Source: an uncultured Candidatus Saccharibacteria bacterium (GTDB lineage: Bacteria; Patescibacteriota; Minisyncoccia; Phycocordibacterales; JAACPR01). From it: a stretch of 64,000 bases of DNA. Location of the stretch: NCBI GenBank assembly GCA_964538855.1, contig CAZIEY010000001.1, forward strand, positions 245,389 through 309,388. The letters are read 5' to 3'. Shown here in pieces: positions 1-64,000 of this stretch. Numbering within the stretch: position 1 is the first letter of the stretch; each line of letters opens with the position of its first letter. The position numbers were made by a program, and so were the translations under genes. The notes under the pieces were generated by a model. That model saw only the letters and a program-made list of their open reading frames with translations, had not been told where the DNA came from and did not search any database.

Positions 1-453
1 AGTAAGTGATTCAACCAATTGCTGCTCGACAAATCGCAAATAACTACCTTGCATGTCGCGCATGATTTCACCAACGCACAAAATCGGAGTAAGCCCAGCC
101 TCGAGCACATGTGCTAATTTTTGTGCCACAATTTCATTCGTCTCGCCCATCGCCCGTCGTTCCGCATGCCCCACAATGACGAACTCGGCTCCCAAATCAC
201 GTACCATGCCAACCGAGATTTCGCCCGTCGTTGCCTCGTTATCATTCATATAGACATTTTGAGCTCCAAATGCAAACATGCCGCCCCGATAATTTTTCAC
301 GAGGTCCGCGAAATAGATGCTCGGAGGACAAATCACAACCTTGGCAGCCTTGGTCGAAAATTTCGTGCGCTTCAGTGTCGCAAACGTCTTTTTTGCTTCA
401 TTCAGAGACTGCGGCGCCATTTTCCAATTCGCGACTATGAGTTTTTTTGACAT
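1..453 (-). CDS. tpiA: Triosephosphate isomerase, 3'-truncated at the window edge. The ORF track misses it because there is no stop codon in the window.
   Basis: Manual minus-strand translation from ATG (rc of 451-453) gives MSKKLIVANWKMAP...GAQN...GEISVGM...VIVGHAERR, the TIM signature motifs. The frame runs open to position 1. Confidence 0.85.
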   Translation of the reverse strand, partial: MSKKLIVANWKMAPQSLNEAKKTFATLKRTKFSTKAAKVVICPPSIYFADLVKNYRGGMFAFGAQNVYMNDNEATTGEISVGMVRDLGAEFVIVGHAERRAMGETNEIVAQKLAHVLEAGLTPILCVGEIMRDMQGSYLRFVEQQLVESLT

Positions 454-502
454 GAAGCAATTTTAGCGTGTTTCGAGAGAAAAGGAAAACACGATCTGAC
501 TA

Positions 503-1633
503 TTACATCTTTTCAAACTTCCCATTCTTCGCTACTCTTACTTCAAAATCTTGCTCGAGAGTGTTACCGTTCTCATCGAAATTGAGAACTCCAACAAGAC
601 TATCGCCGTAAGTCTCACTTGTGAGCGCATCCGCCACAGCTTTATACGTATCGCTTTCATCTTCCAATGCTTCAGTAATGATACGCATCACATCGTACGC
701 ATGCACACTGAATTTGAGCGGCTCCCGATTATTGAATTCCTTTCGATAATTGTAGCAATACTGTTGCATCGCCACCGATCCTTCACAAGAAAATAATTGG
801 TCGGTAACAATCACACCTTCCGCATACTCCCCGGTTTGCTTAAAGAACTCACTACCAACAATTCCAGACCAGCTCAAAAATTGTTCGGTGATTCCTTGTT
901 CGCGCGCCTGTCTGACCACACCACCCGCACTCTTGTCGTTAGTGAGAACGTAATATGCATCAGGTTGTGCACCACGGAGTTTCGTTAATTGTGACCTATA
1001 ATCGGTCACTGATTTTCCATCAAACCCTTCCATCGCAACAATGCGTCCGCCAGCCGCTTCATACTGCTCTTTCACATAATCCTTCGCGAACACATGCGTA
1101 TCGCTCGACGAATCATAGATGACCGCGAGATTTTTAATGCCCTTATCAAGCATAAATGGAATAATTTGATCGATTTCTGCGTCAATATCTGGTTGAAGCT
1201 TGAACACATACTCACCTGCCGTATTTAATTTCGGCGTCGACGAGATTGCAATAAAAATAGTTTTTGTTTCTTCCATGATTGGAGCAACCGCGATATTCAC
1301 ACTACTGCCCGGCCCAGAAATAATCATCGATACTTTATCAATATCGATAAGTTTTCGCGCAGCAAGAACCGCCTTTTTAGGATCACTCGCGGTATCTTCA
1401 TAAACAAAATTCACTTTCGTTCCGTCGGCAGCCAAATCTTTTTTTATAAGATCAAGCCCGTTTTTAATGTCTTCACCGAAACTTGAAAAACCACCCGTGA
1501 GCGAAACAAGCACTCCAACATTTAAAGTTTCCTCCGATTTATGAGGCGTCACAAACTGAAAATATACACACGCCGCAATAAACACGGCAACCATACTGAT
1601 CCAGAAATTTTTCGTCATAATATTGTTTTTCAT
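503..1633 (-). CDS. ABC transporter periplasmic substrate-binding protein (LivJ/Peripla_BP_6-like, branched-chain amino acid type)
   Basis: 376 aa with an N-terminal signal/TM segment. Domain-level resemblance to Leu/Ile/Val-binding proteins. Confidence 0.65.
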   Translation of the reverse strand: MKNNIMTKNFWISMVAVFIAACVYFQFVTPHKSEETLNVGVLVSLTGGFSSFGEDIKNGLDLIKKDLAADGTKVNFVYEDTASDPKKAVLAARKLIDIDKVSMIISGPGSSVNIAVAPIMEETKTIFIAISSTPKLNTAGEYVFKLQPDIDAEIDQIIPFMLDKGIKNLAVIYDSSSDTHVFAKDYVKEQYEAAGGRIVAMEGFDGKSVTDYRSQLTKLRGAQPDAYYVLTNDKSAGGVVRQAREQGITEQFLSWSGIVGSEFFKQTGEYAEGVIVTDQLFSCEGSVAMQQYCYNYRKEFNNREPLKFSVHAYDVMRIITEALEDESDTYKAVADALTSETYGDSLVGVLNFDENGNTLEQDFEVRVAKNGKFEKM

Positions 1634-1779
1634 TACAAGACTAATTCTTCCATATGTCTAGTATATAAACAATAATCTCGGCATATTAATCACATAGACT
1701 TGATTATACCTATAATATAGGCTATATTCTAGATTATAAATGTCGCCATTATTTTCGGCATTTTATACGCAAACACATC

Positions 1780-2508
1780 ATGAATATAAAAAACGTACTG
1801 AAGCAACTGGGTTTGAATGACAGGCACTCTACGATATATCTTGCCTGTCTCGAGATTGGATCTGCCTCGATTCAAAAAATAAGCGAAAAATCGGGCTTCG
1901 CTCGCTCTACCTGCGAGGCAGTTTTGAAGTCTCTATGTGAAAAAGGATTCGTTACATCTTTTAAAAAGAAAACATCTCGACATTTCAGCCCAGAAGACCC
2001 GAAAAAGATTGTCGCGCTCGCACAAGAAAAAGTAAAACTGCTCGAGGAAACTTTACCGCAATTTTCAGCGCGGTATTTCAAGGGAAATATAGTCCCAACT
2101 GTTAGGCTTTACCAAGGAGAAGTCGGAATAAAAAATGTGCTCAAGGAAATGCTCGACGAAGCAACTGAAATTATAAGTTTCGGATCTATTGATGATATTC
2201 ATCGGGCACTTGGAGACTTTTTTCCAAAATTCACTGCGGAAAGAATCAAAAAACGGATTCCACTCAAGGTAATTCTACGCCACTCAGAACTCGCAGAGCA
2301 ACGAAAGAGGCTCGGGGTACAAGAATTGCGCGAAGTGCGAATTATTTCAGAGGAATATAATGTTTCGAGTGCCACCTTCGTATGGAATAACAAAGTAGCA
2401 ATGTGCTCTCTCAAAGAAGGAGTTGTGGCCTTTGTCATCGAAAGCAACGAACTTGCAAATATTCAGAGAACAATGTTTGAACTTATCTGGCACACACTAC
2501 CGGCATAA
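1780..2508 (+). CDS. TrmB-family HTH transcriptional regulator
   Basis: 242 aa, N-terminal winged HTH (LNDRHSTIYLACLEIG). Paralogous to the ORF at 19029. Confidence 0.6.
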   Translation: MNIKNVLKQLGLNDRHSTIYLACLEIGSASIQKISEKSGFARSTCEAVLKSLCEKGFVTSFKKKTSRHFSPEDPKKIVALAQEKVKLLEETLPQFSARYFKGNIVPTVRLYQGEVGIKNVLKEMLDEATEIISFGSIDDIHRALGDFFPKFTAERIKKRIPLKVILRHSELAEQRKRLGVQELREVRIISEEYNVSSATFVWNNKVAMCSLKEGVVAFVIESNELANIQRTMFELIWHTLPA

Positions 2509-2510
2509 AA

Positions 2511-3104
2511 TTAAAGAAACTTTTTAAGCACCTCAAAATCCTTCTTCAATTCTGGTAACCGCTTCCGGTTATACACCGCAACCGCCGGGTGATAGAGCGG
2601 GATGATGGTGACCGGTCCAAATCCGGCCTTAGCTTGAAAAACTTTGCCGTGAATCGTGCTAATGGCTTCAACAGACTCGCCCAAACCCAGCCGGTTCATC
2701 ACATATTCCATAGAAAAACGCCCGAGCGTCGCAATAACACGGGGTTGAATTACATCGATTTGGCGATCCAAAAATGGGCCATACAATTCGATTTCCGCTG
2801 GTTTGGGATCGCGATTATCAGTTGGGCGATCTTTTACGATGTTTGTCACATAGACGGAATCGCGAGACAGGTTAATGTGAGCGAGTAGTTCATCCAAAAT
2901 TCGCCCAGACATTCCGCAAAATGGACGTCCAGTTGCGGCCTCGTTTTTACCAGGCGCTTCTCCAACAAACATGATGTGCGCGTCATGACTTCCCTCACCA
3001 ATCACAGGGTGCGCATTATTTTTCACGCGCTCGGCGTAAAGGGGCGACTTTTTCAAATTCCACACCTCGTCATGAATCTTTTTAATCAGCTCATCCCTGC
3101 TCAT
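2511..3104 (-). CDS. Uracil-DNA glycosylase, family 4
   Basis: 197 aa with the GEGSHDAHIMFVGEAPG...GRPFCG motif typical of family-4 UDG. Confidence 0.8.
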   Translation of the reverse strand: MSRDELIKKIHDEVWNLKKSPLYAERVKNNAHPVIGEGSHDAHIMFVGEAPGKNEAATGRPFCGMSGRILDELLAHINLSRDSVYVTNIVKDRPTDNRDPKPAEIELYGPFLDRQIDVIQPRVIATLGRFSMEYVMNRLGLGESVEAISTIHGKVFQAKAGFGPVTIIPLYHPAVAVYNRKRLPELKKDFEVLKKFL

Positions 3105-3137
3105 ATATAGAAATGTAACAAATTTAGCGCTCGTCGT

Positions 3138-4358
3138 CTAAATCACGTTCACGAGTGAGTACATCGGACTAATCATGGAAATTGCAAAGAATCCAACAAC
3201 AATACCGACGAGCACCATCAAGAACGGTTCGATAATTGTAGACATATTTTTCGTCTTTTGATCAACCTCATCTTCATAAAAAACAGCGACTTTGAGAAGC
3301 ATTTTACCGAGGTCTCCAGTTTCTTCACCAACAATCATCATTTCCGAAACGAAAACTGGATACAACGTGTCTGCCTCACGAAAAACCTTTGAAATCGGCA
3401 AACCGAGCTGAATATTTTTCTCAGCCTGTTCAATAGTTGCCTGATAATACGAATTTTGCACGACTTCACGCACAATTTGCAAGGAACGCACAAACGGCAC
3501 GCCAGCCGCCAAAAGAGATGCCAAGGTTCGTGTAGTACGCGCTGCGTTCACTTCTTTCACCAAAGGCGCAATGAGAGGCATATGAAGAAGGAACCAATCG
3601 CGACCCTGTCGCCCCTTCTTTGTCTTCAATCCAAAATAAATTCCGGCAAAAATCGCGGCGATGATCGCAATAAATGCGAGCCAATGATTTTGAGCAAAAT
3701 TACTGAGATTAATAATGAACATAGTCGAGCCAGGCAATTCCACCTTCAGTGCCGTAAAAGTATTTGTCAAAGTTGGCACAACATACACAAGTAAAAATAC
3801 ACCAATGATCACCATCGCGGAAATAATAACTCCTGGATACACCATGGCGCCCTTGATTTTCTTCTGCAAGGTATAGGTTTTTTCCATTTGCTCTGCAACC
3901 ACACCGAGAGCTTGAGACAAATTTCCCGACTCTTCACCAGATTGAACCATCGACACCATGAGTTGCGAGAACACATTCGGGAAATGAGTGAGTGCAGTCG
4001 AAAGTGGAGAACCTTTTTTGACACTGTCATTAATAAAGGCCAAAACCTTTTTCATTTTTTTGTTAGTGGTCTGACGTTCCATGACCGACAATGCACGCGA
4101 CAAAGACAAGCCCGCCTCGATCATCGCCGCTAAATTGCGATTGAAAATAATCTTTTCGTGTGTCGAAACCGTACCCATCGCCGACAATTTTACCCACAAC
4201 ATTTGCCAATTAAATGAGCCACTCTGTTTTATAGACAAAACACCCAGACCCTCAGAGCGCAAAGTTTTTTGCAGATCAGCCTCGTGCTCGGCAGTTCGAA
4301 TACCTTGGATAATTAGACCCTCTTTATTAAATGCTTTGAAATGAAATTCGGTTGCCAT
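3138..4358 (-). CDS. pilC: Type IV pilus assembly / type II secretion platform protein PilC (GspF family)
   Basis: 406 aa polytopic membrane protein with a duplicated GspF-type domain, immediately downstream of pilB. Confidence 0.85.
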   Translation of the reverse strand: MATEFHFKAFNKEGLIIQGIRTAEHEADLQKTLRSEGLGVLSIKQSGSFNWQMLWVKLSAMGTVSTHEKIIFNRNLAAMIEAGLSLSRALSVMERQTTNKKMKKVLAFINDSVKKGSPLSTALTHFPNVFSQLMVSMVQSGEESGNLSQALGVVAEQMEKTYTLQKKIKGAMVYPGVIISAMVIIGVFLLVYVVPTLTNTFTALKVELPGSTMFIINLSNFAQNHWLAFIAIIAAIFAGIYFGLKTKKGRQGRDWFLLHMPLIAPLVKEVNAARTTRTLASLLAAGVPFVRSLQIVREVVQNSYYQATIEQAEKNIQLGLPISKVFREADTLYPVFVSEMMIVGEETGDLGKMLLKVAVFYEDEVDQKTKNMSTIIEPFLMVLVGIVVGFFAISMISPMYSLVNVI

Positions 4359-4367
4359 AATATGAAA

Positions 4368-6104
4368 TTATTCAGAGATAACACGCAAAACCTCTTCGAT
4401 TGTTGTGTGTCCGAGAGCTGCTTTGTAAATTCCGTCTTCAAGCATAGTAAGCATGCCTTCGCTCTTGGCTTGATCCTCGATTTTTTCAGCAACCTCGCCT
4501 TTAATAATCAAATTACGAATAGTGTCGGTGACATGCAAAATTTCATGGATTCCAACTCGACCATGAAATCCATCATCGTCGCCTTCGGCAATCGGTTTAT
4601 AAAAAGGAATCTTTTTCCAAGTCGCGCCCACAGGAACTTCCTTTGCCTTAATCAAAGTCTCTAAAATCTTTTTCATGTCTGCTTTTTTCTCGAGCTGAGC
4701 GAGCGCTGGCGCTGTCAAAAAATATTTTTCTTTCTTGACGAGGCGACGTACCAAACGTTGCGCAATGATTACTTTTAAAGTTGAGACGAGCAAAAATGGC
4801 TCGGCACCCATATCGATCATACGCGGAATTGTTCCTGCCGCAGAATTTGTGTGAAGTGTCGAAAGAACAAGGTGACCAGTCAACGATGCATTAATTGCAA
4901 GTGACGCAGTCTCCCCATCTCGAATTTCCCCCACCATAATAATATCCGGGTCCTGACGCACCAACGTTCGTAAACCTTCAGAAAAAGAAAATCCAATATC
5001 CGGTTTCACCTGCGTTTGGTTAACGCGTTTCATTTGATATTCAATCGGATCTTCGACCGTTGAAATGTTCACGTCCGGCGTGTTAAGCAAATCCAAAAGC
5101 GTGTAGAGTGTCGTCGACTTTCCGGAACCAGTCGGACCAGTCGCCAAAATTAAACCGGTTGTTTGTTTGAGGGCTTCGTGAATTTGTTCCAAACCGTCGC
5201 CATGAAAACCGAGCGATTCCAAAGTAAATCCACCGCCACCTTCGCGCAAAATACGCATCACAGTTTTTTCTCCGTAATACACCGGCAAAATAGATACACG
5301 GAAAGAAACTTTTTCGGCATCAAGTTCAATTTTAAATCGTCCGTCCTGCGGTAAACGCTTTTCGTCGAGTTTCAAGTTCGACAAAACTTTGATACGCGCC
5401 GTGATCGCCCCGCCAACGTGTTTTGGCAACGTCATCGCATCGTGGAGCAAACCATCCACGCGATATCGCACCACCAATTCTTTTTCGGCTGGTTCGATAT
5501 GAATGTCGGATGCTCCCTGCAAAATTGCGTGCTTCAAAAGTGTGTCCACAATTTTCACCACTGGCAAATCAGCCGCGATTTTTTGTAAGTCATCTTCGCT
5601 CGTTTCTTCGCCGCCAGTATCCTTGATTTCGGCTGTCTGCGTTTTAATAATGTCTCCAAAATCCGCCTTCAAAGATTTCTGGTACTGAATAAGAGCCTTT
5701 TTAAGCGAATCAGTCGACGTGAGACGTGGCAAAATTCGCAACCCCGTTTTTTTATGTACGAAATCAATCGCCGACAAATCATCAGTGTCGAGCATGGCAA
5801 CCTCCAAATCCTTGCCGTTCTGTTTGTAGGCAATAATGTTGTGTTTGCGCGCAATCGGCTCAGGAATAATAGAGAGAACTTCGAAAGGAATTTTATTTGT
5901 GCCAGCGTCAATAAATGGAATTCCGAGGATGTAGGCCTGGACGCGTTTGAGATCATCTTCGGTGATTTTTCCTTCGCTCACCAAATAGTTTCCGAGCGTC
6001 ATCGATCCGTCCGCTACTTTTTTTTCGGCAGAGAGAATATCCTCACGACTGACGAGGCCAGAGTCAACAATAAACTCTTTTAATTTGTCATCCTCAATGT
6101 ACAC
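4368..6104 (-). CDS. pilB: Type IV pilus assembly ATPase PilB (GspE family)
   Basis: 578 aa with Walker A GPTGSGKSTT, Asp/His boxes and an N-terminal GspII-type domain. No C-terminal tetracysteine motif. Confidence 0.85.
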   Translation of the reverse strand: MYIEDDKLKEFIVDSGLVSREDILSAEKKVADGSMTLGNYLVSEGKITEDDLKRVQAYILGIPFIDAGTNKIPFEVLSIIPEPIARKHNIIAYKQNGKDLEVAMLDTDDLSAIDFVHKKTGLRILPRLTSTDSLKKALIQYQKSLKADFGDIIKTQTAEIKDTGGEETSEDDLQKIAADLPVVKIVDTLLKHAILQGASDIHIEPAEKELVVRYRVDGLLHDAMTLPKHVGGAITARIKVLSNLKLDEKRLPQDGRFKIELDAEKVSFRVSILPVYYGEKTVMRILREGGGGFTLESLGFHGDGLEQIHEALKQTTGLILATGPTGSGKSTTLYTLLDLLNTPDVNISTVEDPIEYQMKRVNQTQVKPDIGFSFSEGLRTLVRQDPDIIMVGEIRDGETASLAINASLTGHLVLSTLHTNSAAGTIPRMIDMGAEPFLLVSTLKVIIAQRLVRRLVKKEKYFLTAPALAQLEKKADMKKILETLIKAKEVPVGATWKKIPFYKPIAEGDDDGFHGRVGIHEILHVTDTIRNLIIKGEVAEKIEDQAKSEGMLTMLEDGIYKAALGHTTIEEVLRVISE

Positions 6105-6225
6105 GTTGCAATTATAGCAGGAGTTTTCAAATCTGCGGCGAGGTTTTTCAGTCTAAAAATAATTTGACACATGCAATTTAAAAGAATAAGGTTTTATAGA
6201 ATCCCAACCATAAGGAGTACGAACA

Positions 6226-6470
6226 TGGGAACGACATCAGTTCTGATCTTGATCCTTTGCCTCGGAATAATGACCTGGGCAGTCATCAAAGCCCCAAAAA
6301 AGCGGGGCGGCAAAAACATCAGCCAACCTCCTCAGAAAACCCCAAGTGCCATCGAGGAGGAGCAGCTGACCAAGGAAGGTAGGTGCCTGACCTGCAAACA
6401 AGTCATGCACAGGGGAAATCCGGATTGGGGTGGAGGTGTGTGCAGGCGGTGTTGGGGCATAAGCCATTGA
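6226..6470 (+). CDS. Small hypothetical protein: N-terminal TM helix and a C-terminal Cys-rich CxxC...CxxC tail
   Basis: AGGAG sits 7 nt upstream of the ATG at 6226. Coding GC is visibly higher than the neighbours. Own promoter-like TTGACA at 6164 and own terminator at 6492. Confidence 0.4.
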
Positions 6471-6491
6471 CCCCTCGCCAAGGGAATTGGG

Positions 6492-6535
6492 GGGCTGGAG
6501 CGTGTGGACATAACCACGCTCCAGCCCTTTTATAA
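6492..6535 (+). terminator. Rho-independent terminator
   Basis: 13-bp perfect stem GGGCTGGAGCGTG/CACGCTCCAGCCC followed by TTTTAT. Confidence 0.65.
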
Positions 6536-6538
6536 TAT

Positions 6539-6568
6539 TTGACAACTCCCTAAAAGTTTTGCTATTAT
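6539..6568 (+). promoter_or_regulatory. Sigma70-like promoter for nusA: TTGACA, 18-nt spacer, TATTAT
   Basis: Consensus -35 with a near-consensus -10, 110 nt upstream of the nusA ATG. Confidence 0.5.
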
Positions 6569-6677
6569 ATAGGGGTTACAGACAAGTTCGCCAACACCAG
6601 GCGGGCTCATTTTTTTAGGAAAAATGGCATTTCGGTGAATTATTAACGCGCGCAAGCGCACTTACAAACCAAAAAAC

Positions 6678-7868
6678 ATGTTCGATTTAAAAATCATCAA
6701 TTCAGTTCTCGCACAGCTCGAAGAAGAGCGCGGAATCCCAAAAGCAAAGATTATCGAAGCGATTGAACTCGCGCTCGGTACTGCATATAAAAAAGAGTAC
6801 GGCAAAAAAGGTCAAATCGTCAAAGCGAAATTCAATCTCGACAGTGGCGACGTGGAATTTTGGCAAACAAAAATTGTAGTCGACAAAGACTCTGTCATTA
6901 TGGAAGGTGACATTACCGAAGAAACTCCAGCAACTGTAGAAGGTACTGAAGAAGTTATGAAAGTTCGCTTCAACCCAGAACATCACATCTTGCTCGAAAA
7001 CGCGAAATTGATGAAGCGTGGCGCAAAAGTCGACGACGAAATTCTCTTCCCTCTCGAAAAGAAGGATGATTTCGGACGCATCTCTGCTCAAACCGCAAAA
7101 CAAGTCATCACTCAAAAGATTCGCGAAGCTGAAAAAGGTATCGTTATGTCAGAATACGGTGAAAAAGAAGGAGAAATTGTCTCTGGAACCGTCGAACGAA
7201 TCGAACGCGGAACTGTATTTTTGGATATGGGTCGCGCAATCGGAACACTCGCCTACGAAGAACAAATTCCAGGCCAGCGATTTAAACAAGGTGAGCGAGT
7301 TCGCGCATATCTTTTCCGCGTCGATGAAACTCCACGTGGTGTTTTCCTAAAACTCTCTCGTTCTCATCCTAAATTCCTCGAAGAATTATTCAAGGCAGAA
7401 GTTCCTGAAATTGCGTCCGGTACTATCGAAATTAAAGCCGTTGCTCGCGAAGCAGGTTCTCGTTCAAAGGTTGCCGTCATCACAAAAGATGATCATGTCG
7501 ATCCTGTCGGAGCGATGGTTGGTCAACGAGGTGTTCGTGTCAGCACAATTACGAGCGAACTTGGTGGAGAAAAAATCGACATTATCGAATGGTCTGAAAA
7601 TCCTACTGCTTTTATCGAAGAAGCCCTCTCTCCTGCGAAGATCTTGAATATCGAAACCGCAGAAACTCCAGAAGGTGGTAAAATTGCCAAAGTGACCGTT
7701 GCCGAAGATCAGCAATCACTCGCGATTGGTAAAGGTGGTCAAAACGTTCGTCTCGCTGCGAAATTGACTGGTTGGAAAATCGACATCCGATCAGATGCAA
7801 AACCAAAGGAAGACGCGGACGACGCAGTATCAACGGAAGAAACTTCAACAGAAACTAACCCAGCATAA
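6678..7868 (+). CDS. nusA: Transcription termination/antitermination factor NusA
   Basis: 396 aa with N-terminal, S1 and KH domains. Typical NusA start MFDLK... Confidence 0.9.
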   Translation: MFDLKIINSVLAQLEEERGIPKAKIIEAIELALGTAYKKEYGKKGQIVKAKFNLDSGDVEFWQTKIVVDKDSVIMEGDITEETPATVEGTEEVMKVRFNPEHHILLENAKLMKRGAKVDDEILFPLEKKDDFGRISAQTAKQVITQKIREAEKGIVMSEYGEKEGEIVSGTVERIERGTVFLDMGRAIGTLAYEEQIPGQRFKQGERVRAYLFRVDETPRGVFLKLSRSHPKFLEELFKAEVPEIASGTIEIKAVAREAGSRSKVAVITKDDHVDPVGAMVGQRGVRVSTITSELGGEKIDIIEWSENPTAFIEEALSPAKILNIETAETPEGGKIAKVTVAEDQQSLAIGKGGQNVRLAAKLTGWKIDIRSDAKPKEDADDAVSTEETSTETNPA

Positions 7869-7870
7869 AT

Positions 7871-8395
7871 ATGACAAACTTATTGCACGACATAGACCCA
7901 GGAACAAAGAGCGAGATGACCACAATCATCGAAATTAACCGCGGTTCAAAGAACAAGTACGAAATCGACAAAAAAACTGGCCTTATTGCGCTCGACCGAG
8001 CAATGCACACAGCCCAGGACTACCCTTTTGACTACGGGTTCGTTCCGCAAACATTATGGGATGACGGCGATGCATTAGACGTGGTTGTTTTGACAACATA
8101 TCCACTTTTCCCAGGCATTTTGGTTCGAGTTCGCCCAGTTGCCATCATTCACATGGTGGATAACGGTGAAAGTGACGCAAAAATCGTCGCTGTTCCAACA
8201 GAAGATCCTCGATTTGATGACGTGAATGACCTCAAAGACGTCAATAAACACACAATCAAAGAAATTGAACACTTCTTCCTCACTTACAAGAAAATTCAAA
8301 AGAAAGAAGTTACAATTAGTGGAATCGAAGGTCGCGAAGCAGCAGAAAAAGCATTCGAACGATCTCGAGAGATGTATAAAGCAAGTAAGAAATAA
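7871..8395 (+). CDS. ppa: Inorganic pyrophosphatase (family I)
   Basis: 174 aa with D-x-D-x-D...DDGD and ALDVVV motifs. Confidence 0.85.
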   Translation: MTNLLHDIDPGTKSEMTTIIEINRGSKNKYEIDKKTGLIALDRAMHTAQDYPFDYGFVPQTLWDDGDALDVVVLTTYPLFPGILVRVRPVAIIHMVDNGESDAKIVAVPTEDPRFDDVNDLKDVNKHTIKEIEHFFLTYKKIQKKEVTISGIEGREAAEKAFERSREMYKASKK

Positions 8396-8407
8396 GGCGT
8401 TCGCGAT

Positions 8408-8440
8408 AAAAAACTCTCTTTGTGAGGGTTTTTTATTTAC
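8408..8440 (+). terminator. Terminator-like hairpin after ppa
   Basis: AAAAAACTCTC...GAGGGTTTTTT stem followed by a T-run. Confidence 0.45.
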
Positions 8441-8495
8441 TTTTCCAAAACTAGTATATAATTATTGCATTATTAGTCGTTAATTAATTGAGCCA

Positions 8496-9359
8496 ATGAA
8501 AAAAAGTTTATACGTTTTATTAATGTGTGGTGTGTTGTTTGCCGGAACTACCGTATTCGCACGTGACGGCGCAAGCGGTGCTGACCGTGCTGATCGAATT
8601 GCAGAACGAGGAGCTGCATTAGAAGAAACACGCGCGGAACGCGAAGCGAAACTTGCCGAAAGAAAGGCTGAGTTTGAAGCAAAACAAGCTGAGCGCGAAG
8701 CAAAAATGGAAGAACGGCGTGCGGAAATTGAAACCAGAATCGCAGAACGAGGTGAAAAAGTCGAGGAACGCACCGCGAAACTCGAGCTCAAAATGGAGGA
8801 GCGTAAAGCCAAAATGGAAGAGCGAGGAGCGGAACGTGCAATCAGAATCGAGGAGCGAAAAACAAAAATCGAAGAGCGCTTTGAAAAAATGAAAGCAAAC
8901 GTTGCTGAACGAAAAGCAAAGTTTGATGAAAAACAAAAAGAACGCGTCGGGAAACTTTTCGACAGAATTTTTGCTACATTTGATCACGTCGCAGAAAAAC
9001 TCGCCAACATTGACGCACGAATTACAGCAAAATTAACTGCGCTCGAAGCCCGAGGTGTCGACACATCCGAAGCCGAAACAAAACTTGAAGCCGCAAAAGA
9101 TTCTCTCAACGCAACGCTCGCTGAAATTGCTTCTGTAAAAGAAACACTAAGTGGCGCAGTCAACGACGAGATGAGCAAAGAATTTGCAAAAGAATTAATT
9201 CAAGGCACAAAAGCTTCTCTCAAATCAACTCACGAAGCATATCGCGCAGTACTCGTATCTGTAAAAAAATCTGACGACGGTGCCGAAGACAAAGTAGAAG
9301 TGGAAAATGAATTTGAAACTGAACATGCAGACGATGTAGACACAGAAGACGCTCAATAA
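8496..9359 (+). CDS. Secreted coiled-coil protein with E/R/K-rich heptad-like repeats
   Basis: Signal peptide MKKSLYVLLMCGVLFAG, then repetitive ERKAK/EERxAE blocks. The DNA is internally repetitive. Confidence 0.55.
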   Translation: MKKSLYVLLMCGVLFAGTTVFARDGASGADRADRIAERGAALEETRAEREAKLAERKAEFEAKQAEREAKMEERRAEIETRIAERGEKVEERTAKLELKMEERKAKMEERGAERAIRIEERKTKIEERFEKMKANVAERKAKFDEKQKERVGKLFDRIFATFDHVAEKLANIDARITAKLTALEARGVDTSEAETKLEAAKDSLNATLAEIASVKETLSGAVNDEMSKEFAKELIQGTKASLKSTHEAYRAVLVSVKKSDDGAEDKVEVENEFETEHADDVDTEDAQ

Positions 9360-9382
9360 TTATTAACTGATATACTATACGT

Positions 9383-9688
9383 ATGGACTTCTCAAATAAT
9401 CAACCAAACAATTTCCCAAACACAATGCCAGGTGCAGTACCACCTAAAAAAGAAAGCGGAGTTGGACCAATTATCGGCTCAATTATTATTATCATATTAT
9501 TGGTTTTGGGTGCACTCTATTTCTACGGATCGATTGTAGAACGACGTCAAACACAGGGCGCTCGAACACCAGCTCTCAGTGAATCAACTCGTGTTGCCGA
9601 CATCGAATCAGACCTTAATGTTCCAGAGCTCGATACAGTTGATGCGGATATGGCAGAATTAGAGGCAGAAATTGACGCAGCATTGTAA
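9383..9688 (+). CDS. Small membrane protein, hypothetical
   Basis: 101 aa with one TM helix (IIGSIIIIILLVLGALYFYG) and an acidic C-terminus. Confidence 0.45.
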   Translation: MDFSNNQPNNFPNTMPGAVPPKKESGVGPIIGSIIIIILLVLGALYFYGSIVERRQTQGARTPALSESTRVADIESDLNVPELDTVDADMAELEAEIDAAL

Positions 9689-9698
9689 TGTAATAAAA

Positions 9699-9732
9699 AA
9701 GCGCGGATGACACACTGCTCCGTGCTTTTTTA
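9699..9732. terminator. Rho-independent terminator, A-run/T-run flanked
   Basis: AAAAAAGCGCGGA...TCCGTGCTTTTTT. Confidence 0.6.
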
Positions 9733-9776
9733 TTACCTTTGATTTTTTACCGATTTTCATATAGAATGCCGGAATC

Positions 9777-10865
9777 ATGTCAGATAAAAAAACAAACAAA
9801 AAACACGATTATAAAGTTTTGAGCAAGGACGAAAAACAAAAAGTTGCGACCTTAGAAATTGAATTGCCTGCCACAGCTCTAGAATCACACAAGGACAAGG
9901 CTCTCAAAAACCTCAGTAAACACATAGAGTTAAAAGGTTTCCGCAAAGGCACCGCTCCGGCCAAAATGGTCGAAGAAACCGTTGGACCAATGCATGTATT
10001 GGAAGAAATGGCACAACTTGCAATTTACGATGTTTTGCCGAACGTTATCGAAAACGAAAAAATCGAAGCCCTTCTCCAGCCGCGCATCGCTGTGACAAAA
10101 ATTGCTGCGGGTAATCCACTCGTATTCAAGGCGGAATTTGTGCTCGTACCCGACATCAAATTAGCTGACTACAAAAAGGTTGCGAAATCTGTCCCGGTAG
10201 AAAAAGACACCAAAATCACCGATAAAGAAATCGAGGAATACATTCAGTACCTTAGAAAATCTCGTGGTGAGGCGGAACATATGCGCCGCAAGACTTCAGC
10301 CGATGCAAAAGAACGTGAATTAGCTCTCGAATTAAAAGAAGCTCCCCTTCCTGAATTTAATGACGAATTTGTAAAAACTCTCGGTGATTTCAAAAACGCA
10401 GAAGAATTCAAAAAAGTTCTCAGCGAAAATATGCAAAAAGAGAAGGAAAACAAAGCTGCGCAAAAACGCCGACTTGAAATCATGGAGAAAATTATCGAAG
10501 CTTCTAAAATCGATTTGCCCGAAGTCATGATCGAAGATGAATTACATCGCATGATGCACCAATTCAGAGATGACATAGAGGCTGCGAAAATTGATTTTGC
10601 TGACTACATGAAGGAAATCAAAAAAACCGAGGACGATATGAAAAAAGAGTGGCGCCCTGACGCAATCAAGCGCGTCATGATGAATTTAATTGTGCCGAAA
10701 ATCGCGCTCGAAGAAAAAATCGAAGCTGACAAAAAACAAGTCGCGCATGAAGTCAAACACCTCCGAGAACATCACAAAGATCTCGATGAAGCCAAAGCAA
10801 CTGCGTACGTCTCATACATGCTGCGCAATGACGCCGTGTTTGCATTTCTTGAATCTATTAAATAA
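9777..10865 (+). CDS. tig: Trigger factor (short form, 362 aa)
   Basis: N-terminal ribosome-binding signature GFRKGTAP and the conserved tig-clpP order. Confidence 0.75.
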   Translation: MSDKKTNKKHDYKVLSKDEKQKVATLEIELPATALESHKDKALKNLSKHIELKGFRKGTAPAKMVEETVGPMHVLEEMAQLAIYDVLPNVIENEKIEALLQPRIAVTKIAAGNPLVFKAEFVLVPDIKLADYKKVAKSVPVEKDTKITDKEIEEYIQYLRKSRGEAEHMRRKTSADAKERELALELKEAPLPEFNDEFVKTLGDFKNAEEFKKVLSENMQKEKENKAAQKRRLEIMEKIIEASKIDLPEVMIEDELHRMMHQFRDDIEAAKIDFADYMKEIKKTEDDMKKEWRPDAIKRVMMNLIVPKIALEEKIEADKKQVAHEVKHLREHHKDLDEAKATAYVSYMLRNDAVFAFLESIK

Positions 10866-10893
10866 GCTATAATCAAACCTAACCACACATATT

Positions 10894-11475
10894 ATGTTAA
10901 TCCCAACCGTAATCGAGAAATCACAATTCGGCGAGCGTGCGTATGATATTTATTCGCGACTTCTCAAAGACAATATTATCTTTTTGAGCGGACCTATCGA
11001 CGATCATGTCGCAAACATTGTCATCGCGCAATTGCTATTTTTACAATCCGAAGATTCCAAAAAAGACATTTCGCTCTACATCAATTCACCGGGTGGTTCG
11101 ATCAGCGCAGGTCTTGCGATTATCGACGCGATGAATTACATCAAAAACGACATTACGACTGTTTGTGTTGGAATGGCTGCATCTATGGGTGCCGTTATTT
11201 TGTCAGCTGGTAAAAAAGGCAAGCGCTTCATTTTACCAAATGCCGAAGTCATGATTCATCAACCGCATGGTGGTGCCGAAGGTCAAGCTTCTGATATCGA
11301 AATCAGCGCGAAACGAATTATCAAAAGCCGCGAGACTTTGAATAAAATGCTCGCGAAAAACACCGGGCAGCCTCTCGCTCGAGTGGAAAAAGATGCCGAC
11401 CGAGACTTCTTTATGTCAGCCGAAGAAGCGAAAAAGTACGGCATTATCGACAAGATTTTGGTGGTTACGAAATAA
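10894..11475 (+). CDS. clpP: ATP-dependent Clp protease proteolytic subunit
   Basis: 193 aa with the Ser-His-Asp triad context (GMAASMGA..., MIHQP). Confidence 0.9.
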
Positions 11476-11488
11476 ATTTTTTAAACGA

Positions 11489-11520
11489 AAAGCCCCGCAT
11501 ATATCTCGCGGGGCTTTTTC
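11489..11520. terminator. Bidirectional rho-independent terminator between clpP and pheA
   Basis: AAGCCCCGC...GCGGGGCTT stem with T-runs on both strands. Confidence 0.6.
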
Positions 11521-12393
11521 CTATGTAGAAAGAACTTGAAACGGTCCAAAAGTAATGTGCTTTACAACTGCACGTTCAAACTCTTGGAGCGCTTCATTGA
11601 AAGAACTAATTCTCCTTTGCTCCACCTCGACCTCGATGGCAAAATCATACGTGCCGTTATTCACATGCACAGAATGAATCTGCATCAAGTTCAAACCGCG
11701 TTTTTCCCACGGCTCCAAAGCGCGAACAAGTGCGCCTGGCGCATCAGCGGTTCGAAACACAATCAGCGCTCGATTCTGTTCTCCGATCACACGACCACAC
11801 GCAGTCGATCCAAGCAAGAAAAACGTGGTGATAGCCGTCGCATCTTCACACGCATCCGCGACGATATTCAAGCCGAACTTTTCCGCTGCCGAAATAGGCC
11901 CGAGCGCAGCCCATGTACCGAAACCAGAATCTTCTGCGACCATGCGTGCAGCCTCTCCGTTACTGGTCGCTTCTTTGGTAGGCACCTCCAGTCGGCCCAC
12001 ATTCCCCCTACACGCACCCAGAGCCTTTGGATGGGCCACCACACCTGTCACCTGTGACAGTGCCACACCGGCTCGAGCCATCAGACAGAAGCTCAGTTTC
12101 ATTTTCAACGCACGAATAACTGAAAAAGGTCTCGTACTGTTGTCATAATTACCGAGCAATCCAATGAAAGCTTCGAGTGGCTCAGCGACACGGCCCTGCG
12201 CGGCGGTTTCCATTGCAATCGCACCAAAACCTCCATGCTGTACAATCGCTTCAATCACCTTCGGATTGGTAGGAACGGGCTGATAATCCGCCTCTTTTCC
12301 AATCGGAGCCCCATATTCAGTTGCCAGTCTGTGATAAGCAACATCAGAAAACGTCGCTCCCAGAGGACCCAAAAACGTCACGCGATTATTCAT
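11521..12393 (-). CDS. pheA: Prephenate dehydratase (PDT plus ACT domain)
   Basis: 290 aa with N-terminal VTFLGPLGATFSDVA, TTFFLLG and a C-terminal ACT domain. GC is somewhat above the local mean. Confidence 0.8.
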   Translation of the reverse strand: MNNRVTFLGPLGATFSDVAYHRLATEYGAPIGKEADYQPVPTNPKVIEAIVQHGGFGAIAMETAAQGRVAEPLEAFIGLLGNYDNSTRPFSVIRALKMKLSFCLMARAGVALSQVTGVVAHPKALGACRGNVGRLEVPTKEATSNGEAARMVAEDSGFGTWAALGPISAAEKFGLNIVADACEDATAITTFFLLGSTACGRVIGEQNRALIVFRTADAPGALVRALEPWEKRGLNLMQIHSVHVNNGTYDFAIEVEVEQRRISSFNEALQEFERAVVKHITFGPFQVLST

Positions 12394-12440
12394 ACTCTCC
12401 TCCTTACGTTGCGCTTGCGCGCGGTTTGTGGTTTAAGCCT

Positions 12441-12476
12441 AAAAACAAAAATCCGCCACCCGGAGTGGGTGACGGT
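12441..12476 (-). promoter_or_regulatory. Terminator-like hairpin plus U-run in the pheA 5' leader (candidate attenuator)
   Basis: On the minus strand, CCGTCACCCACTCCGGGTGGCGG is followed by ATTTTTGTTTTT, about 50 nt upstream of the pheA ATG. Confidence 0.35.
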
Positions 12477-12649
12477 TGTTTTCAAACTTGTGATACGACA
12501 CTAATTCACCCCTCGGATGTCCGAATTTGAGAAATTAGATGTGAAAAATGAATTTGTATGTATCACAGGTGTATATAATATCAAAAAAAGTGACCTTGCA
12601 AAACCCCCTCCAAAAGCATAGTATTCATTTGTAATACACTCATAAAACC

Positions 12650-14179
12650 ATGCAATTAATCATCGTTTTACTCATTGCAGCAGCGTCAGGGCTCGCCGGT
12701 ATCGCGGTAGGATGGTTTTTACGCTTTATTATTGCACTCGGACGACGCGGTTCAATGGAGCTCGAGATCAAAGAAATGATGCTCACTGCGCGTGAACAAG
12801 CCGAAAAAATCACGTCGCTTGCAGAAAAAAAGGCTGAAACAATCATCGCCGAATCGCGCGCCCAAGCCAAAAAAGAAGAAGATCGCATTCAGAAAACCGA
12901 AGATCGCCTCATCAACAAAGAGGCGCTGCTCGACAAACGTCAAATTGACCTCGACGCGGAATTTGAAAATCAAAAGGAAAAATACGCAGAAATCGAAGCT
13001 TTGCGTGTGAAACTCGAAAACGAAATCGACAAAAAAACTGAGGAGTTGCAAAAAATCGCCGATGTTTCACGCGAGGACGCCAAAAAAATGCTTCTCGAAC
13101 AGCTTGAAAAAGACTATTCCGAGGATTTGGCGGTGCGCATTCAGAAATTAAGCACTTCAAATCGCGACACTATGGACAAAAAAGCCAAGGAAATTCTCGC
13201 GGCTGCGATCCAGCGCCTCGGGACAGCAGTACCAGCCGACATTTTCTCCTCGGTCATTGATTTGAAAAACGAGGAAATCAAAGGAAAAATCATCGGAAAA
13301 GAAGGGCGAAACATCAAAACATTTGAACGCCTCACAGGGGTTGAGATTTTGATAGATGACACCCCTGGCATTATTACCCTTTCTTCATATGATCCGGTGC
13401 GCCGGGAAATCGCCAAAGTCGCCCTGGAAAGCCTCATTCAAGACGGTCGCATTCAACCTGCCAAAATCGAACATTATATTGAAAAAGCTCAAAAGGAAGT
13501 CAATGAAATCATTCGCAAACAAGGTGAAAAGGCTGCCTACGAATGCGGAGTCTTTGACTTGGACCCTAAATTACTCGTTATTTTAGGCCGTCTCCATTAT
13601 CGAACGAGCTTCGGTCAAAACATTTTGCAACACTCTATTGAAATGGCACATTTGGCCGGTATGATTGCCGAAGAACTGGGTGCAGACGTAAAAATCGCAA
13701 AAGCAGGCGCATTATTACACGATATTGGTAAAGCAATCGATCACGAAGTCGCCGGCTCTCACCTCGAAATCGGACGACGCATTTTGCAGAAATTCAACGT
13801 CGATGAACGTATTATCAAAGCAATGCAAGCCCATCACGAAACATATCCATTCGAAACTGTTGAATCAATTATCGTATATGTGTGTGATCATATTTCAGGA
13901 GGTCGCCCAGGCGCACGACGCGATAATGCAGAAAATTACATCAAGCGACTTTCAGACCTCGAAGCTATTGCCAACTCATTCGAAGGTGTGGTGAAATCAT
14001 ACGCTATCCAAGCGGGTCGTGAGATACGCATTTTCGTCAATCCAGAGGCCGTCAGCGATACCGAAGCAGCCAAAATAGCTCGAAATATAGCCCTTAAAAT
14101 AGAAAAAGAGATAAAATACCCTGGCGAAATTCGCATCACTGTTATACGCGAAAACAAGATTGTTGAATTTGCTCGATAA
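12650..14179 (+). CDS. rny: Ribonuclease Y
   Basis: 509 aa with an N-terminal TM, coiled coil, KH domain and HD domain (HSIEMAHLAG...LHDIGK). Confidence 0.85.
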   Translation: MQLIIVLLIAAASGLAGIAVGWFLRFIIALGRRGSMELEIKEMMLTAREQAEKITSLAEKKAETIIAESRAQAKKEEDRIQKTEDRLINKEALLDKRQIDLDAEFENQKEKYAEIEALRVKLENEIDKKTEELQKIADVSREDAKKMLLEQLEKDYSEDLAVRIQKLSTSNRDTMDKKAKEILAAAIQRLGTAVPADIFSSVIDLKNEEIKGKIIGKEGRNIKTFERLTGVEILIDDTPGIITLSSYDPVRREIAKVALESLIQDGRIQPAKIEHYIEKAQKEVNEIIRKQGEKAAYECGVFDLDPKLLVILGRLHYRTSFGQNILQHSIEMAHLAGMIAEELGADVKIAKAGALLHDIGKAIDHEVAGSHLEIGRRILQKFNVDERIIKAMQAHHETYPFETVESIIVYVCDHISGGRPGARRDNAENYIKRLSDLEAIANSFEGVVKSYAIQAGREIRIFVNPEAVSDTEAAKIARNIALKIEKEIKYPGEIRITVIRENKIVEFAR

Positions 14180-14292
14180 TGTGGGGTGCTTGCATTCTGT
14201 TGCTACAAAAACCCTTATTTTATATAATGTTTGGGTGCGCAATGAGAAGCTAACAAGGCACTTTTATTAAAATAACTTCACGAATAAAAACC

Positions 14293-14565
14293 ATGAATAA
14301 AGCAAGCTTAGTTGATGTAATCCACGGAGTACTCGGTGGAACAAAAGTTCAAGCAGAACAAGTTGTTGATACACTTTTCGACACAATCACTGCATCTTTG
14401 AAAAAAGGTGAAGAAGTATCAGTAGCAGGTTTCGGAATCTTTTCAGTAAAAGACCGAGCAGCTCGAACAGCTCGAAACCCACGAACTGGCGAAACTGTAC
14501 AAGTTGCCGCTATGAAAGTTCCAAAGTTCAAGGCTGCTAAGGCTTTGAAAGATTCAGTTAAATAA
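14293..14565 (+). CDS. hup: DNA-binding protein HU
   Basis: 90 aa with the GFGxF...RNPxTGE HU signature. Confidence 0.85.
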   Translation: MNKASLVDVIHGVLGGTKVQAEQVVDTLFDTITASLKKGEEVSVAGFGIFSVKDRAARTARNPRTGETVQVAAMKVPKFKAAKALKDSVK

Positions 14566-14605
14566 GACTGTCTCCCGCGCGGTGCACTATGTGCCGAGCA
14601 TAAAC

Positions 14606-14640
14606 AAAAACCCCGCCGTGATGGTGGGGTTTTTGTTTGT
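14606..14640 (+). terminator. Rho-independent terminator after hup
   Basis: AAAAACCCCGCC...GGTGGGGTTTTTGTTTG. Confidence 0.55.
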
Positions 14641-14754
14641 TTGCTTTTATAAAATACTTTGGCTAGACTGACAAAGGAGTCGATTTTATCGACAAGCTTC
14701 ACACACAGCTAAAGTGTGCAAATGAACACTGACAACGCATTGGAGGATTATCTC

Positions 14755-15696
14755 ATGATCAGGTTTTCGAATGGACATCAATTTGAGTACATGACCGCAG
14801 GTGGAGCACTCGGCTTCGACGGTCGTGGCTGGATGTGGGAATGGCCGTTGAAATGGTGCGGGCTAATGAAGCCTCGCCTCTTCACGATCGTTCTGCGAAC
14901 CCTAACTTCAGACCCACGAACATGGAACACTGATCCGGCGGCAAACTTGTCCTGGATTCGTCCGTGGACTTGGTTGCCCTGGAGTCCGTGGTCCTGCGTT
15001 CGGTTCTTGCCGAACGGTGGCGCAGTCAACAAGGTCGGTCTTTATAACCCCGGCATTGATTGGTGGTGCAATGAAGTTGCGCCACATCTCGACTACGCAA
15101 ACCAACCTCTGGTCGGTTCAATCTTTGGGAACGAAGACGAACTGGTCCCGATGGCGCACCGAATGGACGCCTACGATCTAGTTGGACTTGAAGTCAACTG
15201 TTCCTGCCCGAACTCTGGGCACAGAATGGACGCGGTGGCCAAAGTGGTGGAGGGAGTGTCTGCAGTGAAGGCCAGGTCTCGACATCCCATCATTGTTAAG
15301 GTCTCCGTTGATCAAGATTACATCGCCATCGCACGCGGACTCAAAGGAATTGCGGAAGCGATCTCCCTGAACAGTGTTCCCTGGAACACTGCGTTTCCAG
15401 GAGGGGCGTGCAAAACCCCTCTCTGGAGACTTGAAAAGCGAGTCAAGGGTGGAGGTGGCGGTGTGTCCGGGAAACCGGCACAACGAGCCAACTGGAAAGC
15501 TGTCGAGGAATTGGCGGCTGACGGTTCGCTTCCTGTTATTGGGCCAAGCATCATGGAATACGAAGACATGGATCGTGTCCGGACTCTCGGCGCAAAAGCC
15601 GTGAGTTTCGGCGCGATTCACCTTCGCACTCCATGGAGGCCAACGCAATTCGTTGAAAGAGAAACCCTGAAACAGAAAGGACAAGGTGGAGTATGA
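14755..15696 (+). CDS. pyrD: Dihydroorotate dehydrogenase family protein (class-1-like, Cys in the SCPN motif). The N-terminal third is unusually Trp-rich.
   Basis: GGAGGA SD precedes the ATG at 14755. Motifs GFDGRG, KPRLF, NKVGLYNPG, LEVNCSCPNSG and the GGGGVSG...GPSIMEYED tail match DHODH. The gene is about 57% GC. Confidence 0.65.
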   Translation: MIRFSNGHQFEYMTAGGALGFDGRGWMWEWPLKWCGLMKPRLFTIVLRTLTSDPRTWNTDPAANLSWIRPWTWLPWSPWSCVRFLPNGGAVNKVGLYNPGIDWWCNEVAPHLDYANQPLVGSIFGNEDELVPMAHRMDAYDLVGLEVNCSCPNSGHRMDAVAKVVEGVSAVKARSRHPIIVKVSVDQDYIAIARGLKGIAEAISLNSVPWNTAFPGGACKTPLWRLEKRVKGGGGGVSGKPAQRANWKAVEELAADGSLPVIGPSIMEYEDMDRVRTLGAKAVSFGAIHLRTPWRPTQFVERETLKQKGQGGV

Positions 15697-16742
15697 GCAA
15701 AGTACAACTGAGGATTCGCAGGTGGTTTGAGCGCCACTTGCACGTTCGCGATGGTGCGATGATGAGCGCAGTACTCCCGTGCACGATTCAACAACGTGCG
15801 ACGGGAGCGATCATCATGCCGAATCTACAGCCCGACCCGATCACCACGATCGAAAGGGCAGAGGCCTATCGTGATCGGATTCTGGCCGCTCGCGGCGACT
15901 CCGACTTTGTGCCATGCATGACCTGCTATCTGACGGATCACACCGATCCCGAAGAAGTCGTGAGAGGTTTCAAAGGAGGCGTCTGGCGAGCAGTGAAACT
16001 CTACATGGCCAATCAACAAGGCCAAGGTGGAACCACTGGTTCGGCACATGGCGTGAGAGATCTACTCAGCCGCTACTCGGTGTTTGAAGCAATGGAAGAA
16101 CATCAAATTCCACTGCTCGGACATTTTGAAGCGGTTGAGGACGATGTTGACGAATTCGATCGCGAGATCGTCTCCGTTGACCGCGATCTCGCGCCCATTC
16201 TGGGGCATTTCCCGAAATTGCCGGTGGTCTTTGAGCACCTCACGGACGGACGCGCAGCGGAATATGTCGCCTCGCTCGGTGACAACGTCAATGCCACAGT
16301 GACGGCGCATCATCTCATGATCAATCGGAATGCAATGTTTGCGGGAGGAATGAATCCTACCAACTACTGCAGACCGGTGCCGAAACGTGAGAAACACCGC
16401 CTGAAGGTTCGCAAGTATGTGACGGATGGAAACAAACATTTCGGAGCAGGGACTGACTCTGCGCCACATGATGTTTCCAAAAAATCACAGCCTTGTGGCT
16501 GTGCTGCGGGAATATTCACCGCACCGAATGCTGTGGAACTGTACACTCAGGTGTTCGACGAGGACGGCGCGCTCGACAAACTCGCAGCGTTTCTCTCGGA
16601 AAATTTCCTGGACATCTACGGCATGAAGCCCAGCGATCAGATGATGGTCATTGAGCGGAAACCTTTCGAGGTGCCCGACACAGTGAACAACGTCAAAGTC
16701 TTCAAGGGTGGTGAGGTCCTCCCCTGGAAACTCGTTGGGTGA
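15693..16742 (+). CDS. pyrC: Dihydroorotase, type II (E. coli PyrC-like)
   Basis: 349 aa aligns end-to-end by eye with E. coli PyrC (HLHVRDG, IMPNL, MTCYLTD, VFEHLT, GTDSAPH, CGCAG). ATGA overlap with pyrD. GC-rich. Confidence 0.85.
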   Translation: MSKVQLRIRRWFERHLHVRDGAMMSAVLPCTIQQRATGAIIMPNLQPDPITTIERAEAYRDRILAARGDSDFVPCMTCYLTDHTDPEEVVRGFKGGVWRAVKLYMANQQGQGGTTGSAHGVRDLLSRYSVFEAMEEHQIPLLGHFEAVEDDVDEFDREIVSVDRDLAPILGHFPKLPVVFEHLTDGRAAEYVASLGDNVNATVTAHHLMINRNAMFAGGMNPTNYCRPVPKREKHRLKVRKYVTDGNKHFGAGTDSAPHDVSKKSQPCGCAAGIFTAPNAVELYTQVFDEDGALDKLAAFLSENFLDIYGMKPSDQMMVIERKPFEVPDTVNNVKVFKGGEVLPWKLVG

Positions 16743-16843
16743 AATCCCCAGTTCTTTAGACCTCGAACTCCGGCCACTTGCAAAAGTGCGTCCGGGGTTC
16801 TTTATTTTTATACCTAATCAAATAAAAATTGTGTTTGAAAAAT

Positions 16844-16917
16844 TGGTGCGGGCAGGGAGAATCGAACTCCCGTCTACTGCTTGGAAGGCAGTCATTCTAC
16901 CACTAAACCATGCCCGC
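16844..16917 (-). tRNA. tRNA-Gly(TCC), CCA encoded
   Basis: Cloverleaf folds by hand: acceptor GCGGGCA/TGCCCGC, anticodon loop CTTCCAA, T-loop TTCGATT. Confidence 0.85.
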
Positions 16918-16985
16918 GATTAGAAAAATATAGCAGGAAACGAACTTTTATTCAACTCCTTAATCTCTCTGTGTCTCTGAAATTT

Positions 16986-17123
16986 TACATGACTTACATA
17001 TGATTTTTAAGTGGGCTTTCGGAGGACGTTCGGTTTCTCCCAAGTAACGTCCGAGAACGAGCTGAGTTTTTCCGATAGGAAAAACTACAGCGTACCAATC
17101 AAAAATCATATGTAAGTCATGTA
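16986..17123. repeat. Inverted-repeat-bounded element: 23-bp perfect IR, or a 21-bp terminal inverted repeat CATGACTTACATATGATTTTT flanked by TA on both sides (MITE-like).
   Basis: Left arm 16986-17008 equals the reverse complement of right arm 17101-17123 exactly. The 92-nt interior has internal hairpins. It sits in the promoter/5' region of the 17147 gene. Confidence 0.5.
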
Positions 17124-17146
17124 GAATTTCTGATATACTCTATTTC

Positions 17147-18451
17147 ATGCCACTTCTCGTTCGAATAATTGCCCAGCGCGCACTCGTCGGTATCGGTGCA
17201 GTTATGACCTTTTTTGGAATTGCACCAGAAGCACACATCCCAGACAAAACTCAAATTGTCGCGCAGGTTGAGGAGCGCCAAAACATCATCGTAGAAACTG
17301 TTACAGGTTCTGTCCAAGATAACAACAAAAAACCTGATGAAGTTCCACCGCTCTCGCCTGCCCCAACAGATCCTGTAGTGCCAGCTCGACAAAATCCGAT
17401 TCAAACACAAACTCCAGCTAACCCTCCGAAATTTACCTCGGTTACTGTTCAAACTCCAATTCAAACAAACTTAGAAGAAATCACCGAAACCATTCGAACC
17501 GAAATCGAACATTCAATAGAAGAAATTATTCGCCCCGAAGAGAGACCAGAACCAATTCCGACACCAACACAAGTTCCGCAACCAGAACCGGTACGCAAAC
17601 CTGATCCAGAACCAGAAAAACCAGCATTTTCATCTGACCTCGCGAGCGTCCTCGTAAACATCATTTGCACCCACACAAACGGATCTGCAACAACTGCCTC
17701 AACCGGGAGCGGAGTTATCGTGTCCCCTAGCGGCGTCGTACTCACAAATGCCCACGTCGCGCAATATTTTCTTCTGAAAAACTATTCGCGTCCAAACTTC
17801 CAAACTTGCGCCCTTTATCAGGAAAATATTCCAAATTACGGCTTCAGAGCAGATATTTTATATATTCAACCAGAGTGGGTTAACAAACATTACGACACTA
17901 TCGTCAGCAAAAATCCACGCGGAACCGGCGAGGATGATTATGCGTTTCTAATCATCACCGGCAACACAAACCCAGGACTTTCCCTTCCATCAAAATTCAA
18001 CTACGCACCAATTTCGACGAGCGAGTCTAATTACGATATCGACACAAACATTGATGTCGGAGGTTTCCCTGGTGCACCTGCTTCTATTTTAGACTTGGCC
18101 CGAGCAGGAAGTCTCAAGACCGACAGTACCACAATCACTGATGTCTTTACTCTCGAGAAAAATTCGGTCGACGTCATTTCTACCGACACCACGCCTGTGG
18201 CCCAAAGAGGTGCCTCTGGTGGTGGAGTTTTCCGAAATGGTGAATTGATCGGAATCACTGTCACAACATCAGGAAGCGGTCGAAATGCGAAAATTAACGC
18301 CCTTACTACCGGCTACATCAACCGCGATTTGCGTTCCGACATCGGCACCAGTATTTCTGCCTTTATTTCCGGCGATGTACGCGGACGATCTGCACGATTT
18401 ATACAAGAAGAGTTGCCGGCGCTCGCTGAACTATTGGGTGGGCAGTTGTAA
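17147..18451 (+). CDS. Secreted trypsin-like serine peptidase domain protein with a Pro/Thr-rich linker
   Basis: N-terminal TM/signal. The C-terminal half carries VLTNAHVAQ (His box) and GASGGGVF (Ser box) spacing typical of the S1 family. Confidence 0.55.
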   Translation: MPLLVRIIAQRALVGIGAVMTFFGIAPEAHIPDKTQIVAQVEERQNIIVETVTGSVQDNNKKPDEVPPLSPAPTDPVVPARQNPIQTQTPANPPKFTSVTVQTPIQTNLEEITETIRTEIEHSIEEIIRPEERPEPIPTPTQVPQPEPVRKPDPEPEKPAFSSDLASVLVNIICTHTNGSATTASTGSGVIVSPSGVVLTNAHVAQYFLLKNYSRPNFQTCALYQENIPNYGFRADILYIQPEWVNKHYDTIVSKNPRGTGEDDYAFLIITGNTNPGLSLPSKFNYAPISTSESNYDIDTNIDVGGFPGAPASILDLARAGSLKTDSTTITDVFTLEKNSVDVISTDTTPVAQRGASGGGVFRNGELIGITVTTSGSGRNAKINALTTGYINRDLRSDIGTSISAFISGDVRGRSARFIQEELPALAELLGGQL

Positions 18452-18461
18452 GCTATAATTA

Positions 18462-18488
18462 AACCCCGCTTTATTATTTCGCGGGGTT
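18462..18488. terminator. Weak bidirectional terminator hairpin between convergent genes
   Basis: AACCCCGC...GCGGGGTT, with poor T-runs. Confidence 0.35.
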
Positions 18489-18519
18489 ATGAAAACGATT
18501 TTATACTCTTCGATTTGCT

Positions 18520-18834
18520 TTATTTTCGTTTGAAACGGGGATTTATCTCGCCAATTCGTTCAAAGATGTCAAGCGCAGGAAAAACCACATATAACCCCAT
18601 AAAGAATCGGTACGTATAAATCTCAACCATAGAGTCAATATCATCTCCAGAAATAAAACTCCTCATGTTAGCTATGTATTCGGGGACAAGAATAACTAAA
18701 GGAATGATCGAGAATGCCGATACAAAAATCCATGGCACTATGTCATTCATAAACATCCTCTTCGGCAAAAAGAATGTCGACCAGAAACCAAACCAAATCG
18801 CGCAAACAACAATATCAAAGATAGGCATTTTCAT
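18520..18834 (-). CDS. Small integral membrane protein, hypothetical
   Basis: 104 aa with 3 predicted TM helices. Confidence 0.4.
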   Translation of the reverse strand: MKMPIFDIVVCAIWFGFWSTFFLPKRMFMNDIVPWIFVSAFSIIPLVILVPEYIANMRSFISGDDIDSMVEIYTYRFFMGLYVVFPALDIFERIGEINPRFKRK

Positions 18835-19028
18835 GCTCCTACATTTCCTGGCTAAACACCATGTTTAACCTTCCCCAACATAATAGCATTTAAAATGTAA
18901 TTAGTCAATATATATCGACATAAATACACTTTAAATAGTCATATTTATCAATCTATTCATACTTATCAACAAAATATTGTGGAAACATATCGACACAGTT
19001 TACTTTTTAGAGTACAATAGAACCAATC

Positions 19029-19796
19029 ATGAACCCCGCCCAACAAGAATTAATTACAAATCTGGTCAATTTTGGCCTCAGCACCAAAGAGGCTGGTGTA
19101 TATATCGCCATTCTTGAACTTGGCAAAGGCACAGTTACCGAAATATCCCGCAAGGCCGGTATAAACAGAACGACGGGTTACGACATTTTAAATTCCCTAT
19201 CTAGTAAAAAGATTGTGAGCGTATCTGGACACGAACCAAAGCAAGAGTACGTTGCAGAACCACCGTCTTCTATTGTGGCTTATTTAAAAAGAGAAGCTGT
19301 ACATCTCGCCGAGCAGATAAAGAAATCAGAAGAAATGGTCGACGATTTAACATTGCTGCATTCCGTACAAAATCGCCCTAAAATTCGTTTTTACGAAGGT
19401 AAAGACGGTCTTAAAAATGTATATGAAGACACTTTGACCAGCACCGAGACTATTCTCGCCTACGCATCAGTTGAAGATGTGCACACTACATTACCAGGAT
19501 ACTTCCCTGCATATTACAAACGACGTGCTCAGAAAAATATTAAAATCAGGGCTATTTTCCCTCACACATCTGAAGCTTTAAAATTAAAGGCTCGTGATGA
19601 AGAAGAAAAGCGCGAAACAATGCTCGTTCCCGCCGATAAATACAATTTTTCCCCGGAAATTAACATTTACGACAATAAAATTATGATTGCGTCGTGGCGA
19701 GAAAAATTAGGAATCACCATCGAGAGTCGCGAAATAGCTGATGCAATGAAAAAGATTTACGAATTAGCCTGGATTGGTGCCAAAACCCTCAAATAG
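19029..19796 (+). CDS. TrmB-family HTH transcriptional regulator (second paralog)
   Basis: 255 aa, N-terminal HTH (LSTKEAGVYIAILELGKGTVTEISRKAGINRTT). Same architecture as the 1780 ORF. Confidence 0.6.
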   Translation: MNPAQQELITNLVNFGLSTKEAGVYIAILELGKGTVTEISRKAGINRTTGYDILNSLSSKKIVSVSGHEPKQEYVAEPPSSIVAYLKREAVHLAEQIKKSEEMVDDLTLLHSVQNRPKIRFYEGKDGLKNVYEDTLTSTETILAYASVEDVHTTLPGYFPAYYKRRAQKNIKIRAIFPHTSEALKLKARDEEEKRETMLVPADKYNFSPEINIYDNKIMIASWREKLGITIESREIADAMKKIYELAWIGAKTLK

Positions 19797-19801
19797 TCTT
19801 T

Positions 19802-20137
19802 TTAGTACGCCCGCTTTCCCTTTGTAGAAAGTGCGACGAGTTCGTTGAACGAATCCCCTACCGCGGCCTTATTTCTGCGTTCGTGACTACATTTCTGACA
19901 TTTTTGGACAATATAAAAAACATCGCTTTTATTTTCGAGGCTCGTCGGTTCCATCAATCCCCCGCAAGTCGCTGCGCGATCCCCAGGATTCACATCCACG
20001 TGTTTTGACCACAGACATTTCGGGCAATGATTTGTATAGCCGTTTCCATGCACCAGCTGTCCGCATTTTTCACACACAAAATCCTCCTCTCGCTTTTGAA
20101 ACTGCTTCGCCGGTAAACTTCCCTTTGATTCTGCCAT
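19802..20137 (-). CDS. RNHCP-domain zinc-ribbon protein
   Basis: Contains FVCEKCGQ...YTNHCPKCLWSKHVD...CQKCSHER. The start was trimmed to Met44 of the track ORF because the upstream part overlaps tRNA-Pro. Confidence 0.5.
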   Translation of the reverse strand: MAESKGSLPAKQFQKREEDFVCEKCGQLVHGNGYTNHCPKCLWSKHVDVNPGDRAATCGGLMEPTSLENKSDVFYIVQKCQKCSHERRNKAAVGDSFNELVALSTKGKRAY

Positions 20138-20144
20138 ATAAATG

Positions 20145-20217
20145 TCGGAGCACTGGGATTCGAACCCAGAGTCATTCGCTCCCAAAGCGAACATGTTAGC
20201 CGTTACACCATGCTCCG
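20145..20217 (-). tRNA. tRNA-Pro(TGG), no encoded CCA
   Basis: Acceptor CGGAGCA/TGCTCCG, anticodon loop TTTGGGA, T-arm CTGGG-TTCGAAT-CCCAG. Confidence 0.75.
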
Positions 20218-20272
20218 ATATAACAAAGCAAATACTATCAGAAATGCGGCGATAAACAAGGGTCATATGCCT

Positions 20273-20773
20273 TTATTCAATCACGTTCTCGATAAACTCC
20301 ACCCGACCGATCATATCCGGCATGAAAAACACCACCGAAGCAACGTCTATTTGAAATTCTGTTTCATGAAGAACATTTTTTTCGGCTAAATACAGTGAGA
20401 TCGTGCGTTTCATACGTAACATCTTAAGCCGATTCACGGACTCAAGCGGATTATATCCCGAAAAATCATCCATTACGATCCCCAACCCATCATATGTTGT
20501 AATGTCCTTTGAAACGGTTTTGACCTCTATAAAATGCAAGACACCGTCCTTCTTTGCCACAATATCAATTTCTCCACACCTTCGGAGAAAATTCCTATCC
20601 AAGATCTGCATACCCTTCTCTGACTTTAACATTTCACACACAATTCCCTCTCCCCAATTCCCAAACTGGCGTTTTTGACTATATTTTTTAACAGAATCCT
20701 CGGCTACCTGTCCTATAAAGTCGGGCATTTTAAAAATTTCACTATCTACCCCATCATTATTTTTGTTATACAT
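20273..20773 (-). CDS. YraN-family (UPF0102) endonuclease
   Basis: 166 aa with the GEIDIVA...LHFIEVKT core. Confidence 0.65.
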   Translation of the reverse strand: MYNKNNDGVDSEIFKMPDFIGQVAEDSVKKYSQKRQFGNWGEGIVCEMLKSEKGMQILDRNFLRRCGEIDIVAKKDGVLHFIEVKTVSKDITTYDGLGIVMDDFSGYNPLESVNRLKMLRMKRTISLYLAEKNVLHETEFQIDVASVVFFMPDMIGRVEFIENVIE

Positions 20774-20879
20774 GTTTCATGAATAACATATCCGGTATGA
20801 AGAAGTGATAAATAAACAATGTAGAAATAATGAATTTTACAGACTAATAATCCACAGTGAATTGTTATTCATGAAACAA
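20773..20879. promoter_or_regulatory. 16-bp perfect inverted repeat TGTTTCATGAATAACA / TGTTATTCATGAAACA spanning the yraN start codon and its 5' region
   Basis: Arms at 20773-20788 and 20864-20879. The proximal arm abuts the yraN AUG. Confidence 0.4.
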
Positions 20880-21070
20880 GTTATGTAGTTTCACGTGAAA
20901 CATAGGTCTTTTATCCACTCAAAGACAGATTTGACAAAAGGTCAAATATATCCTTACTTTACAACATATTTTAACGTTTTGCCTACTTGTAAAAGACTAA
21001 AAGATGATGTCTTTTATACACATGTCCCCAGTCTTATCCACAGTTTTGGGGATACGGTCTTATAGACTCT

Positions 21071-21144
21071 TGGTGCGGCCAGGGAGAATCGAACTCCCGT
21101 CTAATCCTTGGCAAGGACTCGTTCTACCACTAAACCATGGCCGC
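21071..21144 (-). tRNA. tRNA-Gly(GCC), CCA encoded
   Basis: Acceptor GCGGCCA/TGGCCGC, anticodon loop TTGCCAA. Confidence 0.85.
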
Positions 21145-21191
21145 AACAGGGAATATTATAAATAATCCCTAGCAAAATAACAAATTTGCTG

Positions 21192-21263
21192 TGCACCCGG
21201 AGGGACTCGAACCCCCAATAACGGTTCCGAAGACCGTTGTGATATCCATTTCACCACGGGTGC
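21192..21263 (-). tRNA. tRNA-Arg(TCG), no encoded CCA
   Basis: Acceptor GCACCCG/CGGGTGC with discriminator A, anticodon loop CTTCGGA, T-arm GGGGG-TTCGAGT-CCCTC. Confidence 0.7.
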
Positions 21264-21340
21264 AAAAAACCTTTAACAACAAAGGAAATCATAGCTTATA
21301 GCTCGCTAAAAAGCAAAAGCTGATATAGAATAAAGTTGTT

Positions 21341-22804
21341 ATGAAATTGGATAACATTCCAAAAGAGGTGGTGCATGTCTCAGAGACCCTTGAAAACAAG
21401 GGTTTTGAGGCATATCTCGTGGGTGGATGCGTTCGAGATCTCATTTTAAAAAGGGAACCAAAGGATTGGGATATTACGACAAACGCAACTCCAGAACAGA
21501 TTATTTCACTATTTCCAGAGACTTTCTATGAAAACCGTTTCGGGACCGTTGGGGTAAAGACCGAAAGTGAAGATCCTTGCCTCAAGGTAGTCGAAGTAAC
21601 TCCATACCGCCTTGAAAGTAAGTATTCTGATAATCGACATCCGGACGAAGTCATTTTTAGCCAAAAATTGGATGATGATTTGCAGCGTCGCGATTTCACC
21701 ATGAACGCAATTGCCTATAGTATTTCTAAAGGACAAATGATTGACCTTTATAAAGGACAAGAAGATATTAAAGGACAAATCATCAGGACGGTAGGGGAGG
21801 CAGACTCCAGATTCACCGAGGATGCGCTCAGAATGCTCCGTGCCGTGCGTTTTGCTGCTGAATTAGGTTTCACGATTAACATCGACACTCTTTCGAGTAT
21901 TAGTAAAAACAAGGACTTGATGGCGAATGTTTCGCAGGAACGCATAAAAGATGAGTTCACAAAGATAATTCAATCAAATAACCCCATGATCGGCCTTGGT
22001 ATGGCACAGAAATTGGGAATTTTGCCATATATTTCAAAGAAATTAGAGGAAATGGTGGGTGTTGAACAAAATAAGCAGGCTCACATATACGATGTATGGG
22101 AACACTCCTTGCGAGCAATGCAACACGCAGCAGACAAGCAATTTCCATTTGAAATTCGGCTTGCAGCCCTGTTTCACGACATCGCGAAACCTGAAACCAA
22201 GCGAACTGCGGGGGACAAAACAACATTTCTCGGACACGAAGTAATCGGGGCTCGTGTTACTCGTGAAACACTCAAGAATCTCACTTTCTCAAAGGAAATC
22301 GTCGAGAAGGTTTCGAAATTAGTCCGTTGGCACATGTTTTTCTCTGATACTGAGGAAATTTCACTCTCTGCGGTGCGCCGCCTCGTGCGAAACGTTGGTC
22401 CGGAAAATATTTGGGATCTCATAAACTTGCGAATCTGCGATCGTATTGGTACCGGCCGACCAAAAGAAGAGCCGTATCGTTTGCGCAAGTTCCAATCCAT
22501 GATTGAAGAGGTGATGCGTGACCCTATTACTGTAAAAATGTTGAAAATCGACGGAAACATCATTATGAATGATTTGAAAATTGCTCCAGGACCTGTAATT
22601 GGTAATATTTTAAATGCGCTCCTAGAAGAAGTGCTTGAAAATCCAGCTCTAAACACGCCAGAATATCTTAATAAAAGGGCGGTGGAGATGTCTAATTTGC
22701 CTACAGAGGAACTCGCCGAGATGGGTAAGAAAGCCAAGGAAACTAACGCTGACGCAGACGAAGCCGAAATTACTAAATTGCGTCAAAAAAGGTTTGTAAA
22801 ATAA
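21341..22804 (+). CDS. cca: CCA-adding tRNA nucleotidyltransferase with an HD domain
   Basis: 487 aa with the GGCVRD...DWD pol-beta nucleotidyltransferase motif and the HD motif LFHDIAK. Confidence 0.85.
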   Translation: MKLDNIPKEVVHVSETLENKGFEAYLVGGCVRDLILKREPKDWDITTNATPEQIISLFPETFYENRFGTVGVKTESEDPCLKVVEVTPYRLESKYSDNRHPDEVIFSQKLDDDLQRRDFTMNAIAYSISKGQMIDLYKGQEDIKGQIIRTVGEADSRFTEDALRMLRAVRFAAELGFTINIDTLSSISKNKDLMANVSQERIKDEFTKIIQSNNPMIGLGMAQKLGILPYISKKLEEMVGVEQNKQAHIYDVWEHSLRAMQHAADKQFPFEIRLAALFHDIAKPETKRTAGDKTTFLGHEVIGARVTRETLKNLTFSKEIVEKVSKLVRWHMFFSDTEEISLSAVRRLVRNVGPENIWDLINLRICDRIGTGRPKEEPYRLRKFQSMIEEVMRDPITVKMLKIDGNIIMNDLKIAPGPVIGNILNALLEEVLENPALNTPEYLNKRAVEMSNLPTEELAEMGKKAKETNADADEAEITKLRQKRFVK

Positions 22805-22973
22805 GGGGTTTTTGGGTATAAAAAAACTACATAGAAATTTCCTGAAAAAAGCTGGCCAGTATACGGCTGCGCATCGTGATACGTTTAGTATTCGGATGCA
22901 AAGTGGGTTTTGGGGATGTATTTTATTTATTGTTGTAGCCAAACAAGTGGGATTGTTTTGACTCGCCGTGGCA

Positions 22974-23026
22974 AGTAGAGGAATTTGATCGCTTCTGATA
23001 AACAGAAGTAAGCAAATTCCTCTACT
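22974..23026. other. Stable extended stem-loop in a 500-bp intergenic region
   Basis: 13-bp stem GTAGAGGAATTTG/CAAATTCCTCTAC encloses a second 6-bp hairpin CTTCTG...CAGAAG. No T-run follows. Confidence 0.35.
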
Positions 23027-23246
23027 CGACAAGACTGTGCCGTACCCGCCACACTACGTGAAATTTATATATAGTTTTTTATTCTACTGTCTGGCGATAG
23101 CACCGCATAAAGTTTTGAGCCACAAGGGGCGAACCGCGCGCATGCCAGATTATTTTAATGAACAGAAATGAACTAACCTGAAGATAGTATACGTCCTATA
23201 AAGGACATATGTAAAGGACATGGATGTGGATAACTGAATGTCCTTA

Positions 23247-23300
23247 ATAAAAACTCTTAATTTTAAAGTCCTCGGGTCGCATCACGCACGTTCTATTTAA
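23247..23300. repeat. Truncated copy of the palindromic intergenic repeat family (left arm plus core)
   Basis: AATAAAAACTCTTAATTTTAAAGTCCTCGGGTCGCATCACGCACGTTC matches the arm and core of the copies at 44863 and 52981. Confidence 0.5.
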
Positions 23301-23305
23301 GTCTA

Positions 23306-24094
23306 TTAAAGAGAGATATCAAGCAAAATAGGGCAGTGATCGGATCCTAAAACATCACCAAGAATTTCTGATTTTTTAATAGAATTTTTGAGAGCAGATG
23401 AAACGAAAAAATAATCGATTCTCCAACCCACATTTCTTTCGCGAGAAAAGGTTTTCATATCCCACCACGAGTAGGCGATTTTTTCTGGGTACAAATTACG
23501 GAAGGTATCGATATAGCCGGATGCGACGACAGAATCAACCCACGCGCGTTCAATTGGCAAAAATCCAACACTATCTTTGTTTTCTTTCGGACGAGCCAAA
23601 TCAATTTCGTTGTGGGCTACATTAACATCTCCACAGAAAATTATTTTTTTGTAACCGCACTTCTCGAGCTTCTTCAAATATTTCGTGAACTGAGCAAAAT
23701 ATTGTAATTTGAAATCGAATTTTTCGGGAGAACTACCTCCGTTAGGGAAGTAGCAATTGATCAAAACGTAACCTTTGTAAAACAGCGCGATCTGACGACC
23801 TTCATTATCGAGTTCAGGAATCCCAAAACCATATTCCACTTCCTCTGGCTCGTGTTTAGTGTAAATCGCAACACCACTGTAACCCTTGCGTGTACGAGCA
23901 TGATCATAATATGCAAAATATCCAGCGGGATTTCGCAATTCCTCTGACAGTTGTTCTGGGTGAGCCTTGGTTTCCTGAATACATAAAAAATCTGGTGCCT
24001 GCTTTAGAAACCAAGCTTGACAGCCTTTTTTAAACCACGCACGAATACCATTCACATTCCAAGAAACAATTTGTATATTTTTATTTTTTGTCAT
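23306..24094 (-). CDS. xth: Exodeoxyribonuclease III (AP endonuclease)
   Basis: 262 aa with the IVSWNVNG, CIQETK and SDHCPI motifs. Confidence 0.85.
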   Translation of the reverse strand: MTKNKNIQIVSWNVNGIRAWFKKGCQAWFLKQAPDFLCIQETKAHPEQLSEELRNPAGYFAYYDHARTRKGYSGVAIYTKHEPEEVEYGFGIPELDNEGRQIALFYKGYVLINCYFPNGGSSPEKFDFKLQYFAQFTKYLKKLEKCGYKKIIFCGDVNVAHNEIDLARPKENKDSVGFLPIERAWVDSVVASGYIDTFRNLYPEKIAYSWWDMKTFSRERNVGWRIDYFFVSSALKNSIKKSEILGDVLGSDHCPILLDISL

Positions 24095-24103
24095 AGTTAT
24101 TTT

Positions 24104-25069
24104 TTATGCCTGCTCACTTTTCCCGTGAAACTTTTTGTGCACATCTCGCAAATGTTTGTCGGTGACGTGCGTATAAATTTGCGTCGTCGCGATATTCGAG
24201 TGACCAAGCATTGCTTGAACAGAACGCAAGTCTGCTCCGTTCGATAGCAAATCTGTTGCAAAACAATGACGAATCACGTGCGGTGTTACCTTTTTGGAAA
24301 TGCCGGCGATAGTCGCGTAGCGTTTTACAATGCGCTCGATTGATCGACGAGTCAAACCATCCTCTTTATTTTCCGGCTGTGTCCCACGTTTTTTCTCGTC
24401 GGAAATTTTTACAAAAAGTGCATCCGACATGTCTTTGCGAAGTTTCAAATATGCAGACACTGCTTTTTTCGCGCTGTCTGAAATAAAAACGACGCGCACC
24501 TTACCACCCTTACCACGAATCGACAGTTCATCTTGACCCAAGTCGATATCATTACCAAGCGAACACAATTCCGAGACACGCAAACCAGTCGAGAAGAGTA
24601 GTTGCAAAATAGCGTGACCACGAGCAGATTTTTCCGGGTCCTTGTCCTGATTCGGAGCATTGAGAAGACGCTTCAATTCATCGCGTGAAATAACATCTAT
24701 GGTTCGCTCACCAACTTTAGCAAGCTCGATTTGGTCGGCGGGGAGGGAAGTGATGCCACGGCGTGTCAAAAATTTTAAAAAAGTCCGCAAAGCAATCATG
24801 TAGTAATTCTGAGTCTTCTTTTTCATCGTCTCGCCGGTCGCGCGATTATTTCCAGCCGACTGTCGATTGAGCCACATACGGAACTCACGCACCACCGTTT
24901 CCGTGAGCTGTTTCGGTCCAGTAATTTTTGTCTGATTAATAAAAACCGTTAGATAGTGGTCATAATTTTGAATTGTGCGAAGAGCGCGACCCTTCTCGAT
25001 TTCGATATATTCGAGAAATTGCCGCTTGAGAGACTGAATTTCACTAGTTTGAGTCATACTTGTTGCCAA
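24104..25069 (-). CDS. Tyrosine site-specific recombinase XerC/XerD family
   Basis: 321 aa with C-terminal RHCFATDLL...LGHSNIATTQIYTHV and the catalytic R..HxxR..Y pattern. Confidence 0.8.
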   Translation of the reverse strand: MATSMTQTSEIQSLKRQFLEYIEIEKGRALRTIQNYDHYLTVFINQTKITGPKQLTETVVREFRMWLNRQSAGNNRATGETMKKKTQNYYMIALRTFLKFLTRRGITSLPADQIELAKVGERTIDVISRDELKRLLNAPNQDKDPEKSARGHAILQLLFSTGLRVSELCSLGNDIDLGQDELSIRGKGGKVRVVFISDSAKKAVSAYLKLRKDMSDALFVKISDEKKRGTQPENKEDGLTRRSIERIVKRYATIAGISKKVTPHVIRHCFATDLLSNGADLRSVQAMLGHSNIATTQIYTHVTDKHLRDVHKKFHGKSEQA

Positions 25070-25179
25070 TTATAGCACTTTTGTATGTCGCACAATAATT
25101 TAGAGTGAAAATAGCTCAAAAACATTGAAAGTGAGCTGAAAACTTGCAAAAAAACCAAAGTGTGTTAATATATACCTCG

Positions 25180-25446
25180 ATGTTAACTACACGAAAAAAG
25201 TCCGCAATAATTAAGGACACACAGATTCACAAGACAGACACAGGGTCTGCTTTTGTTCAGGTTGCAATTTTAAATACTAAAATCGAAGAATTATCAAAGC
25301 ATTTGAAGAAAAATAACAAAGATAATCACTCTCGAAAGGGACTTCTCGGAATGGTTTCAAGACGCAACGCGACATTGAAATACATTGCAAAAAAAGATCC
25401 AAAGAAATTCAAGGAATTATCAAAGAAACTCGACGCAAAGAAATAA
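25180..25446 (+). CDS. rpsO: 30S ribosomal protein S15
   Basis: TGSAFVQVAILNTKIEELSKHLKKNNKDNHSRKGLL is the S15 signature. The start was trimmed to Met13 of the track ORF. Confidence 0.85.
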   Translation: MLTTRKKSAIIKDTQIHKTDTGSAFVQVAILNTKIEELSKHLKKNNKDNHSRKGLLGMVSRRNATLKYIAKKDPKKFKELSKKLDAKK

Positions 25447-25456
25447 TCTTCGACAA

Positions 25457-25482
25457 AAAGCCCTGAAAATGGGTTTTTTGTT
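25457..25482 (+). terminator. Terminator hairpin after rpsO
   Basis: AAAAGCCC...GGGTTTTTTG. Confidence 0.45.
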
Positions 25483-25556
25483 TCCTCGAACGGAATCAGT
25501 TAACATCGATTTAATAAAGTAGCGAGAAGGTGACAAATAAGTAGTACAATATACAA

Positions 25557-26090
25557 ATGACAGTAATCAAACACGCCGAGCAAAGAGTGGCGATTTTAAT
25601 AGACGCGCAAAACCTTTATCACTGTGCAAAAAATTTATACGGACGCAAAGTTAATTTCGGGGCAGTCGTCGCAGAAGCTCTCGCCAATCGAAAATTGGTG
25701 CGGGCTATCGCGTACGTAATCACCTCTGAAAGTGGTGACGAGAAAAGTTTCTTCGAGGCTCTCGGAAAAGTCGGTATCGAGACAAAAACAAAAGATTTAC
25801 AAATTTTCTCAGGTGGCGCTAAAAAAGCTGATTGGGACGTAGCAATCGCAGTAGACGCAATCAAGCTTGGCTCAAAAGTAGACTCAATCATCATCGCATC
25901 TGGAGACGGGGACTTTGTGCCGGTTGTTGAATATTTAAAATCAACCAGTGGTTGCCAAGTCGAGGCAATTTCCTTTGGCAAATCTTCGTCAAGCAAACTC
26001 ATCGAGTCGGTTGACGACTTCATCGACATGGACTTGAACCCGAAATTGTTCCTCATAGGCAAAACAAAAGTTTGGAAAAATCAGCAATAG
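25557..26090 (+). CDS. NYN/LabA-like (PIN-like) nuclease domain protein
   Basis: VAILIDAQNLY...SGDGDFVPVV motifs. Confidence 0.65.
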   Translation: MTVIKHAEQRVAILIDAQNLYHCAKNLYGRKVNFGAVVAEALANRKLVRAIAYVITSESGDEKSFFEALGKVGIETKTKDLQIFSGGAKKADWDVAIAVDAIKLGSKVDSIIIASGDGDFVPVVEYLKSTSGCQVEAISFGKSSSSKLIESVDDFIDMDLNPKLFLIGKTKVWKNQQ

Positions 26091-26107
26091 GAATTACAAT
26101 AGAGTAG

Positions 26108-27223
26108 ATGAGCGACGGTCAGAAATTTGATCCTAATGTAGACATTCGGAATCTTCGTACCTACGAAGAGGATATTAAAAATGCACTTGATGATGGCCAC
26201 GTGACCACCACCGACATTGTTTTAGCTGAACAAAAGAAACGTCAAGCATCGGTAACGATGGCAACAGCAAATAAAGAGCAGAAGCTCTTTGCGGAAGCAG
26301 CACCTGCAAAACCGAAAAGTCTCCCTATGATATTTGCGGGAATAGTACTGCTCGCACTTGGAGGCGGAGGAATTTATTACGCAATGAAATACGGAGTGCC
26401 TTTTGCGGGCACATCAAACAAACCGACAGTGAATGTAACACTCACGAACGAAACATTGCGTAGCGATAAAACAGTTACTATTACTACTCAAAATAAAACC
26501 CTCAGAGACATTATCGGGGGCATTCGTACGGAATTAAAAAAACAAAACCAGCTCGGACAAGAAGGGATTCTCGATATTAACATTGTAAAAAATGTAGAAG
26601 TTGAAGCAAATGGTCAAAAAACAATTCGAACTACAAAAATTGACTCTGCGGACTTCTTTGAAATATTGGAATCGAGTGCGCCAGAATCACTCGTGCGATC
26701 ATTCGCTCCAGAATTTATTATCGGTATTCACGAACTCAGCAAACCAGAGCCATTTATTTTGTTACAGACAAACGATTTCGAACAGAGTTTCGCGGGTATG
26801 CTTGCATGGGAGAAGTCTGGAATGATTGCGGACGTGCGTGATATTTTTTATGCAAACCTGGGTTCATCGCAATCGTTTCAAGGTGAAGCAACACCTACTG
26901 CCACACTTACACCAAACGCCACAGTTTCGACTTCTACAATCAATACGATAGAGACGAGCACAACAACAGCAACGACAACAACCGCGACAACCACGGTAGT
27001 TATTAAAAATACCGTCGTTGTTCAGGGTGGGGCGACATATGATCCGCAAAAATTTGTAGATTTGGTACTGCTCAACAAAGATGCGCGTGGAGTCCAAGAT
27101 TTCACAGGAAAATTGCTCCTTTTCTATACATTTATAGATAAAAAGAATCTCCTTATTACCACAAATCCTCAAACGCTTGAAATGGTGCAGCGTCAGCTCA
27201 ATATTACTAGTCTAATCAGATAG
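26108..27223 (+). CDS. Membrane-anchored hypothetical protein with a Thr-rich tract
   Basis: Single TM (MIFAGIVLLALGGGGIYYAM) and a TTTATTTTATTT low-complexity stretch. Confidence 0.45.
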   Translation: MSDGQKFDPNVDIRNLRTYEEDIKNALDDGHVTTTDIVLAEQKKRQASVTMATANKEQKLFAEAAPAKPKSLPMIFAGIVLLALGGGGIYYAMKYGVPFAGTSNKPTVNVTLTNETLRSDKTVTITTQNKTLRDIIGGIRTELKKQNQLGQEGILDINIVKNVEVEANGQKTIRTTKIDSADFFEILESSAPESLVRSFAPEFIIGIHELSKPEPFILLQTNDFEQSFAGMLAWEKSGMIADVRDIFYANLGSSQSFQGEATPTATLTPNATVSTSTINTIETSTTTATTTTATTTVVIKNTVVVQGGATYDPQKFVDLVLLNKDARGVQDFTGKLLLFYTFIDKKNLLITTNPQTLEMVQRQLNITSLIR

Positions 27224-27242
27224 AGTCTGATAAAATGTCTAT

Positions 27243-27614
27243 ATGAAAGACAAATTAAATGTAGAGACATACAAGGCGAAATTACTCGAAGAAAAGGCTC
27301 GACTCGAGAAAAACTTATCTGATGTTGGACGAAAAAATCCTGATACACCAGGAGATTGGGAAGCAACAGGAGATGAAACTGAAACCGAACCAATTTCAGA
27401 TCCAAACGACATCGCAGATTCTATGGAAGAATTCGAATCAAGATCAGCGACATTGGCTGAATTGGAAATCAGTCTCAAGGATGTAAACGACGCCCTCGCG
27501 AAAATCGAAAAAGGAACTTATGGTATATGCGAAATCAGCGGAGAACAAATTGAAGCTGACCGATTGAATGCAAATCCAGCCGCTCGAACCTGCAAAACTC
27601 ATATTAACGGATAG
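27243..27614 (+). CDS. DksA/TraR-family C4-type zinc-finger protein
   Basis: Coiled-coil N-terminus and a C-terminal YGICEISGEQIEADRLNANPAARTC zinc finger. Confidence 0.7.
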   Translation: MKDKLNVETYKAKLLEEKARLEKNLSDVGRKNPDTPGDWEATGDETETEPISDPNDIADSMEEFESRSATLAELEISLKDVNDALAKIEKGTYGICEISGEQIEADRLNANPAARTCKTHING

Positions 27615-27690
27615 CCTATACACAGAGCACACAAAAACTTTAGAATTTCTTTAGACTTTCTTGAAAGTTTCTTCACACCCAATCAGTATA

Positions 27691-29250
27691 ATGATGGGTG
27701 TGATTTTTTCAAAAAACTTTTCAAAAGTATACAGCGCCCAGCCAGCACTTCTGAACGCGCGGCGAGTTGACGTAGAAGTGGATATTTCTCCAGGGCTGCA
27801 CACTTTTACTATTGTCGGGTTGCCAGACAAAGCTGTGGACGAGGCGCGTGACCGAGTCTCATCTGCCATCAAAAATTCTGGGTTTGTTTCGCCCAAACAA
27901 AAAAATCATAAAATTATTGTTTCTCTCGCCCCAGCTGACATTCGAAAAACTGGACCGACCTTTGACCTTGCCATTGCAGTTGGATATTTAAAATCGACGA
28001 GACAAATTGATTTTGATTCAGAGAAAAAATTGTTTGTGGGCGAATTATCGCTCGACGGGAAATTGCGTCCCATGAACGGTATTGTGCCGATTATGATTTT
28101 TGCCCAAAAGGCTGGGTTTACTGAAATCTTTATGCCGAAATCAAACGCAGTCGAGGCAGGACTCGTTGATAAAGTAAAAATTTTTGGGGCAGAAAGTCTC
28201 GACGAGGTTCTGATGCATTTGCGAGGCAAAAAAGAAATCGCAGTCGCTGCGAAAACAAAGACTGCCCCGGAAAATCTAGAGGTGGCGACACGATGGAAAA
28301 ATGAAACGGAATGGGGTCAAATTTTTGGACAAGAAAAAGCCAAAAGAGGATTGTTGATCGCGGCCGCAGGCGGACACAACATCGCTTTTTACGGTCCACC
28401 GGGAACAGGAAAAACGATGCTCGCAAATTCTCTTATTGGGCTTTTGCCGGCGCTTGATTATGAAAAAGTAATCGAGTGTACGTCGATACATTCAACCTTG
28501 ACCGAGCTACCACCATTTCGATCACCCCATCATACTTCGTCACACACTGCGATTGTTGGTGGAGGGGCATATATGAAACCAGGCGAGATTACTCTAGCTC
28601 ACAACGGGGTTCTATTTCTTGATGAATTTCCAGAATTTAATCGCCAAGTCGTTGAATCACTCCGTGAACCAATCGAACGCGGCTCAATTTCTATTTCAAG
28701 AGCTCATGAAAAAATAACCTTGCCGAGCAACTTCATTTTAGTCGTAGCAATGAATCCATGTCCGTGCGGATATTTCGAGACAGGAATCAAGCCGTGTGTA
28801 TGCACCCCACACAACATCAATCGATATCGCAAGAAAATTTCAGGCCCCATCGTCGATCGAATCGATATGTGGATTGAAGTTTCAAATGTCTCTTTTGAAA
28901 GCCTTGATTCTGCCGAAAAGTCTGGAGCAAATTTAAAAAATGGCGACGATTTTATAAAAATAAAATCCCAAGTACTAGCGGCTCGAAAAATTCAGCAACT
29001 GCGTTTCAATTCGCACAAACTAAACAAAGAAATTCCCGTAAAAAAGATTCCGGAATATTGCGCCATGGCGACTGAAGCAAAGAATATCCTTAGAACTTCT
29101 GCAGAGACTTTGAAATTATCGATGCGTGGATACCAAAAAATCATCAAATTAGCGCGCACTATCGCAGATCTAGATTCAAAAAATAGGGGAGGACAAATCA
29201 AAAAAGAACATATTTTAGAGGCGCTTCAATACAGACCGAAAATTAATTAA
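27691..29250 (+). CDS. comM: Mg-chelatase-like AAA+ protein ComM/YifB
   Basis: VYSAQPALLNARRVDVEVDI N-terminus, Walker A GPPGTGKT, Walker B VLFLDEF. Start taken at Met11 of the track ORF. Confidence 0.85.
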   Translation: MMGVIFSKNFSKVYSAQPALLNARRVDVEVDISPGLHTFTIVGLPDKAVDEARDRVSSAIKNSGFVSPKQKNHKIIVSLAPADIRKTGPTFDLAIAVGYLKSTRQIDFDSEKKLFVGELSLDGKLRPMNGIVPIMIFAQKAGFTEIFMPKSNAVEAGLVDKVKIFGAESLDEVLMHLRGKKEIAVAAKTKTAPENLEVATRWKNETEWGQIFGQEKAKRGLLIAAAGGHNIAFYGPPGTGKTMLANSLIGLLPALDYEKVIECTSIHSTLTELPPFRSPHHTSSHTAIVGGGAYMKPGEITLAHNGVLFLDEFPEFNRQVVESLREPIERGSISISRAHEKITLPSNFILVVAMNPCPCGYFETGIKPCVCTPHNINRYRKKISGPIVDRIDMWIEVSNVSFESLDSAEKSGANLKNGDDFIKIKSQVLAARKIQQLRFNSHKLNKEIPVKKIPEYCAMATEAKNILRTSAETLKLSMRGYQKIIKLARTIADLDSKNRGGQIKKEHILEALQYRPKIN

Positions 29251-30335
29251 AATTTACACGCTCGACCAACAATACAATCTGCAAGGGGGTTTTTGGCACC
29301 ACGCACTTCGAAGTGGGTGTGATTTCCCGTAGAATTTCCAGTCGAACCCACATATCCGATCATTTGACCTTTTTCAACTTGTTCACCAACCAAGACAAGA
29401 TTCTTTGATGTGTGACCATACAGTGTTTGTACGCCATTTGCGTGTGAAATAACTATCATTTTTCCATAGCCTCCGTTCCAACCGATTTCGGTACTCTTGA
29501 TGACAGTACCGGCAGCAGCGGCATAAATTGGTGTGCCAAGCGGAGCACCAATATCAACTCCGTTATATCCGTGCAAATTTTGAGTCAAAACCCCCGCCGG
29601 AACTGGATTTATGAAATATGTTCTCGAATCAACCTTTGGGTTAATTGGGAATTTATTAATGAGGGGAGTTGTACCATCTGCACGTTGAGACGACGCATTT
29701 GAAGCAGAAGCAAGTTCGACATTGGGTACAATAATTTTTTGACCTGGCACAAGCGGGGTCTTTTCATCAATACCGTTAAAGAGCGCAATTTCCGCCACAT
29801 CAGCATCATAAATTTTGGCAATATTTTGAATTGTTCCTCCGATTTTCACGGTGTGAGTAATTCCAGTTACTGGCAAAATCAACAATGTTTGGCCGGGCTT
29901 GATTGACCCCTTCAATTCGTTGGCCCATTTGATCGTATTAACTGACACATCAAACATTTCAGCAATTTGTGACAAGGTATCGCCCTCACGAACCTCATAC
30001 ACACTGATAGTACCCGCATGATCGGCCTTTTCTATGTCGAGCGTCGTTCCCGCAAGACCAGATTCAGCCATAAGCGCCATGCCTTCTACTACAACAACAT
30101 GTCCACCATCTTTACTTGGATTGGGGTCTAAATTAACAGCTGCCTGCAAAATGGGGATATTCTGTGAATTCACGTCAGTTGTACCTTTTTCTTGAGAAAA
30201 AGCCTTATTTATATAAGTAAAATTGGGAAAATCACCAAGTGATATGGCTTGTGCAGTATTTGAAGTGAGAATTGATACAAAGAGAGTAATTAAGAGGGTT
30301 AAGTTCTTAAAAACACTCTTTTTCAATATGGTCAT
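29247..30335 (-). CDS. Secreted M23-family peptidase with two LysM domains
   Basis: Signal peptide, two LysM-like segments (DTLSQIAEMF..., GTIQNIAKIY...) and M23 catalytic HxxxD/HxH motifs (GVDIGAP..., GNHTHFE). Confidence 0.8.
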   Translation of the reverse strand: MTILKKSVFKNLTLLITLFVSILTSNTAQAISLGDFPNFTYINKAFSQEKGTTDVNSQNIPILQAAVNLDPNPSKDGGHVVVVEGMALMAESGLAGTTLDIEKADHAGTISVYEVREGDTLSQIAEMFDVSVNTIKWANELKGSIKPGQTLLILPVTGITHTVKIGGTIQNIAKIYDADVAEIALFNGIDEKTPLVPGQKIIVPNVELASASNASSQRADGTTPLINKFPINPKVDSRTYFINPVPAGVLTQNLHGYNGVDIGAPLGTPIYAAAAGTVIKSTEIGWNGGYGKMIVISHANGVQTLYGHTSKNLVLVGEQVEKGQMIGYVGSTGNSTGNHTHFEVRGAKNPLADCIVGRACKF

Positions 30336-30555
30336 TTGAGAGCCTTGTTTTGCACCGTTTCCTGTCGTTTTCAGGGCTTCAAAATCTTGGGTGATTCGTA
30401 AAATAAGGTTATTTCTAGCGGTATTCTGGCGTTCTGTCGTAATGGACCGTACGGGTCCCCGTCTGCCTGTTTTTCTGGGTATCCAAGGATTATAGCCCCT
30501 CCCGAAACTAAGTCAAACCTCCCAAAAACCAAAAAATGTGGTATATTTTCTGAGC

Positions 30556-32541
30556 ATGAATTACCTCGAAGACCTCAATACCGAACAAAAAAGGGCAGTC
30601 CTCCACAAAGATGGCCCTCTTTTAATTTTAGCGGGGGCGGGAGCGGGAAAAACACGGGTGATTACATATAGAATTGCTCACCTAATCAAACACGGGGTGC
30701 ATCCGGCGGAAATTTTGGCAGTAACTTTTACAAACAAGGCGTCGAAAGAAATGGCGGAACGAATAAATCATCTTTTGTCTAACAACCCAAACTTCACCAT
30801 GCCGGTTGCGATGCACGAGAGACCGTTTGTTCGCACGTTTCACTCGCTCGGCGTGCACATTATTCGCGAAAATGCAGAATTAATCGGATTACCGAAACGC
30901 TTTTCGATTTTGGACAGCGCTGACGCCAAAAAAATTATTAAGGAAGCGTTGGAGTCTGCCGGTTACGATACAAAAGAATTCGAGCCTCGCAAAATTCAAT
31001 CAATCATTTCAAATCAAAAAGGGGATTTGATTTCTATTGCCGATTACGAAATAAAATCTAAAAATTACAGCTATTTGGGCGATGTGGTTTTAAAGACGTG
31101 GCGATTGTACGAGAAGCGCCTGAACGAAGAGGGTGCGCTCGACTTTGATGACTTGCTCATAAAAACAGTGCACATTTTGGAAACATATCCGGACGTGCTG
31201 GCTCGCTATCAAAAGCGCTGGAAATACATTCACATCGACGAATATCAAGACACGAACGAGGTGCAATACAACATTTCGAAATTGCTGGCCGGAGCACACA
31301 AAAATATGTGTGTCGTAGGAGACATCGACCAAAATATTTACTCGTGGCGCGGAGCAAGTATTAAAAACATCATGAATTTCGAGAAGGATTATCCTGGCGC
31401 AACCGAAATTATTCTCGAGGAAAATTATCGCTCAACACAAAACATTTTGCAGGCCGCAAACGAAATTATTTCGAAAAACGTGATGCGAAAAGAGAAAAAT
31501 CTTTTCACAAAAAATGGGGAGGGGGACAAAATCACGGTCTATAACGCAATCGACGAATATGACGAAGCGAAATTTTTAGTGCGCAAAGCAAAAGAAGCGA
31601 TGGCGTCAGGTGTGCACCCAAGCGACATGGCATTTTTATACCGCGCCAATTTCCAATCCCGCGTTTTAGAAGAAATTTGCCTCCAAGAACAGTTGCCACA
31701 TCAGGTGATCGGGACGAAATTCTTTGATCGAAAAGAAGTTAAAGATGTCATCGCTTATATCAAAGCGGCGCTTAACAGCAAGGATTTTACAAGTATAAGT
31801 CGAATTATCAATGTACCAAAACGTGGCATCGGCAAAGTAACGCTTTTGAAAATTGCAGACGGACACGAAGACGATCTGACTCCGGCAGTATACGCAAAAG
31901 TTCAACAATTCCGAAACGCATTGACCGAAATCGCTGATGCGATACACACGCACAAACCACATGAAGTCATCACGCACATCATGACCGCGACTGGGCTTGA
32001 AGCAGAGTTACAAAAAGATGGGGAAGAAGGCGCAGAGCGACTCGAAAACATTCGCGAATTGGTGTCGCTCGCAAAACGTTACGAAGATTTTGCGGCGGAA
32101 CATTCTCCGGCCGAAGCAATGGATAAACTTTTGGAGGATATGTCGCTCACATCTGATCAGGACGAGCTCGATAAAAAAGAAGACGGCGTGAAATTAATGA
32201 CGGTGCACGCCGCAAAAGGTTTGGAATTCGCGCACGTGTTTGTGACGGGGCTTGAAGCTGGACTTTTTCCTCATGAAAAATTTGATGCAAAGGGTGAAGA
32301 AGATGCCGAGGAAGAGCGTCGATTGTTTTACGTCGCAGTCACTCGTGCTCGAAAAAAATTATATTTAACACACGCAAGCTTCCGAACCATTTACGGTTCA
32401 AAAGAAGTGAATATGGCGTCAGAATTTTTGGAAGACATCAGCGACAGATTGATTCAGAAAGAATCTTTTGAAGACCAGTACGCGCGCGAAGAACGCGGTG
32501 CATCAAGTGGCGGCACGAAAGAATATTTGATAGATTTCTAA
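30556..32541 (+). CDS. pcrA: ATP-dependent DNA helicase PcrA/UvrD family
   Basis: Walker A AGAGAGKT plus helicase motifs. The start was moved to the second ATG because the first lies inside a TGGTATATT extended -10. Confidence 0.85.
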   Translation: MNYLEDLNTEQKRAVLHKDGPLLILAGAGAGKTRVITYRIAHLIKHGVHPAEILAVTFTNKASKEMAERINHLLSNNPNFTMPVAMHERPFVRTFHSLGVHIIRENAELIGLPKRFSILDSADAKKIIKEALESAGYDTKEFEPRKIQSIISNQKGDLISIADYEIKSKNYSYLGDVVLKTWRLYEKRLNEEGALDFDDLLIKTVHILETYPDVLARYQKRWKYIHIDEYQDTNEVQYNISKLLAGAHKNMCVVGDIDQNIYSWRGASIKNIMNFEKDYPGATEIILEENYRSTQNILQAANEIISKNVMRKEKNLFTKNGEGDKITVYNAIDEYDEAKFLVRKAKEAMASGVHPSDMAFLYRANFQSRVLEEICLQEQLPHQVIGTKFFDRKEVKDVIAYIKAALNSKDFTSISRIINVPKRGIGKVTLLKIADGHEDDLTPAVYAKVQQFRNALTEIADAIHTHKPHEVITHIMTATGLEAELQKDGEEGAERLENIRELVSLAKRYEDFAAEHSPAEAMDKLLEDMSLTSDQDELDKKEDGVKLMTVHAAKGLEFAHVFVTGLEAGLFPHEKFDAKGEEDAEEERRLFYVAVTRARKKLYLTHASFRTIYGSKEVNMASEFLEDISDRLIQKESFEDQYAREERGASSGGTKEYLIDF

Positions 32542-32547
32542 TTACTT

Positions 32548-33339
32548 ATGGTCTACGCAAAAAAATCACTCGGACAGAACTTTCTCAAGTCAGAGGCGGC
32601 TTTGCGTGAAATTATTGAGGCAGGGCACATCACCGCGGGGGAGACAGTGCTTGAAATTGGGCCGGGACGCGGGGCGTTGACCGACTATTTATTGAAAGCG
32701 GGCGCAAACGTAATCGCCATTGAAAAAGATCGCGAACTGATTGCTGTGCTTAACGAAACTTTTAAAGAGGCGGTGGCAAGCGGTGCACTGCGCATCATCG
32801 AAGCCGACATTTTGGAATGGAATCGCGCGGAATTACCTGCGGACTACAAAGTCATCGCGAACATTCCTTACTACATCACCGGCGCAATCATCCGAATGTT
32901 TTTTGAAGCCGACCATCAACCAAGCAAAATGGTGCTTCTTGTACAAAAGGAAGTGGCCGACCGCATCGTGGCTCGCGACGGAAAAGAAAGCATTTTATCG
33001 GTCTCTGTCAAAGCATATTGCACCCCGCGCCTCGTCAAAGTTGTGAAAGCCGGCTCTTTTGTGCCAGCACCCGCCGTTGATTCAGCAATTATCGAATTTA
33101 GCGATATTTCTAAACGTCTTTTCGTCGAACACGGCGTCAACGAATCTGCATTTTTCATGGTCGTCAAAGAAGGTTTTGCCCACAAGCGCAAGGTTTTGCG
33201 CAGCAATTTAGCCGACCTCGCTACTCGTTTTGATAAAAACATGTCAGAAATCCTATTAAAGGCAGATGTCGTAGGAAATGCGCGGGCAGAAGACTTGAAA
33301 CTGGAAAATTGGTTTAAAATTGCGCAACCTTTCTCATAA
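32548..33339 (+). CDS. rsmA: 16S rRNA (adenine1518/1519-N6)-dimethyltransferase
   Basis: KKSLGQNFL signature and the SAM-binding LEIGPGRGALT motif. Confidence 0.85.
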   Translation: MVYAKKSLGQNFLKSEAALREIIEAGHITAGETVLEIGPGRGALTDYLLKAGANVIAIEKDRELIAVLNETFKEAVASGALRIIEADILEWNRAELPADYKVIANIPYYITGAIIRMFFEADHQPSKMVLLVQKEVADRIVARDGKESILSVSVKAYCTPRLVKVVKAGSFVPAPAVDSAIIEFSDISKRLFVEHGVNESAFFMVVKEGFAHKRKVLRSNLADLATRFDKNMSEILLKADVVGNARAEDLKLENWFKIAQPFS

Positions 33340-33353
33340 AGATACCCCCCCGT

Positions 33354-33779
33354 TTACTTTTTTGGAAACGATGGCAACAAACTCGAACCAGTTCCCGCAA
33401 AAGGGAGGGACGTAATGATACCGTTTGCTATTCCGGTATTAACACAAAATGGTTCGATTGGCAAAAACGGAATTATACCATTCCTACACTGTAGAGGACT
33501 CGTATAATATTGTCCGAGCGCAGAATTACCAGGGATAAAAATATTAAAATTTCGATTCAAACGTGATACAAACGGTATGTACAAAACTCCAATAGGTAAT
33601 TTGGTACGAAAATCCTCTATAGTAACGAGTAAGCTTGAGGAACATAGACAAGGGATGGTACTGAGTACTGTACCACCAAACGGCACAGTAACTATTCCCG
33701 TCGGAATCTGAGCATGTACACCAATCGGCACAATCAACGAACTTACACATAATAGGATGATCGCAAAAAATTTGTTCAT
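33354..33779 (-). CDS. Small secreted hypothetical protein
   Basis: Signal peptide MNKFFAIILLCVSSLIVPIGVHAQ. No recognisable domain. Confidence 0.4.
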   Translation of the reverse strand: MNKFFAIILLCVSSLIVPIGVHAQIPTGIVTVPFGGTVLSTIPCLCSSSLLVTIEDFRTKLPIGVLYIPFVSRLNRNFNIFIPGNSALGQYYTSPLQCRNGIIPFLPIEPFCVNTGIANGIITSLPFAGTGSSLLPSFPKK

Positions 33780-33821
33780 AATCCATACAATTATATCACA
33801 GTCGTCTGATATAATAACCAC

Positions 33822-34712
33822 ATGCAAACACCGGGGACAAGAGTTATCTATTTTTCAATTTTTGCAGCGATTGTGGTTACGGGAATCATCTCATATTCAA
33901 CATATCAAGAAAAAAAGCCAGTGAGAATCGCAGCGCAAGAAACTGAAAAAAATCTCGCCATCGTGGTCGATAACCAATATAAAAATACCGATTCAGATGC
34001 AGATGGTCTATTCGACTGGGAAGAAACTCTCTGGCGCACCGACCCAGAGAACGCAGACACAGATAAAGATGGGACCAAAGACGGTCAGGAAGTTGCCCTT
34101 AGTCGTGACCCAAACAAAGCTGGACCACAAGATGATTGGGCGCCGAACAACTACCTCGAGCAATATGTTGCAACTACAAAAATCGATCCGAATTCCTTGA
34201 CAAGTCGCATCGCCCAGAATCTATTGATCGCAGTAGGACAAAGTGATAGCCCAGATATTGCCACTACACTACTTGCGCAAATTCAGGCAGAAATAAAAAC
34301 TACCCAAATCTTTAAGAAAGAGAATCTAATTACTTTTGACGATATGAATAAAGAAAAAGTGCAGGAATACGCAAACGCATTTATCGAAATATACCAAAAA
34401 GAGACTCGTGCGGCAGAACTTATTCCAGAAAATAATCAAAAAGCCTATGCGGATGTGTACAAAAAGATGGCACTATCACTATCGACTATTCCAGTCCCAA
34501 ATTCACTTGCTGGAGTACACACCAATTACATCAACAACTTGAATAACATGAGTATTTTCACCACGATCATCATCCAGGCAGAAAACGACCCGATCAAAAT
34601 GGTAGCGGTTATTCCAGAATTCAACAAAATGCTCGGTGAACAAATTACTTTGTTGGAACAAATAAAAACTTACATGCAAAGTAATGCTATAATTTTCACT
34701 ATCGATGCGTAA
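33822..34712 (+). CDS. Membrane-anchored hypothetical protein with Asp-rich DxDxDG-like motifs
   Basis: N-terminal TM, then DSDADGLFDWEE...DTDKDGTKDGQE (Ca-binding-like). Confidence 0.45.
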   Translation: MQTPGTRVIYFSIFAAIVVTGIISYSTYQEKKPVRIAAQETEKNLAIVVDNQYKNTDSDADGLFDWEETLWRTDPENADTDKDGTKDGQEVALSRDPNKAGPQDDWAPNNYLEQYVATTKIDPNSLTSRIAQNLLIAVGQSDSPDIATTLLAQIQAEIKTTQIFKKENLITFDDMNKEKVQEYANAFIEIYQKETRAAELIPENNQKAYADVYKKMALSLSTIPVPNSLAGVHTNYINNLNNMSIFTTIIIQAENDPIKMVAVIPEFNKMLGEQITLLEQIKTYMQSNAIIFTIDA

Positions 34713-35823
34713 TACCAGCAAACCAATCAGCAACAAATTAAAGACAACCTTCAATTTCCTATTGATTGGAATTTTATTGTTCGGTCAATTTGGTGTTGTG
34801 TTTGCACAAAACACTCCGACACCCGATCTTCCTGAAAGTGAAGAGAACTGGCAAAATATCAATGAAAACCAGGAGTTTCGAGATTTAGAAGAAGCTCACA
34901 ACCAATACGACGACCAATTCAACGACGAAACCGGAAAAAAGATCTATCCGGAACAACAAAAGAAACCGGATGCCCCAGTCGCTACCGCAGCTAGCGCAGG
35001 AAAATGTGTCTTGGCACAACTTGCGGCCAACCTAGCAAAAAAGGGTTTCGCTGTGTTCGCAAAAAAAGTATCTGCAACACTGGTCAATGCAACAATGGTT
35101 CCGGTATATATTCCAGGTCTGGAAAACAAAGAAGTTGGAACACTTGGTGGACTTGGACCAAGCGAAGACGGTATTGGATATTGTATTGCAAACAGCATTA
35201 TCCAATATATTTCTGATTCGACGATTGATTGGATTAATAGTGGATTTGAAGGAAATCCTGTGTTCGTCGATGATCCAACACGAATTTTCAAGGATTTAAG
35301 AGACGACACAATCAACACATTTCTCAGTGAATTCGGGGAGGGAATTCTCTGTGAGGATTTTAGTATGAGAGTCAAATTAGCCCTTGTGACAAAAGAACGA
35401 CCAAAAAAGAATTTCAAATGTACTTATGAGATGGTAGATGCCAATATACGAAACATGAAAGAGAACGGGGTTTTCACCTTCGAAGGTTGGGATGAAATCA
35501 CACAAAATCCGCAAAATAATCAAATTGGAGCATTCCTGTCGCTCGATTCAGAGCTATTAAAACTTAAGGCGACGCGAGAAGGTAATTTAAACCAAGAATT
35601 GACCTGGGGTAGCGGATATTTACCATGGAAGGATAAGGATAATAAAAACAGAACAGTTACCCCGGGAAAGGTCGTCCAATCATCTATTGAAAAAAACCTC
35701 CAATTGAAATCAGACCGATTAGTATTAGCAGATGAATTTGATGAGGTTATTGACGCCCTTGCAGATCAACTCATGAGACAGGCAATTATTGGAATTCTCG
35801 GTCAAGAGGAACCACCAAATTAA
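34705..35823 (+). CDS. Secreted hypothetical protein
   Basis: N-terminal TM/signal (FNFLLIGILLFGQFGVVFAQ). No known domain. Confidence 0.45.
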   Translation: MRNTSKPISNKLKTTFNFLLIGILLFGQFGVVFAQNTPTPDLPESEENWQNINENQEFRDLEEAHNQYDDQFNDETGKKIYPEQQKKPDAPVATAASAGKCVLAQLAANLAKKGFAVFAKKVSATLVNATMVPVYIPGLENKEVGTLGGLGPSEDGIGYCIANSIIQYISDSTIDWINSGFEGNPVFVDDPTRIFKDLRDDTINTFLSEFGEGILCEDFSMRVKLALVTKERPKKNFKCTYEMVDANIRNMKENGVFTFEGWDEITQNPQNNQIGAFLSLDSELLKLKATREGNLNQELTWGSGYLPWKDKDNKNRTVTPGKVVQSSIEKNLQLKSDRLVLADEFDEVIDALADQLMRQAIIGILGQEEPPN

Positions 35824-35877
35824 TCTGTATAACTTTTAGTTTGACACATTATTTTTCTGTTATAATTTTCAATAAAG

Positions 35878-38265
35878 ATGTTACATGGGATTTATAAAAA
35901 AATAGGCCTGTTTTTTATACTATTAGTTATAATGGTCGTACCCACCGTGTCGTTACATGCGACGAGCTTATCGACAATGGTAAAAGATCGCGCGTTCGAG
36001 GATAATAGCAACAACGCTCGCGCAAGATATTTAAACGAATATAAAAAAGAATACTCTGATTTGGTTGACAAAATCGCTGGCTCCCAAACTTCAAATCAGG
36101 AAGATTTGCAAAGAAAAGCCAAACTTGAATATCTATTACCAAAAGCAATGAGTTCTAGTGAGTGGGCTAGTTTTTCTCACGCAAACATACACCCAAATAA
36201 AATAAGCAATGTGTCATTTGGGTCTTTATACAATGGCAATACAGATGGTGTCCAAGCAACTGATATATATACAAGAAAAGAAGGAACGGATGACGTTTAC
36301 ACGAGTAATAATCCGAAATTCAAGGACGTCGAATTTACATTGTCACTGAAAAGTGATGGTACATACCAAGTTAAGCGCGCCTACAATCCTGTAACGAAAC
36401 AGGATTTCAGTGTTACAACTGAGGCACAATTACAAGCACTTAAAAAGGCAGCGGAGGCAGACGATGTCGAGATTGTTTGTTATACCGGAGTCAGCACAAT
36501 ACTTAGTACAATTAACCCCCTCTGTTGGATAGCGAAATTTTCTTACTACATCATATTCACTATTAGCTCATGGTTTTTGAGTATATCTGGCCAATTGTTC
36601 AATTTTGTTGTCGTGCAAACTGTTGTTGAGATGAAGGAACTCATCCAAGACAATATCGTCAACCAAGGATGGATCTTATTCAGAGATATTATAAATATTC
36701 TATTCATATTCGTACTTATATATGCAGCGATAAGCACCATTCTAAAGGGAACAAGTGACACAGGAAAAACCATCGTAACAGTTATCGTGGTTGCTGTTTT
36801 AATTAACTTTAGTCTATTTTTTACAAAAGTGATTGTTGATATTTCAAACACACTTGCAGTTAGTTTCTATAATTCCATTACAACGATGCCCCTAAAAGAT
36901 GCAAAGGGTAAGCCTGTTACCATAAACAGCAGTGCTCAATTCGGGATTGCCGAGGTGTTCTTAACTCAAACAAATATGACGACTATTGTCGGCACCAACC
37001 CAGAAAATATTAAGTGGGGTGTTGCGTCATTAACTTATCTCGGAATCATCAAACAGACCCTCATTGCCTCTGTATTTATCGTCATACTGGGAGTAGTTCT
37101 TTTGCTGATGTCATTGATGCTAGTCACCCGATTCCTGATCCTGATATTTGTGATGATCACATCTTCGCTGGCATTTGGATCCTACATACTACCCAAACTC
37201 CAAAGTCAAGTTGCCGACAAATGGTGGCCAGCTCTCATTGGACAAGCGTTCTTTGTACCGGTATTTTTCTTGATGTTATACATTACACTCAAATTTTCCC
37301 AAACACTTCCATTCGACAAAGGTACCGGTTGGGCAAATATGGCACATATTGTACCAGGACAAATAGTCACTTATATTATGATTGTTGGAATGCTTATTCT
37401 ATCAATGAAAGTTGCAAAGAGTATGGCTGACGAAGCGGGCGCGGCGTCCGGAAAAATTACTGGGATGTTGGGCGGGGCAGCACTCAGCGTCACAGGATTT
37501 GCTGCGCGTCACTCAATTGGAATTGCTGCTCGAGAGATAGCAAACAGCAAGCTCCTTTCTGGTAGCGGTCTAACCGCAAGAACTTTGCGTGCTGGATTTG
37601 GCCGTATAGGAGAAAGCAGCTTCGATGCCAGACATTCTGATACATTCAGTCATATAAATGATGCTGTTGGCGGAACCGACTTTGGCAAGGGTCGCGGAGA
37701 AGGTGGTTATGACAAGTTTGCCGACAAGCGAGAGAAGTACCACAAAGAAAAATATGCTGAGGAAGAAAAGGCATATAAAGAAGAGGGCAAATTCACTGAC
37801 GATGAGCAGGACGCTGTTACTGCTGGTCTACAATTTGAGAAAGAAAATAAGTCTGCTATGGAGGTGAAGAAATTGGTTGACGCTAGGGATAAACTCGCTG
37901 CTCGACAGGCTGCTGCGGCTACCCAGCTTGAAAAAGATGCGATCCAAAAACACATCGATAACGTTAATAATGAAATCAACAAAAAAGATATCACGGAAGC
38001 TGACGCAAAAGCAATATACGATAACGCAGATAACAAGAAGATTCTTGACGCCAAGAAAAAAGCAGAAGCTGCCGCAAAAGAAAGGCAAACGAAATTCCTC
38101 GAATCTCGTCAAAAGACTCGATGGGGAATCCGCAGTGGAGATGGTGCTAAATTTGCTCGCGAGCAACTTGCTAAAAACGCCAAGGAGAAAACTGACACCG
38201 ACAGACTTCTTGAGGGTTTGAAAGCATCAGCCAATAGTGGTGGAGGAGGTGGAGGTAAACCATAA
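35878..38265 (+). CDS. Large polytopic membrane protein, putative VirB6/TrbL-like type IV secretion channel component, with a Lys/Glu-rich coiled-coil C-terminus
   Basis: 795 aa with a signal/TM, 6 or more central TM helices and a charged tail. Sits two genes upstream of the PrgI-like and VirB4 genes. Confidence 0.45.
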   Translation: MLHGIYKKIGLFFILLVIMVVPTVSLHATSLSTMVKDRAFEDNSNNARARYLNEYKKEYSDLVDKIAGSQTSNQEDLQRKAKLEYLLPKAMSSSEWASFSHANIHPNKISNVSFGSLYNGNTDGVQATDIYTRKEGTDDVYTSNNPKFKDVEFTLSLKSDGTYQVKRAYNPVTKQDFSVTTEAQLQALKKAAEADDVEIVCYTGVSTILSTINPLCWIAKFSYYIIFTISSWFLSISGQLFNFVVVQTVVEMKELIQDNIVNQGWILFRDIINILFIFVLIYAAISTILKGTSDTGKTIVTVIVVAVLINFSLFFTKVIVDISNTLAVSFYNSITTMPLKDAKGKPVTINSSAQFGIAEVFLTQTNMTTIVGTNPENIKWGVASLTYLGIIKQTLIASVFIVILGVVLLLMSLMLVTRFLILIFVMITSSLAFGSYILPKLQSQVADKWWPALIGQAFFVPVFFLMLYITLKFSQTLPFDKGTGWANMAHIVPGQIVTYIMIVGMLILSMKVAKSMADEAGAASGKITGMLGGAALSVTGFAARHSIGIAAREIANSKLLSGSGLTARTLRAGFGRIGESSFDARHSDTFSHINDAVGGTDFGKGRGEGGYDKFADKREKYHKEKYAEEEKAYKEEGKFTDDEQDAVTAGLQFEKENKSAMEVKKLVDARDKLAARQAAAATQLEKDAIQKHIDNVNNEINKKDITEADAKAIYDNADNKKILDAKKKAEAAAKERQTKFLESRQKTRWGIRSGDGAKFAREQLAKNAKEKTDTDRLLEGLKASANSGGGGGGKP

Positions 38266-38272
38266 AATAATC

Positions 38273-38857
38273 ATGCCCAAAACAGAAAACAATAAAATTA
38301 TCGAGGATCGTTTCGCAGAATTACCTCAAGTTATCCAGAAGATAATCACTGATTCTGGTTGGCAATTCAAAATTCGTGACTTAGTCAAAAAATTTAACAT
38401 TCGTGTGGATCAGGGTGGGGCGATAGAGAACGAGATACTGCTCGTAATGTTAGATTTCGAGAACCCAGAAAATTTCGTCCAAAATATCATGAACGGAGCG
38501 CAGTTGGACCAAAAAACCGCAGAATCTCTCGCAACGGAAGTTGGTTTGTTAATCTTTGATCCAATTCGTGAGGCTCTAATTGCAGAAACGAATTCTGAAA
38601 AAAACGCGCTGAGCGGCGGGTCAAGTGGTTCGGTAGTTCAACCTCTCGAATCTCGCGAAGACCTCCTCAAACAAATCGAGGATCCGACTGAAATTCCCGA
38701 TATCAAACCGAGTACAATGAAAGCGAATGCGTCAGTTGCAGCGACACCGACAGTTTCCGCATCAATCAACGTCGCCACCGCACCAGTCACATCAATACCA
38801 GAAACACCTCGTCCAACCGCGCCAAAAATAGACCCATATCGAGAACCGATTGAATAA
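38273..38857 (+). CDS. Hypothetical protein with a Pro/Thr/Ala-rich C-terminus
   Basis: ORF within the T4SS-like block. Start uncertain (38237 or 38273). Confidence 0.4.
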   Translation: MPKTENNKIIEDRFAELPQVIQKIITDSGWQFKIRDLVKKFNIRVDQGGAIENEILLVMLDFENPENFVQNIMNGAQLDQKTAESLATEVGLLIFDPIREALIAETNSEKNALSGGSSGSVVQPLESREDLLKQIEDPTEIPDIKPSTMKANASVAATPTVSASINVATAPVTSIPETPRPTAPKIDPYREPIE

Positions 38858-38897
38858 TTCGAGCGCAGAGTCGCAGAACTAAGGTACAATTAGACTA

Positions 38898-39347
38898 ATG
38901 AAATACCAAGTCCCACAATTCATCGAGGTCGAGGACAAGATTTTTGGTCCACTCACACTCAAACAGTTTCTCTACGTCGCCGGTGGGGCAGCGATTGGTT
39001 TTATTATTTGGTCGGCAGTTCCAGTAAAATTTATTGCAATAGTAGCCGCGCTACCAGTTGTAATCTTTTTTCTCGCCATGGCATTCTATCGCGTAAATGA
39101 ACGACCTTTCGTAACACTCGTAGAAAGTTCGATCAGATATTTTTTTGGGACTAAACTATACATTTGGCATAAAATCGAAAGGAAGCCTGTGCAGACACAA
39201 AACACTTCTACACCCACAGCAGCGAACAATCTTGATGTACTTATCCCAAAACTTTCCGATAGCAAACTGAAAGAATTAACCTGGAGTCTCGACATTAATG
39301 AAAAACTTGGTAATTCCGGAACCACGAGTGAAAAATTTAAGGTATAA
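38898..39347 (+). CDS. PrgI-family (VirB3-like) small membrane protein
   Basis: N-terminus MKYQVPQFIEVEDKIFGPLTLKQFLYVAGG plus two TM helices matches the PrgI-family pattern. Lies immediately upstream of VirB4. Confidence 0.55.
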   Translation: MKYQVPQFIEVEDKIFGPLTLKQFLYVAGGAAIGFIIWSAVPVKFIAIVAALPVVIFFLAMAFYRVNERPFVTLVESSIRYFFGTKLYIWHKIERKPVQTQNTSTPTAANNLDVLIPKLSDSKLKELTWSLDINEKLGNSGTTSEKFKV

Positions 39348-39365
39348 TGTTTTTGTACCTTTTAT

Positions 39366-40001
39366 ATGGCAACATCTAGCAAACCAACCCAGGAATTCGT
39401 GCCCATCCAAGAAGTTCGTGATGGTATCATCGTCATGCGCGACGGATCGATGCGCGTGATTTTGCTTGCTTCGTCAGTGAATTTCGCCCTCAAATCAGAA
39501 GACGAGCAGGCTGCGATTACATTTCAATTCCAAAACTTCTTGAACTCACTAGATTTTAGTATGCAAATTTTCTTGCAGTCACGCCGGCTCGACATTCGAC
39601 CGTACCTCGCACTTCTCGCTGACAGACAAAAGCAACAAATCAACGACTTAATGCGTATCCAGATTCGCGAATACTCTAATTTCATCAAGAGTTTCACTGA
39701 AAATGTAGAAATCATGACAAAAAACTTCTTCATAGTAGTGCCATATGTACCACTTCGTCTCGATTTCACAAAAAGCGCGGGGTCATTTGGAAAACCAAAA
39801 AAGGATTCGGGGCAAGAAAAAAGTGAGAACTTTGAAGAGGCGCGAATACAGCTCGATCAGCGCATTTCAATCGTCTCAGGCGGACTCTCACGTTGTGGTA
39901 TTCGAACCGTCGTCCTGGGAACAGAAGAAGTGGTCGAAGTCTTCTACAAATTGTTCAACCCGGGTGACATGGACAAGCCGATTTCACTAACACAAAAATA
40001 A
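39366..40001 (+). CDS. VirB4/CagE/TrbE N-terminal domain protein (separate ORF)
   Basis: EFVPIQEVRDGIIVMRDGSMRVILLASSVNFALKSEDEQ resembles the N-terminus of Gram-positive VirB4 (PrgJ/TrsE-type). Stop TAA sits 1 nt before the next ATG, in a different frame. Confidence 0.45.
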   Translation: MATSSKPTQEFVPIQEVRDGIIVMRDGSMRVILLASSVNFALKSEDEQAAITFQFQNFLNSLDFSMQIFLQSRRLDIRPYLALLADRQKQQINDLMRIQIREYSNFIKSFTENVEIMTKNFFIVVPYVPLRLDFTKSAGSFGKPKKDSGQEKSENFEEARIQLDQRISIVSGGLSRCGIRTVVLGTEEVVEVFYKLFNPGDMDKPISLTQK

Positions 40002-40002
40002 T

Positions 40003-41901
40003 ATGGGAATATTCGATTTTCTAAAAAAGAAGGAAGTAGCAACAAAAGGACCAGACATCACCTCGTTTTTGCCACAGCAAATTTATGAGGCAGGTGTCTT
40101 GGAATTACGCGACATTATCGCACCATCTGCTTTGAAAATTACCCCAAAAACACTCAACCTCGGCGAAAAGGTGGTGCGTAGCTTCTTTGTAATTTCATAT
40201 CCGCGCTTCTTGTCAGACAGCTGGTTTGCACCGATTATCAACATGGACAAAGTTTTTGATGTCTCGATTTTCGTCCATCCGATTGAAACTTCAAAAATTC
40301 TAAAGCAATTTCAAAAAAAGGTGGCCGAAGTTCAAAGCCAAATTAACATGCGTGCAGAAAAAGGTCTTGTGCGCGATCCGCAATTAGACACTGCATACCA
40401 AGACCTCGAATCATTGCGAGACAATTTGCAACAAGCACAAGAACGCATTTTTGATGTCGGACTCTACATTACAATTTACGCCGATAACGAAGAAGAATTA
40501 GACAAGGTCGAGTCGGAATTCAAATCAATCCTAGAATCCAAGTTGGTTTACATGAAACCGGCTCTTTTCCAACAAGAAGAAGCTTTCAAAACGGTCATGC
40601 CTCTTTCAACAGACCTTCTCAATATCCATTCCAAGCTTAACTCTGGACCTCTTTCAAGTATTTTTCCATTCATTTCTTTTGAATTAACCAGTGATCGGGG
40701 AATTTTGTACGGAATCAATCGCCACAATTCAGGGCTCGTCTTGTTCGACCGATTCTCACTCGAAAACTACAACTCAGTGACATTTGCAAAAGCTGGTTCC
40801 GGAAAATCGTACGCGACCAAATTGGAAATTTTGCGTTCACTCATGTTTGGTACCGAAGTAATCGTGCTCGACCCAGAACGAGAATATGAATTTCTTGCCG
40901 AAGCAACCGGCGGGCGATATTTCAACGTATCTCTTTCATCAGAACATCATATCAATCCGTTCGACTTGCCGCGCGCAACAGGGGACGAGGAACCTGCGAA
41001 TATTTTGCGCTCTAACATTGTAAACCTCGTCGGGCTTTTCCGTCTCATGTTCGGAGGGCTTTCACCAGAAGAAGATGCGATTATCGACCGAGCAATCAGC
41101 GAAACATACGCCCTCAAAGACATTACACCTGATTCTGATTTCTCAGATATCGAACCACCGCTCTTGTCAGACTTCGAATTAGTTTTGGCTGGTATGGAAG
41201 GTGCAGAAAGTCTCGTCCAAAAATTGAGCAAATACACGAAAGGAACTTGGTCTGGCTTTATCAATAAACCAACAAACGTTGACCTCACCAAACATTTCAC
41301 TGTATTTTCATTGCGCGATATGGAAGACGAATTAAAGCCAATCGCAATGTATTTGATCACGCACTACATTTGGATCGAAGTTCGCCGTGAATTAAAAAAA
41401 CGCCTCCTCGTGATCGACGAGGCATGGTGGATGATGAAATCAGAAGACACCGCCTCTTTCCTATACGGACTCGCAAAACGAGGTCGAAAATACTATCTTG
41501 GACTTTCAACAATCACACAAGACGTTGAAGACTTTATGAGCTCACCATATGGAGTGCCGATTATTACAAACTCATCAATTCAATTTTTGATGAAGCAATC
41601 TCCATCTTCAATCGACGTAGTCCAGCGCACCTTTAACCTGACTGACGAAGAAAAATTCCTTTTACTTGAATCAAACGTAGGGGAGGGTATTTTCTTCGCT
41701 GGCATGAAACACGTTGCCATGAAGGTAATCGCCTCATACACCGAAGATCAAATTATCACGTCCGATCCGTCTCAAGTTTTGTCAATTCGTCGTGCAAAAG
41801 AAGAATTCAAAAATGCCCAAGCAACTGGCAGTGAGGGTCAGGACTTCAACCGTTCAAGCATCAGCAAGGTACGCGAAAACCTCCAAATCAACAAGGCTTA
41901 G
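40003..41901 (+). CDS. VirB4-like type IV secretion ATPase (ATPase domain)
   Basis: Walker A FAKAGSGKSYATK, Walker B LLVIDEAWWMM and the CagE/TrbE/VirB4 C-terminal architecture. Confidence 0.8.
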   Translation: MGIFDFLKKKEVATKGPDITSFLPQQIYEAGVLELRDIIAPSALKITPKTLNLGEKVVRSFFVISYPRFLSDSWFAPIINMDKVFDVSIFVHPIETSKILKQFQKKVAEVQSQINMRAEKGLVRDPQLDTAYQDLESLRDNLQQAQERIFDVGLYITIYADNEEELDKVESEFKSILESKLVYMKPALFQQEEAFKTVMPLSTDLLNIHSKLNSGPLSSIFPFISFELTSDRGILYGINRHNSGLVLFDRFSLENYNSVTFAKAGSGKSYATKLEILRSLMFGTEVIVLDPEREYEFLAEATGGRYFNVSLSSEHHINPFDLPRATGDEEPANILRSNIVNLVGLFRLMFGGLSPEEDAIIDRAISETYALKDITPDSDFSDIEPPLLSDFELVLAGMEGAESLVQKLSKYTKGTWSGFINKPTNVDLTKHFTVFSLRDMEDELKPIAMYLITHYIWIEVRRELKKRLLVIDEAWWMMKSEDTASFLYGLAKRGRKYYLGLSTITQDVEDFMSSPYGVPIITNSSIQFLMKQSPSSIDVVQRTFNLTDEEKFLLLESNVGEGIFFAGMKHVAMKVIASYTEDQIITSDPSQVLSIRRAKEEFKNAQATGSEGQDFNRSSISKVRENLQINKA

Positions 41902-41945
41902 GAAAGCCGGCTTTTCTCGCGAATTTTTGTAGTATAATTTGAGTA

Positions 41946-43022
41946 ATGAAAAAGTCTTTCTATGTAATGCTCGCATTGGCAATAGGGATACCGTTTTTTT
42001 CTTTTGCTCAAATTGCGGAAACTGATATATCCGCAGAAATTCAGGCCTTATTAGACACCTCAGTAGTAGATACATATTCTGGACTACCCGAGGGAGTGAG
42101 TGAGCAACTTTCTCTCGATATCACTCCGACAAATCCTCGACCTTTTGGCGATGTTACTTTGAGAATTACAAGCAACGCCACTGATTTAAACAAAGCAAAC
42201 ATTACTTGGCGGGTTAACAGTGCAGTTTCTCTCAAACAAATCGGTGCAACAACATTTACTTTTACTATGGGGAGGTTGGGGGAAAGTAAGGCAGTAAACG
42301 TTTCGATAGAAAAATACGGGGGAGGGGTTCTCGAAAAGACATACTTCTTTATTCCGACAGAAGTAGATTTGATTTACTCTGCGGACACATACACACCACC
42401 TTTTTACAAAGGGAAATCATGGCCAACACACCAATCAACCATCCGAGTCCTTGCTCTGCCTCGCATTTTGGATGATTATGACAGATTAATTTCCCCTGAC
42501 TCATACGTATACACATGGCGACGCGACGGCCGTGTAGTACAAGACCAATCTGGTTACGGAAAAAATGTCTTTACCTATACCAACGGCTTACTTGATGCAG
42601 ATGTAAAAATTAGTGTCGAAGCTTCTCCGCGCGAATACAACACTGTCGCATCAGCAAGTGTCATCATAGATCCGGTCGAACCCGAAATCGTTGTTTACGA
42701 AAAAAATCCAATCTATGGAACAATTTTTGAACAAGCAGTCACTGGAACTTACTACCTCACCAGAAATGAGATTACTTTTGAGGCCATTCCTTATTTCTTC
42801 AACAAAAACACCTTGGACCTTTCCTGGGTGATGAATGGGCAGCAGATAACCAACCTCTCAAATCCGCGTGAAGTCACCTTCCGTATCGAGGAGGATGAGG
42901 CTGGTAGGTCTGACATTGGCATTCAAGTGACAAATAGTGATAAAATATTGCAGTCAGCAAGCAATGGATTCACCCTGCTTTTTGAAAAGATTGCAGACGC
43001 AACGACTCCAAATAACTTTTAA
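41946..43022 (+). CDS. Secreted hypothetical protein
   Basis: Signal peptide MKKSFYVMLALAIGIPFFSFAQ. Likely beta-rich. Confidence 0.5.
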   Translation: MKKSFYVMLALAIGIPFFSFAQIAETDISAEIQALLDTSVVDTYSGLPEGVSEQLSLDITPTNPRPFGDVTLRITSNATDLNKANITWRVNSAVSLKQIGATTFTFTMGRLGESKAVNVSIEKYGGGVLEKTYFFIPTEVDLIYSADTYTPPFYKGKSWPTHQSTIRVLALPRILDDYDRLISPDSYVYTWRRDGRVVQDQSGYGKNVFTYTNGLLDADVKISVEASPREYNTVASASVIIDPVEPEIVVYEKNPIYGTIFEQAVTGTYYLTRNEITFEAIPYFFNKNTLDLSWVMNGQQITNLSNPREVTFRIEEDEAGRSDIGIQVTNSDKILQSASNGFTLLFEKIADATTPNNF

Positions 43023-43025
43023 CAT

Positions 43026-43544
43026 ATGCGCACATTGAAACTATCGCAAAAAAAAATATTAGTAGGTTCTTTAATATTTACTCTGCTTACCCCTTTTGCT
43101 CTATCTGCCCAAATTTTTAACAGCTCAAATTCTACCTTGCCGCAAGCTCAACAGGGCGCATCAAATCCTGCTGCGACGCAAAATACTACTGCCCCAAAAC
43201 CTGACACAACACAAAAAACCACAGCACCTTCCTCAAAGAAAAGCTACACATCACTCACTGATATTCCAGGACTAACTCAGAACGGCACCAATTCCAATAT
43301 GTTAGCGACTCTCCAATTCATATTCAAGTGGGGAATTGCGGTTGCTGTGTTGCTTGCAATCCTAATGACAATTATAGGCGGAGTACAATATATGACCACC
43401 GATGCGATGTTTGCCAAAGAAGAGGGTAAGCACAAAATTCAATCAGCAATAATGGGGCTTCTCCTCGCTCTTTCGGCTTGGATTATTCTCTACACCATTA
43501 ACCCGCGCATTCTCGAAAAACCAGATTCTGAATTGTTAAGATAA
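43026..43544 (+). CDS. Pilin-like (VirB2/TrbC-like) membrane protein with a Thr/Gln/Pro-rich N-terminal extension
   Basis: Signal peptide, low-complexity region, then two hydrophobic helices (WGIAVAVLLAILMTIIGG..., AIMGLLLALSAWIILYTI) typical of T4SS pilins. Confidence 0.45.
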   Translation: MRTLKLSQKKILVGSLIFTLLTPFALSAQIFNSSNSTLPQAQQGASNPAATQNTTAPKPDTTQKTTAPSSKKSYTSLTDIPGLTQNGTNSNMLATLQFIFKWGIAVAVLLAILMTIIGGVQYMTTDAMFAKEEGKHKIQSAIMGLLLALSAWIILYTINPRILEKPDSELLR

Positions 43545-43581
43545 ACCGCAAAAATACTTTACCACCTGCTATAATAAACGC

Positions 43582-44859
43582 ATGTCTCGTAAAACTCTCT
43601 TAATTATCATTGTACTATTCTTTTGTATCGGAGTCGGATTTTTGGGATATTATTTTTTAAAGCCTACAGCAGTAATTGAAACACCACTCAACAATACTGG
43701 AGTCCAAAACCCGTTTGGTAATTTCTTTCCAGCAGAAAATGTACCAGCAGCTCCGAACGTTACAACACCAGAAAAAGAAACTTCAACTATACAATATAGC
43801 GAACCCATCAGAAACCTGAGAAAAATCGCTGACGTACCGATCGCAGGTGGAATAGTTTTTGATAAAACTGCAACAAGCACCGCGGGCACCGTCTCAAACA
43901 CGATATTCCGATACGTCGAGAGGGCAACAGGTCATGTGTATGAAACAACCGCAACAAGCACCGCTAACGTGCGCATCTCAAACACAACTATTCCAAAAAT
44001 CTATGAGGCATTTTTCTTGGAGGATAAAAACCAAATTGCATTCCGATACTTAGGAAATGATGAAAAAATAGAAACATACGTGGCAACCATTCGCGCAACC
44101 ACCACAGTAGAAGGGGAAGTAAAGACCAACCTCGAGGGTATTTTCATGCAAAAAGACATCTCGGACTTTTCGACTTCTCCAAACGGAAAGAATATCTTCG
44201 CACTATCCCCAAACGCAAACTCTGCGAGTACGGCGCAATTGCTTGGACAAAGTGCCCTGGCTTCTAATCCAAACAAGCAATCAACCCTCTTCAGTTCTCC
44301 AATTCCGGTTTGGTCAGCAGAGTGGTTTGGAGGGGAACAGATTGCAGTCACTTCGAAACCAAGTTACAACGCGCAAGGAATTTTATATTTCATTAATTCC
44401 AGAACTGGATTTCAGGAAAAGATTCTTGGTCCAATCACCGGACTCGTTACAAAACCAAGCCCCGACGGTAAAAAGGTTGTATATTCAAAAAATGACGGTA
44501 GTGGAGTTACAACAAATTTCCTAACTGTTTCAACGAATATTATTAAGAGTTTACCTATCAAAACAATCGCGGATAAATGTGTGTGGAGTCGAAATAACAA
44601 AGATGTGTTCTGTGCGGTGCCGAATTCAAATCTTACCGGAGAATACCCAGACTTATGGTACATGGGACTTACTTCATTCAACGACTCACTCATAAAAATT
44701 GATACGGAACAAGAAACCGTGCGCACAATAATGTCGGTTGGGGCAGAAACAACAGAATCTCTTGATATGATTAACTTGCAACTTTCTCCAAAGGAAGATT
44801 ATTTAGTGTTTACTAACAAACGCGACCTCAGTTTCTGGAGTCTCGATATTAAAGAGTAG
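43582..44859 (+). CDS. Membrane-anchored hypothetical protein with a large extracytoplasmic domain
   Basis: N-terminal TM (LLIIIVLFFCIGVGFLGYYF). Last gene of the T4SS-like block. Confidence 0.45.
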   Translation: MSRKTLLIIIVLFFCIGVGFLGYYFLKPTAVIETPLNNTGVQNPFGNFFPAENVPAAPNVTTPEKETSTIQYSEPIRNLRKIADVPIAGGIVFDKTATSTAGTVSNTIFRYVERATGHVYETTATSTANVRISNTTIPKIYEAFFLEDKNQIAFRYLGNDEKIETYVATIRATTTVEGEVKTNLEGIFMQKDISDFSTSPNGKNIFALSPNANSASTAQLLGQSALASNPNKQSTLFSSPIPVWSAEWFGGEQIAVTSKPSYNAQGILYFINSRTGFQEKILGPITGLVTKPSPDGKKVVYSKNDGSGVTTNFLTVSTNIIKSLPIKTIADKCVWSRNNKDVFCAVPNSNLTGEYPDLWYMGLTSFNDSLIKIDTEQETVRTIMSVGAETTESLDMINLQLSPKEDYLVFTNKRDLSFWSLDIKE

Positions 44860-44862
44860 GGG

Positions 44863-44983
44863 TAAATAAAAATAACTTTAAATTTTAAAAGTCTGGTTGA
44901 GCATCAAAACAAAACACACATTCATTTCTGAACGTGCGTGATGAGACCCGAGGACTTTAAAATTTAAAGTTATTTTTATTTAC
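44863..44983. repeat. Palindromic intergenic repeat, full copy: about 28-bp perfect inverted arms around a 65-nt core
   Basis: Arms GTAAATAAAAATAACTTTAAATTTTAAA / TTTAAAATTTAAAGTTATTTTTATTTAC. Core shared (reverse complement) with the copies at 52981 and 23247. The yidC stop codon lies inside the right arm. Confidence 0.6.
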
Positions 44984-45695
44984 GCTCTCTCCTAAGATAG
45001 AGCTCTTGGCCAATTGAGAAAATATTGCTTGTCGTAAAATAGAGGGCGAGAAGCGCACCTAATTGAGCAGAAATAAAGAACATAATGATCGGCAGAACAT
45101 ATTTCATCTGCATATTCATACCTTTCATAATATCTTCCATCATTTTTTCTTTCGAGCCTGCTTCGGCAGTATTAGTCGGCTTGTTATTGGCCGCCATAAT
45201 GTGCGCTTGAATTAGTTGCGAGAAGGCCGCAGTAAAGGCAAGAAGGTACGATTTTGCCGTCAAAGTGATAAATCCGAGAAATACCACATTCACGGACGCT
45301 GGGATTGAAATAAACGAGTATAGAATGTCGGTATTAATATTTGGAAGACCTTCTCGAAGAAAAACAAAATAGAGAGCAAAAATAATTGGTAGTTGAATCA
45401 AAATCAACAAAATACTCGCAAAAGGCTTGATGTTATTTTCTCTATAAATCCGCATCATCTCGGTTGCCATCATCTGGCGATCATCTTTGTACTTATCCTG
45501 AATTTCTTTTATTTTTGGCGCAATCTCCTTCATCTTTATTTGAGAACGAATAGCATTTCGAGAGATAGGGAAGAGAATTGCCCGGACAATCACCGTCAAA
45601 ATAATGATCGCAAGTCCGAGATCACCAAAGGGAATAATATTAAGAATAAAGATTAACGCGTTATAAAGTGGTTCTACGATAAAGTTTTGGTACAT
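44976..45695 (-). CDS. yidC: Membrane protein insertase YidC (short, Gram-positive/Oxa1-type)
   Basis: 239 aa with 5 TM helices and a basic C-terminal tail. Conserved position next to rnpA. Confidence 0.8.
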   Translation of the reverse strand: MYQNFIVEPLYNALIFILNIIPFGDLGLAIIILTVIVRAILFPISRNAIRSQIKMKEIAPKIKEIQDKYKDDRQMMATEMMRIYRENNIKPFASILLILIQLPIIFALYFVFLREGLPNINTDILYSFISIPASVNVVFLGFITLTAKSYLLAFTAAFSQLIQAHIMAANNKPTNTAEAGSKEKMMEDIMKGMNMQMKYVLPIIMFFISAQLGALLALYFTTSNIFSIGQELYLRRERK

Positions 45696-45703
45696 GCGCT
45701 GTA

Positions 45704-46018
45704 TTATAGTACATTTTCAAGCTCTTTCGAAATTTCTACGAAGGTCGCACCATTTGATTTGGGTGAAGCGAGCACAACATGATCGGAATTACTATATTTT
45801 GAAACGTTTTTTCGTAAAGCGTGCATAAATCGCTTTTTTACCAGATTTCTCCGTACTGCCGATTTTGAAACCTTTTTCGAAACAACTACAGAAAACCTTG
45901 GAAAATCAAGGTTATTCTGTGTTTTTCTCATTAAAAAAAGCCCCGAAGAGACCTTTTGGCCTTCTGTCAGGATTTTTTTAAAACACTCCCTTGGTACCCG
46001 GTGTTTAACAGGGAACAT
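45704..46018 (-). CDS. rnpA: Ribonuclease P protein component
   Basis: 104 aa, basic. Conserved rpmH-rnpA-yidC order. Confidence 0.8.
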   Translation of the reverse strand: MFPVKHRVPRECFKKILTEGQKVSSGLFLMRKTQNNLDFPRFSVVVSKKVSKSAVRRNLVKKRFMHALRKNVSKYSNSDHVVLASPKSNGATFVEISKELENVL

Positions 46019-46025
46019 GGTGTTT

Positions 46026-46169
46026 TTACTTCGAAGAAACTGTGAGCTTTCGGCGACCTTTCTGCATTCGTCGCTTTAAAGTCTTTTTCCCACCTGGAGT
46101 TTTAGTTCGTACTAGAAATCCGTGAGTTTTTGCTCGCTTTCTTTTTTTTGGGTTGTAGGTGAATGACAT
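46026..46169 (-). CDS. rpmH: 50S ribosomal protein L34 (not in the ORF track)
   Basis: Manual translation [47 protein letters not shown], the canonical L34 sequence. Confidence 0.85.
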
Positions 46170-46271
46170 AATTTTTTATTAACAGCTTATAAACATATTA
46201 TTAACATATTTATCGCATTTTAACAAGTTCTTAATTTTTTCAATGGGTATATAATATCTCTAAACCAAATT

Positions 46272-47624
46272 ATGTTAAACACTCTTGATTACAAAACATT
46301 ATGGGAAGATGCTTTGATTAGCGTTGAAAAAGAAATTTCAAAAGCTAACTTTAAGACTTGGTTTAAAGATACTTTTATAAATAAATATGATGACGGGGTG
46401 ATTCAAATCGGAGTCCCCAACACTTTTGTTAAAGATTGGCTTAATAACAAGTTTAATAAAGTTGTTTTAAAGGCTTTACGTGATATTAATGACTCCATTC
46501 GGGCAGTTGAATATACTGTCTGCAAGATTGAAAAGGCTAAAAACCAAGAAAACAAAAGGATTTTTGCCAAAAACCCAAACGAGCTTCCTTTGGCGGACTA
46601 TTATATTAATCGTGAAGACAATTTAAATCCGCGCTACATTTTCGAGAGCTTCGTTATTGGTCCGTTCAACGAATTGGCGCACGCAGCTGCACAAGCAATC
46701 ATCAAGCAGCCAGGAATCGTCTACAACCCACTCTTTGTGTACGGCAGCACAGGGCACGGCAAAACTCACCTCATCCAAGCGATAGGGAATCAGATCAAAA
46801 CACAGTATAAAGACAAAAAAGTCTACTATCTCACCTCTGAAAAATTCCAATCCGAATATATTGATGCTGTTCAAGCAAACCGCGTAAACCAGTTCAAGGA
46901 AAAATATAGAAAATATGATGTTGTCATTATGGACGATATTCAATTTTTATCTAAAAAAGAAAAAACCCAAGAAGAATTGTTTCACCTATTCAATACTCTC
47001 TACGACAACAACAAACAGATCGTCTTTTCTTCTGATCAACACCCAAATTTCATTCCGGGGCTCGAAGACCGCCTCAAATCTCGCTTTAATCAAGGAATGA
47101 TTGTTGATATTCCTCAACCTGATCATGAATCGAGAATCGCTATTTTACGTTCAAAAATAGACCGCAGCGAGGTAAATATCCCAGAAGATATCGTTAATTT
47201 CCTTGCTCAAACCATAGAGGGAAACATTCGTGAATTAGAGGGTGCTGTAAACTCAATCATTTGCCACACACAACTGAAAGGTCGCGATCTATCGTTCAAT
47301 GAAATCAAAGACCTTATTAAAAACAATTCAAAACCAAAGAAAATGGTTTCGGTCAATGAACTCATTAAAATTGTCTCTGAATTCTATAATATCGAAGAAA
47401 AAAGCATCTGCGATAAAACTCGTCGCAAAGAAATTGTTCGACCTCGCCAGGTAACTATGTATATTTTGCGAGAAGACTTTAACATCTCTTACCCAACAAT
47501 TGGGGAAAAGTTGGGGGGAAGAGATCACACAACCGTCATTCACTCTTGTGACAAAATCAAGAGGGAAGTGTTACTAGATAACACATTATCGCAACAAATT
47601 AACCAGATCAGGTCTATGTTATAA
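46272..47624 (+). CDS. dnaA: Chromosomal replication initiator protein DnaA
   Basis: 450 aa with AAA+ Walker A GSTGHGKTHL and a C-terminal DNA-binding domain. Very AT-rich coding sequence. Confidence 0.9.
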   Translation: MLNTLDYKTLWEDALISVEKEISKANFKTWFKDTFINKYDDGVIQIGVPNTFVKDWLNNKFNKVVLKALRDINDSIRAVEYTVCKIEKAKNQENKRIFAKNPNELPLADYYINREDNLNPRYIFESFVIGPFNELAHAAAQAIIKQPGIVYNPLFVYGSTGHGKTHLIQAIGNQIKTQYKDKKVYYLTSEKFQSEYIDAVQANRVNQFKEKYRKYDVVIMDDIQFLSKKEKTQEELFHLFNTLYDNNKQIVFSSDQHPNFIPGLEDRLKSRFNQGMIVDIPQPDHESRIAILRSKIDRSEVNIPEDIVNFLAQTIEGNIRELEGAVNSIICHTQLKGRDLSFNEIKDLIKNNSKPKKMVSVNELIKIVSEFYNIEEKSICDKTRRKEIVRPRQVTMYILREDFNISYPTIGEKLGGRDHTTVIHSCDKIKREVLLDNTLSQQINQIRSML

Positions 47625-47846
47625 AAAGTGGAAAACTTTTGTATAACTTCCCTGAAAATTGTGTACAAGTTCCTTATAAGTTTCATTCTTTAAAATTATT
47701 ATTTTCTTATTCTTTCTTTCTCAGAGAGTTATCAGATACCGGTAATCGCCCTGTGCGTTGCAGACAAAGAGAAAAATCATCTTATCCACTTATCAACAGA
47801 CTTATATGGTTAATTGTTTTTATTAAAAAGAGATACAATATAAATT
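47625..47846. other. Candidate oriC / DnaA-box region in the dnaA-dnaN intergenic spacer
   Basis: AT-rich 222 bp. Contains TTATCCACT and TTATCAACA (one mismatch each from TTATCCACA) and a TTTTCCACT. Confidence 0.4.
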
Positions 47847-48950
47847 ATGAAATTCGAATGTAATAAAGAAAAAATATCTGCGGCAATAAATCGATCGGAC
47901 AGGATCACAGGAAAAAATGCAAGCCTCCCAGTTCTTGCTTGTATTCTAATTGATGCCAAAAAAGACGGTGTAACTGTAAAATCAACAAATCTTGATATTG
48001 GTCTTGAAATATCAATCTCTTGCAAAGTCTCTGAGCCGGGAATAGTTGCGGTATCAGGAGGTATCCTCAATTCATACCTCTCTAGTTTGAGTAAAAACGA
48101 CTCAACATTGAATTTTAGTCTACAAAATGACAATCTGTATATCTCATCGAAAAATAGCGAGACGGTGATTAAAACACATCCTCACGACGATTTTCCAAAC
48201 ATCCCACGCATTAAAGAAGAGCAATCGTTTCGAATTGAGCCAAAGGATCTTTTGAAAGGATTTCAGTCTGTGTGGTACAGCGCATCCATTTCGAACATAA
48301 AACCAGAACTTTCAAGTGTTTATATTTATCCTGAAGGTGAAAATATTTACTTTGTGGCTACCGACTCGTTTAGACTAGCAGAAAAAAATGTGAGACTTGG
48401 AAAAACCGATGGTTTTCAGGCTATTTTAATCCCTTTCAAGAATACCACTGAAATTGCACGTGTTTTTGATGACAGCAGCGAAGTGATAGATATTTTCTTT
48501 GATGAAAACCAAATAGTTCTAAAGAATAATGAAGTATATGTTATTTCTCGTATTGTTGACGGAGTCTTTCCTGACTATAAACAGATTATCCCCAAAACCG
48601 AGACAACAGTTGTGAATGTATTAAAAGACGACTTTGTTCAGGCGATGCGCGTTTCTAATATCTTTTCAAATAATTTTAATCAGACAACCATCTCGATAGT
48701 ACCGAGCGACTCTGTTATGGAAATTTCGACACAGAATAAGGACAAAGGGGAAACCATTAATAGAGTAAAAGCAAATATAGAAGGTGAGGCAATTAAAATT
48801 AGCTTTAATCATAAGTATATTAATGATTGTCTTGGATCAATCAACTCTGACACTCTCAAGTTGATTTTTAATGGAAACGGAAAACCTCTTGTTATTATGG
48901 GTTCAAAAGATAGCACTTTCAGATATTTGGTGATGCCGATGAATAAATAG
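47847..48950 (+). CDS. dnaN: DNA polymerase III beta sliding clamp
   Basis: 367 aa with three-domain clamp architecture, immediately after dnaA. Confidence 0.9.
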   Translation: MKFECNKEKISAAINRSDRITGKNASLPVLACILIDAKKDGVTVKSTNLDIGLEISISCKVSEPGIVAVSGGILNSYLSSLSKNDSTLNFSLQNDNLYISSKNSETVIKTHPHDDFPNIPRIKEEQSFRIEPKDLLKGFQSVWYSASISNIKPELSSVYIYPEGENIYFVATDSFRLAEKNVRLGKTDGFQAILIPFKNTTEIARVFDDSSEVIDIFFDENQIVLKNNEVYVISRIVDGVFPDYKQIIPKTETTVVNVLKDDFVQAMRVSNIFSNNFNQTTISIVPSDSVMEISTQNKDKGETINRVKANIEGEAIKISFNHKYINDCLGSINSDTLKLIFNGNGKPLVIMGSKDSTFRYLVMPMNK

Positions 48951-48959
48951 CCTATAAGA

Positions 48960-49229
48960 ATGCAAAATATTGCTTTTTATTTACAAAAATACGCAAAGAT
49001 TGGTTTTAAGGAGGAGGGTGTTAAAAAATGTCTCATAACTGCAATTAAAGAGGTGTGTAATGTGGATTTGGACCCCATCAAAATAAAAATCACTCAAGAA
49101 ACAATTCATATTCACGCAGTCGGCATAGAAAAATCAGAAATCTTTGTGAATACTAAAAAGATAGTTGATCTGTTTAATCAAAAAATGGAATATTTAGGAT
49201 ACAAAATTCTCGATAAAAAGATTATTTAA
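48960..49229 (+). CDS. Small hypothetical protein downstream of dnaN
   Basis: 89 aa with no recognisable motif. Confidence 0.35.
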   Translation: MQNIAFYLQKYAKIGFKEEGVKKCLITAIKEVCNVDLDPIKIKITQETIHIHAVGIEKSEIFVNTKKIVDLFNQKMEYLGYKILDKKII

Positions 49230-51660
49230 TATTGAAGCTAATTTCATCTGCGAATTTTTGGCCAGATTCGTCGGTAACTTCTACTCGCATTTTATTTTTT
49301 GTTTTAATGACTGGAATCTCGCTCGGGAAGAAGGAAAGGGTTTTGTTAACTGAATCAAATGCTCCAACATTGATTCCATTGATATAGACTTCACCAGATT
49401 TTATAGCTCTTTGATCATTAAATGATCCAGAGATAACCATAATTGTATCAACGAAATATGTTTTACCGTTTTCGATCGTAGTGATTGAGAATTTGGTTTT
49501 TATTGGCTCATCGGAATTATCTGTAGAAGTAACAATGGTAGAGATGTTTTGTGATTTGAGCCATTTTTGTACACCATTTTCCCACAATTTGTATTGAGGA
49601 TCATTTTCCGGACGTCTCGGAGATGGGCCGAGGGGGTCTGTTCTATCAACCCAGTGCAAAATGTCGTGGATCTCACTTCCTCTAGAAACATTGATATTAC
49701 CATCTTTATCAACCGTTGTATTTTCACCCTTCCAGTAACCAGCGAGGATTGGTTTAATGTCCTTGTTGATCGGAGCAGGTTCGTTAAATGTTTCATTTGG
49801 GATTTTCTGTAGAACGATTTGCATGAATTCGTTCCACATTGGTGCGGCAATCATACTCGATGAGAGGGGATTCATGGATGAATTATCGTTGTTTCCGGCC
49901 CATGCCGCGACGGTAATGCTTGGGGTGTATCCGATAACCCATGCGTCACGAAAATCGTTAGTAGTACCAGTTTTAGCTGCTACATCGCGCCCTCCGAAAT
50001 AAAGAGATGATATTGGTCCGAATTGAGGTGCTCGAGCCGAGTTGTCCGTCAATATGCTAGAGATGAGACGACTAGTTTGTTCTGATAAAACACGCTCACC
50101 AACTAAGTTGTTGTTTTCAAATAATACGAGCCCTTTCGAGTCTTCAATTTTCTGGATTGAGCGCTTTGCATATTTCATTCCTTCAGCTGCGAAAACAGAA
50201 TACGCATTTGCCATATCGAGCAGGTTTACTTCACCTCCACCAAGAACGAGAGTTAGTCCGTAATGGTCTGCATCTCCAAGTGATTCGATACCCATCCGTT
50301 TTGCGAGATTCAAGGCATCTTGGATACCAGCGAGATAGAGAACTTTAATTGCAGGAATGTTTCGTGATTGGGCGAGGGCGTTTCGAAGTGTAATTGGGCC
50401 CATAAACTTTCCATCGAAGTTCGATGGGTTGTAACAATCACCCCCTTGCGAACATGCTACAGAGAATTCTGTTTCGGTATCAAATAAAACCGTTTCTGGA
50501 CGGTATCCTTTGTTGAAGGCTTCTGCGTATACGAACGGTTTAAAAGTTGAACCTGGCTGGCGATTAGCAGTCGCGATGTTAAAGTTTCCGTCAATCTCTC
50601 TATCGAAATAATCTCGCGAACCAACCATTACTAGGATGTCACCGTTTTTAGGATCAAGCGCAACCATTGCGCCATTTTCGGCCTTTGCCCGCACCACATT
50701 TTCGAGTGAGCGTCGATGAACAATTTCTTCTGCTTTTTGTTGCAATTCCCAATCGAGAGTAGTGGTAACGCGCAACCCGCCATTTTCCACAATATCTTTA
50801 CCGTATTCCTTTTCGAGCTGCTCAATAATATACATGACGAAGTGCGGGGCTTTGATTCCGTAGGCCTCTGGTTTTTGAAAAGTTACGACGGTTTTTTGGG
50901 CTTCATCATGTTCTGTCGCGGTAATAAATTTTGAATCGAGCATTCGATCGAGCACATAATTTTTTCGATCCTCTAATTTTTGTAAGTTACCACCGTAAGG
51001 AGAGAAGTATGTGGGTGCCTGAGGGAGGGCAGCGAGGTACGCTGCTTCTGCCAAGGTGAGCTCGAGCGCGCTCTTACCGTAAAATCGGTGGCTCGCTTCT
51101 TCTATACCGTAGACACTACCACCATAAGGGATTTCGTTGAGATAAATTTCGAGAATTTGGTCCTTGGAAAGTACTTTTTCTAGGCGAGGAGCCAAAACCC
51201 ATTCCTTTAATTTTCGAGAAATGGTTTTTTCTCTAGTAAGGAGTGCGTTTTTAATAACCTGCTGTGTAATAGTTGAACCACCTTGCCCGCTTAAAAGATC
51301 ACCATTTTTGAGGTTGTTTTTGATTGCACGAAAAATCGATGAGATTTCGATACCGTTGTGCTTATAAAAATTCTGATCTTCGACGGCGATAGTGGCTTTC
51401 TGGAGATAATTTGAGATTTTTTCGAGTGGTACAACAGTTCGTTTAATGTCGCCATATACGTCGTAGAGGACAACTTTACCAGTACGATCATAAATTTTGG
51501 TTGATTGCGAAACTCTACGTTCTTCGAAGGAGTTCAAATTGGGTAAATTGATCGTTGTGGTCCAAATGATAAAGGCTCCAACAATAAACATACCAGCGAT
51601 AATGACCCACAAAAAGACCTTTTTGGTAATATTTAGATATTTTTTTTGTTTCTCTGTCAT
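49222..51660 (-). CDS. Class A penicillin-binding protein (PBP1A-type, glycosyltransferase plus transpeptidase)
   Basis: 812 aa with N-terminal TM, GT51 motifs (EDQNFYKHNGI, RKLKEW) and transpeptidase SxxK/SxN/KTG motifs. Confidence 0.85.
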   Translation of the reverse strand: MTEKQKKYLNITKKVFLWVIIAGMFIVGAFIIWTTTINLPNLNSFEERRVSQSTKIYDRTGKVVLYDVYGDIKRTVVPLEKISNYLQKATIAVEDQNFYKHNGIEISSIFRAIKNNLKNGDLLSGQGGSTITQQVIKNALLTREKTISRKLKEWVLAPRLEKVLSKDQILEIYLNEIPYGGSVYGIEEASHRFYGKSALELTLAEAAYLAALPQAPTYFSPYGGNLQKLEDRKNYVLDRMLDSKFITATEHDEAQKTVVTFQKPEAYGIKAPHFVMYIIEQLEKEYGKDIVENGGLRVTTTLDWELQQKAEEIVHRRSLENVVRAKAENGAMVALDPKNGDILVMVGSRDYFDREIDGNFNIATANRQPGSTFKPFVYAEAFNKGYRPETVLFDTETEFSVACSQGGDCYNPSNFDGKFMGPITLRNALAQSRNIPAIKVLYLAGIQDALNLAKRMGIESLGDADHYGLTLVLGGGEVNLLDMANAYSVFAAEGMKYAKRSIQKIEDSKGLVLFENNNLVGERVLSEQTSRLISSILTDNSARAPQFGPISSLYFGGRDVAAKTGTTNDFRDAWVIGYTPSITVAAWAGNNDNSSMNPLSSSMIAAPMWNEFMQIVLQKIPNETFNEPAPINKDIKPILAGYWKGENTTVDKDGNINVSRGSEIHDILHWVDRTDPLGPSPRRPENDPQYKLWENGVQKWLKSQNISTIVTSTDNSDEPIKTKFSITTIENGKTYFVDTIMVISGSFNDQRAIKSGEVYINGINVGAFDSVNKTLSFFPSEIPVIKTKNKMRVEVTDESGQKFADEISFNIK

Positions 51661-51718
51661 ATATTGTTATTATACTGCGGATTTAGTAAATCGTATTTTT
51701 GATGTTAGAATATACTAT

Positions 51719-52936
51719 ATGTTTAGATTAAATAAATCAAAGGTGGATACGAATCCAGAAAAGATAGAACGATTATTAACGCGCAACGTCGAAGAAATCT
51801 TCATTAAGGAAAATCTACGAAAACAGCTTTTGTCTGGACGACGCCTCAAAATTAAGCTCGGTTTTGATCCAACTGGTTCGAAAATTCACATTGGTCGAGC
51901 CATTGTGTTGCGAAAATTGCGCGAATTTCAGGATTTGGGTCACGAAATTATCTTTTTGGTGGGTGATTTTACTGCGCGTATTGGTGACCCTTCCGATAAG
52001 TTGGAAAAACGCCCGATGTTGGACTCGAAAAAAATTAAAGAAAATCTCAAGGATTACAAACGTCAGGTTGGGAAAATTATTGATTTGAAAAAAGTACGTT
52101 TTGTATACAACAATGATTGGCTTTCAAAATTGAAATTTGATGAAATTGTAAATCTCGCCGAGAGTTTTACTGTGAGTCAAATGACAAGTCGCCGCAATTT
52201 CAAGGATCGTCTCGATAAAGGAGAGGAAGTTTCTTTGCGTGAATTTTTATATCCGCTCATGCAAGGCTACGATTCATACGAATTGGATGCTGATGTTGAA
52301 TTGGGCGGCTTTGATCAATTGTTCAATTTAAAAGCAGGTCGCATCATTCAAAAACACTACGGCATGCGCGAACAGGATATTTTGTCGACAGTAATGCTCG
52401 AAGGAACCGATGGACGCAAAATGTCTACTAGCTGGGGGAATGTAATCAATACTATTGATGAGCCGAACGATATGTATGGCAAGGTTATGTCAGTGCGCGA
52501 TGATTTGATTGTAAAATATATGCGAGCTTGCACCGATATGACTGATGTGGAAATTACTCAAGTTGAAGCCGATTTGTCCAAAGGTTTAAACCCGCGCGAC
52601 GCAAAAATGCGACTTGGTCGTGAATTGGTAACAATGTATCACTCAAAAGATGCTTCTGAAAAAGCAGAACAAAACTTCATTTCGACATTTCAAAAGAAAG
52701 AAGGTGCACCAGAAGACACAAAAGAAGTGAAAGTTTCTTCGGGCGTTGCGCTCGTCGATGTTGTAATTGCCGAAGGTGTCGCGCCATCGAAATCAGAATG
52801 GCGACGATTGCTCGATAGTGGGGCAGTATCAAATGTCGAGACTGGTGAGAAAATCACAGATCCAAACTTTAAAGTCACGTCATCGATTACGATTAAAGCC
52901 GGTAAAAAACGCTTTTTGAAAATCTTTGTGAAATAA
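51719..52936 (+). CDS. tyrS: Tyrosyl-tRNA synthetase
   Basis: GFDPTGSKIHIGR (HIGH-type) and KMSTS motifs. The start was trimmed to the ATG at 51719 so it does not overlap the PBP gene. Confidence 0.85.
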   Translation: MFRLNKSKVDTNPEKIERLLTRNVEEIFIKENLRKQLLSGRRLKIKLGFDPTGSKIHIGRAIVLRKLREFQDLGHEIIFLVGDFTARIGDPSDKLEKRPMLDSKKIKENLKDYKRQVGKIIDLKKVRFVYNNDWLSKLKFDEIVNLAESFTVSQMTSRRNFKDRLDKGEEVSLREFLYPLMQGYDSYELDADVELGGFDQLFNLKAGRIIQKHYGMREQDILSTVMLEGTDGRKMSTSWGNVINTIDEPNDMYGKVMSVRDDLIVKYMRACTDMTDVEITQVEADLSKGLNPRDAKMRLGRELVTMYHSKDASEKAEQNFISTFQKKEGAPEDTKEVKVSSGVALVDVVIAEGVAPSKSEWRRLLDSGAVSNVETGEKITDPNFKVTSSITIKAGKKRFLKIFVK

Positions 52937-52980
52937 GAAATCAAAAACTTTTGGGTCTGGCTAGGTGTTGTTGCTCTCGG

Positions 52981-53069
52981 ATAAATAAAACAAAAACTCT
53001 TAATTTTAAAGTCCTCGGGTCGCTTTCGCTCAACCAGACTTTTAAAATTAAGAGTTTTTGTTTTATTTA
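52981..53069. repeat. Palindromic intergenic repeat, internally deleted copy: about 30-bp arms around a 29-nt core
   Basis: Arms ATAAATAAAACAAAAACTCTTAATTTTAAA / TTTAAAATTAAGAGTTTTTGTTTTATTTAG. Core GTCCTCGGGTCGCTTTCGCTCAACCAGAC equals the ends of the 44863 core (reverse complement) with the middle deleted. Confidence 0.6.
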
Positions 53070-53276
53070 GAAACTGTCCTCATCATCAAAATCTCCGACA
53101 ACAAAGTCTATATCCTCCTCATCTGTTCCTGCGTCAGGATCGACTTCACCAAACACACTCTCTTTAATAGGAGTAATTGCTTCATCTTCCTCTATCTCAA
53201 CAACCTCGTCGAACGCATCGTCCGAAATTTCTTTGAGGTCGTCGTCGTTTATTGTTGTATCATCATTATCTGACAT
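53067..53276 (-). CDS. Small highly acidic protein (about 45% Asp/Glu), hypothetical
   Basis: 69 aa MSDNDDTTINDDDLKEISDD.... The stop codon is embedded in the repeat arm. Confidence 0.45.
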   Translation of the reverse strand: MSDNDDTTINDDDLKEISDDAFDEVVEIEEDEAITPIKESVFGEVDPDAGTDEEDIDFVVGDFDDEDSF

Positions 53277-53364
53277 GATTCGAAAAAATTAAAATATTTT
53301 TAATAACTTACTATCTTGTATCAATAAAAAAATATCTTGGCAAGAATTTTCCTGTGGATAGTCG

Positions 53365-53844
53365 CTAGAATGTAACGTGATGAGCGAAATAAGTCAAGCC
53401 GACTGCGATTGCATCGAACTCGTCGTCACTTTTTATGTCCTTTTTTATCTCGATGAGGCGAGGGATCATGGTCATTATGGCGCGTTTGTCGCTCTTGCCA
53501 TAGCTTGTGATTGCGACTTTTATTGCGTTTGGCATGAATTCTGCAACGTCGAGGCCGGATGTGACGGCTGATGCGATGATTGCACCGCGAGCCTCGGAAA
53601 CCATGAGCGCAGTTTTTGTGTTTTTAGCAAAGAAAAGTGTTTCTATGGCGAGCACTGTGGGGGAGTGGGCTTCGATAATTTCTTTTATTTTATTTTGAAT
53701 GAGGCCGAGTCGTTGTGGGTGAGGGAGTTTTGCTGAAGTTTTAAAACATTCGGAATAAAGCAACATCTCTTTTTGTTTCGGCTGTTTTTCAATTATGGCG
53801 ATACCGAGCCGTTCGTAGCCAGGGTCGATAGAGATGATTTTCAT
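53365..53844 (-). CDS. ruvC: Holliday junction resolvase RuvC
   Basis: MKIISIDPGYERLGIAI... Catalytic Asp in IDPG. Start trimmed to Met19 of the track ORF. Confidence 0.85.
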   Translation of the reverse strand: MKIISIDPGYERLGIAIIEKQPKQKEMLLYSECFKTSAKLPHPQRLGLIQNKIKEIIEAHSPTVLAIETLFFAKNTKTALMVSEARGAIIASAVTSGLDVAEFMPNAIKVAITSYGKSDKRAIMTMIPRLIEIKKDIKSDDEFDAIAVGLTYFAHHVTF

Positions 53845-53862
53845 GTGTCCATTATACACAAT

Positions 53863-53910
53863 TTGTACACAGAATTCCGCTTGACAAATGGTGTACACTC
53901 GGTGTACACT
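53863..53910 (+). promoter_or_regulatory. Promoter with palindromic operators (GTGTACAC x2 plus TGTACAC) for the toxin-antitoxin operon
   Basis: TTGACA at 53881. Tandem perfect palindromes GTGTACAC at 53891 and 53902 overlap the spacer and -10. A third half-site lies at 53864. Confidence 0.5.
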
Positions 53911-53916
53911 TTATTC

Positions 53917-54198
53917 ATGAATAACACGGTACTTAGAAAAGAAAAAGTCCCAGAATTTGTTGGGGTAAAGGAATTTCGGAATAATATTTCGAATTATATT
54001 GCCAAGGCTCAAAAATCTGGCAAAAAAATTATTCTTACAGTCAATAACATTCCTACATTTGAAATGCGTCCAATCAAAAAAGAGCAAGTGTATTCAAAGC
54101 AATTTATTGCGGACATATTAGAGGCAGAGGAAGACGTTAAACACGGTCGTGTATATTCACACGAATATGTTTTAAAAAAGTTTGGCTTCAAAAAATGA
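53917..54198 (+). CDS. Phd/YefM-family antitoxin
   Basis: VGVKEFRNNISNYIAKAQKSGKKIILTVNNIPTFEMRPI matches the Phd/YefM fold. The ATGA overlaps the downstream toxin gene. Confidence 0.65.
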   Translation: MNNTVLRKEKVPEFVGVKEFRNNISNYIAKAQKSGKKIILTVNNIPTFEMRPIKKEQVYSKQFIADILEAEEDVKHGRVYSHEYVLKKFGFKK

Positions 54199-54461
54199 TT
54201 TATTTTTCTCACACATCGAAAGCGATACAAGATTTAGAACAAATAGATAGTTATAATGCGAAAAGGATTACTCTCAAAATTGGCCAGTATGAAAATGACC
54301 CTCATCCTCTCACGCGAGCAAAACCTCTCTCTGGAAATTGGCACAACAGGTTTCGGTATCGAATAGGGGATTACAGAGCAATATTCAAATATGAACAAAA
54401 TGGTAACGATTATCTCGTTACCATTTTGCGTATTAAACACAGAAAAGATGTGTATGAATAA
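54195..54461 (+). CDS. RelE/ParE-family toxin
   Basis: 88 aa with YRIGDYRAIFKYEQNGNDYLVTILRIKHRKDVY, the RelE/ParE signature. Confidence 0.7.
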   Translation: MIYFSHTSKAIQDLEQIDSYNAKRITLKIGQYENDPHPLTRAKPLSGNWHNRFRYRIGDYRAIFKYEQNGNDYLVTILRIKHRKDVYE

Positions 54462-54995
54462 CTATTCTGCATTCGTAAACACTTCTTGAACATCTTCTAA
54501 TGCGTCGAGCGCATCAACCAAATCGTTCAATTTGTTTCCGTCTTCCTCGTTAACTGACACCATTGTGACGGGAATCATTTTCCGCCCCTCGCGTTTGAAA
54601 GCCCATGAAGCAGAGCCGATTGCAGCCAATTCCGCACCGCATTTATCTGACAAAATGTGTTTCACTTCGGCGACAGTGCGGTTTTTGTTGTCGGTAAGGG
54701 CGTCGATGACGATGGCGACTCCGCCTGGACCGTAGGCTTCGTAGGTGACTGGTTCGAGCGCCGCAGTGTTTCGATCCGTTCCTTTTTTGACGGCTCGCTC
54801 AATCGTGTCCTTTGGCATATTTTCTTTTTTGGCTGCTTCGATCACAGTCGCAAGAGAAGGGGACGACACATCACCGTTGCATTTTTTAGATTCGGCCGTG
54901 ATAACGCGCGATAATTTTGAAAAGATGTTGCTCTTTTTTGCGTCTTCGGCACCCTTTTTGTTTTTAATTTTTGACCATTTATTATGTCCTGACAT
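54462..54995 (-). CDS. YebC/PmpR-family protein, shortened (177 aa versus about 240 typical)
   Basis: N-terminal MSGHNKWSKIKNKKG signature. The central subdomain appears to be missing. Confidence 0.7.
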   Translation of the reverse strand: MSGHNKWSKIKNKKGAEDAKKSNIFSKLSRVITAESKKCNGDVSSPSLATVIEAAKKENMPKDTIERAVKKGTDRNTAALEPVTYEAYGPGGVAIVIDALTDNKNRTVAEVKHILSDKCGAELAAIGSASWAFKREGRKMIPVTMVSVNEEDGNKLNDLVDALDALEDVQEVFTNAE

Positions 54996-55048
54996 GTGAT
55001 TGTTGGTTAATGCGCTCATTATATGTAAAGGAAGGAGGTTTTGGAAGC

Positions 55049-55077
55049 GTTGACATATTTAGTTGTAAATTGTAGTG
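55049..55077 (+). promoter_or_regulatory. Sigma70-like promoter: TTGACA, 17 nt, TAGTGT
   Basis: Upstream of the small GC-rich ORF at 55152. Confidence 0.35.
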
Positions 55078-55151
55078 TTTGATATGAAGTTGTAGACGCA
55101 ATTCACTCCGGATTGTGCTTGTGCAACAAAGATTCGATAGGAGAATCAGTC

Positions 55152-55373
55152 ATGTTGGATAAAGTTGGTAGACTGCTGAGACTGCTGAGACTGCTGAGAC
55201 AAAAACTTCGGGGTTCTGAGGGGCGAGAATACATGAGGCGAATAGAGGCGATCCTCTCTACGCCGCTACCCGTGCAACCCAACCAGCTGCACGACAAACC
55301 GAACCCCAACGCACAGACTGTCCTCGTCACAGAACGGGATTTGGGCGACCGGGCAATCTCGTTGGAGGAGTGA
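55152..55373 (+). CDS. Small GC-rich hypothetical ORF (73 aa) with LLR repeats
   Basis: AGGAGA SD 8 nt upstream. Contains a 9-bp tandem repeat. Own terminator. Opposite orientation to the flanking ruv genes. Confidence 0.35.
   Translation: MLDKVGRLLRLLRLLRQKLRGSEGREYMRRIEAILSTPLPVQPNQLHDKPNPNAQTVLVTERDLGDRAISLEE
55170..55200. repeat. Tandem repeat AGACTGCTG x3.4
   Basis: Direct reading of the sequence. Encodes LLRLLRLLR. Confidence 0.7.
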
Positions 55374-55402
55374 ACGGGTCCATCGCCTTAGCTGGCGAAT
55401 CT

Positions 55403-55451
55403 CCAAGTTGTAGGTTGCGTCAGTCTTGACGCTCCGCAACTTGGTTTTTTA
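55403..55451 (+). terminator. Rho-independent terminator: nested hairpin plus T-run
   Basis: CCAAGTTG...GCGTCAGTCTTGACGC...CAACTTGG followed by TTTTTTATTT. Confidence 0.6.
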
Positions 55452-55452
55452 T

Positions 55453-56475
55453 TTATAATAACTTCTCCTGTATATGCTCCGGCACCTCTACACCCATATG
55501 TTTATACCCCAACGCCGTCGCTTTGCGGCCGCGCGAAGTTCGCTCGATAAAGCCGAGTTGCAGCAAATACGGCTCGTTGAATTCCTCGATTGTGCTTTCT
55601 TCTTCGGAAAGTGACATCGCGAGCGTGCCGAGTCCGACTGGTCCGCCGTTGAATTTTTTAATCAAAGTTTCCATCACGACAATGTCTGCCTTTGTCAGAC
55701 CGAGCGTATCAATATCAAGCATTGAAAGAGTTTTCAAAACGCTCGCCCGGTGCAAGTCAGTCTGATTGATTTGGCTATAATCGCGACATCGTTTCAAAAG
55801 GTAGTTTGCAGTGCGGGGAGTTTTGCGGCTGCGCTTTGCAATTTCGGCGCATGCGTCACCGTCGATTTTGACTCCGAGAATTTTTGCAGATCGTGCGATG
55901 ATTTTCTCAATCTCAGCGTCGCTGTAAAATTCGAGACGGAATGTTCCTCCTGAAAATCGTGATCGAAGCGGTGCGGAAACCATAGCGACTTTTGTTGTCG
56001 CGGCGATCAATGTAAAAGGCGGCAATTCCAATTGAATGGAACGCGCGCTCGGACCCTTGCCGATAATAATATCAAGCACACCTGATTCCATAGCAGGATA
56101 GAGGATTTCCTCGATCGATTTGTTCAGGCGGTGAATTTCGTCGATGAACAACACGTCGCCTGGTGCGAGGTTTGTGAGGATGCTTGCGAGGTCGCCAATC
56201 TTTTCAATTGAAGGTCCTGATGTAATTTTTATCTGTGCACCAATGTGTTTTGCGATCAAATGGGCAAGCGTCGTCTTGCCGAGCCCCGGTGGACCATAAA
56301 AAAGGATGTGTTCCGGCGGGTGATTGCGCTGTTTTGCAGCTGAAAGCAGAACGTGGAGGTTGTTTTTTATGCTTTCCTGACCAATATATTCGTCCCAAGT
56401 GTCGGGGCGCAATTGTTGGTCCAAAATAACCTCCTCTTTTGGAGCCGCTTGTTCTGTTTTCAAATCGCTTGACAT
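55453..56475 (-). CDS. ruvB: Holliday junction branch migration helicase RuvB
   Basis: 340 aa with Walker A GPPGLGKTTLA and Walker B LFIDEIHRL. Confidence 0.9.
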   Translation of the reverse strand: MSSDLKTEQAAPKEEVILDQQLRPDTWDEYIGQESIKNNLHVLLSAAKQRNHPPEHILFYGPPGLGKTTLAHLIAKHIGAQIKITSGPSIEKIGDLASILTNLAPGDVLFIDEIHRLNKSIEEILYPAMESGVLDIIIGKGPSARSIQLELPPFTLIAATTKVAMVSAPLRSRFSGGTFRLEFYSDAEIEKIIARSAKILGVKIDGDACAEIAKRSRKTPRTANYLLKRCRDYSQINQTDLHRASVLKTLSMLDIDTLGLTKADIVVMETLIKKFNGGPVGLGTLAMSLSEEESTIEEFNEPYLLQLGFIERTSRGRKATALGYKHMGVEVPEHIQEKLL

Positions 56476-56571
56476 ATTTTTTATATATGCTATTATATCA
56501 CCTGAAGACGAAATTTGCTCTCCACAAGACTTGCCCGCGCGACTTATTCATAGCCGCGCCTTTATCCAAGT

Positions 56572-56724
56572 CATAAATCTCTAAACAACGTGGTTCACGC
56601 CTAACAAGGTATTGCTTCGAGGACGTTCCTGGTTTCAAAACTTCGGTTTTGTTGCTGTGACTATCCTCAGAACCTTACCTGCCTTCAAACAAACGAGTTT
56701 GATTGATTTGTTTAGAGATTTATG
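56572..56724. other. 17-bp perfect inverted repeat (CATAAATCTCTAAACAA / TTGTTTAGAGATTTATG) enclosing a 119-nt relatively GC-rich segment. Candidate structured RNA or MITE-like element.
   Basis: Arms at 56572-56588 and 56708-56724. The interior shares GAGGACGTTC..GGTTTC with the interior of the 16986 element. Confidence 0.35.
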
Positions 56725-56889
56725 TTTTGGATCTCTGTGGTGTGCTTCGTAAAAAAGAACTTCTTGTAACTAATATTACAGAAGTTCTTTTTTATTACAA
56801 CTGGTCAGTGGGGAGTTTTTGTTTTATAAGTTTCCAAGCATCAGATTTTACGATCATCTGGCAAAAAGAGGGTAGAGTTTTGTGGGTTT

Positions 56890-57372
56890 TTACTTCGCTT
56901 GGTACCAATTGATGTATTTTACAGGATCCGTTTTTTCGTAGTCAATTTTATTTTGAAAATACTGAATTCCTCTAAATCCACTCACAAATACTGCGATAAG
57001 AAACATTGGTACAAAAATAAATCCTCCGTAATATGCACCAAATACAACACCAAGTATTATCGTCTCTACGAATAGGGAACTCGTGAGTCCCCCTGCTCCA
57101 ACAAAAAGGCTTGCAATCACTGATAATAATAAAATACAAGAAATGAAAGAATACGTTTTAAAGTACCTAAGTTGTATAAAACAAAACATCAAAAATAATA
57201 AAATACAGTTAATGATGTAATACACCAAGTGAAAATCTGTTGTATTACCTAGCAAAAAATCAGAATCAGAGCTCATTATGTTGTAAAGTAAAGTCAGTAT
57301 GATAGTTCCCGCTGTAGCCCAACCAAGAAATGCACCGTATCGCTGATGATTTTTATATGGAATTATTTTCAT
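56890..57372 (-). CDS. Integral membrane protein, hypothetical, co-oriented with and overlapping the PilB-like gene
   Basis: 160 aa with 4 TM helices. The ATGA-type 4-nt overlap suggests an operon with the 57369 gene. Confidence 0.45.
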   Translation of the reverse strand: MKIIPYKNHQRYGAFLGWATAGTIILTLLYNIMSSDSDFLLGNTTDFHLVYYIINCILLFLMFCFIQLRYFKTYSFISCILLLSVIASLFVGAGGLTSSLFVETIILGVVFGAYYGGFIFVPMFLIAVFVSGFRGIQYFQNKIDYEKTDPVKYINWYQAK

Positions 57373-59087
57373 ATGTTAGGAGTTGCCTCAGTACCATCAG
57401 CTATCTTTCCTTCGCGTTTCTCCATATCCACCGTTCGCGCCACTTCTTCCCAGTCGGTGAGACCGGCTAAAATCTTAATGAGACCGTCTTGAGACATATC
57501 CATCATGCCTGCAGCAGCAGCCACCTTTTTAATTTCACGTTCGCTTGGGTTGTCTTGAACGATTGCTTCGATTTCTGGGGTAGTAGTGATGGCTTCATAA
57601 ATACCGAGACGTCCACGGTAGCCAGTTTTGTTACACTTTTCGCAACCAACCGGTTCGTAAATTGTGTCGGTAAAAACAGGTTTGTGTTCTGTTGGAATTG
57701 ATTCGTGAATTGATTTTGCAATTTCCAAAATCGCAGGGGACATTTTCACGGCTTTCTTACAATGCACACATAATTTTCGAGCGAGACGTTGCGCAATCAC
57801 GAGAGTGAGCGCTGACGTTAAAATTTTTGAATTGATACCAAGGTCAATGAGACGAGGGTATGCACCCGCCGCATTATTGGTGTGAAGGGTAGAGAACACA
57901 ATGTGACCAGTGAGCGCCGCCTGCACCGCAGTTTCGGCTGTGTCGTAATCTCGAATTTCACCCACCATGATGACATCGGGGTCCTGACGGAGGGAACTCT
58001 TGAGACCTTTTGCAAAGTCATATTCCATTTTCGGATTGACTTGAGTCTGCACAACACCTGCGAGGTGATATTCAATCGGGTCTTCGATAGTAATGATTTT
58101 AATGTCAGCTCCGCGCTTTTTGTTGAGAAAGGCGTAGAGTGTCGTTGTTTTACCGGAACCAGTCGGACCAGTATTCAAAATCATCCCGTGCGGTTTGTTA
58201 ATTTCGCGCATGAAAATTTCAATCAAATATGGTGGCACACCGAGGTCTTCGATCGGAATTGAAAGGGAATTCGGGTCGAGAAGACGCATAACAATAGACT
58301 CTCCATAATTTCCCGGTAATACCGACGAACGAATTTCAATTTCGTGTTCACCGACTTTTACACTGAAACGACCGTCCTGCGCATTGTCTCTAATGTTAAT
58401 TTTCAGACCAGATAATAATTTGATGCGGGACAAAAGAAGTCGATATGTTTCGTGATCAAATGCGCTGACTTTGATGAGTACGCCGTCGATGCGGAATCGT
58501 AATGTGACGCTTTCTTCTTCGGGTTCGACGTGAATATCGGATGCCTTGGTGGCCATTGCTGCAGCGACAATGACTTCGACAATTCGCGAAATGCGGAAGC
58601 TTTTTTTCATTGTCATCATTTCTTCGATCAGTGCGCGTGCGCTGTCTATGTTTTGTACTTTCGTCATGAACTCTTCAATTTCTCCACTTGAAATATCAAG
58701 GGAGCCAGCTTTTGAAACTTGAGCAAAGGAAATGTCGGCATAACGCGACCAAGCCTTGTTGAGACTTTTTGTGGAGACAAGAAAAGGTTTGATGAAATAT
58801 CCGCGTCGTTCTAGATCGGCAATTTCATTTTTCACCTCCTGACGATTTGGCGTTTTCATCGCAAAAGAAACCGTTTTGTTATTCATATTAAAAACTGCGA
58901 CTTGGGTTGCGCGCGCACGATCTTCTGGGATAAGTCGTAGCGCATCAGTGTTGATTGTTTCACCAGACAAATCAATATATGAAATCCCGTAGCGAGAAGA
59001 GAGGGTCTGGGCTAACTCCTCCTCTTCAACTTCAAGGAGTGAATCAATGCGCTGATTTTGTTTTTCCTCATCAAACTTAATGGTCAT
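57369..59087 (-). CDS. Second GspE/PilB-family secretion ATPase, with a C-terminal tetracysteine motif
   Basis: Walker A GPTGSGKTTT. CxxC...CxxC (CVHCKK...CEKCNKTG) present. N-terminal GspII-like domain. Confidence 0.8.
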   Translation of the reverse strand: MTIKFDEEKQNQRIDSLLEVEEEELAQTLSSRYGISYIDLSGETINTDALRLIPEDRARATQVAVFNMNNKTVSFAMKTPNRQEVKNEIADLERRGYFIKPFLVSTKSLNKAWSRYADISFAQVSKAGSLDISSGEIEEFMTKVQNIDSARALIEEMMTMKKSFRISRIVEVIVAAAMATKASDIHVEPEEESVTLRFRIDGVLIKVSAFDHETYRLLLSRIKLLSGLKINIRDNAQDGRFSVKVGEHEIEIRSSVLPGNYGESIVMRLLDPNSLSIPIEDLGVPPYLIEIFMREINKPHGMILNTGPTGSGKTTTLYAFLNKKRGADIKIITIEDPIEYHLAGVVQTQVNPKMEYDFAKGLKSSLRQDPDVIMVGEIRDYDTAETAVQAALTGHIVFSTLHTNNAAGAYPRLIDLGINSKILTSALTLVIAQRLARKLCVHCKKAVKMSPAILEIAKSIHESIPTEHKPVFTDTIYEPVGCEKCNKTGYRGRLGIYEAITTTPEIEAIVQDNPSEREIKKVAAAAGMMDMSQDGLIKILAGLTDWEEVARTVDMEKREGKIADGTEATPNI

Positions 59088-59155
59088 TTGAGCTTATTTT
59101 ATCAGACAATCGTGGTTTTGGGGCGGGGATATTCATAATATGTTAAAATAATCAT

Positions 59156-59617
59156 ATGAAATGGCGCGCAGATAATTTAATAACGCTTGAAAAAGTGGCG
59201 GAATACGCCCTACAAGAGTCTGAAAAAAAATCTACACTCAAGAAACACGCTGGCGTGATTGCGCTTCACGGAAATTTGGGAGCGGGTAAGACGACTTTTA
59301 CAAAGAGCATTGCGAAACTGCTCGGAATTACCGCGACGATTACGAGCCCAACGTTCGTGATTCAAAAGAGTTTCGAAGTCTCGGGTGATTTCGCGACAAA
59401 ATATGGTTCGATCAAAAAATTAATTCACATCGACACTTATAGAATCGATTTACAAGACGAGCTCGTCAAGCTGGGCTGGCACGAAAATGTGGCAGATGCG
59501 AATAATTTAATTGTGATTGAGTGGCCGGAGAATATTCCGGATCTGTTGCCAAAGGAAACTGTGCATGTTTATTTTGAATTTATAAATGAAACGACCCGTG
59601 AAATCGAAATCCGATAA
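59156..59617 (+). CDS. tsaE: tRNA threonylcarbamoyladenosine biosynthesis protein TsaE
   Basis: P-loop LHGNLGAGKTTFTK and the YjeE-family size. Confidence 0.8.
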   Translation: MKWRADNLITLEKVAEYALQESEKKSTLKKHAGVIALHGNLGAGKTTFTKSIAKLLGITATITSPTFVIQKSFEVSGDFATKYGSIKKLIHIDTYRIDLQDELVKLGWHENVADANNLIVIEWPENIPDLLPKETVHVYFEFINETTREIEIR

Positions 59618-62009
59618 AAAAATAGAGAAGAATTCGAAAGTTGAAAAGCAACGCATTGTCCTTCTCGATGCGCACGCGATTTTGCACCGCGCGTATCACG
59701 CTTTGCCGGATTTCGCTGCATCGAACGGGGAACCGACGGGCGCGCTTTTTGGGCTTTCGACTATGTTATTTGCAATCGTACGTGAATTGAAGCCGGACTA
59801 TATTATTGCGGCGTTTGACTTGGCCAAGCCGACGTATCGTCACGAAGTGTATGCCGATTACAAGGCGGGTCGCAAGAAAATCGATGATAATTTGATTAAA
59901 CAATTCACAAGTGCACGCGAACTTTTCAAAGCGTTTAATATTCCGATCTATGAAAAAGAGGGTTTTGAAGCCGACGATGTGCTCGGAACGATTTGCGAAA
60001 ATTTGAAGGACAATAAAAATGTCGAAATCGTCATCGCGTCTGGTGATATGGATACATTGCAACTTGTAAGTGGAACAAGGGTGCAGGTATATACTTTGAA
60101 AAAGGGTATTAAAGACACAATTTTATATGATGAAAAGGCGGTTCTTGCGCGATTCGGTTTTGGTCCAAAATTGCTGCCGGATTACAAGGGTTTGCGAGGC
60201 GATCCTTCCGACAACATTATCGGTATTCATGGGATTGGCGAAAAAACTGCGACGACTTTGATCACACAATTTGGCACTATCGAAAAGATATATAAAGCTT
60301 TTAAAAAAGACCGCGCGCAATTTACGGCTGCGGGTATTACCGAACGCATTCAAAAGCTACTCGAAGAAAATCAGGAAGAAGCCGAGTTTAGTAAAATGCT
60401 CGCCACTATTCGACGTGATGCGCCAATCGATTTTGTAATCCCAGAAAAAAAGTGGCGCGAGGGCGTAGACCATTCGCGTATCAAAAGTATGTTTCAAGAG
60501 TTGGAATTTCGAACGCTTGGTGGGCGCTTGAACGAGGTGCTCGGTGTTACAGGGGATGATGCAGATGCGAGTGGTTCTGGCGAATTAAAAGTAGCAGAGA
60601 AAATCGATCCGCAAGAATTGGTCGAGACTTCAATTATGTTGTGGATTTTGAATTCGAATATGTCAGACCCGACACTTGAGGATATTTACACGTATACAAA
60701 AACGAGTGGATTTACACAGGCGCGTGGAATTATTTTGTATGAAATTGAAAAGGCTGGTCTTAAAAATATTTTTACTGATATTGAAAAGCCTCTCATTCCG
60801 ATTATTACGAAAATGCAAAAAGCTGGCGTGAAAATCGACGTCAAAAAATTAGCAGACTTATCAAAGGAGTATCATACCGATTTGACTGCAATCGAAAAAA
60901 GAATCTACGCGGCGGCTGGTCAGGAATTCAATATTAATTCGCCGAAACAGATGGCGGAAATCTTGTTCGAGAAAATGGGTCTGACTTACAAAGGCTTGCG
61001 CAAAACAAGCTCCGGTAAATATTCGACGAAGGAGGAAGTGCTCGATAAATTAGCGGTTGAACATCCAATCGCACAGGCCATTTTGGAATATCGCGAAATT
61101 CAGAAATTGCTCTCGACCTATATAGATAGCTTGCCGACGCAGGTTGCGGATGATGGGCGGATTCACGCACAGTTTATCCAGGCGGGTGCTGCGACTGGAC
61201 GTTTTTCTTCGAAAAATCCAAATTTGCAAAACATTCCAGTCGGTACAGAGCGTGGCAAGAAGATTCGCGAAGCCTTTATTGCGGACAAGAGCAAAGTTTT
61301 AATGAGTTTTGATTATTCGCAAATCGAATTGCGCATCGCAGCATTTTTATCGAATGATGAAAAATTAATCAGTGCTTTCAAAAATGGGGAAGACATTCAC
61401 ACGGCGGTTGCTGCGGAAGTTTTCGGTGTGAAGCCTTCCGAAGTTGATAAGGAACAGCGCCGTAAAGCCAAGGTTATTAATTTCGGAATTTTATACGGCA
61501 TGGGCGTTTCTGCGCTTCAAAAAAATCTTGGTACTGATCGCAAAACCGCGCAGGAATTTTACAATCGATATTTTGAAAGTTATCCTGTCCTTGCGAAATA
61601 CATCGAACGTGTCAAAGCCGAAACGGCGGATCGAGGTTACACCACAACGCTTTTCGGGCGTCGCCGATATTTTGAGGGGTTCAAATCTCCGCTCCCGTTT
61701 ATTCGCGCTTCGGCGGAACGCATGGCAATTAACGCGCCGATTCAAGGAACTCAAGCCGATGTGATTAAAATTGCGATGGCCCGCATCGATGAGTTTTTAG
61801 TGAAACATGGTCTCGAAGAAAAGGCTCGTCTCATCTTACAAATTCACGACGAATTAATTTACGAAGTCGACAAAAGCGCGATTGATGATTTGCCAACTCA
61901 CATTAAAAAAATCATGGCTGACGTTTTGACGCCCGCACAAACAAAAGGTGTGCCGATTTTGACCGAGTGTGCAATGGGCGACAGTTGGGGAGACTTGAAA
62001 AAAGTTTAA
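59586..62009 (+). CDS. polA: DNA polymerase I
   Basis: 807 aa with an N-terminal 5'-3' exonuclease domain and C-terminal pol motifs A/B/C (DYSQIELR, RRKAKVINFGILYGMG, QIHDELIYEV). Start uncertain (32-nt overlap with tsaE). Confidence 0.85.
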   Translation: MKRPVKSKSDKKIEKNSKVEKQRIVLLDAHAILHRAYHALPDFAASNGEPTGALFGLSTMLFAIVRELKPDYIIAAFDLAKPTYRHEVYADYKAGRKKIDDNLIKQFTSARELFKAFNIPIYEKEGFEADDVLGTICENLKDNKNVEIVIASGDMDTLQLVSGTRVQVYTLKKGIKDTILYDEKAVLARFGFGPKLLPDYKGLRGDPSDNIIGIHGIGEKTATTLITQFGTIEKIYKAFKKDRAQFTAAGITERIQKLLEENQEEAEFSKMLATIRRDAPIDFVIPEKKWREGVDHSRIKSMFQELEFRTLGGRLNEVLGVTGDDADASGSGELKVAEKIDPQELVETSIMLWILNSNMSDPTLEDIYTYTKTSGFTQARGIILYEIEKAGLKNIFTDIEKPLIPIITKMQKAGVKIDVKKLADLSKEYHTDLTAIEKRIYAAAGQEFNINSPKQMAEILFEKMGLTYKGLRKTSSGKYSTKEEVLDKLAVEHPIAQAILEYREIQKLLSTYIDSLPTQVADDGRIHAQFIQAGAATGRFSSKNPNLQNIPVGTERGKKIREAFIADKSKVLMSFDYSQIELRIAAFLSNDEKLISAFKNGEDIHTAVAAEVFGVKPSEVDKEQRRKAKVINFGILYGMGVSALQKNLGTDRKTAQEFYNRYFESYPVLAKYIERVKAETADRGYTTTLFGRRRYFEGFKSPLPFIRASAERMAINAPIQGTQADVIKIAMARIDEFLVKHGLEEKARLILQIHDELIYEVDKSAIDDLPTHIKKIMADVLTPAQTKGVPILTECAMGDSWGDLKKV

Positions 62010-62015
62010 AAAATC

Positions 62016-62723
62016 ATGCTTTATTTTATTCATGGACAGCCGAATAAGGTTTTTCAGAAATCCGAGCAAATGGTTGCGTCGCTTCTCGCGAAAAAACCAG
62101 ACGCGGTGGTGGTGAAGCTCGACAGGGAGCAGATCATAGCAGGGAAAATCGCGGAATTTATTGGCTCACAATCACTTTTTTCGACGAAATATATCGTGAC
62201 TTTGTCGCGTGTTTTGGAGGATGAGGAAATTTCCGAAATCGTTTTGGATTTCGCGGAAGATATTCATGCTTCCGAAAATGTGTTCATTTGGGCTGAAGAA
62301 AAAGTTGATGCGAAAACCTTGAAAAAGATTGAAAAGGTTTCTGATAAAATTCAGTATTTTGAAATTTCGAAAACGGCTGGACCTCAGATAAATATTTTTG
62401 ACCTTGCGAGTGCATTTGCAGAAAGAGATAAAAAGCGCGCGTGGATTTTATATGTCGAGGCGTTGCAATATTTTTCGCCCGAGGAAATTTACGGCACATT
62501 GTGGTGGCAAGTGAAAACGATGCTTCTCGCGCAGGCGACCAAGACCGCGACAGAAGCTGGTATGAAGGATTTTTCATACTCAAAAGCCAAGGGATTTTTA
62601 CGGAAATATAAAGAGGGAGAAGTGACTGAATTGGCTCGAAATTTGATTGTCACCTATCACCAGTCACGCCTCGACGGGGAAAGCCTCGAATTGAATTTGG
62701 AGAAGTTGATACTTGCCAATTAG
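62016..62723 (+). CDS. Probable DNA polymerase III delta subunit (HolA-like)
   Basis: 235 aa. Fold-level resemblance only (MLYFIHGQ... N-terminus), placed downstream of polA. Confidence 0.45.
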   Translation: MLYFIHGQPNKVFQKSEQMVASLLAKKPDAVVVKLDREQIIAGKIAEFIGSQSLFSTKYIVTLSRVLEDEEISEIVLDFAEDIHASENVFIWAEEKVDAKTLKKIEKVSDKIQYFEISKTAGPQINIFDLASAFAERDKKRAWILYVEALQYFSPEEIYGTLWWQVKTMLLAQATKTATEAGMKDFSYSKAKGFLRKYKEGEVTELARNLIVTYHQSRLDGESLELNLEKLILAN

Positions 62724-62805
62724 TGTGGGGTGGTGTAATATCTGAGTCTGTTCCAGGCCATCGTATGGTTGCTGGATTAGTGTCAATTCGTTCGGAGTCC
62801 AATCA

Positions 62806-63093
62806 ATGAGTAAGCCGGTGCTGGTATTAGCATTAGAAGAACCCCAACTGGGTGGGGCCGCTCCTCAAGAGCAGCTTTGTACACCAGGAGTTGTGGCGGG
62901 TCGTCGAAGACCTGTCCCAGATCCGGAGGTCGAGCAGATCTTCCGAAAAGAGATCGGCGGCAGAAGGAGTCCTGCTGTGAAACTTCCCGACGGGTTGATG
63001 GTCAGTGGTGGCAACATGATCGTCTCGGTGAGTTCACCGGAAGAAGTTGCCGATGTGGTGGCTGGTGACTCGGCGCACTACAGGACTCACTGA
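62806..63093 (+). CDS. Small GC-rich hypothetical ORF (95 aa)
   Basis: About 60% GC by eye, with a strong own terminator. No recognisable domain, so coding status is uncertain. Confidence 0.3.
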   Translation: MSKPVLVLALEEPQLGGAAPQEQLCTPGVVAGRRRPVPDPEVEQIFRKEIGGRRSPAVKLPDGLMVSGGNMIVSVSSPEEVADVVAGDSAHYRTH

Positions 63094-63106
63094 GGGGAGA
63101 ATTACC

Positions 63107-63148
63107 GAAGCCGAGGCACCCACGGGGTCCCTCGGCTTCATTTTTTTG
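63107..63148 (+). terminator. Strong rho-independent terminator
   Basis: GAAGCCGAGG...CCTCGGCTTC followed by ATTTTTTTG. Confidence 0.75.
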
Positions 63149-63164
63149 CAATCCTAAATCTGGG

Positions 63165-63237
63165 TGCGCTTAGTAGGAATCGAACCTACGACCCTCTGCT
63201 TAAAAGGCAGGTGCTCTACCAACTGAGCTATAAGCGC
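63165..63237 (-). tRNA. tRNA-Lys(TTT), no encoded CCA
   Basis: Acceptor GCGCTTA/TAAGCGC, D-arm GCTC-AGTTGGTA-GAGC, anticodon loop CTTTTAA, T-arm GTAGG-TTCGATT-CCTAC. Confidence 0.8.
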
Positions 63238-63299
63238 ATACAAAAAACGCTTTTAAACATTAACAGAAAAAAAACGATTCGGCAAGACTTGGCTTTTAA

Positions 63300-63716
63300 T
63301 TATAGAGGTAAATCAATCGCAAACGCGCCTGGTCCAAGGAAAAGGAGTGCGAGCGAAAGGAAAATCATAACCACATTGAAAATTATAGGATAGTTCAAAA
63401 CCTTGCCCACGTATTTCTCAATCAGGGTCATATTTAAGAAAAGATATGCTGCAATAAGCACCATGACTTGGGTTAAAAATCCGACCGTGATAAAAACTCC
63501 GGTAAAAATTTCGACGAGACCCATAACCCAGGGCAGGAATCGATGAAAATTATAATTGCGCGCGAAATTGTGAACTTGTAATTCAGTAATGAAATAGATG
63601 CGTCGTACGCCAACCGTGATGAGGCCGATATAGAGAAGAACAATTCCAACAACGACGCGAAGCAGTGTGATCGCGAGGATGTCATAGGTGAAGAGCTCTG
63701 GAAAAACGCTTAACAT
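63300..63716 (-). CDS. DoxX-family membrane protein
   Basis: 138 aa with 4 TM helices and DoxX-like topology. Confidence 0.6.
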   Translation of the reverse strand: MLSVFPELFTYDILAITLLRVVVGIVLLYIGLITVGVRRIYFITELQVHNFARNYNFHRFLPWVMGLVEIFTGVFITVGFLTQVMVLIAAYLFLNMTLIEKYVGKVLNYPIIFNVVMIFLSLALLFLGPGAFAIDLPL

Positions 63717-63732
63717 ATGTGTAGTATATCAG

Positions 63733-64000
63733 AATGATGCGAAAAATTCTCATTCTCGAAAACATCCGAAGTGTGCACAACGTGGGTGCGATTTTTCGTA
63801 CGGCGGATGCGGCGGGGGTTGATAAAATTGTCTTGGTGGGAATTACTCCGGCGCCGATTGATCGTTTTGGACGGGCGCGGGCTGATTTGGCTAAGGCGGC
63901 TCTTGGGGCAGAAAAGACTATGGCATGGAAACAGGTCACGAATGTGGGCGAGGCAGTGGCGGAATTGCGCGCGGATGGTTTTCAAATTATTTCGCTCGAA
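63733..64000 (+). CDS. SpoU/TrmH-family RNA 2'-O-methyltransferase, 3'-truncated at the window edge
   Basis: MMRKILILENIRSVHNVGAIFRTADAAGVDKIVLVG is the SpoU N-terminal motif. No stop codon in the window. Confidence 0.7.

What the first reader, a model, noticed from the sequence alone, without database searches (positions are those of the whole stretch)
39366..41901. VirB4 ATPase appears split into two ORFs (N-terminal domain and ATPase domain) in different frames
The 211-aa ORF at 39366 resembles the N-terminal domain that is normally fused to VirB4-family ATPases. Its TAA stop (39999-40001) is separated by a single nucleotide from the ATG of the 632-aa ATPase ORF, and the two are in different reading frames. 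This could be a genuine two-gene arrangement, a programmed frameshift, a sequencing indel, or a recent pseudogenisation.
Basis: partly seen in the sequence, partly recalled or inferred. Interest (0 to 1): 0.55.

Follow-up and report, generated by a model that had tools for sequence, protein, structure and literature searches.

The report
Conserved two-gene (TrsD-like + VirB4) secretion ATPase
The type IV secretion ATPase VirB4 really is encoded here as two adjacent genes, but this is the normal, conserved and already published arrangement in Patescibacteria (a TrsD-like protein followed by a short VirB4), not an error, a frameshift or a dying gene.

Summary
A 211-aa ORF (39366-40001) ends in TAA, one base follows, and a 632-aa ORF (40003-41901) starts in the +1 frame.

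The split is conserved:
- In 79 of 79 related species genomes holding both genes they are separate, in all three relative frames, 13 nt overlapped to 496 nt apart.
- Independent assemblies share the identical junction.
- dN/dS is about 0.01 for both genes.
- No full-length fusion turned up in a junction-spanning search of 5.8 billion proteins.

So assembly indel, programmed frameshift and pseudogenisation are all rejected.

The arrangement (VirB3-like PrgI, then TrsD-like, then short VirB4) matches pSK41 trsC-trsD-trsE. ORF2 and TrsE even begin at the same residue. The literature (Microb Genom 2025, PMC12102498) already reports TrsD homologues beside virB4 near dnaA across Patescibacteria.

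Refinement: the break lies inside the VirB4 N-terminal domain, not at its border with the ATPase domain. Verdict: already known, low interest.

The parts
38898..39347 (+). PrgI-family (VirB3-like) small membrane protein, 149 aa, directly upstream of the pair
   Evidence: Pfam PF12666 PrgI, E 3.1e-10, above the curated cutoff. Hydrophobic stretch covering roughly residues 23-67 (19-residue windows starting at residues 23-49). Same position as trsC in pSK41.
39343..39348 (+). TATAAT -10-like box ending 17 nt before the ORF1 ATG; possible promoter for the ORF1-ORF2 transcript
   Evidence: Consensus match only. 28 of 50 genes in the window have such a box within 30 nt of their start, against 11% at random positions.
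39366..40001 (+). ORF1: TrsD-like protein, 211 aa, equivalent to the first ~190 residues of a full-length VirB4; soluble
39999..40005 (+). Junction TAA-T-ATG: ORF1 stop, one base, ORF2 start
   Evidence: Identical in three other independent assemblies that differ at other positions.
40003..41901 (+). ORF2: N-terminally short VirB4 ATPase, 632 aa (rest of the N-terminal domain plus the P-loop domain)
   Evidence: NCBIfam CD1110 VirB4, 358 bits against a cutoff of 325, model positions 185-733/752. Pfam P-loop_TraG, AAA_10, DUF87. PDB matches: 4AG5 VirB4 C-terminal domain E 3e-38 and TrwK 446-735. Aligns to PrgJ 228-772. Aligns to TrsE from residue 2 onward. dN/dS 0.009.
40795..40809 (+). Walker A (GSGKS, ORF2 residues 265-269)
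41410..41424 (+). Walker B (VIDEA, ORF2 residues 470-474)
41895..41908 (+). Weak terminator-like hairpin at the end of ORF2; none lies between ORF1 and ORF2
   Evidence: Consensus scan only: 14 sites found against 9.2 expected.
43026..43544 (+). VirB2-like T4SS pilin, 172 aa, in the same cluster
   Evidence: Pfam PF18895 T4SS_pilin, E 4.9e-7, above cutoff.
35878..38265 (+). 795-aa protein at the head of the cluster whose sequence reads as hydrophobic and multi-spanning by eye; candidate VirB6-like component (position only, not shown)
   Evidence: No Pfam or NCBIfam family. Conserved in the same position in L083 and L085.

Best explanation
This is the standard chromosomal type IV secretion (T4SS) locus of a Patescibacteria (Paceibacteria-type) genome. 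It lies next to yidC-dnaA-dnaN and ksgA. In this lineage VirB4 is encoded by two genes.

ORF1 is a 211-aa soluble TrsD-like protein. It corresponds to the first ~190 residues of a full-length VirB4, that is, the first part of the VirB4 N-terminal domain. ORF2 is a 632-aa protein carrying the rest of the N-terminal domain plus the P-loop ATPase domain.

Shown: the two ORFs are homologous to consecutive, non-overlapping parts of VirB4. The split is conserved across species and is under strong purifying selection. The break point coincides with that of TrsD/TrsE in staphylococcal plasmid pSK41.

Inferred: the two polypeptides reassemble non-covalently into a VirB4-like subunit. In the R388 structure the VirB4 N-terminal domains connect the protomers of each dimer and contact VirB3 and VirB8. 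By analogy, the TrsD-like piece would dock the ATPase hexamer onto the adjacent PrgI/VirB3-like membrane protein.

Also inferred: ORF2 has neither a Shine-Dalgarno sequence nor a usable -10 box of its own. It is therefore probably translated from the ORF1 transcript by termination-reinitiation at UAAUAUG, which would give roughly equimolar products.
For: Homology and tiling on VirB4:
- ORF1 and ORF2 match consecutive stretches of the same VirB4 models.
- ORF2 aligns to PrgJ 228-772 of 796, and to TrwK 446-735 and the 4AG5 C-terminal domain.

Conservation of the split:
- The top 120 ORF1 homologues are all 202-234 aa. The top 120 ORF2 homologues are all 602-659 aa.
- In 79 of 79 species loci the genes are separate, with relative frames 33/24/22. 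Spacing runs from -13 to +496 nt, and 52 of 79 loci have 10 nt or less.
- In some relatives another gene sits between the two.
- The junction is identical in independent assemblies.
- dN/dS is 0.011 for ORF1 and 0.009 for ORF2.
- No ~840-aa fusion appeared in the junction-spanning search.

Same split as pSK41:
- The order trsC-trsD(227 aa)-trsE(672 aa) is the same.
- ORF2 residue 3 aligns with TrsE residue 2 (IFDFLKKKE / IMAFLKKKK), E 2e-34.
- All 20 ORF1 relatives hit the TrsD/TraD model.

Literature:
- PMC12102498 reports TrsD as the most abundant T4SS component in Patescibacteria. It describes TrsD as remotely homologous to the VirB4 N-terminus, mostly adjacent to virB4, essential in Southlakia, and in a cluster near dnaA/dnaN/ksgA.
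- This window has ksgA, yidC, dnaA and dnaN flanking the cluster.
- PMC12857230 describes the VirB4 N-terminal-domain contacts with VirB3 and VirB8.

Expression: Shine-Dalgarno-like motifs occur in only 3 of 50 genes, and ORF2 lacks a usable -10 box.
Against: - ORF1's sequence matches to VirB4 and TrsD profiles are far below the curated family cutoffs (18.6-30.2 bits against 200-643).
- hhalign of the shallow ORF1 alignment against single TrsD or PrgJ sequences was not significant.
- No PDB hit was found by sequence.
- The ORF1 model is of moderate confidence (pLDDT 73) and the TM-scores are modest (~0.49).
- No physical interaction between ORF1, ORF2 and PrgI was tested.
- The ORF2 model failed (pLDDT 41), so the position of the break inside the N-terminal domain rests on sequence alignments only.
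- Translational coupling is inferred from sequence alone. Some relatives have their own -10-like box before virB4.
Confidence: 0.93

Rival explanations
1. A programmed +1 ribosomal frameshift at the end of ORF1 (CAA AAA UAA U) produces a single fused VirB4.
For: In this window ORF2 is in the +1 frame. An A-run followed by a stop codon sits in the 8-nt stretch that is open in both frames. ORF2 has no Shine-Dalgarno sequence or promoter box of its own.
Against: Relatives use all three relative frames (33/24/22). Their spacers range from a 13-nt overlap to 496 nt, with stops in every frame, and in some another gene lies in between. The codon before the stop varies among loci that share the 1-nt spacing. 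The ORF2 N-terminus MG(I/L)FDF... is conserved right from its ATG. The same start is used by TrsE in pSK41.
Confidence: 0.02
2. A 1-nt sequencing or assembly indel artificially split one gene.
For: The frames differ by one base and the junction holds an A5 homopolymer. Indel-rich assemblies do create artefacts at this locus in the opposite direction: a pseudo-fusion in L086.
Against: The junction CAAAAATAATATGGG is identical in a Logan assembly of SRR13208906, in GCA_013558375 and in GCA_964412465. The last two differ from the window at other, synonymous sites. All 79 species loci are split. Removing one base would still leave the in-frame TAA.
Confidence: 0.005
3. Recent pseudogenisation of a formerly intact VirB4.
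For: None beyond the split itself.
Against: dN/dS is about 0.01 in both halves. At least 8000 homologues of each half have conserved lengths. Walker A and B are intact. The split is shared with pSK41 TrsD/TrsE, so it is ancient. The TrsD homologue is reported as essential in Southlakia (PMC12102498).
Confidence: 0.005
4. ORF1 is an unrelated accessory protein that merely sits upstream of a naturally short VirB4; its similarity to the VirB4 N-terminus is spurious.
For: Sequence scores lie well below family cutoffs. hhalign against single sequences was not significant. No PDB hit by sequence.
Against: All 20 relatives independently hit the N-terminal stretch of two VirB4 models (CD1110, VirB4_plasma) and TrsD, with best E-values from 5.7e-13 to 6.5e-8; 12 of 20 also hit TIGR00929 and a few hit TrbE/VirB4 models. 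Two structure-comparison methods put TrwK/VirB4 first. ORF2 lacks exactly the region that ORF1 matches.
Confidence: 0.04

Closest known systems
TrsD + TrsE of staphylococcal conjugative plasmids pSK41/pGO1 (TrsD/TraD family NF041427; MPF_FATA pGO1 subclass)
   Same: The gene order is the same: VirB3-like (trsC / PrgI), then a ~210-230-aa TrsD, then a ~630-670-aa VirB4 without the N-terminal ~190 residues. ORF2 and TrsE align from their very first residues. ORF1 and all 19 tested relatives hit the TrsD/TraD model.
   Different: ORF1 scores far below the TrsD family cutoff (18.6 against 200 bits). ORF2 and TrsE share only 23% identity. The window locus is chromosomal, next to the replication origin genes, and has a VirB2-like pilin in the cluster. 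No Pfam family hit pointing to a relaxase or coupling protein turned up among the ORFs scanned between 27661 and 51660 (several have no hit at all). pSK41 is a conjugative plasmid with 14 nt between trsD and trsE, against 1 nt here.
Chromosomal T4SS of Patescibacteria (Quinonero-Coronel et al. 2025, PMC12102498; Southlakia epibionticum SEML1_0006-0019, Wang et al. 2023, PMC10633639)
   Same: The component set is the same: VirB4, TrsD homologue, PrgI/VirB3 and a VirB2-like pilin. The TrsD homologue lies next to virB4. The cluster sits near dnaA, dnaN and ksgA.
   Different: Nothing essential; this window is another member. In the parts read here, the paper describes TrsD as 'remotely homologous to the N-terminal portion of VirB4' with no assigned function. 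In those parts it does not spell out that the accompanying VirB4 lacks that portion, nor that the break point is shared with TrsE.
Full-length VirB4 ATPases (PrgJ of pCF10, 796 aa; TrwK of R388, 823 aa)
   Same: ORF1 plus ORF2 together (843 aa) cover the whole protein in order. ORF2 has the P-loop ATPase with Walker A and B motifs. A VirB3-like gene lies directly upstream.
   Different: Here there are two polypeptides instead of one. The break falls at about residue 190, inside the N-terminal domain.
Split coupling protein of pIP501 (TraI membrane anchor + TraJ ATPase) and VirB3-VirB4 fusions in some Gram-negative systems
   Same: These examples show that the modules of T4SS ATPases are joined or separated in different lineages (PMC12857230; PMC12102498).
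   Different: Different proteins and different break points. This is an analogy only.

Membership tests
TrsD/TraD family (NCBIfam NF041427) | Whole-protein score at or above the curated cutoff (200 bits) | tested here: not met
   18.6 bits, E 1.3e-3 for ORF1. The best among 20 relatives is E 9.7e-9. ORF1 is a remote homologue, not a member at NCBI's threshold.
TrsD/TraD family (NCBIfam NF041427) | Stand-alone ~200-230-aa protein encoded between a VirB3-like gene and an N-terminally short VirB4 | tested here: met
   Window order is PrgI (38898-39347), ORF1 (211 aa), ORF2 (632 aa), against pSK41 trsC, trsD (227 aa), trsE (672 aa).
TrsD/TraD family (NCBIfam NF041427) | Match to the CONJScan/MacSyFinder TrsD profile used in the literature | not testable with these tools
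   The profile is not available here. PMC12102498 reports 2,272 such hits in Patescibacteria.
Pfam PF26593 (TraC-like) | Pfam hit on the protein | tested here: met
   A precomputed hit with no 'weak' mark is recorded for the identical 211-aa protein and for all 120 listed homologues. The local Pfam copy does not return this model.
VirB4 family ATPase (CD1110-type, NF045971) | Score at or above the curated cutoff; P-loop domain with Walker A and B | tested here: met
   ORF2 scores 358 bits against a cutoff of 325. GSGKS is at residues 265-269 and VIDEA at 470-474. 4AG5 matches at E 3e-38.
VirB4 family ATPase (CD1110-type, NF045971) | N-terminal region and ATPase domain in one polypeptide | tested here: not met
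   ORF2 covers model positions 185-733 only. Positions 2-105 are matched by ORF1. No fused form exists among relatives.
VirB4 N-terminal region (structural) | ORF1 fold resembles the VirB4 N-terminal domain | tested here: met
Patescibacteria chromosomal T4SS (PMC12102498) | VirB4 + TrsD + PrgI/VirB3 + VirB2-like pilin clustered near dnaA/dnaN/ksgA | tested here: met
   ksgA is at 32548-33339, yidC at 44976-45695, dnaA at 46272-47624 and dnaN at 47847-48950.
Patescibacteria chromosomal T4SS (PMC12102498) | No relaxase or coupling protein in the cluster | tested here: inconclusive
   No relaxase or VirD4 family hit among the ORFs scanned between 27661 and 51660. Several ORFs have no family hit at all, and the rest of the window was not scanned.
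Programmed ribosomal frameshift genes (prfB/dnaX type) | Conserved frame relation and conserved slippery site at the junction; no independent start for the downstream part | tested here: not met
   Relatives use all three frames with variable spacers, and the last codon before the stop varies. The N-terminus is conserved from the ORF2 ATG onward.

The most novel reading that the evidence does not exclude
The split may be functional rather than neutral. As a free subunit, the TrsD-like module could be dosed or exchanged independently of the ATPase. For example, it might occupy only some positions of a VirB4 assembly, or gate the docking of the ATPase onto PrgI/VirB3. That would explain why the same break point has been kept both in pGO1-type plasmids and across Patescibacteria, where the gene is reported as essential. 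A much less likely variant is low-level +1 frameshifting at CAA-AAA-UAA-U, which would add a minor fused isoform in this particular lineage.
Probability: 0.2. Interest if true: 0.4.

Novelty: already known. Interest (0 to 1): 0.15.

Why it matters
The practical value is for annotation. The 211-aa gene should be named as a TrsD-like / VirB4 N-terminal module and the pair should not be flagged as a frameshifted pseudogene.

Biologically, the Patescibacteria T4SS is reported as essential for the epibiotic lifestyle, and TrsD has no assigned function. Three points from this analysis give a concrete, testable hypothesis for TrsD as the VirB3-docking or dimerising piece of a two-part VirB4:
- ORF1 plus ORF2 tile a complete VirB4.
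- The break lies inside the N-terminal domain.
- The break point is shared with pSK41 TrsD/TrsE.

This refines published knowledge and is not a new kind of system.

Tried and rejected
- PDB sequence search with the ORF1 profile found nothing relevant.
- hhalign of the shallow ORF1 alignment (Neff 1.8) against the single sequences of pSK41 TrsD and pCF10 PrgJ was not significant. The TrsD alignment fell in the expected register; the PrgJ alignment was spurious.
- The AlphaFold model of ORF2 built from 24 close homologues was unusable (pLDDT 40.6), so it was not fold-searched.
- The afdb50 fold library was unavailable.
- A first script flagged L009 and L038 as in-frame fusions. Inspection showed normal stops, so both are split.
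- Four junction-spanning database proteins (P0241-P0243, P0245) looked like fusions. All are fragments with frameshift scars. The locus of P0241 (L086) has virB4 broken into four pieces, typical of an indel-rich assembly.
- A paired ORF1+ORF2 concatenated alignment was prepared for co-folding but not submitted, because the tool only accepts unmodified sequences.
- The pELF plasmid paper on 'TraD' turned out to concern a VirD4 homologue and is irrelevant.
- Guglielmini 2014 does not mention TrsD in its main text.
- The promoter scan of the region was at chance level, 21 sites against 19.4 expected.
Full report
OBSERVATION

The ORFs are exactly as described. ORF1 runs 39366-40001 (+), 211 aa, and ends in TAA at 39999-40001. 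One base (T at 40002) follows. ORF2 starts with ATG at 40003 and ends at 41901, 632 aa, in the +1 frame. ORF2's frame is closed by a TAA at 39988-39990, so only 8 nt (CACAAAAA) are open in both frames.

WHAT THE TWO ORFS ARE

ORF2 is a VirB4-family ATPase.
- It scores 358 bits on NCBIfam CD1110 VirB4 (cutoff 325), covering model positions 185-733 of 752.
- It has Pfam P-loop_TraG, AAA_10 and DUF87.
- Walker A (GSGKS) is at residues 265-269 and Walker B (VIDEA) at 470-474.
- It aligns to the crystallised VirB4 C-terminal domain 4AG5 over ORF2 231-587 (E 3e-38), and to TrwK 446-735 over ORF2 257-553.
- It aligns to pCF10 PrgJ residues 228-772 of 796 over ORF2 39-567.

ORF2 therefore lacks about the first 190 residues of a full-length VirB4. 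It still keeps ~225-250 residues ahead of its P-loop domain.

ORF1 matches just the missing stretch.
- It hits CD1110 positions 2-105, VirB4_plasma positions 100-232 and TIGR00929 positions 4-156. It also hits the TrsD/TraD family at positions 16-142 of 201.
- These scores are weak (18.6-30.2 bits). However, all 20 aligned ORF1 relatives reproduce the CD1110, VirB4_plasma and TrsD hits, with best E-values of 5.7e-13, 9.7e-9 and 6.5e-8; 12 of 20 reproduce the TIGR00929 hit.
- An AlphaFold model of ORF1 (pLDDT 73) has TrwK/VirB4 chains of R388 as its 13 best Foldseek hits in the PDB (E 4.4e-4, prob ~1.0, TMq ~0.49).
- Neither ORF1 nor ORF2 has a hydrophobic segment. The upstream PrgI-family protein (38898-39347, PF12666) does.

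The two ORFs thus tile one VirB4. The break falls inside the N-terminal domain, not at its border with the ATPase domain.

IS THE SPLIT REAL AND CONSERVED?

Yes, on several independent lines.
- ORF1 has at least 8000 homologues. The top 120 (61-100% identity) are all 202-234 aa.
- ORF2 has at least 8000 homologues. The top 120 (76-96% identity) are all 602-659 aa.
- A scan of one genome per species found 577 relatives. Of the 80 loci fetched, 79 hold both genes, and in all 79 they are separate.
- In those 79 loci the relative frames are 33/24/22. The spacing runs from a 13-nt overlap to 496 nt, and 52 of 79 loci have 10 nt or less.
- Long spacers have stops in all frames. Four of them (L004, L020, L050, L064) contain a ~114-134-aa ORF of the same type, two of which were confirmed by Pfam scan as 23S_rRNA_IVP genes.
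- The N-terminus of the ATPase (MG[IL]FDF...) is conserved from its ATG.
- Three other independent assemblies carry the identical junction CAAAAATAATATGGG: Logan SRR13208906, GCA_013558375 and GCA_964412465. The last two differ from the window at other positions.
- Against GCA_964412465, ORF1 has 53 synonymous and 3 non-synonymous differences. ORF2 has 203.5 and 10.5. dN/dS is about 0.01 for both.
- A chimeric query spanning the junction returned 1831 hits and no ~840-aa fusion. Four junction-spanning fragments all carry frameshift scars. One sits in a locus where virB4 is broken into four pieces, typical of an indel-rich assembly.

This rejects assembly indel, recent pseudogenisation and any conserved recoding mechanism.

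COMPARISON WITH WHAT IS KNOWN

In pSK41 the order is trsC (VirB3-like), trsD (227 aa), trsE (672 aa). ORF2 aligns with TrsE from residue 3 to residue 2 (IFDFLKKKE / IMAFLKKKK) through to the end of the ATPase domain, E 2e-34. The break point is therefore the same.

The literature already covers this arrangement.
- Quinonero-Coronel et al. [quoted passage not shown]
- They count 2,272 homologues, of which 1,664 are associated with virB4.
- They report the TrsD homologue as essential in Southlakia epibionticum, with no function assigned.
- They find the cluster often near dnaA, dnaN and ksgA.
- Wang et al. 2023 (PMC10633639) describe the essential Southlakia T4SS.

The window fits this picture. 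ksgA lies at 32548-33339, yidC at 44976-45695, dnaA at 46272-47624 and dnaN at 47847-48950. A VirB2-like pilin lies at 43026-43544. Source annotations already name the proteins 'TraC family protein' or 'VirB4 component', and Pfam has PF26593 'TraC-like'.

HOW IT LIKELY WORKS (INFERENCE)

In the R388 structure the VirB4 N-terminal domains connect the protomers of each dimer, embed in the membrane and contact VirB3 and VirB8 (PMC12857230). By analogy, the TrsD-like protein would associate non-covalently with the short VirB4 to complete its N-terminal domain. It would then dock the ATPase onto PrgI/VirB3.

Shine-Dalgarno-like motifs precede only 3 of 50 genes in the window. In contrast, 28 of 50 genes have a -10-like box within 30 nt of the start codon, usually ending 6-11 nt before it, against 11% at random positions. 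This suggests leaderless or short-leader mRNAs.

ORF1 has a TATAAT ending 17 nt upstream of its ATG. ORF2 has no usable box, and no terminator separates it from ORF1. ORF2 is therefore probably translated from the ORF1 transcript by termination-reinitiation at UAAUAUG. Some relatives with longer spacers have their own -10-like box before virB4, so the mode of expression is not fixed.

LIMITS

- ORF1's sequence similarity to VirB4 and TrsD is below the family cutoffs.
- The ORF1 model is of moderate confidence.
- The ORF2 model failed (pLDDT 41).
- No interaction was tested.
- Raw reads were not available.

VERDICT

This is a real, conserved two-gene VirB4: a TrsD-like protein plus a short VirB4. 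It is typical of the Patescibacteria chromosomal T4SS and of pGO1/pSK41-type plasmids, and it is already known. The modest additions here are the tiling and break-point analysis and the comparative junction statistics.

Noticed in passing
L050, L064, L004, L020, L006 (spacer between the TrsD-like gene and virB4, locus coordinates ~4630-5120); also L080, L012, L060: In some relatives the spacer is 411-496 nt. In four of the five long spacers (L004, L020, L050, L064) it holds a similar ~114-134-aa ORF; two of these were scanned and are 23S_rRNA_IVP / bAvd-like four-helix-bundle proteins (PF05635, E 1e-35 for L050 and 4e-43 for L064). L006 has only a short, apparently degenerate ORF. Several spacers (L006, L050, L020; also the shorter L012 and L060) are flanked by 25-33-nt inverted repeats. 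In L006, L050 and L080 a perfect 18-19-bp hairpin straddles the stop codon of the TrsD-like gene (dG -24 to -32). This looks like an IVS-like mobile cassette that targets this junction. It is absent from the window.
   Followed up: partly
whole window (50 gene starts): Shine-Dalgarno-like motifs precede only 3 of 50 genes. In contrast, 28 of 50 genes have a TATAAT-like box within 30 nt of the start codon, mostly ending 6-11 nt before the ATG, against 11% at random positions. This suggests widespread leaderless or very short-leader mRNAs in this organism.
   Followed up: partly
L086 3001-5505 (ENA ERZ25039527 contig_92561): An apparent in-frame TrsD-VirB4 fusion (P0241, 328 aa) sits in a locus where virB4 is fragmented into four ORFs. 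The junction reads GAAAATAAAATGATGG. This is most likely homopolymer indel errors of the assembly, or a decaying copy, rather than a real fusion.
   Followed up: partly
window 29247-30335 (-) and 27661-29250 (+): An M23 peptidase with two LysM domains and a ComM-like Mg-chelatase/AAA protein lie a few kb upstream of the T4SS cluster. PMC12102498 notes M23/LysM-containing VirB1-like hydrolases near virB4 in Paceibacteria.
   Followed up: no
window 35878-38265 (+): The 795-aa protein heading the cluster reads as hydrophobic and multi-spanning by eye and has no family hit. Its C-terminus is a long Lys/Glu/Ala-rich, coiled-coil-like region ending in GGGGGGKP. It is conserved in the same position in L083 and L085 and is a candidate VirB6-like component.
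   Followed up: no
window 20145-20217 (-) versus ORF 19802-20266 (-): A tRNA (Rfam, 63.9 bits) lies inside a 154-aa mechanical ORF on the same strand, so that ORF is probably not a gene. Two more tRNAs lie at 21074-21144 and 21192-21263.
   Followed up: no
L071 (DATGWK010000001.1): A contig labelled 'Candidatus Nanoarchaeia archaeon' carries the same bacterial TrsD-like/VirB4 pair (58% identity to ORF1, 1-nt spacer). This is probably a mis-binned or misclassified Patescibacteria contig.
   Followed up: no
window 39366-41901 versus homologues: The ATPase half is clearly more conserved than the TrsD-like half. The top 120 homologues are 76-96% identical for ORF2 and 61-100% for ORF1. ORF1 has a variable low-confidence linker at residues ~132-150.
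   Followed up: no

What the first reader, a model, noticed from the sequence alone, without database searches (positions are those of the whole stretch)
44863..44983. Three-copy long-palindrome intergenic repeat family located at gene 3' ends
A perfect inverted repeat of about 28 bp (GTAAATAAAAATAACTTTAAATTTTAAA) flanks a 65-nt core at 44863-44983.

A second copy at 52981-53069 has about 80%-similar arms of around 30 bp. Its core equals the two ends of the first core in reverse complement (GTCCTCGGGTC...GCTCAACCAGAC), with the middle roughly 40 nt deleted.

A third, truncated copy (arm plus core start, ...GTCCTCGGGTCGCATCACGCACGTTC) sits at 23247-23300.

All three lie immediately downstream of genes. 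Two sit between convergent gene pairs, with the stop codons of yidC and of the acidic ORF embedded in an arm. Candidate roles are a bidirectional terminator cassette, a REP/MITE-like mobile repeat, or a small structured RNA. Three copies in 64 kb suggests a genome-wide family.
Basis: seen in the sequence. Interest (0 to 1): 0.7.

Follow-up and report, generated by a model that had tools for sequence, protein, structure and literature searches.

The report
Mobile hairpin repeat at gene ends
A small repeated DNA element that folds into a long hairpin with a strictly conserved tip has been inserted at the ends of genes in an uncultivated, ultra-small (Paceibacteria/CPR) bacterium and a few relatives; it is a new family of a broadly familiar type of selfish or co-opted repeat, and probably acts as a two-way transcription stop signal.

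Summary
The window holds two complete copies and one half copy of one repeat family. The defining part is not the long AT-rich arms. It is the tip: GTCCTCGGGTC, then a variable hairpin of 7-43 nt, then CTCAACCAGAC, closed by AAAGTC/GAC-N-TTT. Seven further copies turned up in related Paceibacteria loci and metagenome contigs. Their arms differ in sequence but stay almost perfectly Watson-Crick complementary.

Syntenic relatives have empty sites: an ordinary bidirectional terminator, abutting stop codons, or a 26-nt palindrome. So the element is an insertion. At one locus an identical 29-nt core sits in the opposite orientation in a relative. Other copies are decayed or cut at the apex.

A second, unrelated core (window 16971-17138) has the same architecture, and in one relative it occupies the yidC site.

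There is no Rfam family, no phage or plasmid match, no target-site duplication, no conserved terminal repeat, and no transposase in the window.

Best reading: a non-autonomous stem-loop repeat recognised as a folded single strand. It often lands in palindromes at gene ends and probably serves as a terminator. How it moves is unknown.

The parts
44862..44983 (-). Family-1 copy 1, long form. In the orientation called A here (GTCCTCGGGTC first) it lies on the minus strand. It fills the gap between the stop of the 425-aa ORF (44859) and yidC.
   Evidence: covariance-model score 121.6 bits
44862..44889 (.). Copy 1, left arm (28 nt, perfect complement of 44956-44983)
   Evidence: (I7)
44956..44983 (.). 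Copy 1, right arm. It contains the yidC stop codon (44976-44978) and the last Lys codon.
44891..44955 (-). Copy 1 core: GTCCTCGGGTC, a 43-nt insert, then CTCAACCAGAC
44914..44939 (-). Hairpin inside the long core (11 pairs, GAAA loop) followed by UUUGUUUUGA. It resembles an intrinsic terminator and points in the direction of yidC transcription.
   Evidence: (-15.3 kcal/mol, z -3.6); compensatory changes in L040 and L043
52982..53069 (+). Family-1 copy 2, short form, orientation A on the plus strand. It lies between tyrS (ends 52936) and the acidic 69-aa ORF, whose stop (53067-53069) is in the right arm.
   Evidence: 76.3 bits
53011..53039 (+). Copy 2 core: GTCCTCGGGTC-GCTTTCG-CTCAACCAGAC
   Evidence: Identical but inverted in L030.
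23245..23293 (+). Family-1 copy 3, a half element: left arm plus the long core up to the apex of the inner hairpin. It lies 12 nt before the xth stop codon.
   Evidence: The site is empty in L043, which has a 26-nt perfect palindrome there.
16971..17138 (.). Sister family ('family 2'): 44-nt arms (86% complementary) around an unrelated 80-nt core. The architecture is the same. It lies between tRNA-Gly(tcc) and a trypsin-like protease gene.
   Evidence: The same core lies at the yidC junction of L041. It is absent at this site in L043 and L044.

Best explanation
This is a family of small, non-autonomous interspersed stem-loop repeats (MITE/ERIC/REPIN-like in lifestyle) in a Paceibacteria (CPR) lineage.

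The unit is a hairpin. The tip is fixed in sequence: two 11-nt motifs face each other across an internal loop, closed by AAAGUC/GAC-N-UUU. The central hairpin between the motifs, and the 26-40-nt AT-rich stem below them, are free to vary as long as they pair.

Shown:
- The element is an insertion that is present or absent at syntenic sites.
- It occurs in both orientations.
- It occurs in long and short forms.
- Copies decay and get truncated.
- A second, unrelated core has the same architecture.

Inferred:
- Only the folded shape brings the two conserved motifs together, whatever the insert length. So whatever spreads or uses the element probably recognises a folded single strand (ssDNA or RNA), not a duplex terminal repeat.
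- It tends to land in or next to existing palindromes at gene ends: a resident terminator, abutting stop codons, a 26-nt palindrome.
- When transcribed from either side it forms a long hairpin flanked by A and U tracts, so it can replace a bidirectional terminator. The long form adds a one-way terminator hairpin.
- The perfect arms, their outward growth into coding sequence, and the flipped core come from replication template switching between the arms.

The enzyme or process that copies the element to new loci is unknown.
For: Family membership:
- 3 copies in the window.
- 7 more copies in L004, L013, L014, L029, L030 (two), L040 and L043.
- All were recovered by a covariance model at 60-128 bits.

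Invariant columns are confined to the tip, while arms differ between copies.

Arm pairing:
- 29 stem pairs, 16 with changes on both sides.
- 97% of cells paired, and only 2 G-U cells.
- 0 of 500 shuffles reach the observed values.

Insertion status at each site:
- yidC/ORF junction: filled in the window, L030 and L040; holds the family-2 core in L041; empty in L042, L032 and L036.
- tyrS site: relatives carry TAACAAAAAAAACCGCG-AGAC-CGCGGTTTTTTTTGTTA instead.
- CCA-xth site: empty in L043 and L044.
- tRNA-Gly(gcc) site: filled only in L043.

Conservation of the tip:
- The tyrS-site core is 29/29 identical between the window and L030 but inverted. Neighbouring spacer is 71% identical and coding DNA 76-80%.
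- The yidC-site core is 92% identical between the window and L040, against 82% for yidC coding DNA.

Decay:
- L030 has a 19-nt arm deletion plus core mutations.
- Copy 3 is cut at the apex.

Palindromes at empty sites are stronger than in shuffles at 3 of 4 family-1 sites.

The arms reach into the last yidC codons in L040, giving a 36-41-nt palindrome.

The terminator-like inner hairpin is kept through compensatory changes.

Template switching is reported to homogenise inverted-repeat arms, invert spacers and expand repeats (PMC8604942, PMC8794818, PMC13100816).

A short-read contig of the source sample ends inside copies 1 and 2.
Against: - No transposase, HUH or RAYT gene was found in the 64-kb window. 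The only recombinase is a syntenic Xer-like integrase.
- No target-site duplication or shared flanking motif was found (inspection of flanks).
- No larger autonomous element was found with the same ends.
- Only about 10 copies are known. The exact 17-mer is nearly absent from 596 Gb of reference genomes (1 true hit) and rare in metagenomes (4 true hits). High copy number is therefore unproven.
- The relatives compared are different species (76-86% nucleotide identity). 'Inversion in place' cannot be separated from independent insertion in the opposite orientation.
- Perfect conservation of the tip at an orthologous site could mean a host function rather than mobility.
- The terminator role is untested, and it fits poorly with the copy between rplD and rplW.
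- The tRNA-Gly(gcc) site and the family-2 site show no palindrome in their empty state.
Confidence: 0.72

Rival explanations
1. A host-selected structured RNA element. It would be a cis-acting 3'-UTR or intercistronic motif whose conserved internal loop binds a protein or directs RNase processing and stabilisation. Under this reading, spread is incidental and persistence is due to function.
For: - Two strictly invariant 11-nt motifs are held together by covarying helices of variable length.
- The core is 29/29 identical across species whose neutral DNA is about 71% identical.
- The inner hairpin has GNRA-type loops and G-U pairs that work only on strand A.
- In the three co-directional contexts (L014, L004, L043) strand A is the transcribed sense.
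Against: - The stem shows almost no G-U pairs (2 cells), which is unlike one-strand RNA selection.
- The element is absent from syntenic sites in relatives that keep the same genes.
- Some copies decay or are halved with no visible consequence.
- It does not accompany any particular gene class.
- No Rfam family matches, ribozymes included.
- 3 of 3 for orientation is not significant.
Confidence: 0.25
2. A classical MITE. This would be a deletion derivative of an insertion sequence, moved by a DDE transposase that binds its terminal inverted repeats and makes a target-site duplication.
For: - Palindromic architecture, small size, intergenic location, both orientations, and internal-deletion variants.
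- About 20 nt of arm (AAAAACTCTTAATTTTAAA) is shared by several copies at different loci.
Against: - Conservation runs the wrong way. The outer ends of the arms are the least conserved part, and the L043, L004 and L014 arms differ beyond about 10 nt while the cores match.
- No target-site duplication is seen at any filled/empty pair.
- No transposase lies in the window, and no longer element shares these ends in any scan.
Confidence: 0.12
3. Ordinary bidirectional terminators that only look like a family. Under this reading, ectopic gene conversion or template switching between similar A-tract/T-tract hairpins copies one terminator's loop into others, and no mobile element is involved.
For: - The outer arms at the tyrS site resemble the A and T tracts of the ancestral terminator.
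- Other terminators in the window have the same AAACAAAAAC...GTTTTTGTTT frame (I6 and I12).
- Two different cores occupy similar outer arms at the yidC site (L040 and L041).
Against: - Copies occur where the empty site has no terminator: abutting stop codons, directly after a tRNA, between rplD and rplW, and in a 5' leader.
- The L043 arms are unrelated to any sequence at the empty site.
- The same core occurs in contigs from several different samples whose arms are unrelated beyond the innermost ~10 nt (L004, L014); how closely those organisms are related to the window's was not established.
Confidence: 0.12
4. Chance similarity or an assembly artefact.
For: None beyond the low-complexity AT-rich arms.
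Against: - Motif counts far exceed shuffles.
- The same sequences occur in independent assemblies and samples (L001, L015, L045, L046).
- Covariance-model E-values are 1e-11 to 1e-28.
Confidence: 0.01

Closest known systems
ERIC/IRU and YPAL elements of enterobacteria and Yersinia (from my own knowledge)
   Same: Imperfect palindromes of about 70-130 nt in transcribed intergenic regions. They occur in both orientations, with long and short forms differing by internal deletion or insertion. No transposase is encoded. They are thought to act on mRNA ends and stability.
   Different: ERIC copies are similar along their whole length. Here only the tip is conserved and the stem varies freely. ERIC insertions duplicate TA, and no duplication is seen here. 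The phylum is also different (CPR).
Correia elements (CREE) of Neisseria (from my own knowledge)
   Same: Small palindromic repeats between genes, with full-length and internally deleted forms. They are reported to act as terminators or RNase III substrates.
   Different: Correia elements are defined by conserved 26-bp terminal inverted repeats and a TA duplication. Both features were tested here and not met.
REP / REPIN repeats mobilised by RAYT (HUH Y1) transposases; REPs as IS targets (PMC1525189)
   Same: Hairpin-forming extragenic repeats between convergent genes. Structure is kept by compensatory change. Recognition as a folded single strand is the proposed mode.
   Different: In REPINs the arms (the REP sequences) are conserved and the loop is variable, which is the reverse of this family. 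No RAYT gene was seen in the window. The arms here are AT-rich rather than GC-rich.
Stem-loop sequence (SLS) repeat families found by systematic genome scans (PMC2267715)
   Same: The same general category: repeated intergenic sequences that share a predicted hairpin.
   Different: Those families come from 40 cultivated bacterial genomes. None is from CPR, and none was matched here by sequence.
Integron attC sites (from my own knowledge)
   Same: Recognised by shape rather than sequence. They have a variable-length middle, extrahelical bases, and a location at gene 3' ends.
   Different: attC conserves the base of the hairpin (R''/R' boxes) and varies the tip. attC sites occur in co-oriented arrays next to an integron integrase. 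None of this is seen here.
Rho-independent bidirectional terminators
   Same: An A tract, a hairpin, then a T tract, between convergent genes. The element occupies the exact place of such a terminator at the tyrS site.
   Different: Terminators at different loci are not homologous to one another and have short GC-rich stems. Here the stem is 26-40 bp and AT-rich, and it carries a conserved internal loop.

Membership tests
MITE (transposase-dependent miniature inverted-repeat element) | Terminal inverted repeats conserved among copies, especially at the outer ends | tested here: not met
   The outer arm positions are the most variable. L043, L004 and L014 arms differ from the others beyond about 10 nt.
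MITE (transposase-dependent miniature inverted-repeat element) | Target-site duplication of fixed length flanking each copy | tested here: not met
   No direct repeat is seen at any filled/empty comparison.
MITE (transposase-dependent miniature inverted-repeat element) | A cognate full-length IS with the same ends in the genome | tested here: inconclusive
   None was found in the 64-kb window or among the pattern hits. The rest of the genome was not available.
REP/REPIN | Conserved REP arms (often a GTAG 5' motif) with a variable loop | tested here: not met
   The pattern is reversed: conserved tip, variable arms.
REP/REPIN | RAYT (Y1 HUH) gene in the genome | tested here: inconclusive
   None was found in the window. 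The whole genome was not searched.
Intrinsic (Rho-independent) terminator | A stable hairpin immediately followed by a U-rich tract on the transcribed strand | tested here: met
   The long-form inner hairpin plus UUUGUUUUGA was flagged by the consensus scan and is stable. For whole elements, the 3' arm ends in GUUUUUGUUUUAUUUA or similar on both strands. Termination itself was not tested.
Intrinsic (Rho-independent) terminator | Location only where transcription should end | tested here: not met
   The L014 copy lies between rplD and rplW. The L004 copy lies just upstream of a start codon.
Any Rfam RNA family, self-cleaving ribozymes included | Score at or above the family's gathering threshold | tested here: not met
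   Only generic long-hairpin (miRNA precursor) models match, at 20-40 bits against thresholds of 50-250.
Integron attC | Inverse-core RYYYAAC and core GTTRRRY at the two ends, and an array next to intI | tested here: not met
   GCTCAAC occurs once, in the tip, with no inverted partner (sequence inspection). There is no array, and no integron integrase context.
Interspersed stem-loop (SLS) repeat, broad sense | Multiple dispersed copies that share sequence and a common predicted hairpin, in intergenic DNA | tested here: met

The most novel reading that the evidence does not exclude
The element, together with the unrelated 'family 2' core of identical architecture, may represent a class of mobile DNA not yet described. 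In this class the conserved hairpin tip would be recognised as a folded single strand, and the arms would be supplied or perfected locally by template switching. It would home to hairpin-prone spots such as terminators and abutting stop codons in ultra-small CPR genomes that otherwise carry almost no transposable elements. Movement might need no dedicated transposase, or might use an unrecognised one.
Probability: 0.15. Interest if true: 0.75.

Novelty: new variant of a known kind. Interest (0 to 1): 0.45.

Why it matters
CPR/Patescibacteria genomes are tiny and usually described as poor in repeats and mobile DNA. I found no paper describing such elements in them.

A hairpin repeat that replaces native terminators, extends into stop codons and flips its core shows that even these streamlined genomes are remodelled at gene ends.

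The reversed conservation pattern (fixed tip, free stem) gives a concrete handle for finding whatever protein or process recognises the element.

Practically, the repeat breaks short-read assemblies of these organisms. It can also be mistaken for a small-RNA gene.

Tried and rejected
- Rfam at gathering thresholds on the whole window, and at permissive E-values on copy 1, copy 2, the L014 copy, family 2 and two conserved non-coding regions. Only generic hairpin models matched.
- Phage and plasmid collections: no match.
- Viral contigs: the two 17-mer hits are chance matches (no palindrome or second motif around them), and the two-part core pattern gave none.
- Genome and metagenome 17-mer scans: most hits were chance single matches in unrelated phyla and were discarded after inspecting their flanks.
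- Fuzzy motif search and covariance-model search of about 196-360 kb of related loci: no further diverged copies.
- Search for a target-site duplication or common flanking tetranucleotide: none found.
- Promoter reading (TTGAGC-N19-TAAAAT in the short form): rejected, because the spacing is not conserved among copies and the scan lists nothing there.
- Hammerhead, twister and other ribozyme motifs looked for by eye: not present.
- Relatedness of the family 1 and family 2 cores: the alignment score is below the shuffle median.
- 'Arms are inverted copies of the target flank': tested at the family-2 site and the L043 tRNA site. It was inconclusive at the first (weak similarity) and not supported at the second.
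- Relatedness of the L004, L013, L014 and L029 genomes to the window: no shared genes, so it could not be measured.
- Two look-ups meant to extend the window by 10 kb at each edge failed because the ORF starts were not on record.
- The public record name of the 388-kb source contig was not returned.

Full report
**Observation**

The three sites are as described.

- Copy 1 (44862-44983) has perfect 28-nt arms around a 66-nt centre.
- Copy 2 (52982-53069) has perfect 29-nt arms around a 30-nt centre.
- Copy 3 (23245-23293) is one arm plus the first half of the long centre, 90% identical to copy 1 on the opposite strand.
- The shared motifs are far above chance: 3 matches against 0.18 expected, and 2 exact matches against 0.00 expected.
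- Both complete copies fold with z-scores of -8 to -9.5 on either strand.
- The yidC stop codon and the stop codon of the acidic 69-aa ORF lie inside arms. All three copies sit between convergent genes.

**Host**

YidC homologues and synteny (rpmH-rnpA-yidC / dnaA-dnaN, tyrS, ruvABC, type IV-like secretion genes) place the window in Paceibacteria/Parcubacteria, part of the CPR. GC content is 42%. Cumulative GC skew reaches its minimum near dnaA.

**What is conserved**

Pattern scans of reference genomes and metagenomes returned mostly chance hits, plus true relatives: L004, L013, L014, L015 (identical to copy 2) and L029. Syntenic loci added two copies in L030, one in L040 and one in L043.

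Aligning them shows that the invariant columns are confined to the tip. The tip reads AAAGTC-CTCGGGTC-[variable hairpin of 7, 13, 15 or 43 nt]-CTCAACCA-GAC-N-TTT. One base is always bulged next to GAC.

The arms differ between copies. In L043, L004 and L014 they are unrelated beyond about 10 nt. Within each copy they pair almost perfectly:

- 16 of 29 stem pairs carry changes on both sides.
- 97% of cells pair.
- Only two G-U cells are seen.
- No shuffle or slid control comes close.

The two motifs are brought face to face only by folding, whatever the length of the middle hairpin. I therefore infer that the relevant form is a folded single strand. This is inference, not a result.

The long form's middle is itself a stable hairpin (-15 to -20 kcal/mol, z about -3.3). 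It has GAAA, GCAA or GUAA loops and G-U pairs that work only on strand A, and it is followed by UUUUGUUUUG. It looks like a one-way intrinsic terminator and is kept through compensatory changes.

**It is an insertion**

Four sites could be compared with relatives.

- **yidC / 425-aa-ORF junction.** The series by YidC identity is as follows:
  - Window: long form.
  - L030 (96%): long form with a 19-nt arm deletion and a mutated tip.
  - L040 (92%): long form with a perfect 36-41-nt palindrome that reaches into the last yidC codons and is mirrored on the far side.
  - L041 (86%): perfect 24-nt arms around a different core.
  - L042 (82%), L032 (68%) and L036 (66%): empty, with the two stop codons 0-9 nt apart.
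- **tyrS site.** L032 and L036 carry an ordinary bidirectional terminator, TAACAAAAAAAACCGCG-AGAC-CGCGGTTTTTTTTGTTA. The window and L030 carry the element between similar A and T tracts.
- **CCA-xth site.** L043 has a perfect 26-nt palindrome, AAAATGTCCTTTATAAAGGACATTTT. The window's half element starts within 2 nt of its centre.
- **After tRNA-Gly(gcc).** L043 has a long-form copy. The window and L044 do not. The window also lacks about 15 nt of flank that the other two share, so a deletion in the window is likely.

Palindromes at the empty sites are stronger than in shuffles at three of four family-1 sites. None is seen at the tRNA site or at the family-2 site. Palindrome targeting is therefore a tendency, not a rule.

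**Orientation and selection**

The 29-nt core at the tyrS site is identical in the window and in L030 but inverted. The adjoining spacer is 71% identical and the flanking genes 76-80%. Two readings fit:

- The core is constrained and was flipped in place.
- Fresh copies entered the same hot spot independently.

I cannot separate these.

At the yidC site the core is 92% identical between the window and L040, against 82% for yidC coding DNA. In L030 it has decayed to 80%.

In the three co-directional contexts, strand A is the transcribed sense. These are rplD-rplW in L014, the 5' leader in L004, and the site after the tRNA in L043. This is only a hint.

**Arms**

Three features need explaining: perfect Watson-Crick arms that differ between orthologous copies, growth of the palindrome into coding sequence, and a flipped spacer. 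These are the reported signatures of replication template switching between inverted repeats, namely arm homogenisation, spacer inversion and repeat expansion (PMC8604942, PMC8794818, PMC13100816).

Selection for a hairpin on both transcripts, as a bidirectional terminator would need, would give the same picture. Copy 3 is cut at the apex of the structure. That is where long palindromes are expected to break (from my own knowledge).

**A second family**

Window 16971-17138 has 44-nt arms (86% complementary) around an 80-nt core. That core is 86% identical to the core found at the yidC junction of L041, inside completely different arms. It is unrelated to the family-1 core. It is absent at the same site in L043 and L044. 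The architecture of a fixed tip with free arms is therefore not peculiar to one sequence.

**What it is not**

- No Rfam family reaches threshold on any copy, ribozymes included.
- Nothing similar exists in the phage, plasmid or viral collections.
- There is no target-site duplication.
- There are no conserved termini.
- No transposase lies in the window. Its only recombinase is a Xer-like integrase that is syntenic in relatives lacking the element.

It therefore fails the defining tests for a classical MITE, a REP/REPIN and an attC site. It meets only the broad definition of an interspersed stem-loop repeat (PMC2267715).

**Function**

The tyrS site argues that the element can stand in for a bidirectional terminator. 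The long form carries an extra one-way terminator pointing away from yidC, rplT or the tRNA. The copies inside the S10 operon and in a 5' leader argue that termination cannot be strong or universal. I rate the terminator role at about 0.45 and the mobile-repeat identity at about 0.8.

**Verdict**

This is a genuine, lineage-restricted family of hairpin repeats. It behaves like the known small palindromic repeats of cultivated bacteria, but its conservation pattern is reversed and its mode of spread is unknown. It is of moderate interest. It would rank higher if a census and gene co-occurrence analysis showed a new recognition or mobility mechanism.

Noticed in passing
window 16971-17138: A second palindromic element ('family 2'): 44-nt arms around an 80-nt core with two hairpins. 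The same core sits at the yidC junction of relative L041, inside unrelated perfect arms. It is absent at this site in L043 and L044. No Rfam match.
   Followed up: partly
window 56564-56732 (also L032 131-296, L036 565-731): A 169-nt element closed by a 25-bp stem, upstream of ruvB. It is conserved in relatives with only 66-68% YidC identity, with arm differences that keep pairing. It looks like an unannotated structured RNA. No Rfam match at E<=1.
   Followed up: partly
window 22830-23245: A non-coding region of about 420 nt between the CCA-adding-enzyme gene and xth, conserved down to a relative whose protease is 54% identical (L044). It contains a 29-nt-arm hairpin (22969-23031), three AAAGGACAT repeats and a perfect DnaA box (23225-23233). 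No Rfam match at E<=0.1.
   Followed up: partly
window 20780-21070: A conserved non-coding stretch with a near-consensus parS (AGTTTCACGTGAAACA, 20887-20902) and four DnaA-box-like 9-mers within 200 nt (20848-21042). It lies 25 kb from dnaA, where the GC-skew minimum falls. It may be an origin-proximal partition or DnaA-binding cluster.
   Followed up: no
window 53914-54461: A Phd/YefM-like antitoxin (weak, below the Pfam cut-off) and a ParE-family toxin sit between yebC and ruvC. In L030, L032 and L036 those two genes abut, so this is a lineage-specific toxin-antitoxin insertion.
   Followed up: partly
L001 (Logan SRR13208889 contig, 8141 nt): A short-read contig of the source sample starts inside copy 2 and ends inside copy 1, so the repeat breaks de Bruijn assemblies of this organism.
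   Followed up: yes
window 33800-44860 (and L032, L036): A conserved cluster of type IV secretion-like genes (PrgI, TraC-like, TraG P-loop ATPase and pilin-like proteins) lies directly beside yidC and the replication-origin genes in all relatives examined.
   Followed up: no
L010 1050-2290: A chance-hit metagenome contig (unrelated organism) carries its own repeat family, built around ATAGTCCTCGGGTT-like motifs next to AT-rich palindromes.
   Followed up: no

What the first reader, a model, noticed from the sequence alone, without database searches (positions are those of the whole stretch)
56572..56724. Second IR-bounded ~150-bp element between ruvB and the pilB-like operon shares an internal motif with the 16986 element
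A 17-bp perfect inverted repeat (CATAAATCTCTAAACAA ... TTGTTTAGAGATTTATG) encloses 119 nt that is noticeably more GC-rich than the surrounding spacer.

Its interior contains CGAGGACGTTCCTGGTTTC. The interior of the 16986 element contains CGGAGGACGTTCGGTTTC. That is a shared exact 10-mer GAGGACGTTC plus GGTTTC, which is unlikely by chance between two 100-nt segments. The two may be diverged members of one structured element family: non-autonomous MITEs or a small RNA gene family.
Basis: seen in the sequence. Interest (0 to 1): 0.5.

Follow-up and report, generated by a model that had tools for sequence, protein, structure and literature searches.

The report
Conserved structured RNA gene beside ruvB
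The inverted-repeat-bounded unit is not a mobile element but the gene for a roughly 170-nt, four-helix non-coding RNA of unknown function, found in the same place (between ruvB and pilB) in a whole class of ultra-small bacteria (Paceibacteria) and absent from the RNA family databases searched.

Summary
A perfect 17-bp inverted repeat (25 nt at 92%) encloses 119 nt, and the 16986 element shares the 10-mer.

The unit is a small RNA gene, not a MITE. An element with the same architecture lies upstream of ruvB in all 10 nearest genomes. It also occurs in 120 metagenome loci, always one copy, and always between ruvB and pilB in the 80 loci checked.

The stems covary: 25 of 40 pairs carry double changes. 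G-U pairs and folding energy place the RNA on the strand opposite ruvB. On that strand 75 of 76 loci have a near-consensus promoter whose -35 box overlaps the ruvB start codon. The fold is a four-way junction with an invariant core in the long arm.

Rfam 15, phage and viral collections and the literature searched gave nothing.

The 16986 element is not a detectable member. Two covariance models and an HMM fail to find it, and it is missing from the same spacer in three relatives.

Function is unknown. My best guess is a processed, protein-binding RNA acting in trans.

The parts
56469..56496 (+). Promoter of the RNA: -35 TTGACA (56469-56474), 16-nt spacer, extended -10 TGcTATTAT (56488-56496). 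The -35 box overlaps the ruvB start codon (CAT on this strand). The transcription start near 56503 is predicted, not measured.
   Evidence: The scan scores 11 of 12 with TG. The same arrangement, TTGAC[AT]-16..18-TAnnnT, is present in 75 of 76 unique loci, 73 of them with TG and 74 followed by CAT/CAC/CAA.
56503..56563 (+). Variable 5' leader between the predicted start and P1. It is not conserved; the distance from the -10 box to the element is about 10 to 104 nt in relatives.
56564..56588 (+). P1, 5' arm of the long closing stem.
   Evidence: In the unbiased alignment 17 of 24 P1 pairs show changes on both sides.
56589..56599 (+). P2, a small hairpin (CGUG-GUU-CACG). In relatives the sequence differs but a hairpin is kept, often with UUCG or GCAA loops.
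56607..56680 (+). P3, the long arm. They flank a variable apical hairpin (56637-56650, UUCG loop).
   Evidence: AGGA:UCCU, UGG and CUG are invariant or nearly so, and the 4-bp NNNN:NNNN segment covaries. A model of P3 alone, built without the window, scores 41 bits here.
56685..56702 (+). P4 hairpin (UCAAAC-AAACGA-GUUUGA).
   Evidence: partial covariation
56708..56732 (+). P1, 3' arm of the closing stem.
56750..56794 (.). A-tract, 15-bp hairpin and T-tract. It is a likely bidirectional intrinsic terminator ending both the RNA (plus strand) and the convergent pilB operon (minus strand).
   Evidence: Perfect 15-nt inverted repeat flanked by A and T runs. The consensus scan did not call it because the stem has too few G-C pairs. 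In 32 of 78 relatives a T5-8 run follows P1 directly instead.
55453..56475 (-). ruvB, transcribed divergently. Its start codon lies inside the RNA promoter's -35 box.
16971..17138 (.). The '16986 element'. It has 44-nt arms at 86% complementarity and an 80-nt interior. It is listed for comparison only and is not a detectable member of the family.

Best explanation
The element is a single-copy gene for a structured non-coding RNA of about 150-175 nt. It is read from the window's plus strand, opposite to ruvB and pilB.

Shown:
- It sits between ruvB and a pilB-type ATPase gene throughout class Paceibacteria of the Patescibacteria (CPR).
- It has a near-consensus sigma-70-type promoter, back to back with ruvB.
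- It folds into a four-way junction. P2 is a short hairpin. P3 is a long arm with an invariant core, 5'-AGGAC-N4-UGGU ... CUG-N4-UAUCCU-3'. P4 is a hairpin.
- Helices are maintained by compensatory and G-U changes.

Inferred:
- Transcription starts about 10 to 100 nt upstream of P1.
- It stops either at a U-tract directly after P1 or at a nearby hairpin terminator.
- The unconserved leader is removed at the roughly 27-bp P1 duplex, which is long enough for RNase III.
- The mature RNA acts in trans as a protein-binding scaffold. The P3 core, an irregular helix with a conserved tandem U-G/G-U plus G-C step and a C/UA internal loop, would be the recognition site.

The cellular role is unknown.
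For: Synteny:
- An inverted-repeat-bounded unit of 100-117 nt interior lies upstream of ruvB in all 9 closest genomes, at 66-70% RuvB identity. It is also present in L010 at 60%.
- All 120 loci carry exactly one strong model match on the RNA strand, 64-146 bits.
- Among the 80 loci whose flanks were checked, every one with enough flank has ruvB divergent upstream and pilB convergent downstream.

Structure:
- In the alignment not selected on the RNA, 94% of cells are paired.
- 25 of 40 pairs carry double changes, against 12 +/- 2 in shuffles (0 of 500 reach it) and at most 11 when partners are slid.
- The four-way topology is the minimum-energy fold in 63 of 79 unique members, against 30% for shuffled interiors.

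Strand:
- The plus strand folds better in 76 of 79 members, by 13 kcal/mol on average.
- There are 433 G-U against 64 A-C at consensus pairs.

Expression signals:
- The promoter is present in 75 of 76 loci.
- A U-tract directly follows P1 in 32 of 78.

Not a catalogued family:
- There is no Rfam 15 match at E <= 10 for the window, or at E <= 5 for 14 other members.
Against: - There is no expression data, so the transcript, its ends and the RNase III step are all inferred.
- In the window itself the minus strand folds slightly better (-60.9 against -58.7 kcal/mol). The strand call rests on the family, not on this copy.
- P1 is unusually conserved in sequence for a purely structural helix: 7 of the 11 sequences found through RuvB share AUAAAUCUCUAA. 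This is unexplained and could point to a function not considered here.
- Rfam also fails on another ultra-conserved structured region in this window. Absence from Rfam is therefore weak evidence that the RNA is not a very diverged known class.
Confidence: 0.8

Rival explanations
1. It is this lineage's 6S-type RNA, a decoy that binds RNA polymerase holoenzyme. P1 would be the closing stem, P3 the internal stem, and the P2/P4 region the 'central bubble'. This names a function within the best explanation rather than opposing it.
For: - The size is 150-175 nt.
- It is single-copy and found across the clade.
- It has its own strong promoter.
- Two helices of about 2.5 turns flank a central region.
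- Sequence conservation of the closing stem could reflect polymerase contacts or templating of a product RNA. This rests on my own knowledge of 6S biology and was not tested.
Against: - The 6S model gave no match even at E <= 10 on 411 nt, nor on 14 other members.
- The centre is two covarying, often tetraloop-capped hairpins, so it is a true four-way junction and not an open bubble.
- P1 is almost perfectly paired, unlike the bulged 6S closing stems.
Confidence: 0.12
2. The functional strand is the ruvB/pilB strand. The hairpin would be an intercistronic mRNA element between pilB and ruvB, such as a terminator, a processing site or a stabiliser.
For: - Both flanking genes are on that strand.
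- The window's copy folds marginally better on it.
- Long hairpins elsewhere in this genome sit at gene ends.
Against: - Across the family the other strand is favoured in 76 of 79 members, and G-U outnumbers A-C by 433 to 64.
- A near-consensus promoter faces the other way in 75 of 76 loci.
- A U-tract follows P1 on the other strand in 32 of 78.
- A terminator lies between the pilB operon and the element in the window.
Confidence: 0.06
3. It is a MITE or other non-autonomous mobile element bounded by terminal inverted repeats.
For: It is about 150 bp with terminal inverted repeats. The genome does hold a real inverted-repeat-bounded repeat family, at 44862-44983, 52982-53069 and a partial copy at 23249-23293.
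Against: - There is one copy per locus in 131 loci outside the window, always in the same gene context wherever flanks could be checked.
- There is no other copy in the window at up to 3 mismatches.
- The arms covary, with strand-asymmetric G-U pairs.
- Nothing was found in phage or viral collections.
Confidence: 0.02
4. The 16986 element is a diverged paralogue, or a partial derivative, of this RNA gene.
For: - The shared block is UUCG(G)AGGACGUUC..GGUUUC.
- It falls on the family's most conserved motif.
- It is the best off-target hit of a family HMM built without the window.
- By eye, a second collinear resemblance follows: UCCUCAGAAC against UCCGAGAAC.
- Both elements have a long closing stem.
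Against: - The HMM E-value is 3.3.
- Neither the full model nor the P3-only model aligns the interior.
- The motif pairs in a different register: GGACGUU:AACGUCC, against AGGA:UCCU plus a bulge.
- The pairwise p-value is 0.001 to 0.02 before correction for selection.
- The element is absent from the same spacer in L081 (86% identical protease), L082 and L084.
- No other copy exists in 2.2 Mb of related DNA.
Confidence: 0.1

Closest known systems
6S RNA (Rfam RF00013 and lineage-specific variants such as 6S-Flavo)
   Same: It is about 150-200 nt, single-copy, has its own strong promoter, and has two long helices on either side of a central region.
   Different: There is no model match. The centre is a structured four-way junction with covarying hairpins. 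The closing stem is nearly perfect and conserved in sequence. No polymerase data exist.
Bacterial MITEs and palindromic repeats (Correia, ERIC, RUP-type elements)
   Same: A unit of about 150 bp bounded by inverted repeats in an intergenic spacer.
   Different: It is single-copy, fixed in one syntenic position across a class, and its arms covary as RNA helices.
RNase III processing stems that flank stable RNAs (for example the 16S and 23S rRNA precursors)
   Same: A long, near-perfect duplex is formed by the sequences on either side of a compact structured RNA, and the leader outside it is unconserved.
   Different: The enclosed RNA is not an rRNA or tRNA, and cleavage is inferred, not shown.
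Bacterial Y RNAs (YrlA type)
   Same: A long terminal stem closes a multi-helix module, in a small abundant-type RNA.
   Different: There is no T-arm-like or Ro-binding motif and no Rfam match. Whether these genomes carry an rsr gene was not tested.
Bidirectional (back-to-back) promoters with overlapping -10 elements
   Same: In the window the RNA's TATTAT and a TGaTATAAT on the ruvB strand overlap (read directly from the sequence).
   Different: The overlap of -10 boxes is not conserved in all relatives. What is conserved is the -35 box lying over the ruvB start codon.

Membership tests
MITE / mobile IR element | Multiple dispersed copies in a genome | tested here: not met
   There are no further copies in the window at up to 3 mismatches. 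Each of 131 loci outside the window holds exactly one copy.
MITE / mobile IR element | Presence or absence varies between relatives (empty sites) | tested here: not met
   It is present upstream of ruvB in all 10 nearest genomes. It lies between ruvB and pilB in every checked metagenome locus with enough flank.
MITE / mobile IR element | Target-site duplication flanking the terminal repeats | not tested
   None is obvious in the window, but this was not examined systematically.
Same family as the 16986 element | The interior aligns to the family's sequence and structure model | tested here: not met
   The full model matches only a generic hairpin, 18.4 and 17.0 bits on the two strands. The P3 model gives no match at E <= 10 with filters off. 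The family HMM gives E = 3.3.
Same family as the 16986 element | Conserved in relatives, as the 56572 element is | tested here: not met
   It is absent from the tRNA-Gly(UCC)/protease spacer in L081, L082 and L084. It is identical in two assemblies of the same species.
6S RNA | Match to the 6S covariance model | tested here: not met
   No 6S match at E <= 10 or at E <= 5 on 14 members.
6S RNA | Rod-like fold with a large open central bubble | tested here: inconclusive
   Two long helices are present, but the centre forms two covarying hairpins.
6S RNA | Binds sigma-70 holoenzyme and templates a product RNA | not testable with these tools
   This needs biochemistry.
SRP RNA (4.5S) | Domain IV hairpin with a GNRA tetraloop and conserved symmetric and asymmetric loops | tested here: not met
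   There is no Rfam match. The only conserved arm has a variable or absent apical hairpin.
RNase P RNA (including the diverged CPR forms of bioRxiv 10.1101/2020.03.05.979740) | About 300-400 nt, with the conserved P4 pseudoknot regions | tested here: not met
   The unit is 150-175 nt. There is no RNase P match even at E <= 10. AGGACGU resembles GAGGAAAGUCC only superficially.
Independent structured ncRNA gene | Covariation supporting the helices, own promoter, own terminator, conserved across species | tested here: met

The most novel reading that the evidence does not exclude
This is a previously undescribed housekeeping-type RNA, universal to class Paceibacteria, one copy per genome and locked between ruvB and pilB. 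It would form a new ribonucleoprotein, or be the lineage's functional stand-in for a regulator such as 6S, in organisms whose non-coding RNA repertoire is almost unexplored.
Probability: 0.5. Interest if true: 0.65.

Novelty: new member of a known kind. Interest (0 to 1): 0.55.

Why it matters
Paceibacteria and other CPR bacteria have genomes of about 0.5-1 Mb with very little non-coding DNA. An RNA kept in one place across a whole class, with a promoter as strong as a tRNA promoter, is therefore likely to do something basic.

It gives a concrete, easily testable target, and a covariance model now exists for it. It can be followed up by metatranscriptome mapping, RNase III processing assays and partner pull-downs in a group where no such RNA appears to have been described.

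It also shows that inverted-repeat-bounded units in these genomes are of at least two kinds: ancient RNA genes and young lineage-specific palindromes. They should not be lumped together.

Tried and rejected
- Rfam at gathering threshold on the whole window, and at permissive E-values on both elements and on 14 other family members: only tRNAs and chance miRNA-like hairpin matches.
- ARAGORN: no tmRNA.
- GenBank phages by blastn, and IMG/VR by pattern, for both elements: nothing.
- Literature searches on CPR, Patescibacteria or Parcubacteria combined with ncRNA, 6S, RNA motif, ruvB or pilB: nothing relevant except a preprint on diverged RNase P RNAs in CPR.
- Hammerhead, hairpin-ribozyme, k-turn, SRP domain IV, tRNA-like and RNase P P4 resemblances were considered by eye. 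All were dropped because the matching bases are not conserved in the family or the order of motifs is wrong.
- MAFFT Q-INS-i could not run because a helper program is missing. RNAalifold on a MAFFT alignment of the 3' segment predicted no pairs because the P4 strands were misaligned by one column. P2 and P4 therefore rest on per-sequence folds compared with shuffled interiors, not on a column-wise covariation count.
- A search for other sites complementary to the conserved P1 arms in the window found none.
- GC skew was not informative about an origin near 21-23 kb.

Full report
**Observation.**
- The two 17-nt arms at 56572-56588 and 56708-56724 are exact reverse complements around 119 nt.
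- The repeat extends to 25 nt per arm at 92% complementarity.
- The interior is 44.5% GC, against 23.5% for the arms and 37% for the rest of the spacer.
- The element lies between ruvB (55453-56475, minus strand) and a 160-aa ORF followed by a T2SSE/PilB ATPase gene (57369-59087, minus strand).
- GAGGACGTTC occurs exactly twice in the window, once here and once in the element at 16971-17138.
- The local similarity between the two interiors is reached by 6 of 5000 mononucleotide shuffles. With dinucleotide shuffles, both orientations and cheap gaps it is reached by 74 of 4000.

**Organism and synteny.**
- RuvB's nearest relatives in the species-representative genome set are Patescibacteria of the Paceibacteria/Parcubacteria group, at no more than 70% identity.
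- In all nine closest loci an inverted-repeat-bounded unit with a 100-117 nt interior sits just upstream of ruvB.
- Its arms are usually CATAAATCTCTAA..., but in L001, L008 and L009 they differ on both sides while staying complementary.
- A covariance model built from these ten sequences also finds the unit at the same place in L010, a Sungiibacteria genome with 60% RuvB identity. It finds nothing in 70 more distant loci.
- Every one of the 120 loci carries exactly one strong match on the RNA strand, 64-146 bits.
- Among the 80 loci whose flanks were checked, every one with enough flank has ruvB divergent on one side and the pilB-type gene convergent on the other.
- This is the opposite of a mobile element's distribution.

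**Structure.**
- On the alignment that was not selected on the RNA (ten loci found through RuvB), RNAalifold predicts 40 pairs, 25 of them with compensatory double changes.
- Counted directly, 94% of cells pair. Double-change pairs number 25, against 12 +/- 2 in shuffles (0 of 500 reach it) and at most 11 when the 3' partners are slid by 1-3 columns.
- Single-sequence folds of 79 unique members give the same topology in 63 cases: a closing stem P1 and three branches P2, P3 and P4. Only 30% of sequences with a shuffled interior do so, and interiors are more stable than shuffles (mean z = -2.1).
- P2 and P4 differ widely in sequence while keeping a hairpin. Examples for P2 are GUGCCC-UUCG-GGGCAU, GCC-GCAA-GGC and CGUG-GUU-CACG.
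- The conserved sequence is concentrated in P1 and in the middle of P3: 5'-AGGAC-NNNN-UGGU ... CUG-NNNN-UAUCCU-3'. The two NNNN segments covary, and the apical hairpin is variable or absent.

**Strand and expression signals.**
- The strand opposite ruvB folds better in 76 of 79 members, by 13 kcal/mol on average.
- At consensus pairs there are 433 G-U against 64 A-C.
- On that strand the window has TTGACA-16-TGcTATTAT at 56469-56496.
- The same promoter is present in 75 of 76 unique loci, 73 of them with the extended -10 TG.
- In 74 of them the -35 hexamer is followed by CAT, CAC or CAA, that is, the ruvB start codon read on the other strand.
- The tRNA-Gly gene at 16844-16917 has a similar promoter.
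- The distance from the -10 box to P1 varies from about 10 to 104 nt and that stretch is unconserved.
- After P1, 32 of 78 members have a T5-8 run within a few bases, so P1 plus the U-tract looks like an intrinsic terminator. The others extend P1 with a covarying (N)CUGGA/UCCAG(N) segment.
- In the window an A-tract, 15-bp hairpin and T-tract follow at 56750-56794.
- No gene follows on the RNA strand in most loci, so a cis-acting leader or riboswitch is unlikely.

**What it is not.**
- Rfam 15 gives only five tRNAs in the window at gathering threshold.
- There are no credible matches at E <= 10 on the element or at E <= 5 on 14 other members.
- There is no SRP domain IV and there are no RNase P conserved regions, and the unit is too small for RNase P or tmRNA.
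- A preprint reports diverged RNase P RNAs in CPR that need lowered thresholds (10.1101/2020.03.05.979740). Even the permissive scan shows none here.
- No matches were found in GenBank phages or IMG/VR.
- I found no description in the paper library.
- One caution applies. Rfam also fails on another, much more conserved structured region in this window. Absence from Rfam is therefore weaker evidence of novelty in this lineage than elsewhere.

**How it probably works.**
- Shown: a conserved, independently signalled, structured RNA gene.
- Inferred:
  - The primary transcript carries a disposable leader.
  - The roughly 27-bp, nearly perfect P1 duplex, whose full length is under selection, is the kind of substrate RNase III cuts. 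The mature RNA would then be the P1-bounded four-way junction.
  - The invariant irregular helix in P3, with its tandem U-G/G-U plus G-C step and C/UA internal loop, is the likely recognition site for a protein partner.
- The strong sequence conservation of P1 is unexplained.
- A 6S-like role is the most concrete functional candidate (size, copy number, promoter, two long helices). However, the structured centre and the lack of any model match argue against it, and I give it about 0.12.
- The RNA promoter covers the ruvB start codon, so the two transcription units must compete or be co-ordinated. This is read from the sequence, and its consequence is inferred.

**The 16986 element.**
- It has 44-nt arms and an 80-nt interior, and folds best on the plus strand.
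- The full model matches it only as a generic long hairpin, equally on both strands, and skips the interior.
- A model of P3 alone, built without the window, recovers the window's P3 at 41 bits (E = 9e-9) but does not list the 16986 element at E <= 10 with filters off.
- A family HMM built without the window and its closest relatives does place its best off-target hit on the motif, but at E = 3.3.
- The shared bases pair differently. In the 16986 element GGACGUU pairs with AACGUCC. In the family AGGA pairs with UCCU, followed by a bulged C and a separate 4-bp segment.
- The tRNA-Gly(UCC)/serine-protease arrangement is kept in L081 (protease 86% identical), L082 and L084, but their spacers hold no such element.
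- Two assemblies of the same species carry it unchanged.
- No copy exists in 2.2 Mb of related DNA.
- It is therefore a young, lineage-specific palindromic insertion. Its right end now carries the extended -10 box (TGATATACT) of the apparently leaderless protease gene.
- A partial derivation of its first hairpin from the resident RNA gene remains possible, at about 0.1.

**Verdict.**
- The RNA family appears undescribed and is widespread in Paceibacteria.
- Its function is unknown.

Noticed in passing
window 22805-23250: A roughly 440-nt intergenic region between the CCA-adding-enzyme gene and an Exo_endo_phos gene is ultra-conserved. Identity is 84%, with long 100% blocks, against L081 and L082, although a nearby protease is only 54% identical in L082. 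It is strongly structured, more so on the minus strand (z = -7.1), with a long closing stem and an inner hairpin at 22969-23031. There is no Rfam match at E <= 10 and no tmRNA. It may be a very diverged housekeeping RNA.
   Followed up: partly
window 23190-23250: TGTGGATAA (a DnaA-box consensus) lies next to two direct AAAGGACAT repeats and an inverted ATGTCCTT. All are conserved in L081 and L082. GC skew gave no clear origin signal.
   Followed up: partly
window 44862-44983, 52982-53069, 23249-23293; L081 10662-10790: This is a genuine inverted-repeat-bounded repeat family. Perfect 28-29-nt AT-rich arms surround a GC-rich core, AGUCUGGUUGAGC...GACCCGAGGACU, with copies in both orientations. 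A homologue in L081 has a core 85% identical but entirely different, still complementary arms. The apex reads as a GNRA loop (GAAA, GUAA) on one strand, and tandem G-A pairs resemble a k-turn. The copies sit at gene or tRNA 3' ends, like elaborate terminators. No Rfam match.
   Followed up: partly
window 16971-17138: The 16986 palindrome lies between the tRNA-Gly(UCC) promoter and the protease gene. Its right end overlaps the protease's extended -10 box, TGATATACT, 7 nt before the ATG. The same gene in L081, L082 and L084 has TGCTATAAT or TGCTATACT 6 nt before the ATG, which suggests leaderless mRNAs.
   Followed up: partly
window 56469-56501: The RNA's -10 box (TATTAT, plus strand) overlaps TGaTATAAT on the ruvB strand, and the -35 box covers the ruvB ATG. 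The two transcription units therefore share a back-to-back promoter region.
   Followed up: partly
window 20770-20915: A 19-nt inverted repeat encloses 74 AT-rich nt. It is followed by a second palindrome and by TAATCCACA / TTATCCAC sequences that resemble DnaA boxes.
   Followed up: no
window 53773-54461: Two small overlapping ORFs of 141 and 88 aa on the plus strand look like a toxin-antitoxin pair from their layout and from the C-terminal ...RIKHRKDVYE. This was not checked against any library.
   Followed up: no
L002 and L005, downstream of the RNA: In two relatives a lipoprotein-like gene with its own TTGACT-N17-TATAAT promoter is inserted between the RNA and pilB. The window instead has a 160-aa membrane ORF on the other strand. 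The RNA-pilB spacer therefore tolerates gene insertions, while the ruvB-RNA junction is fixed.
   Followed up: no
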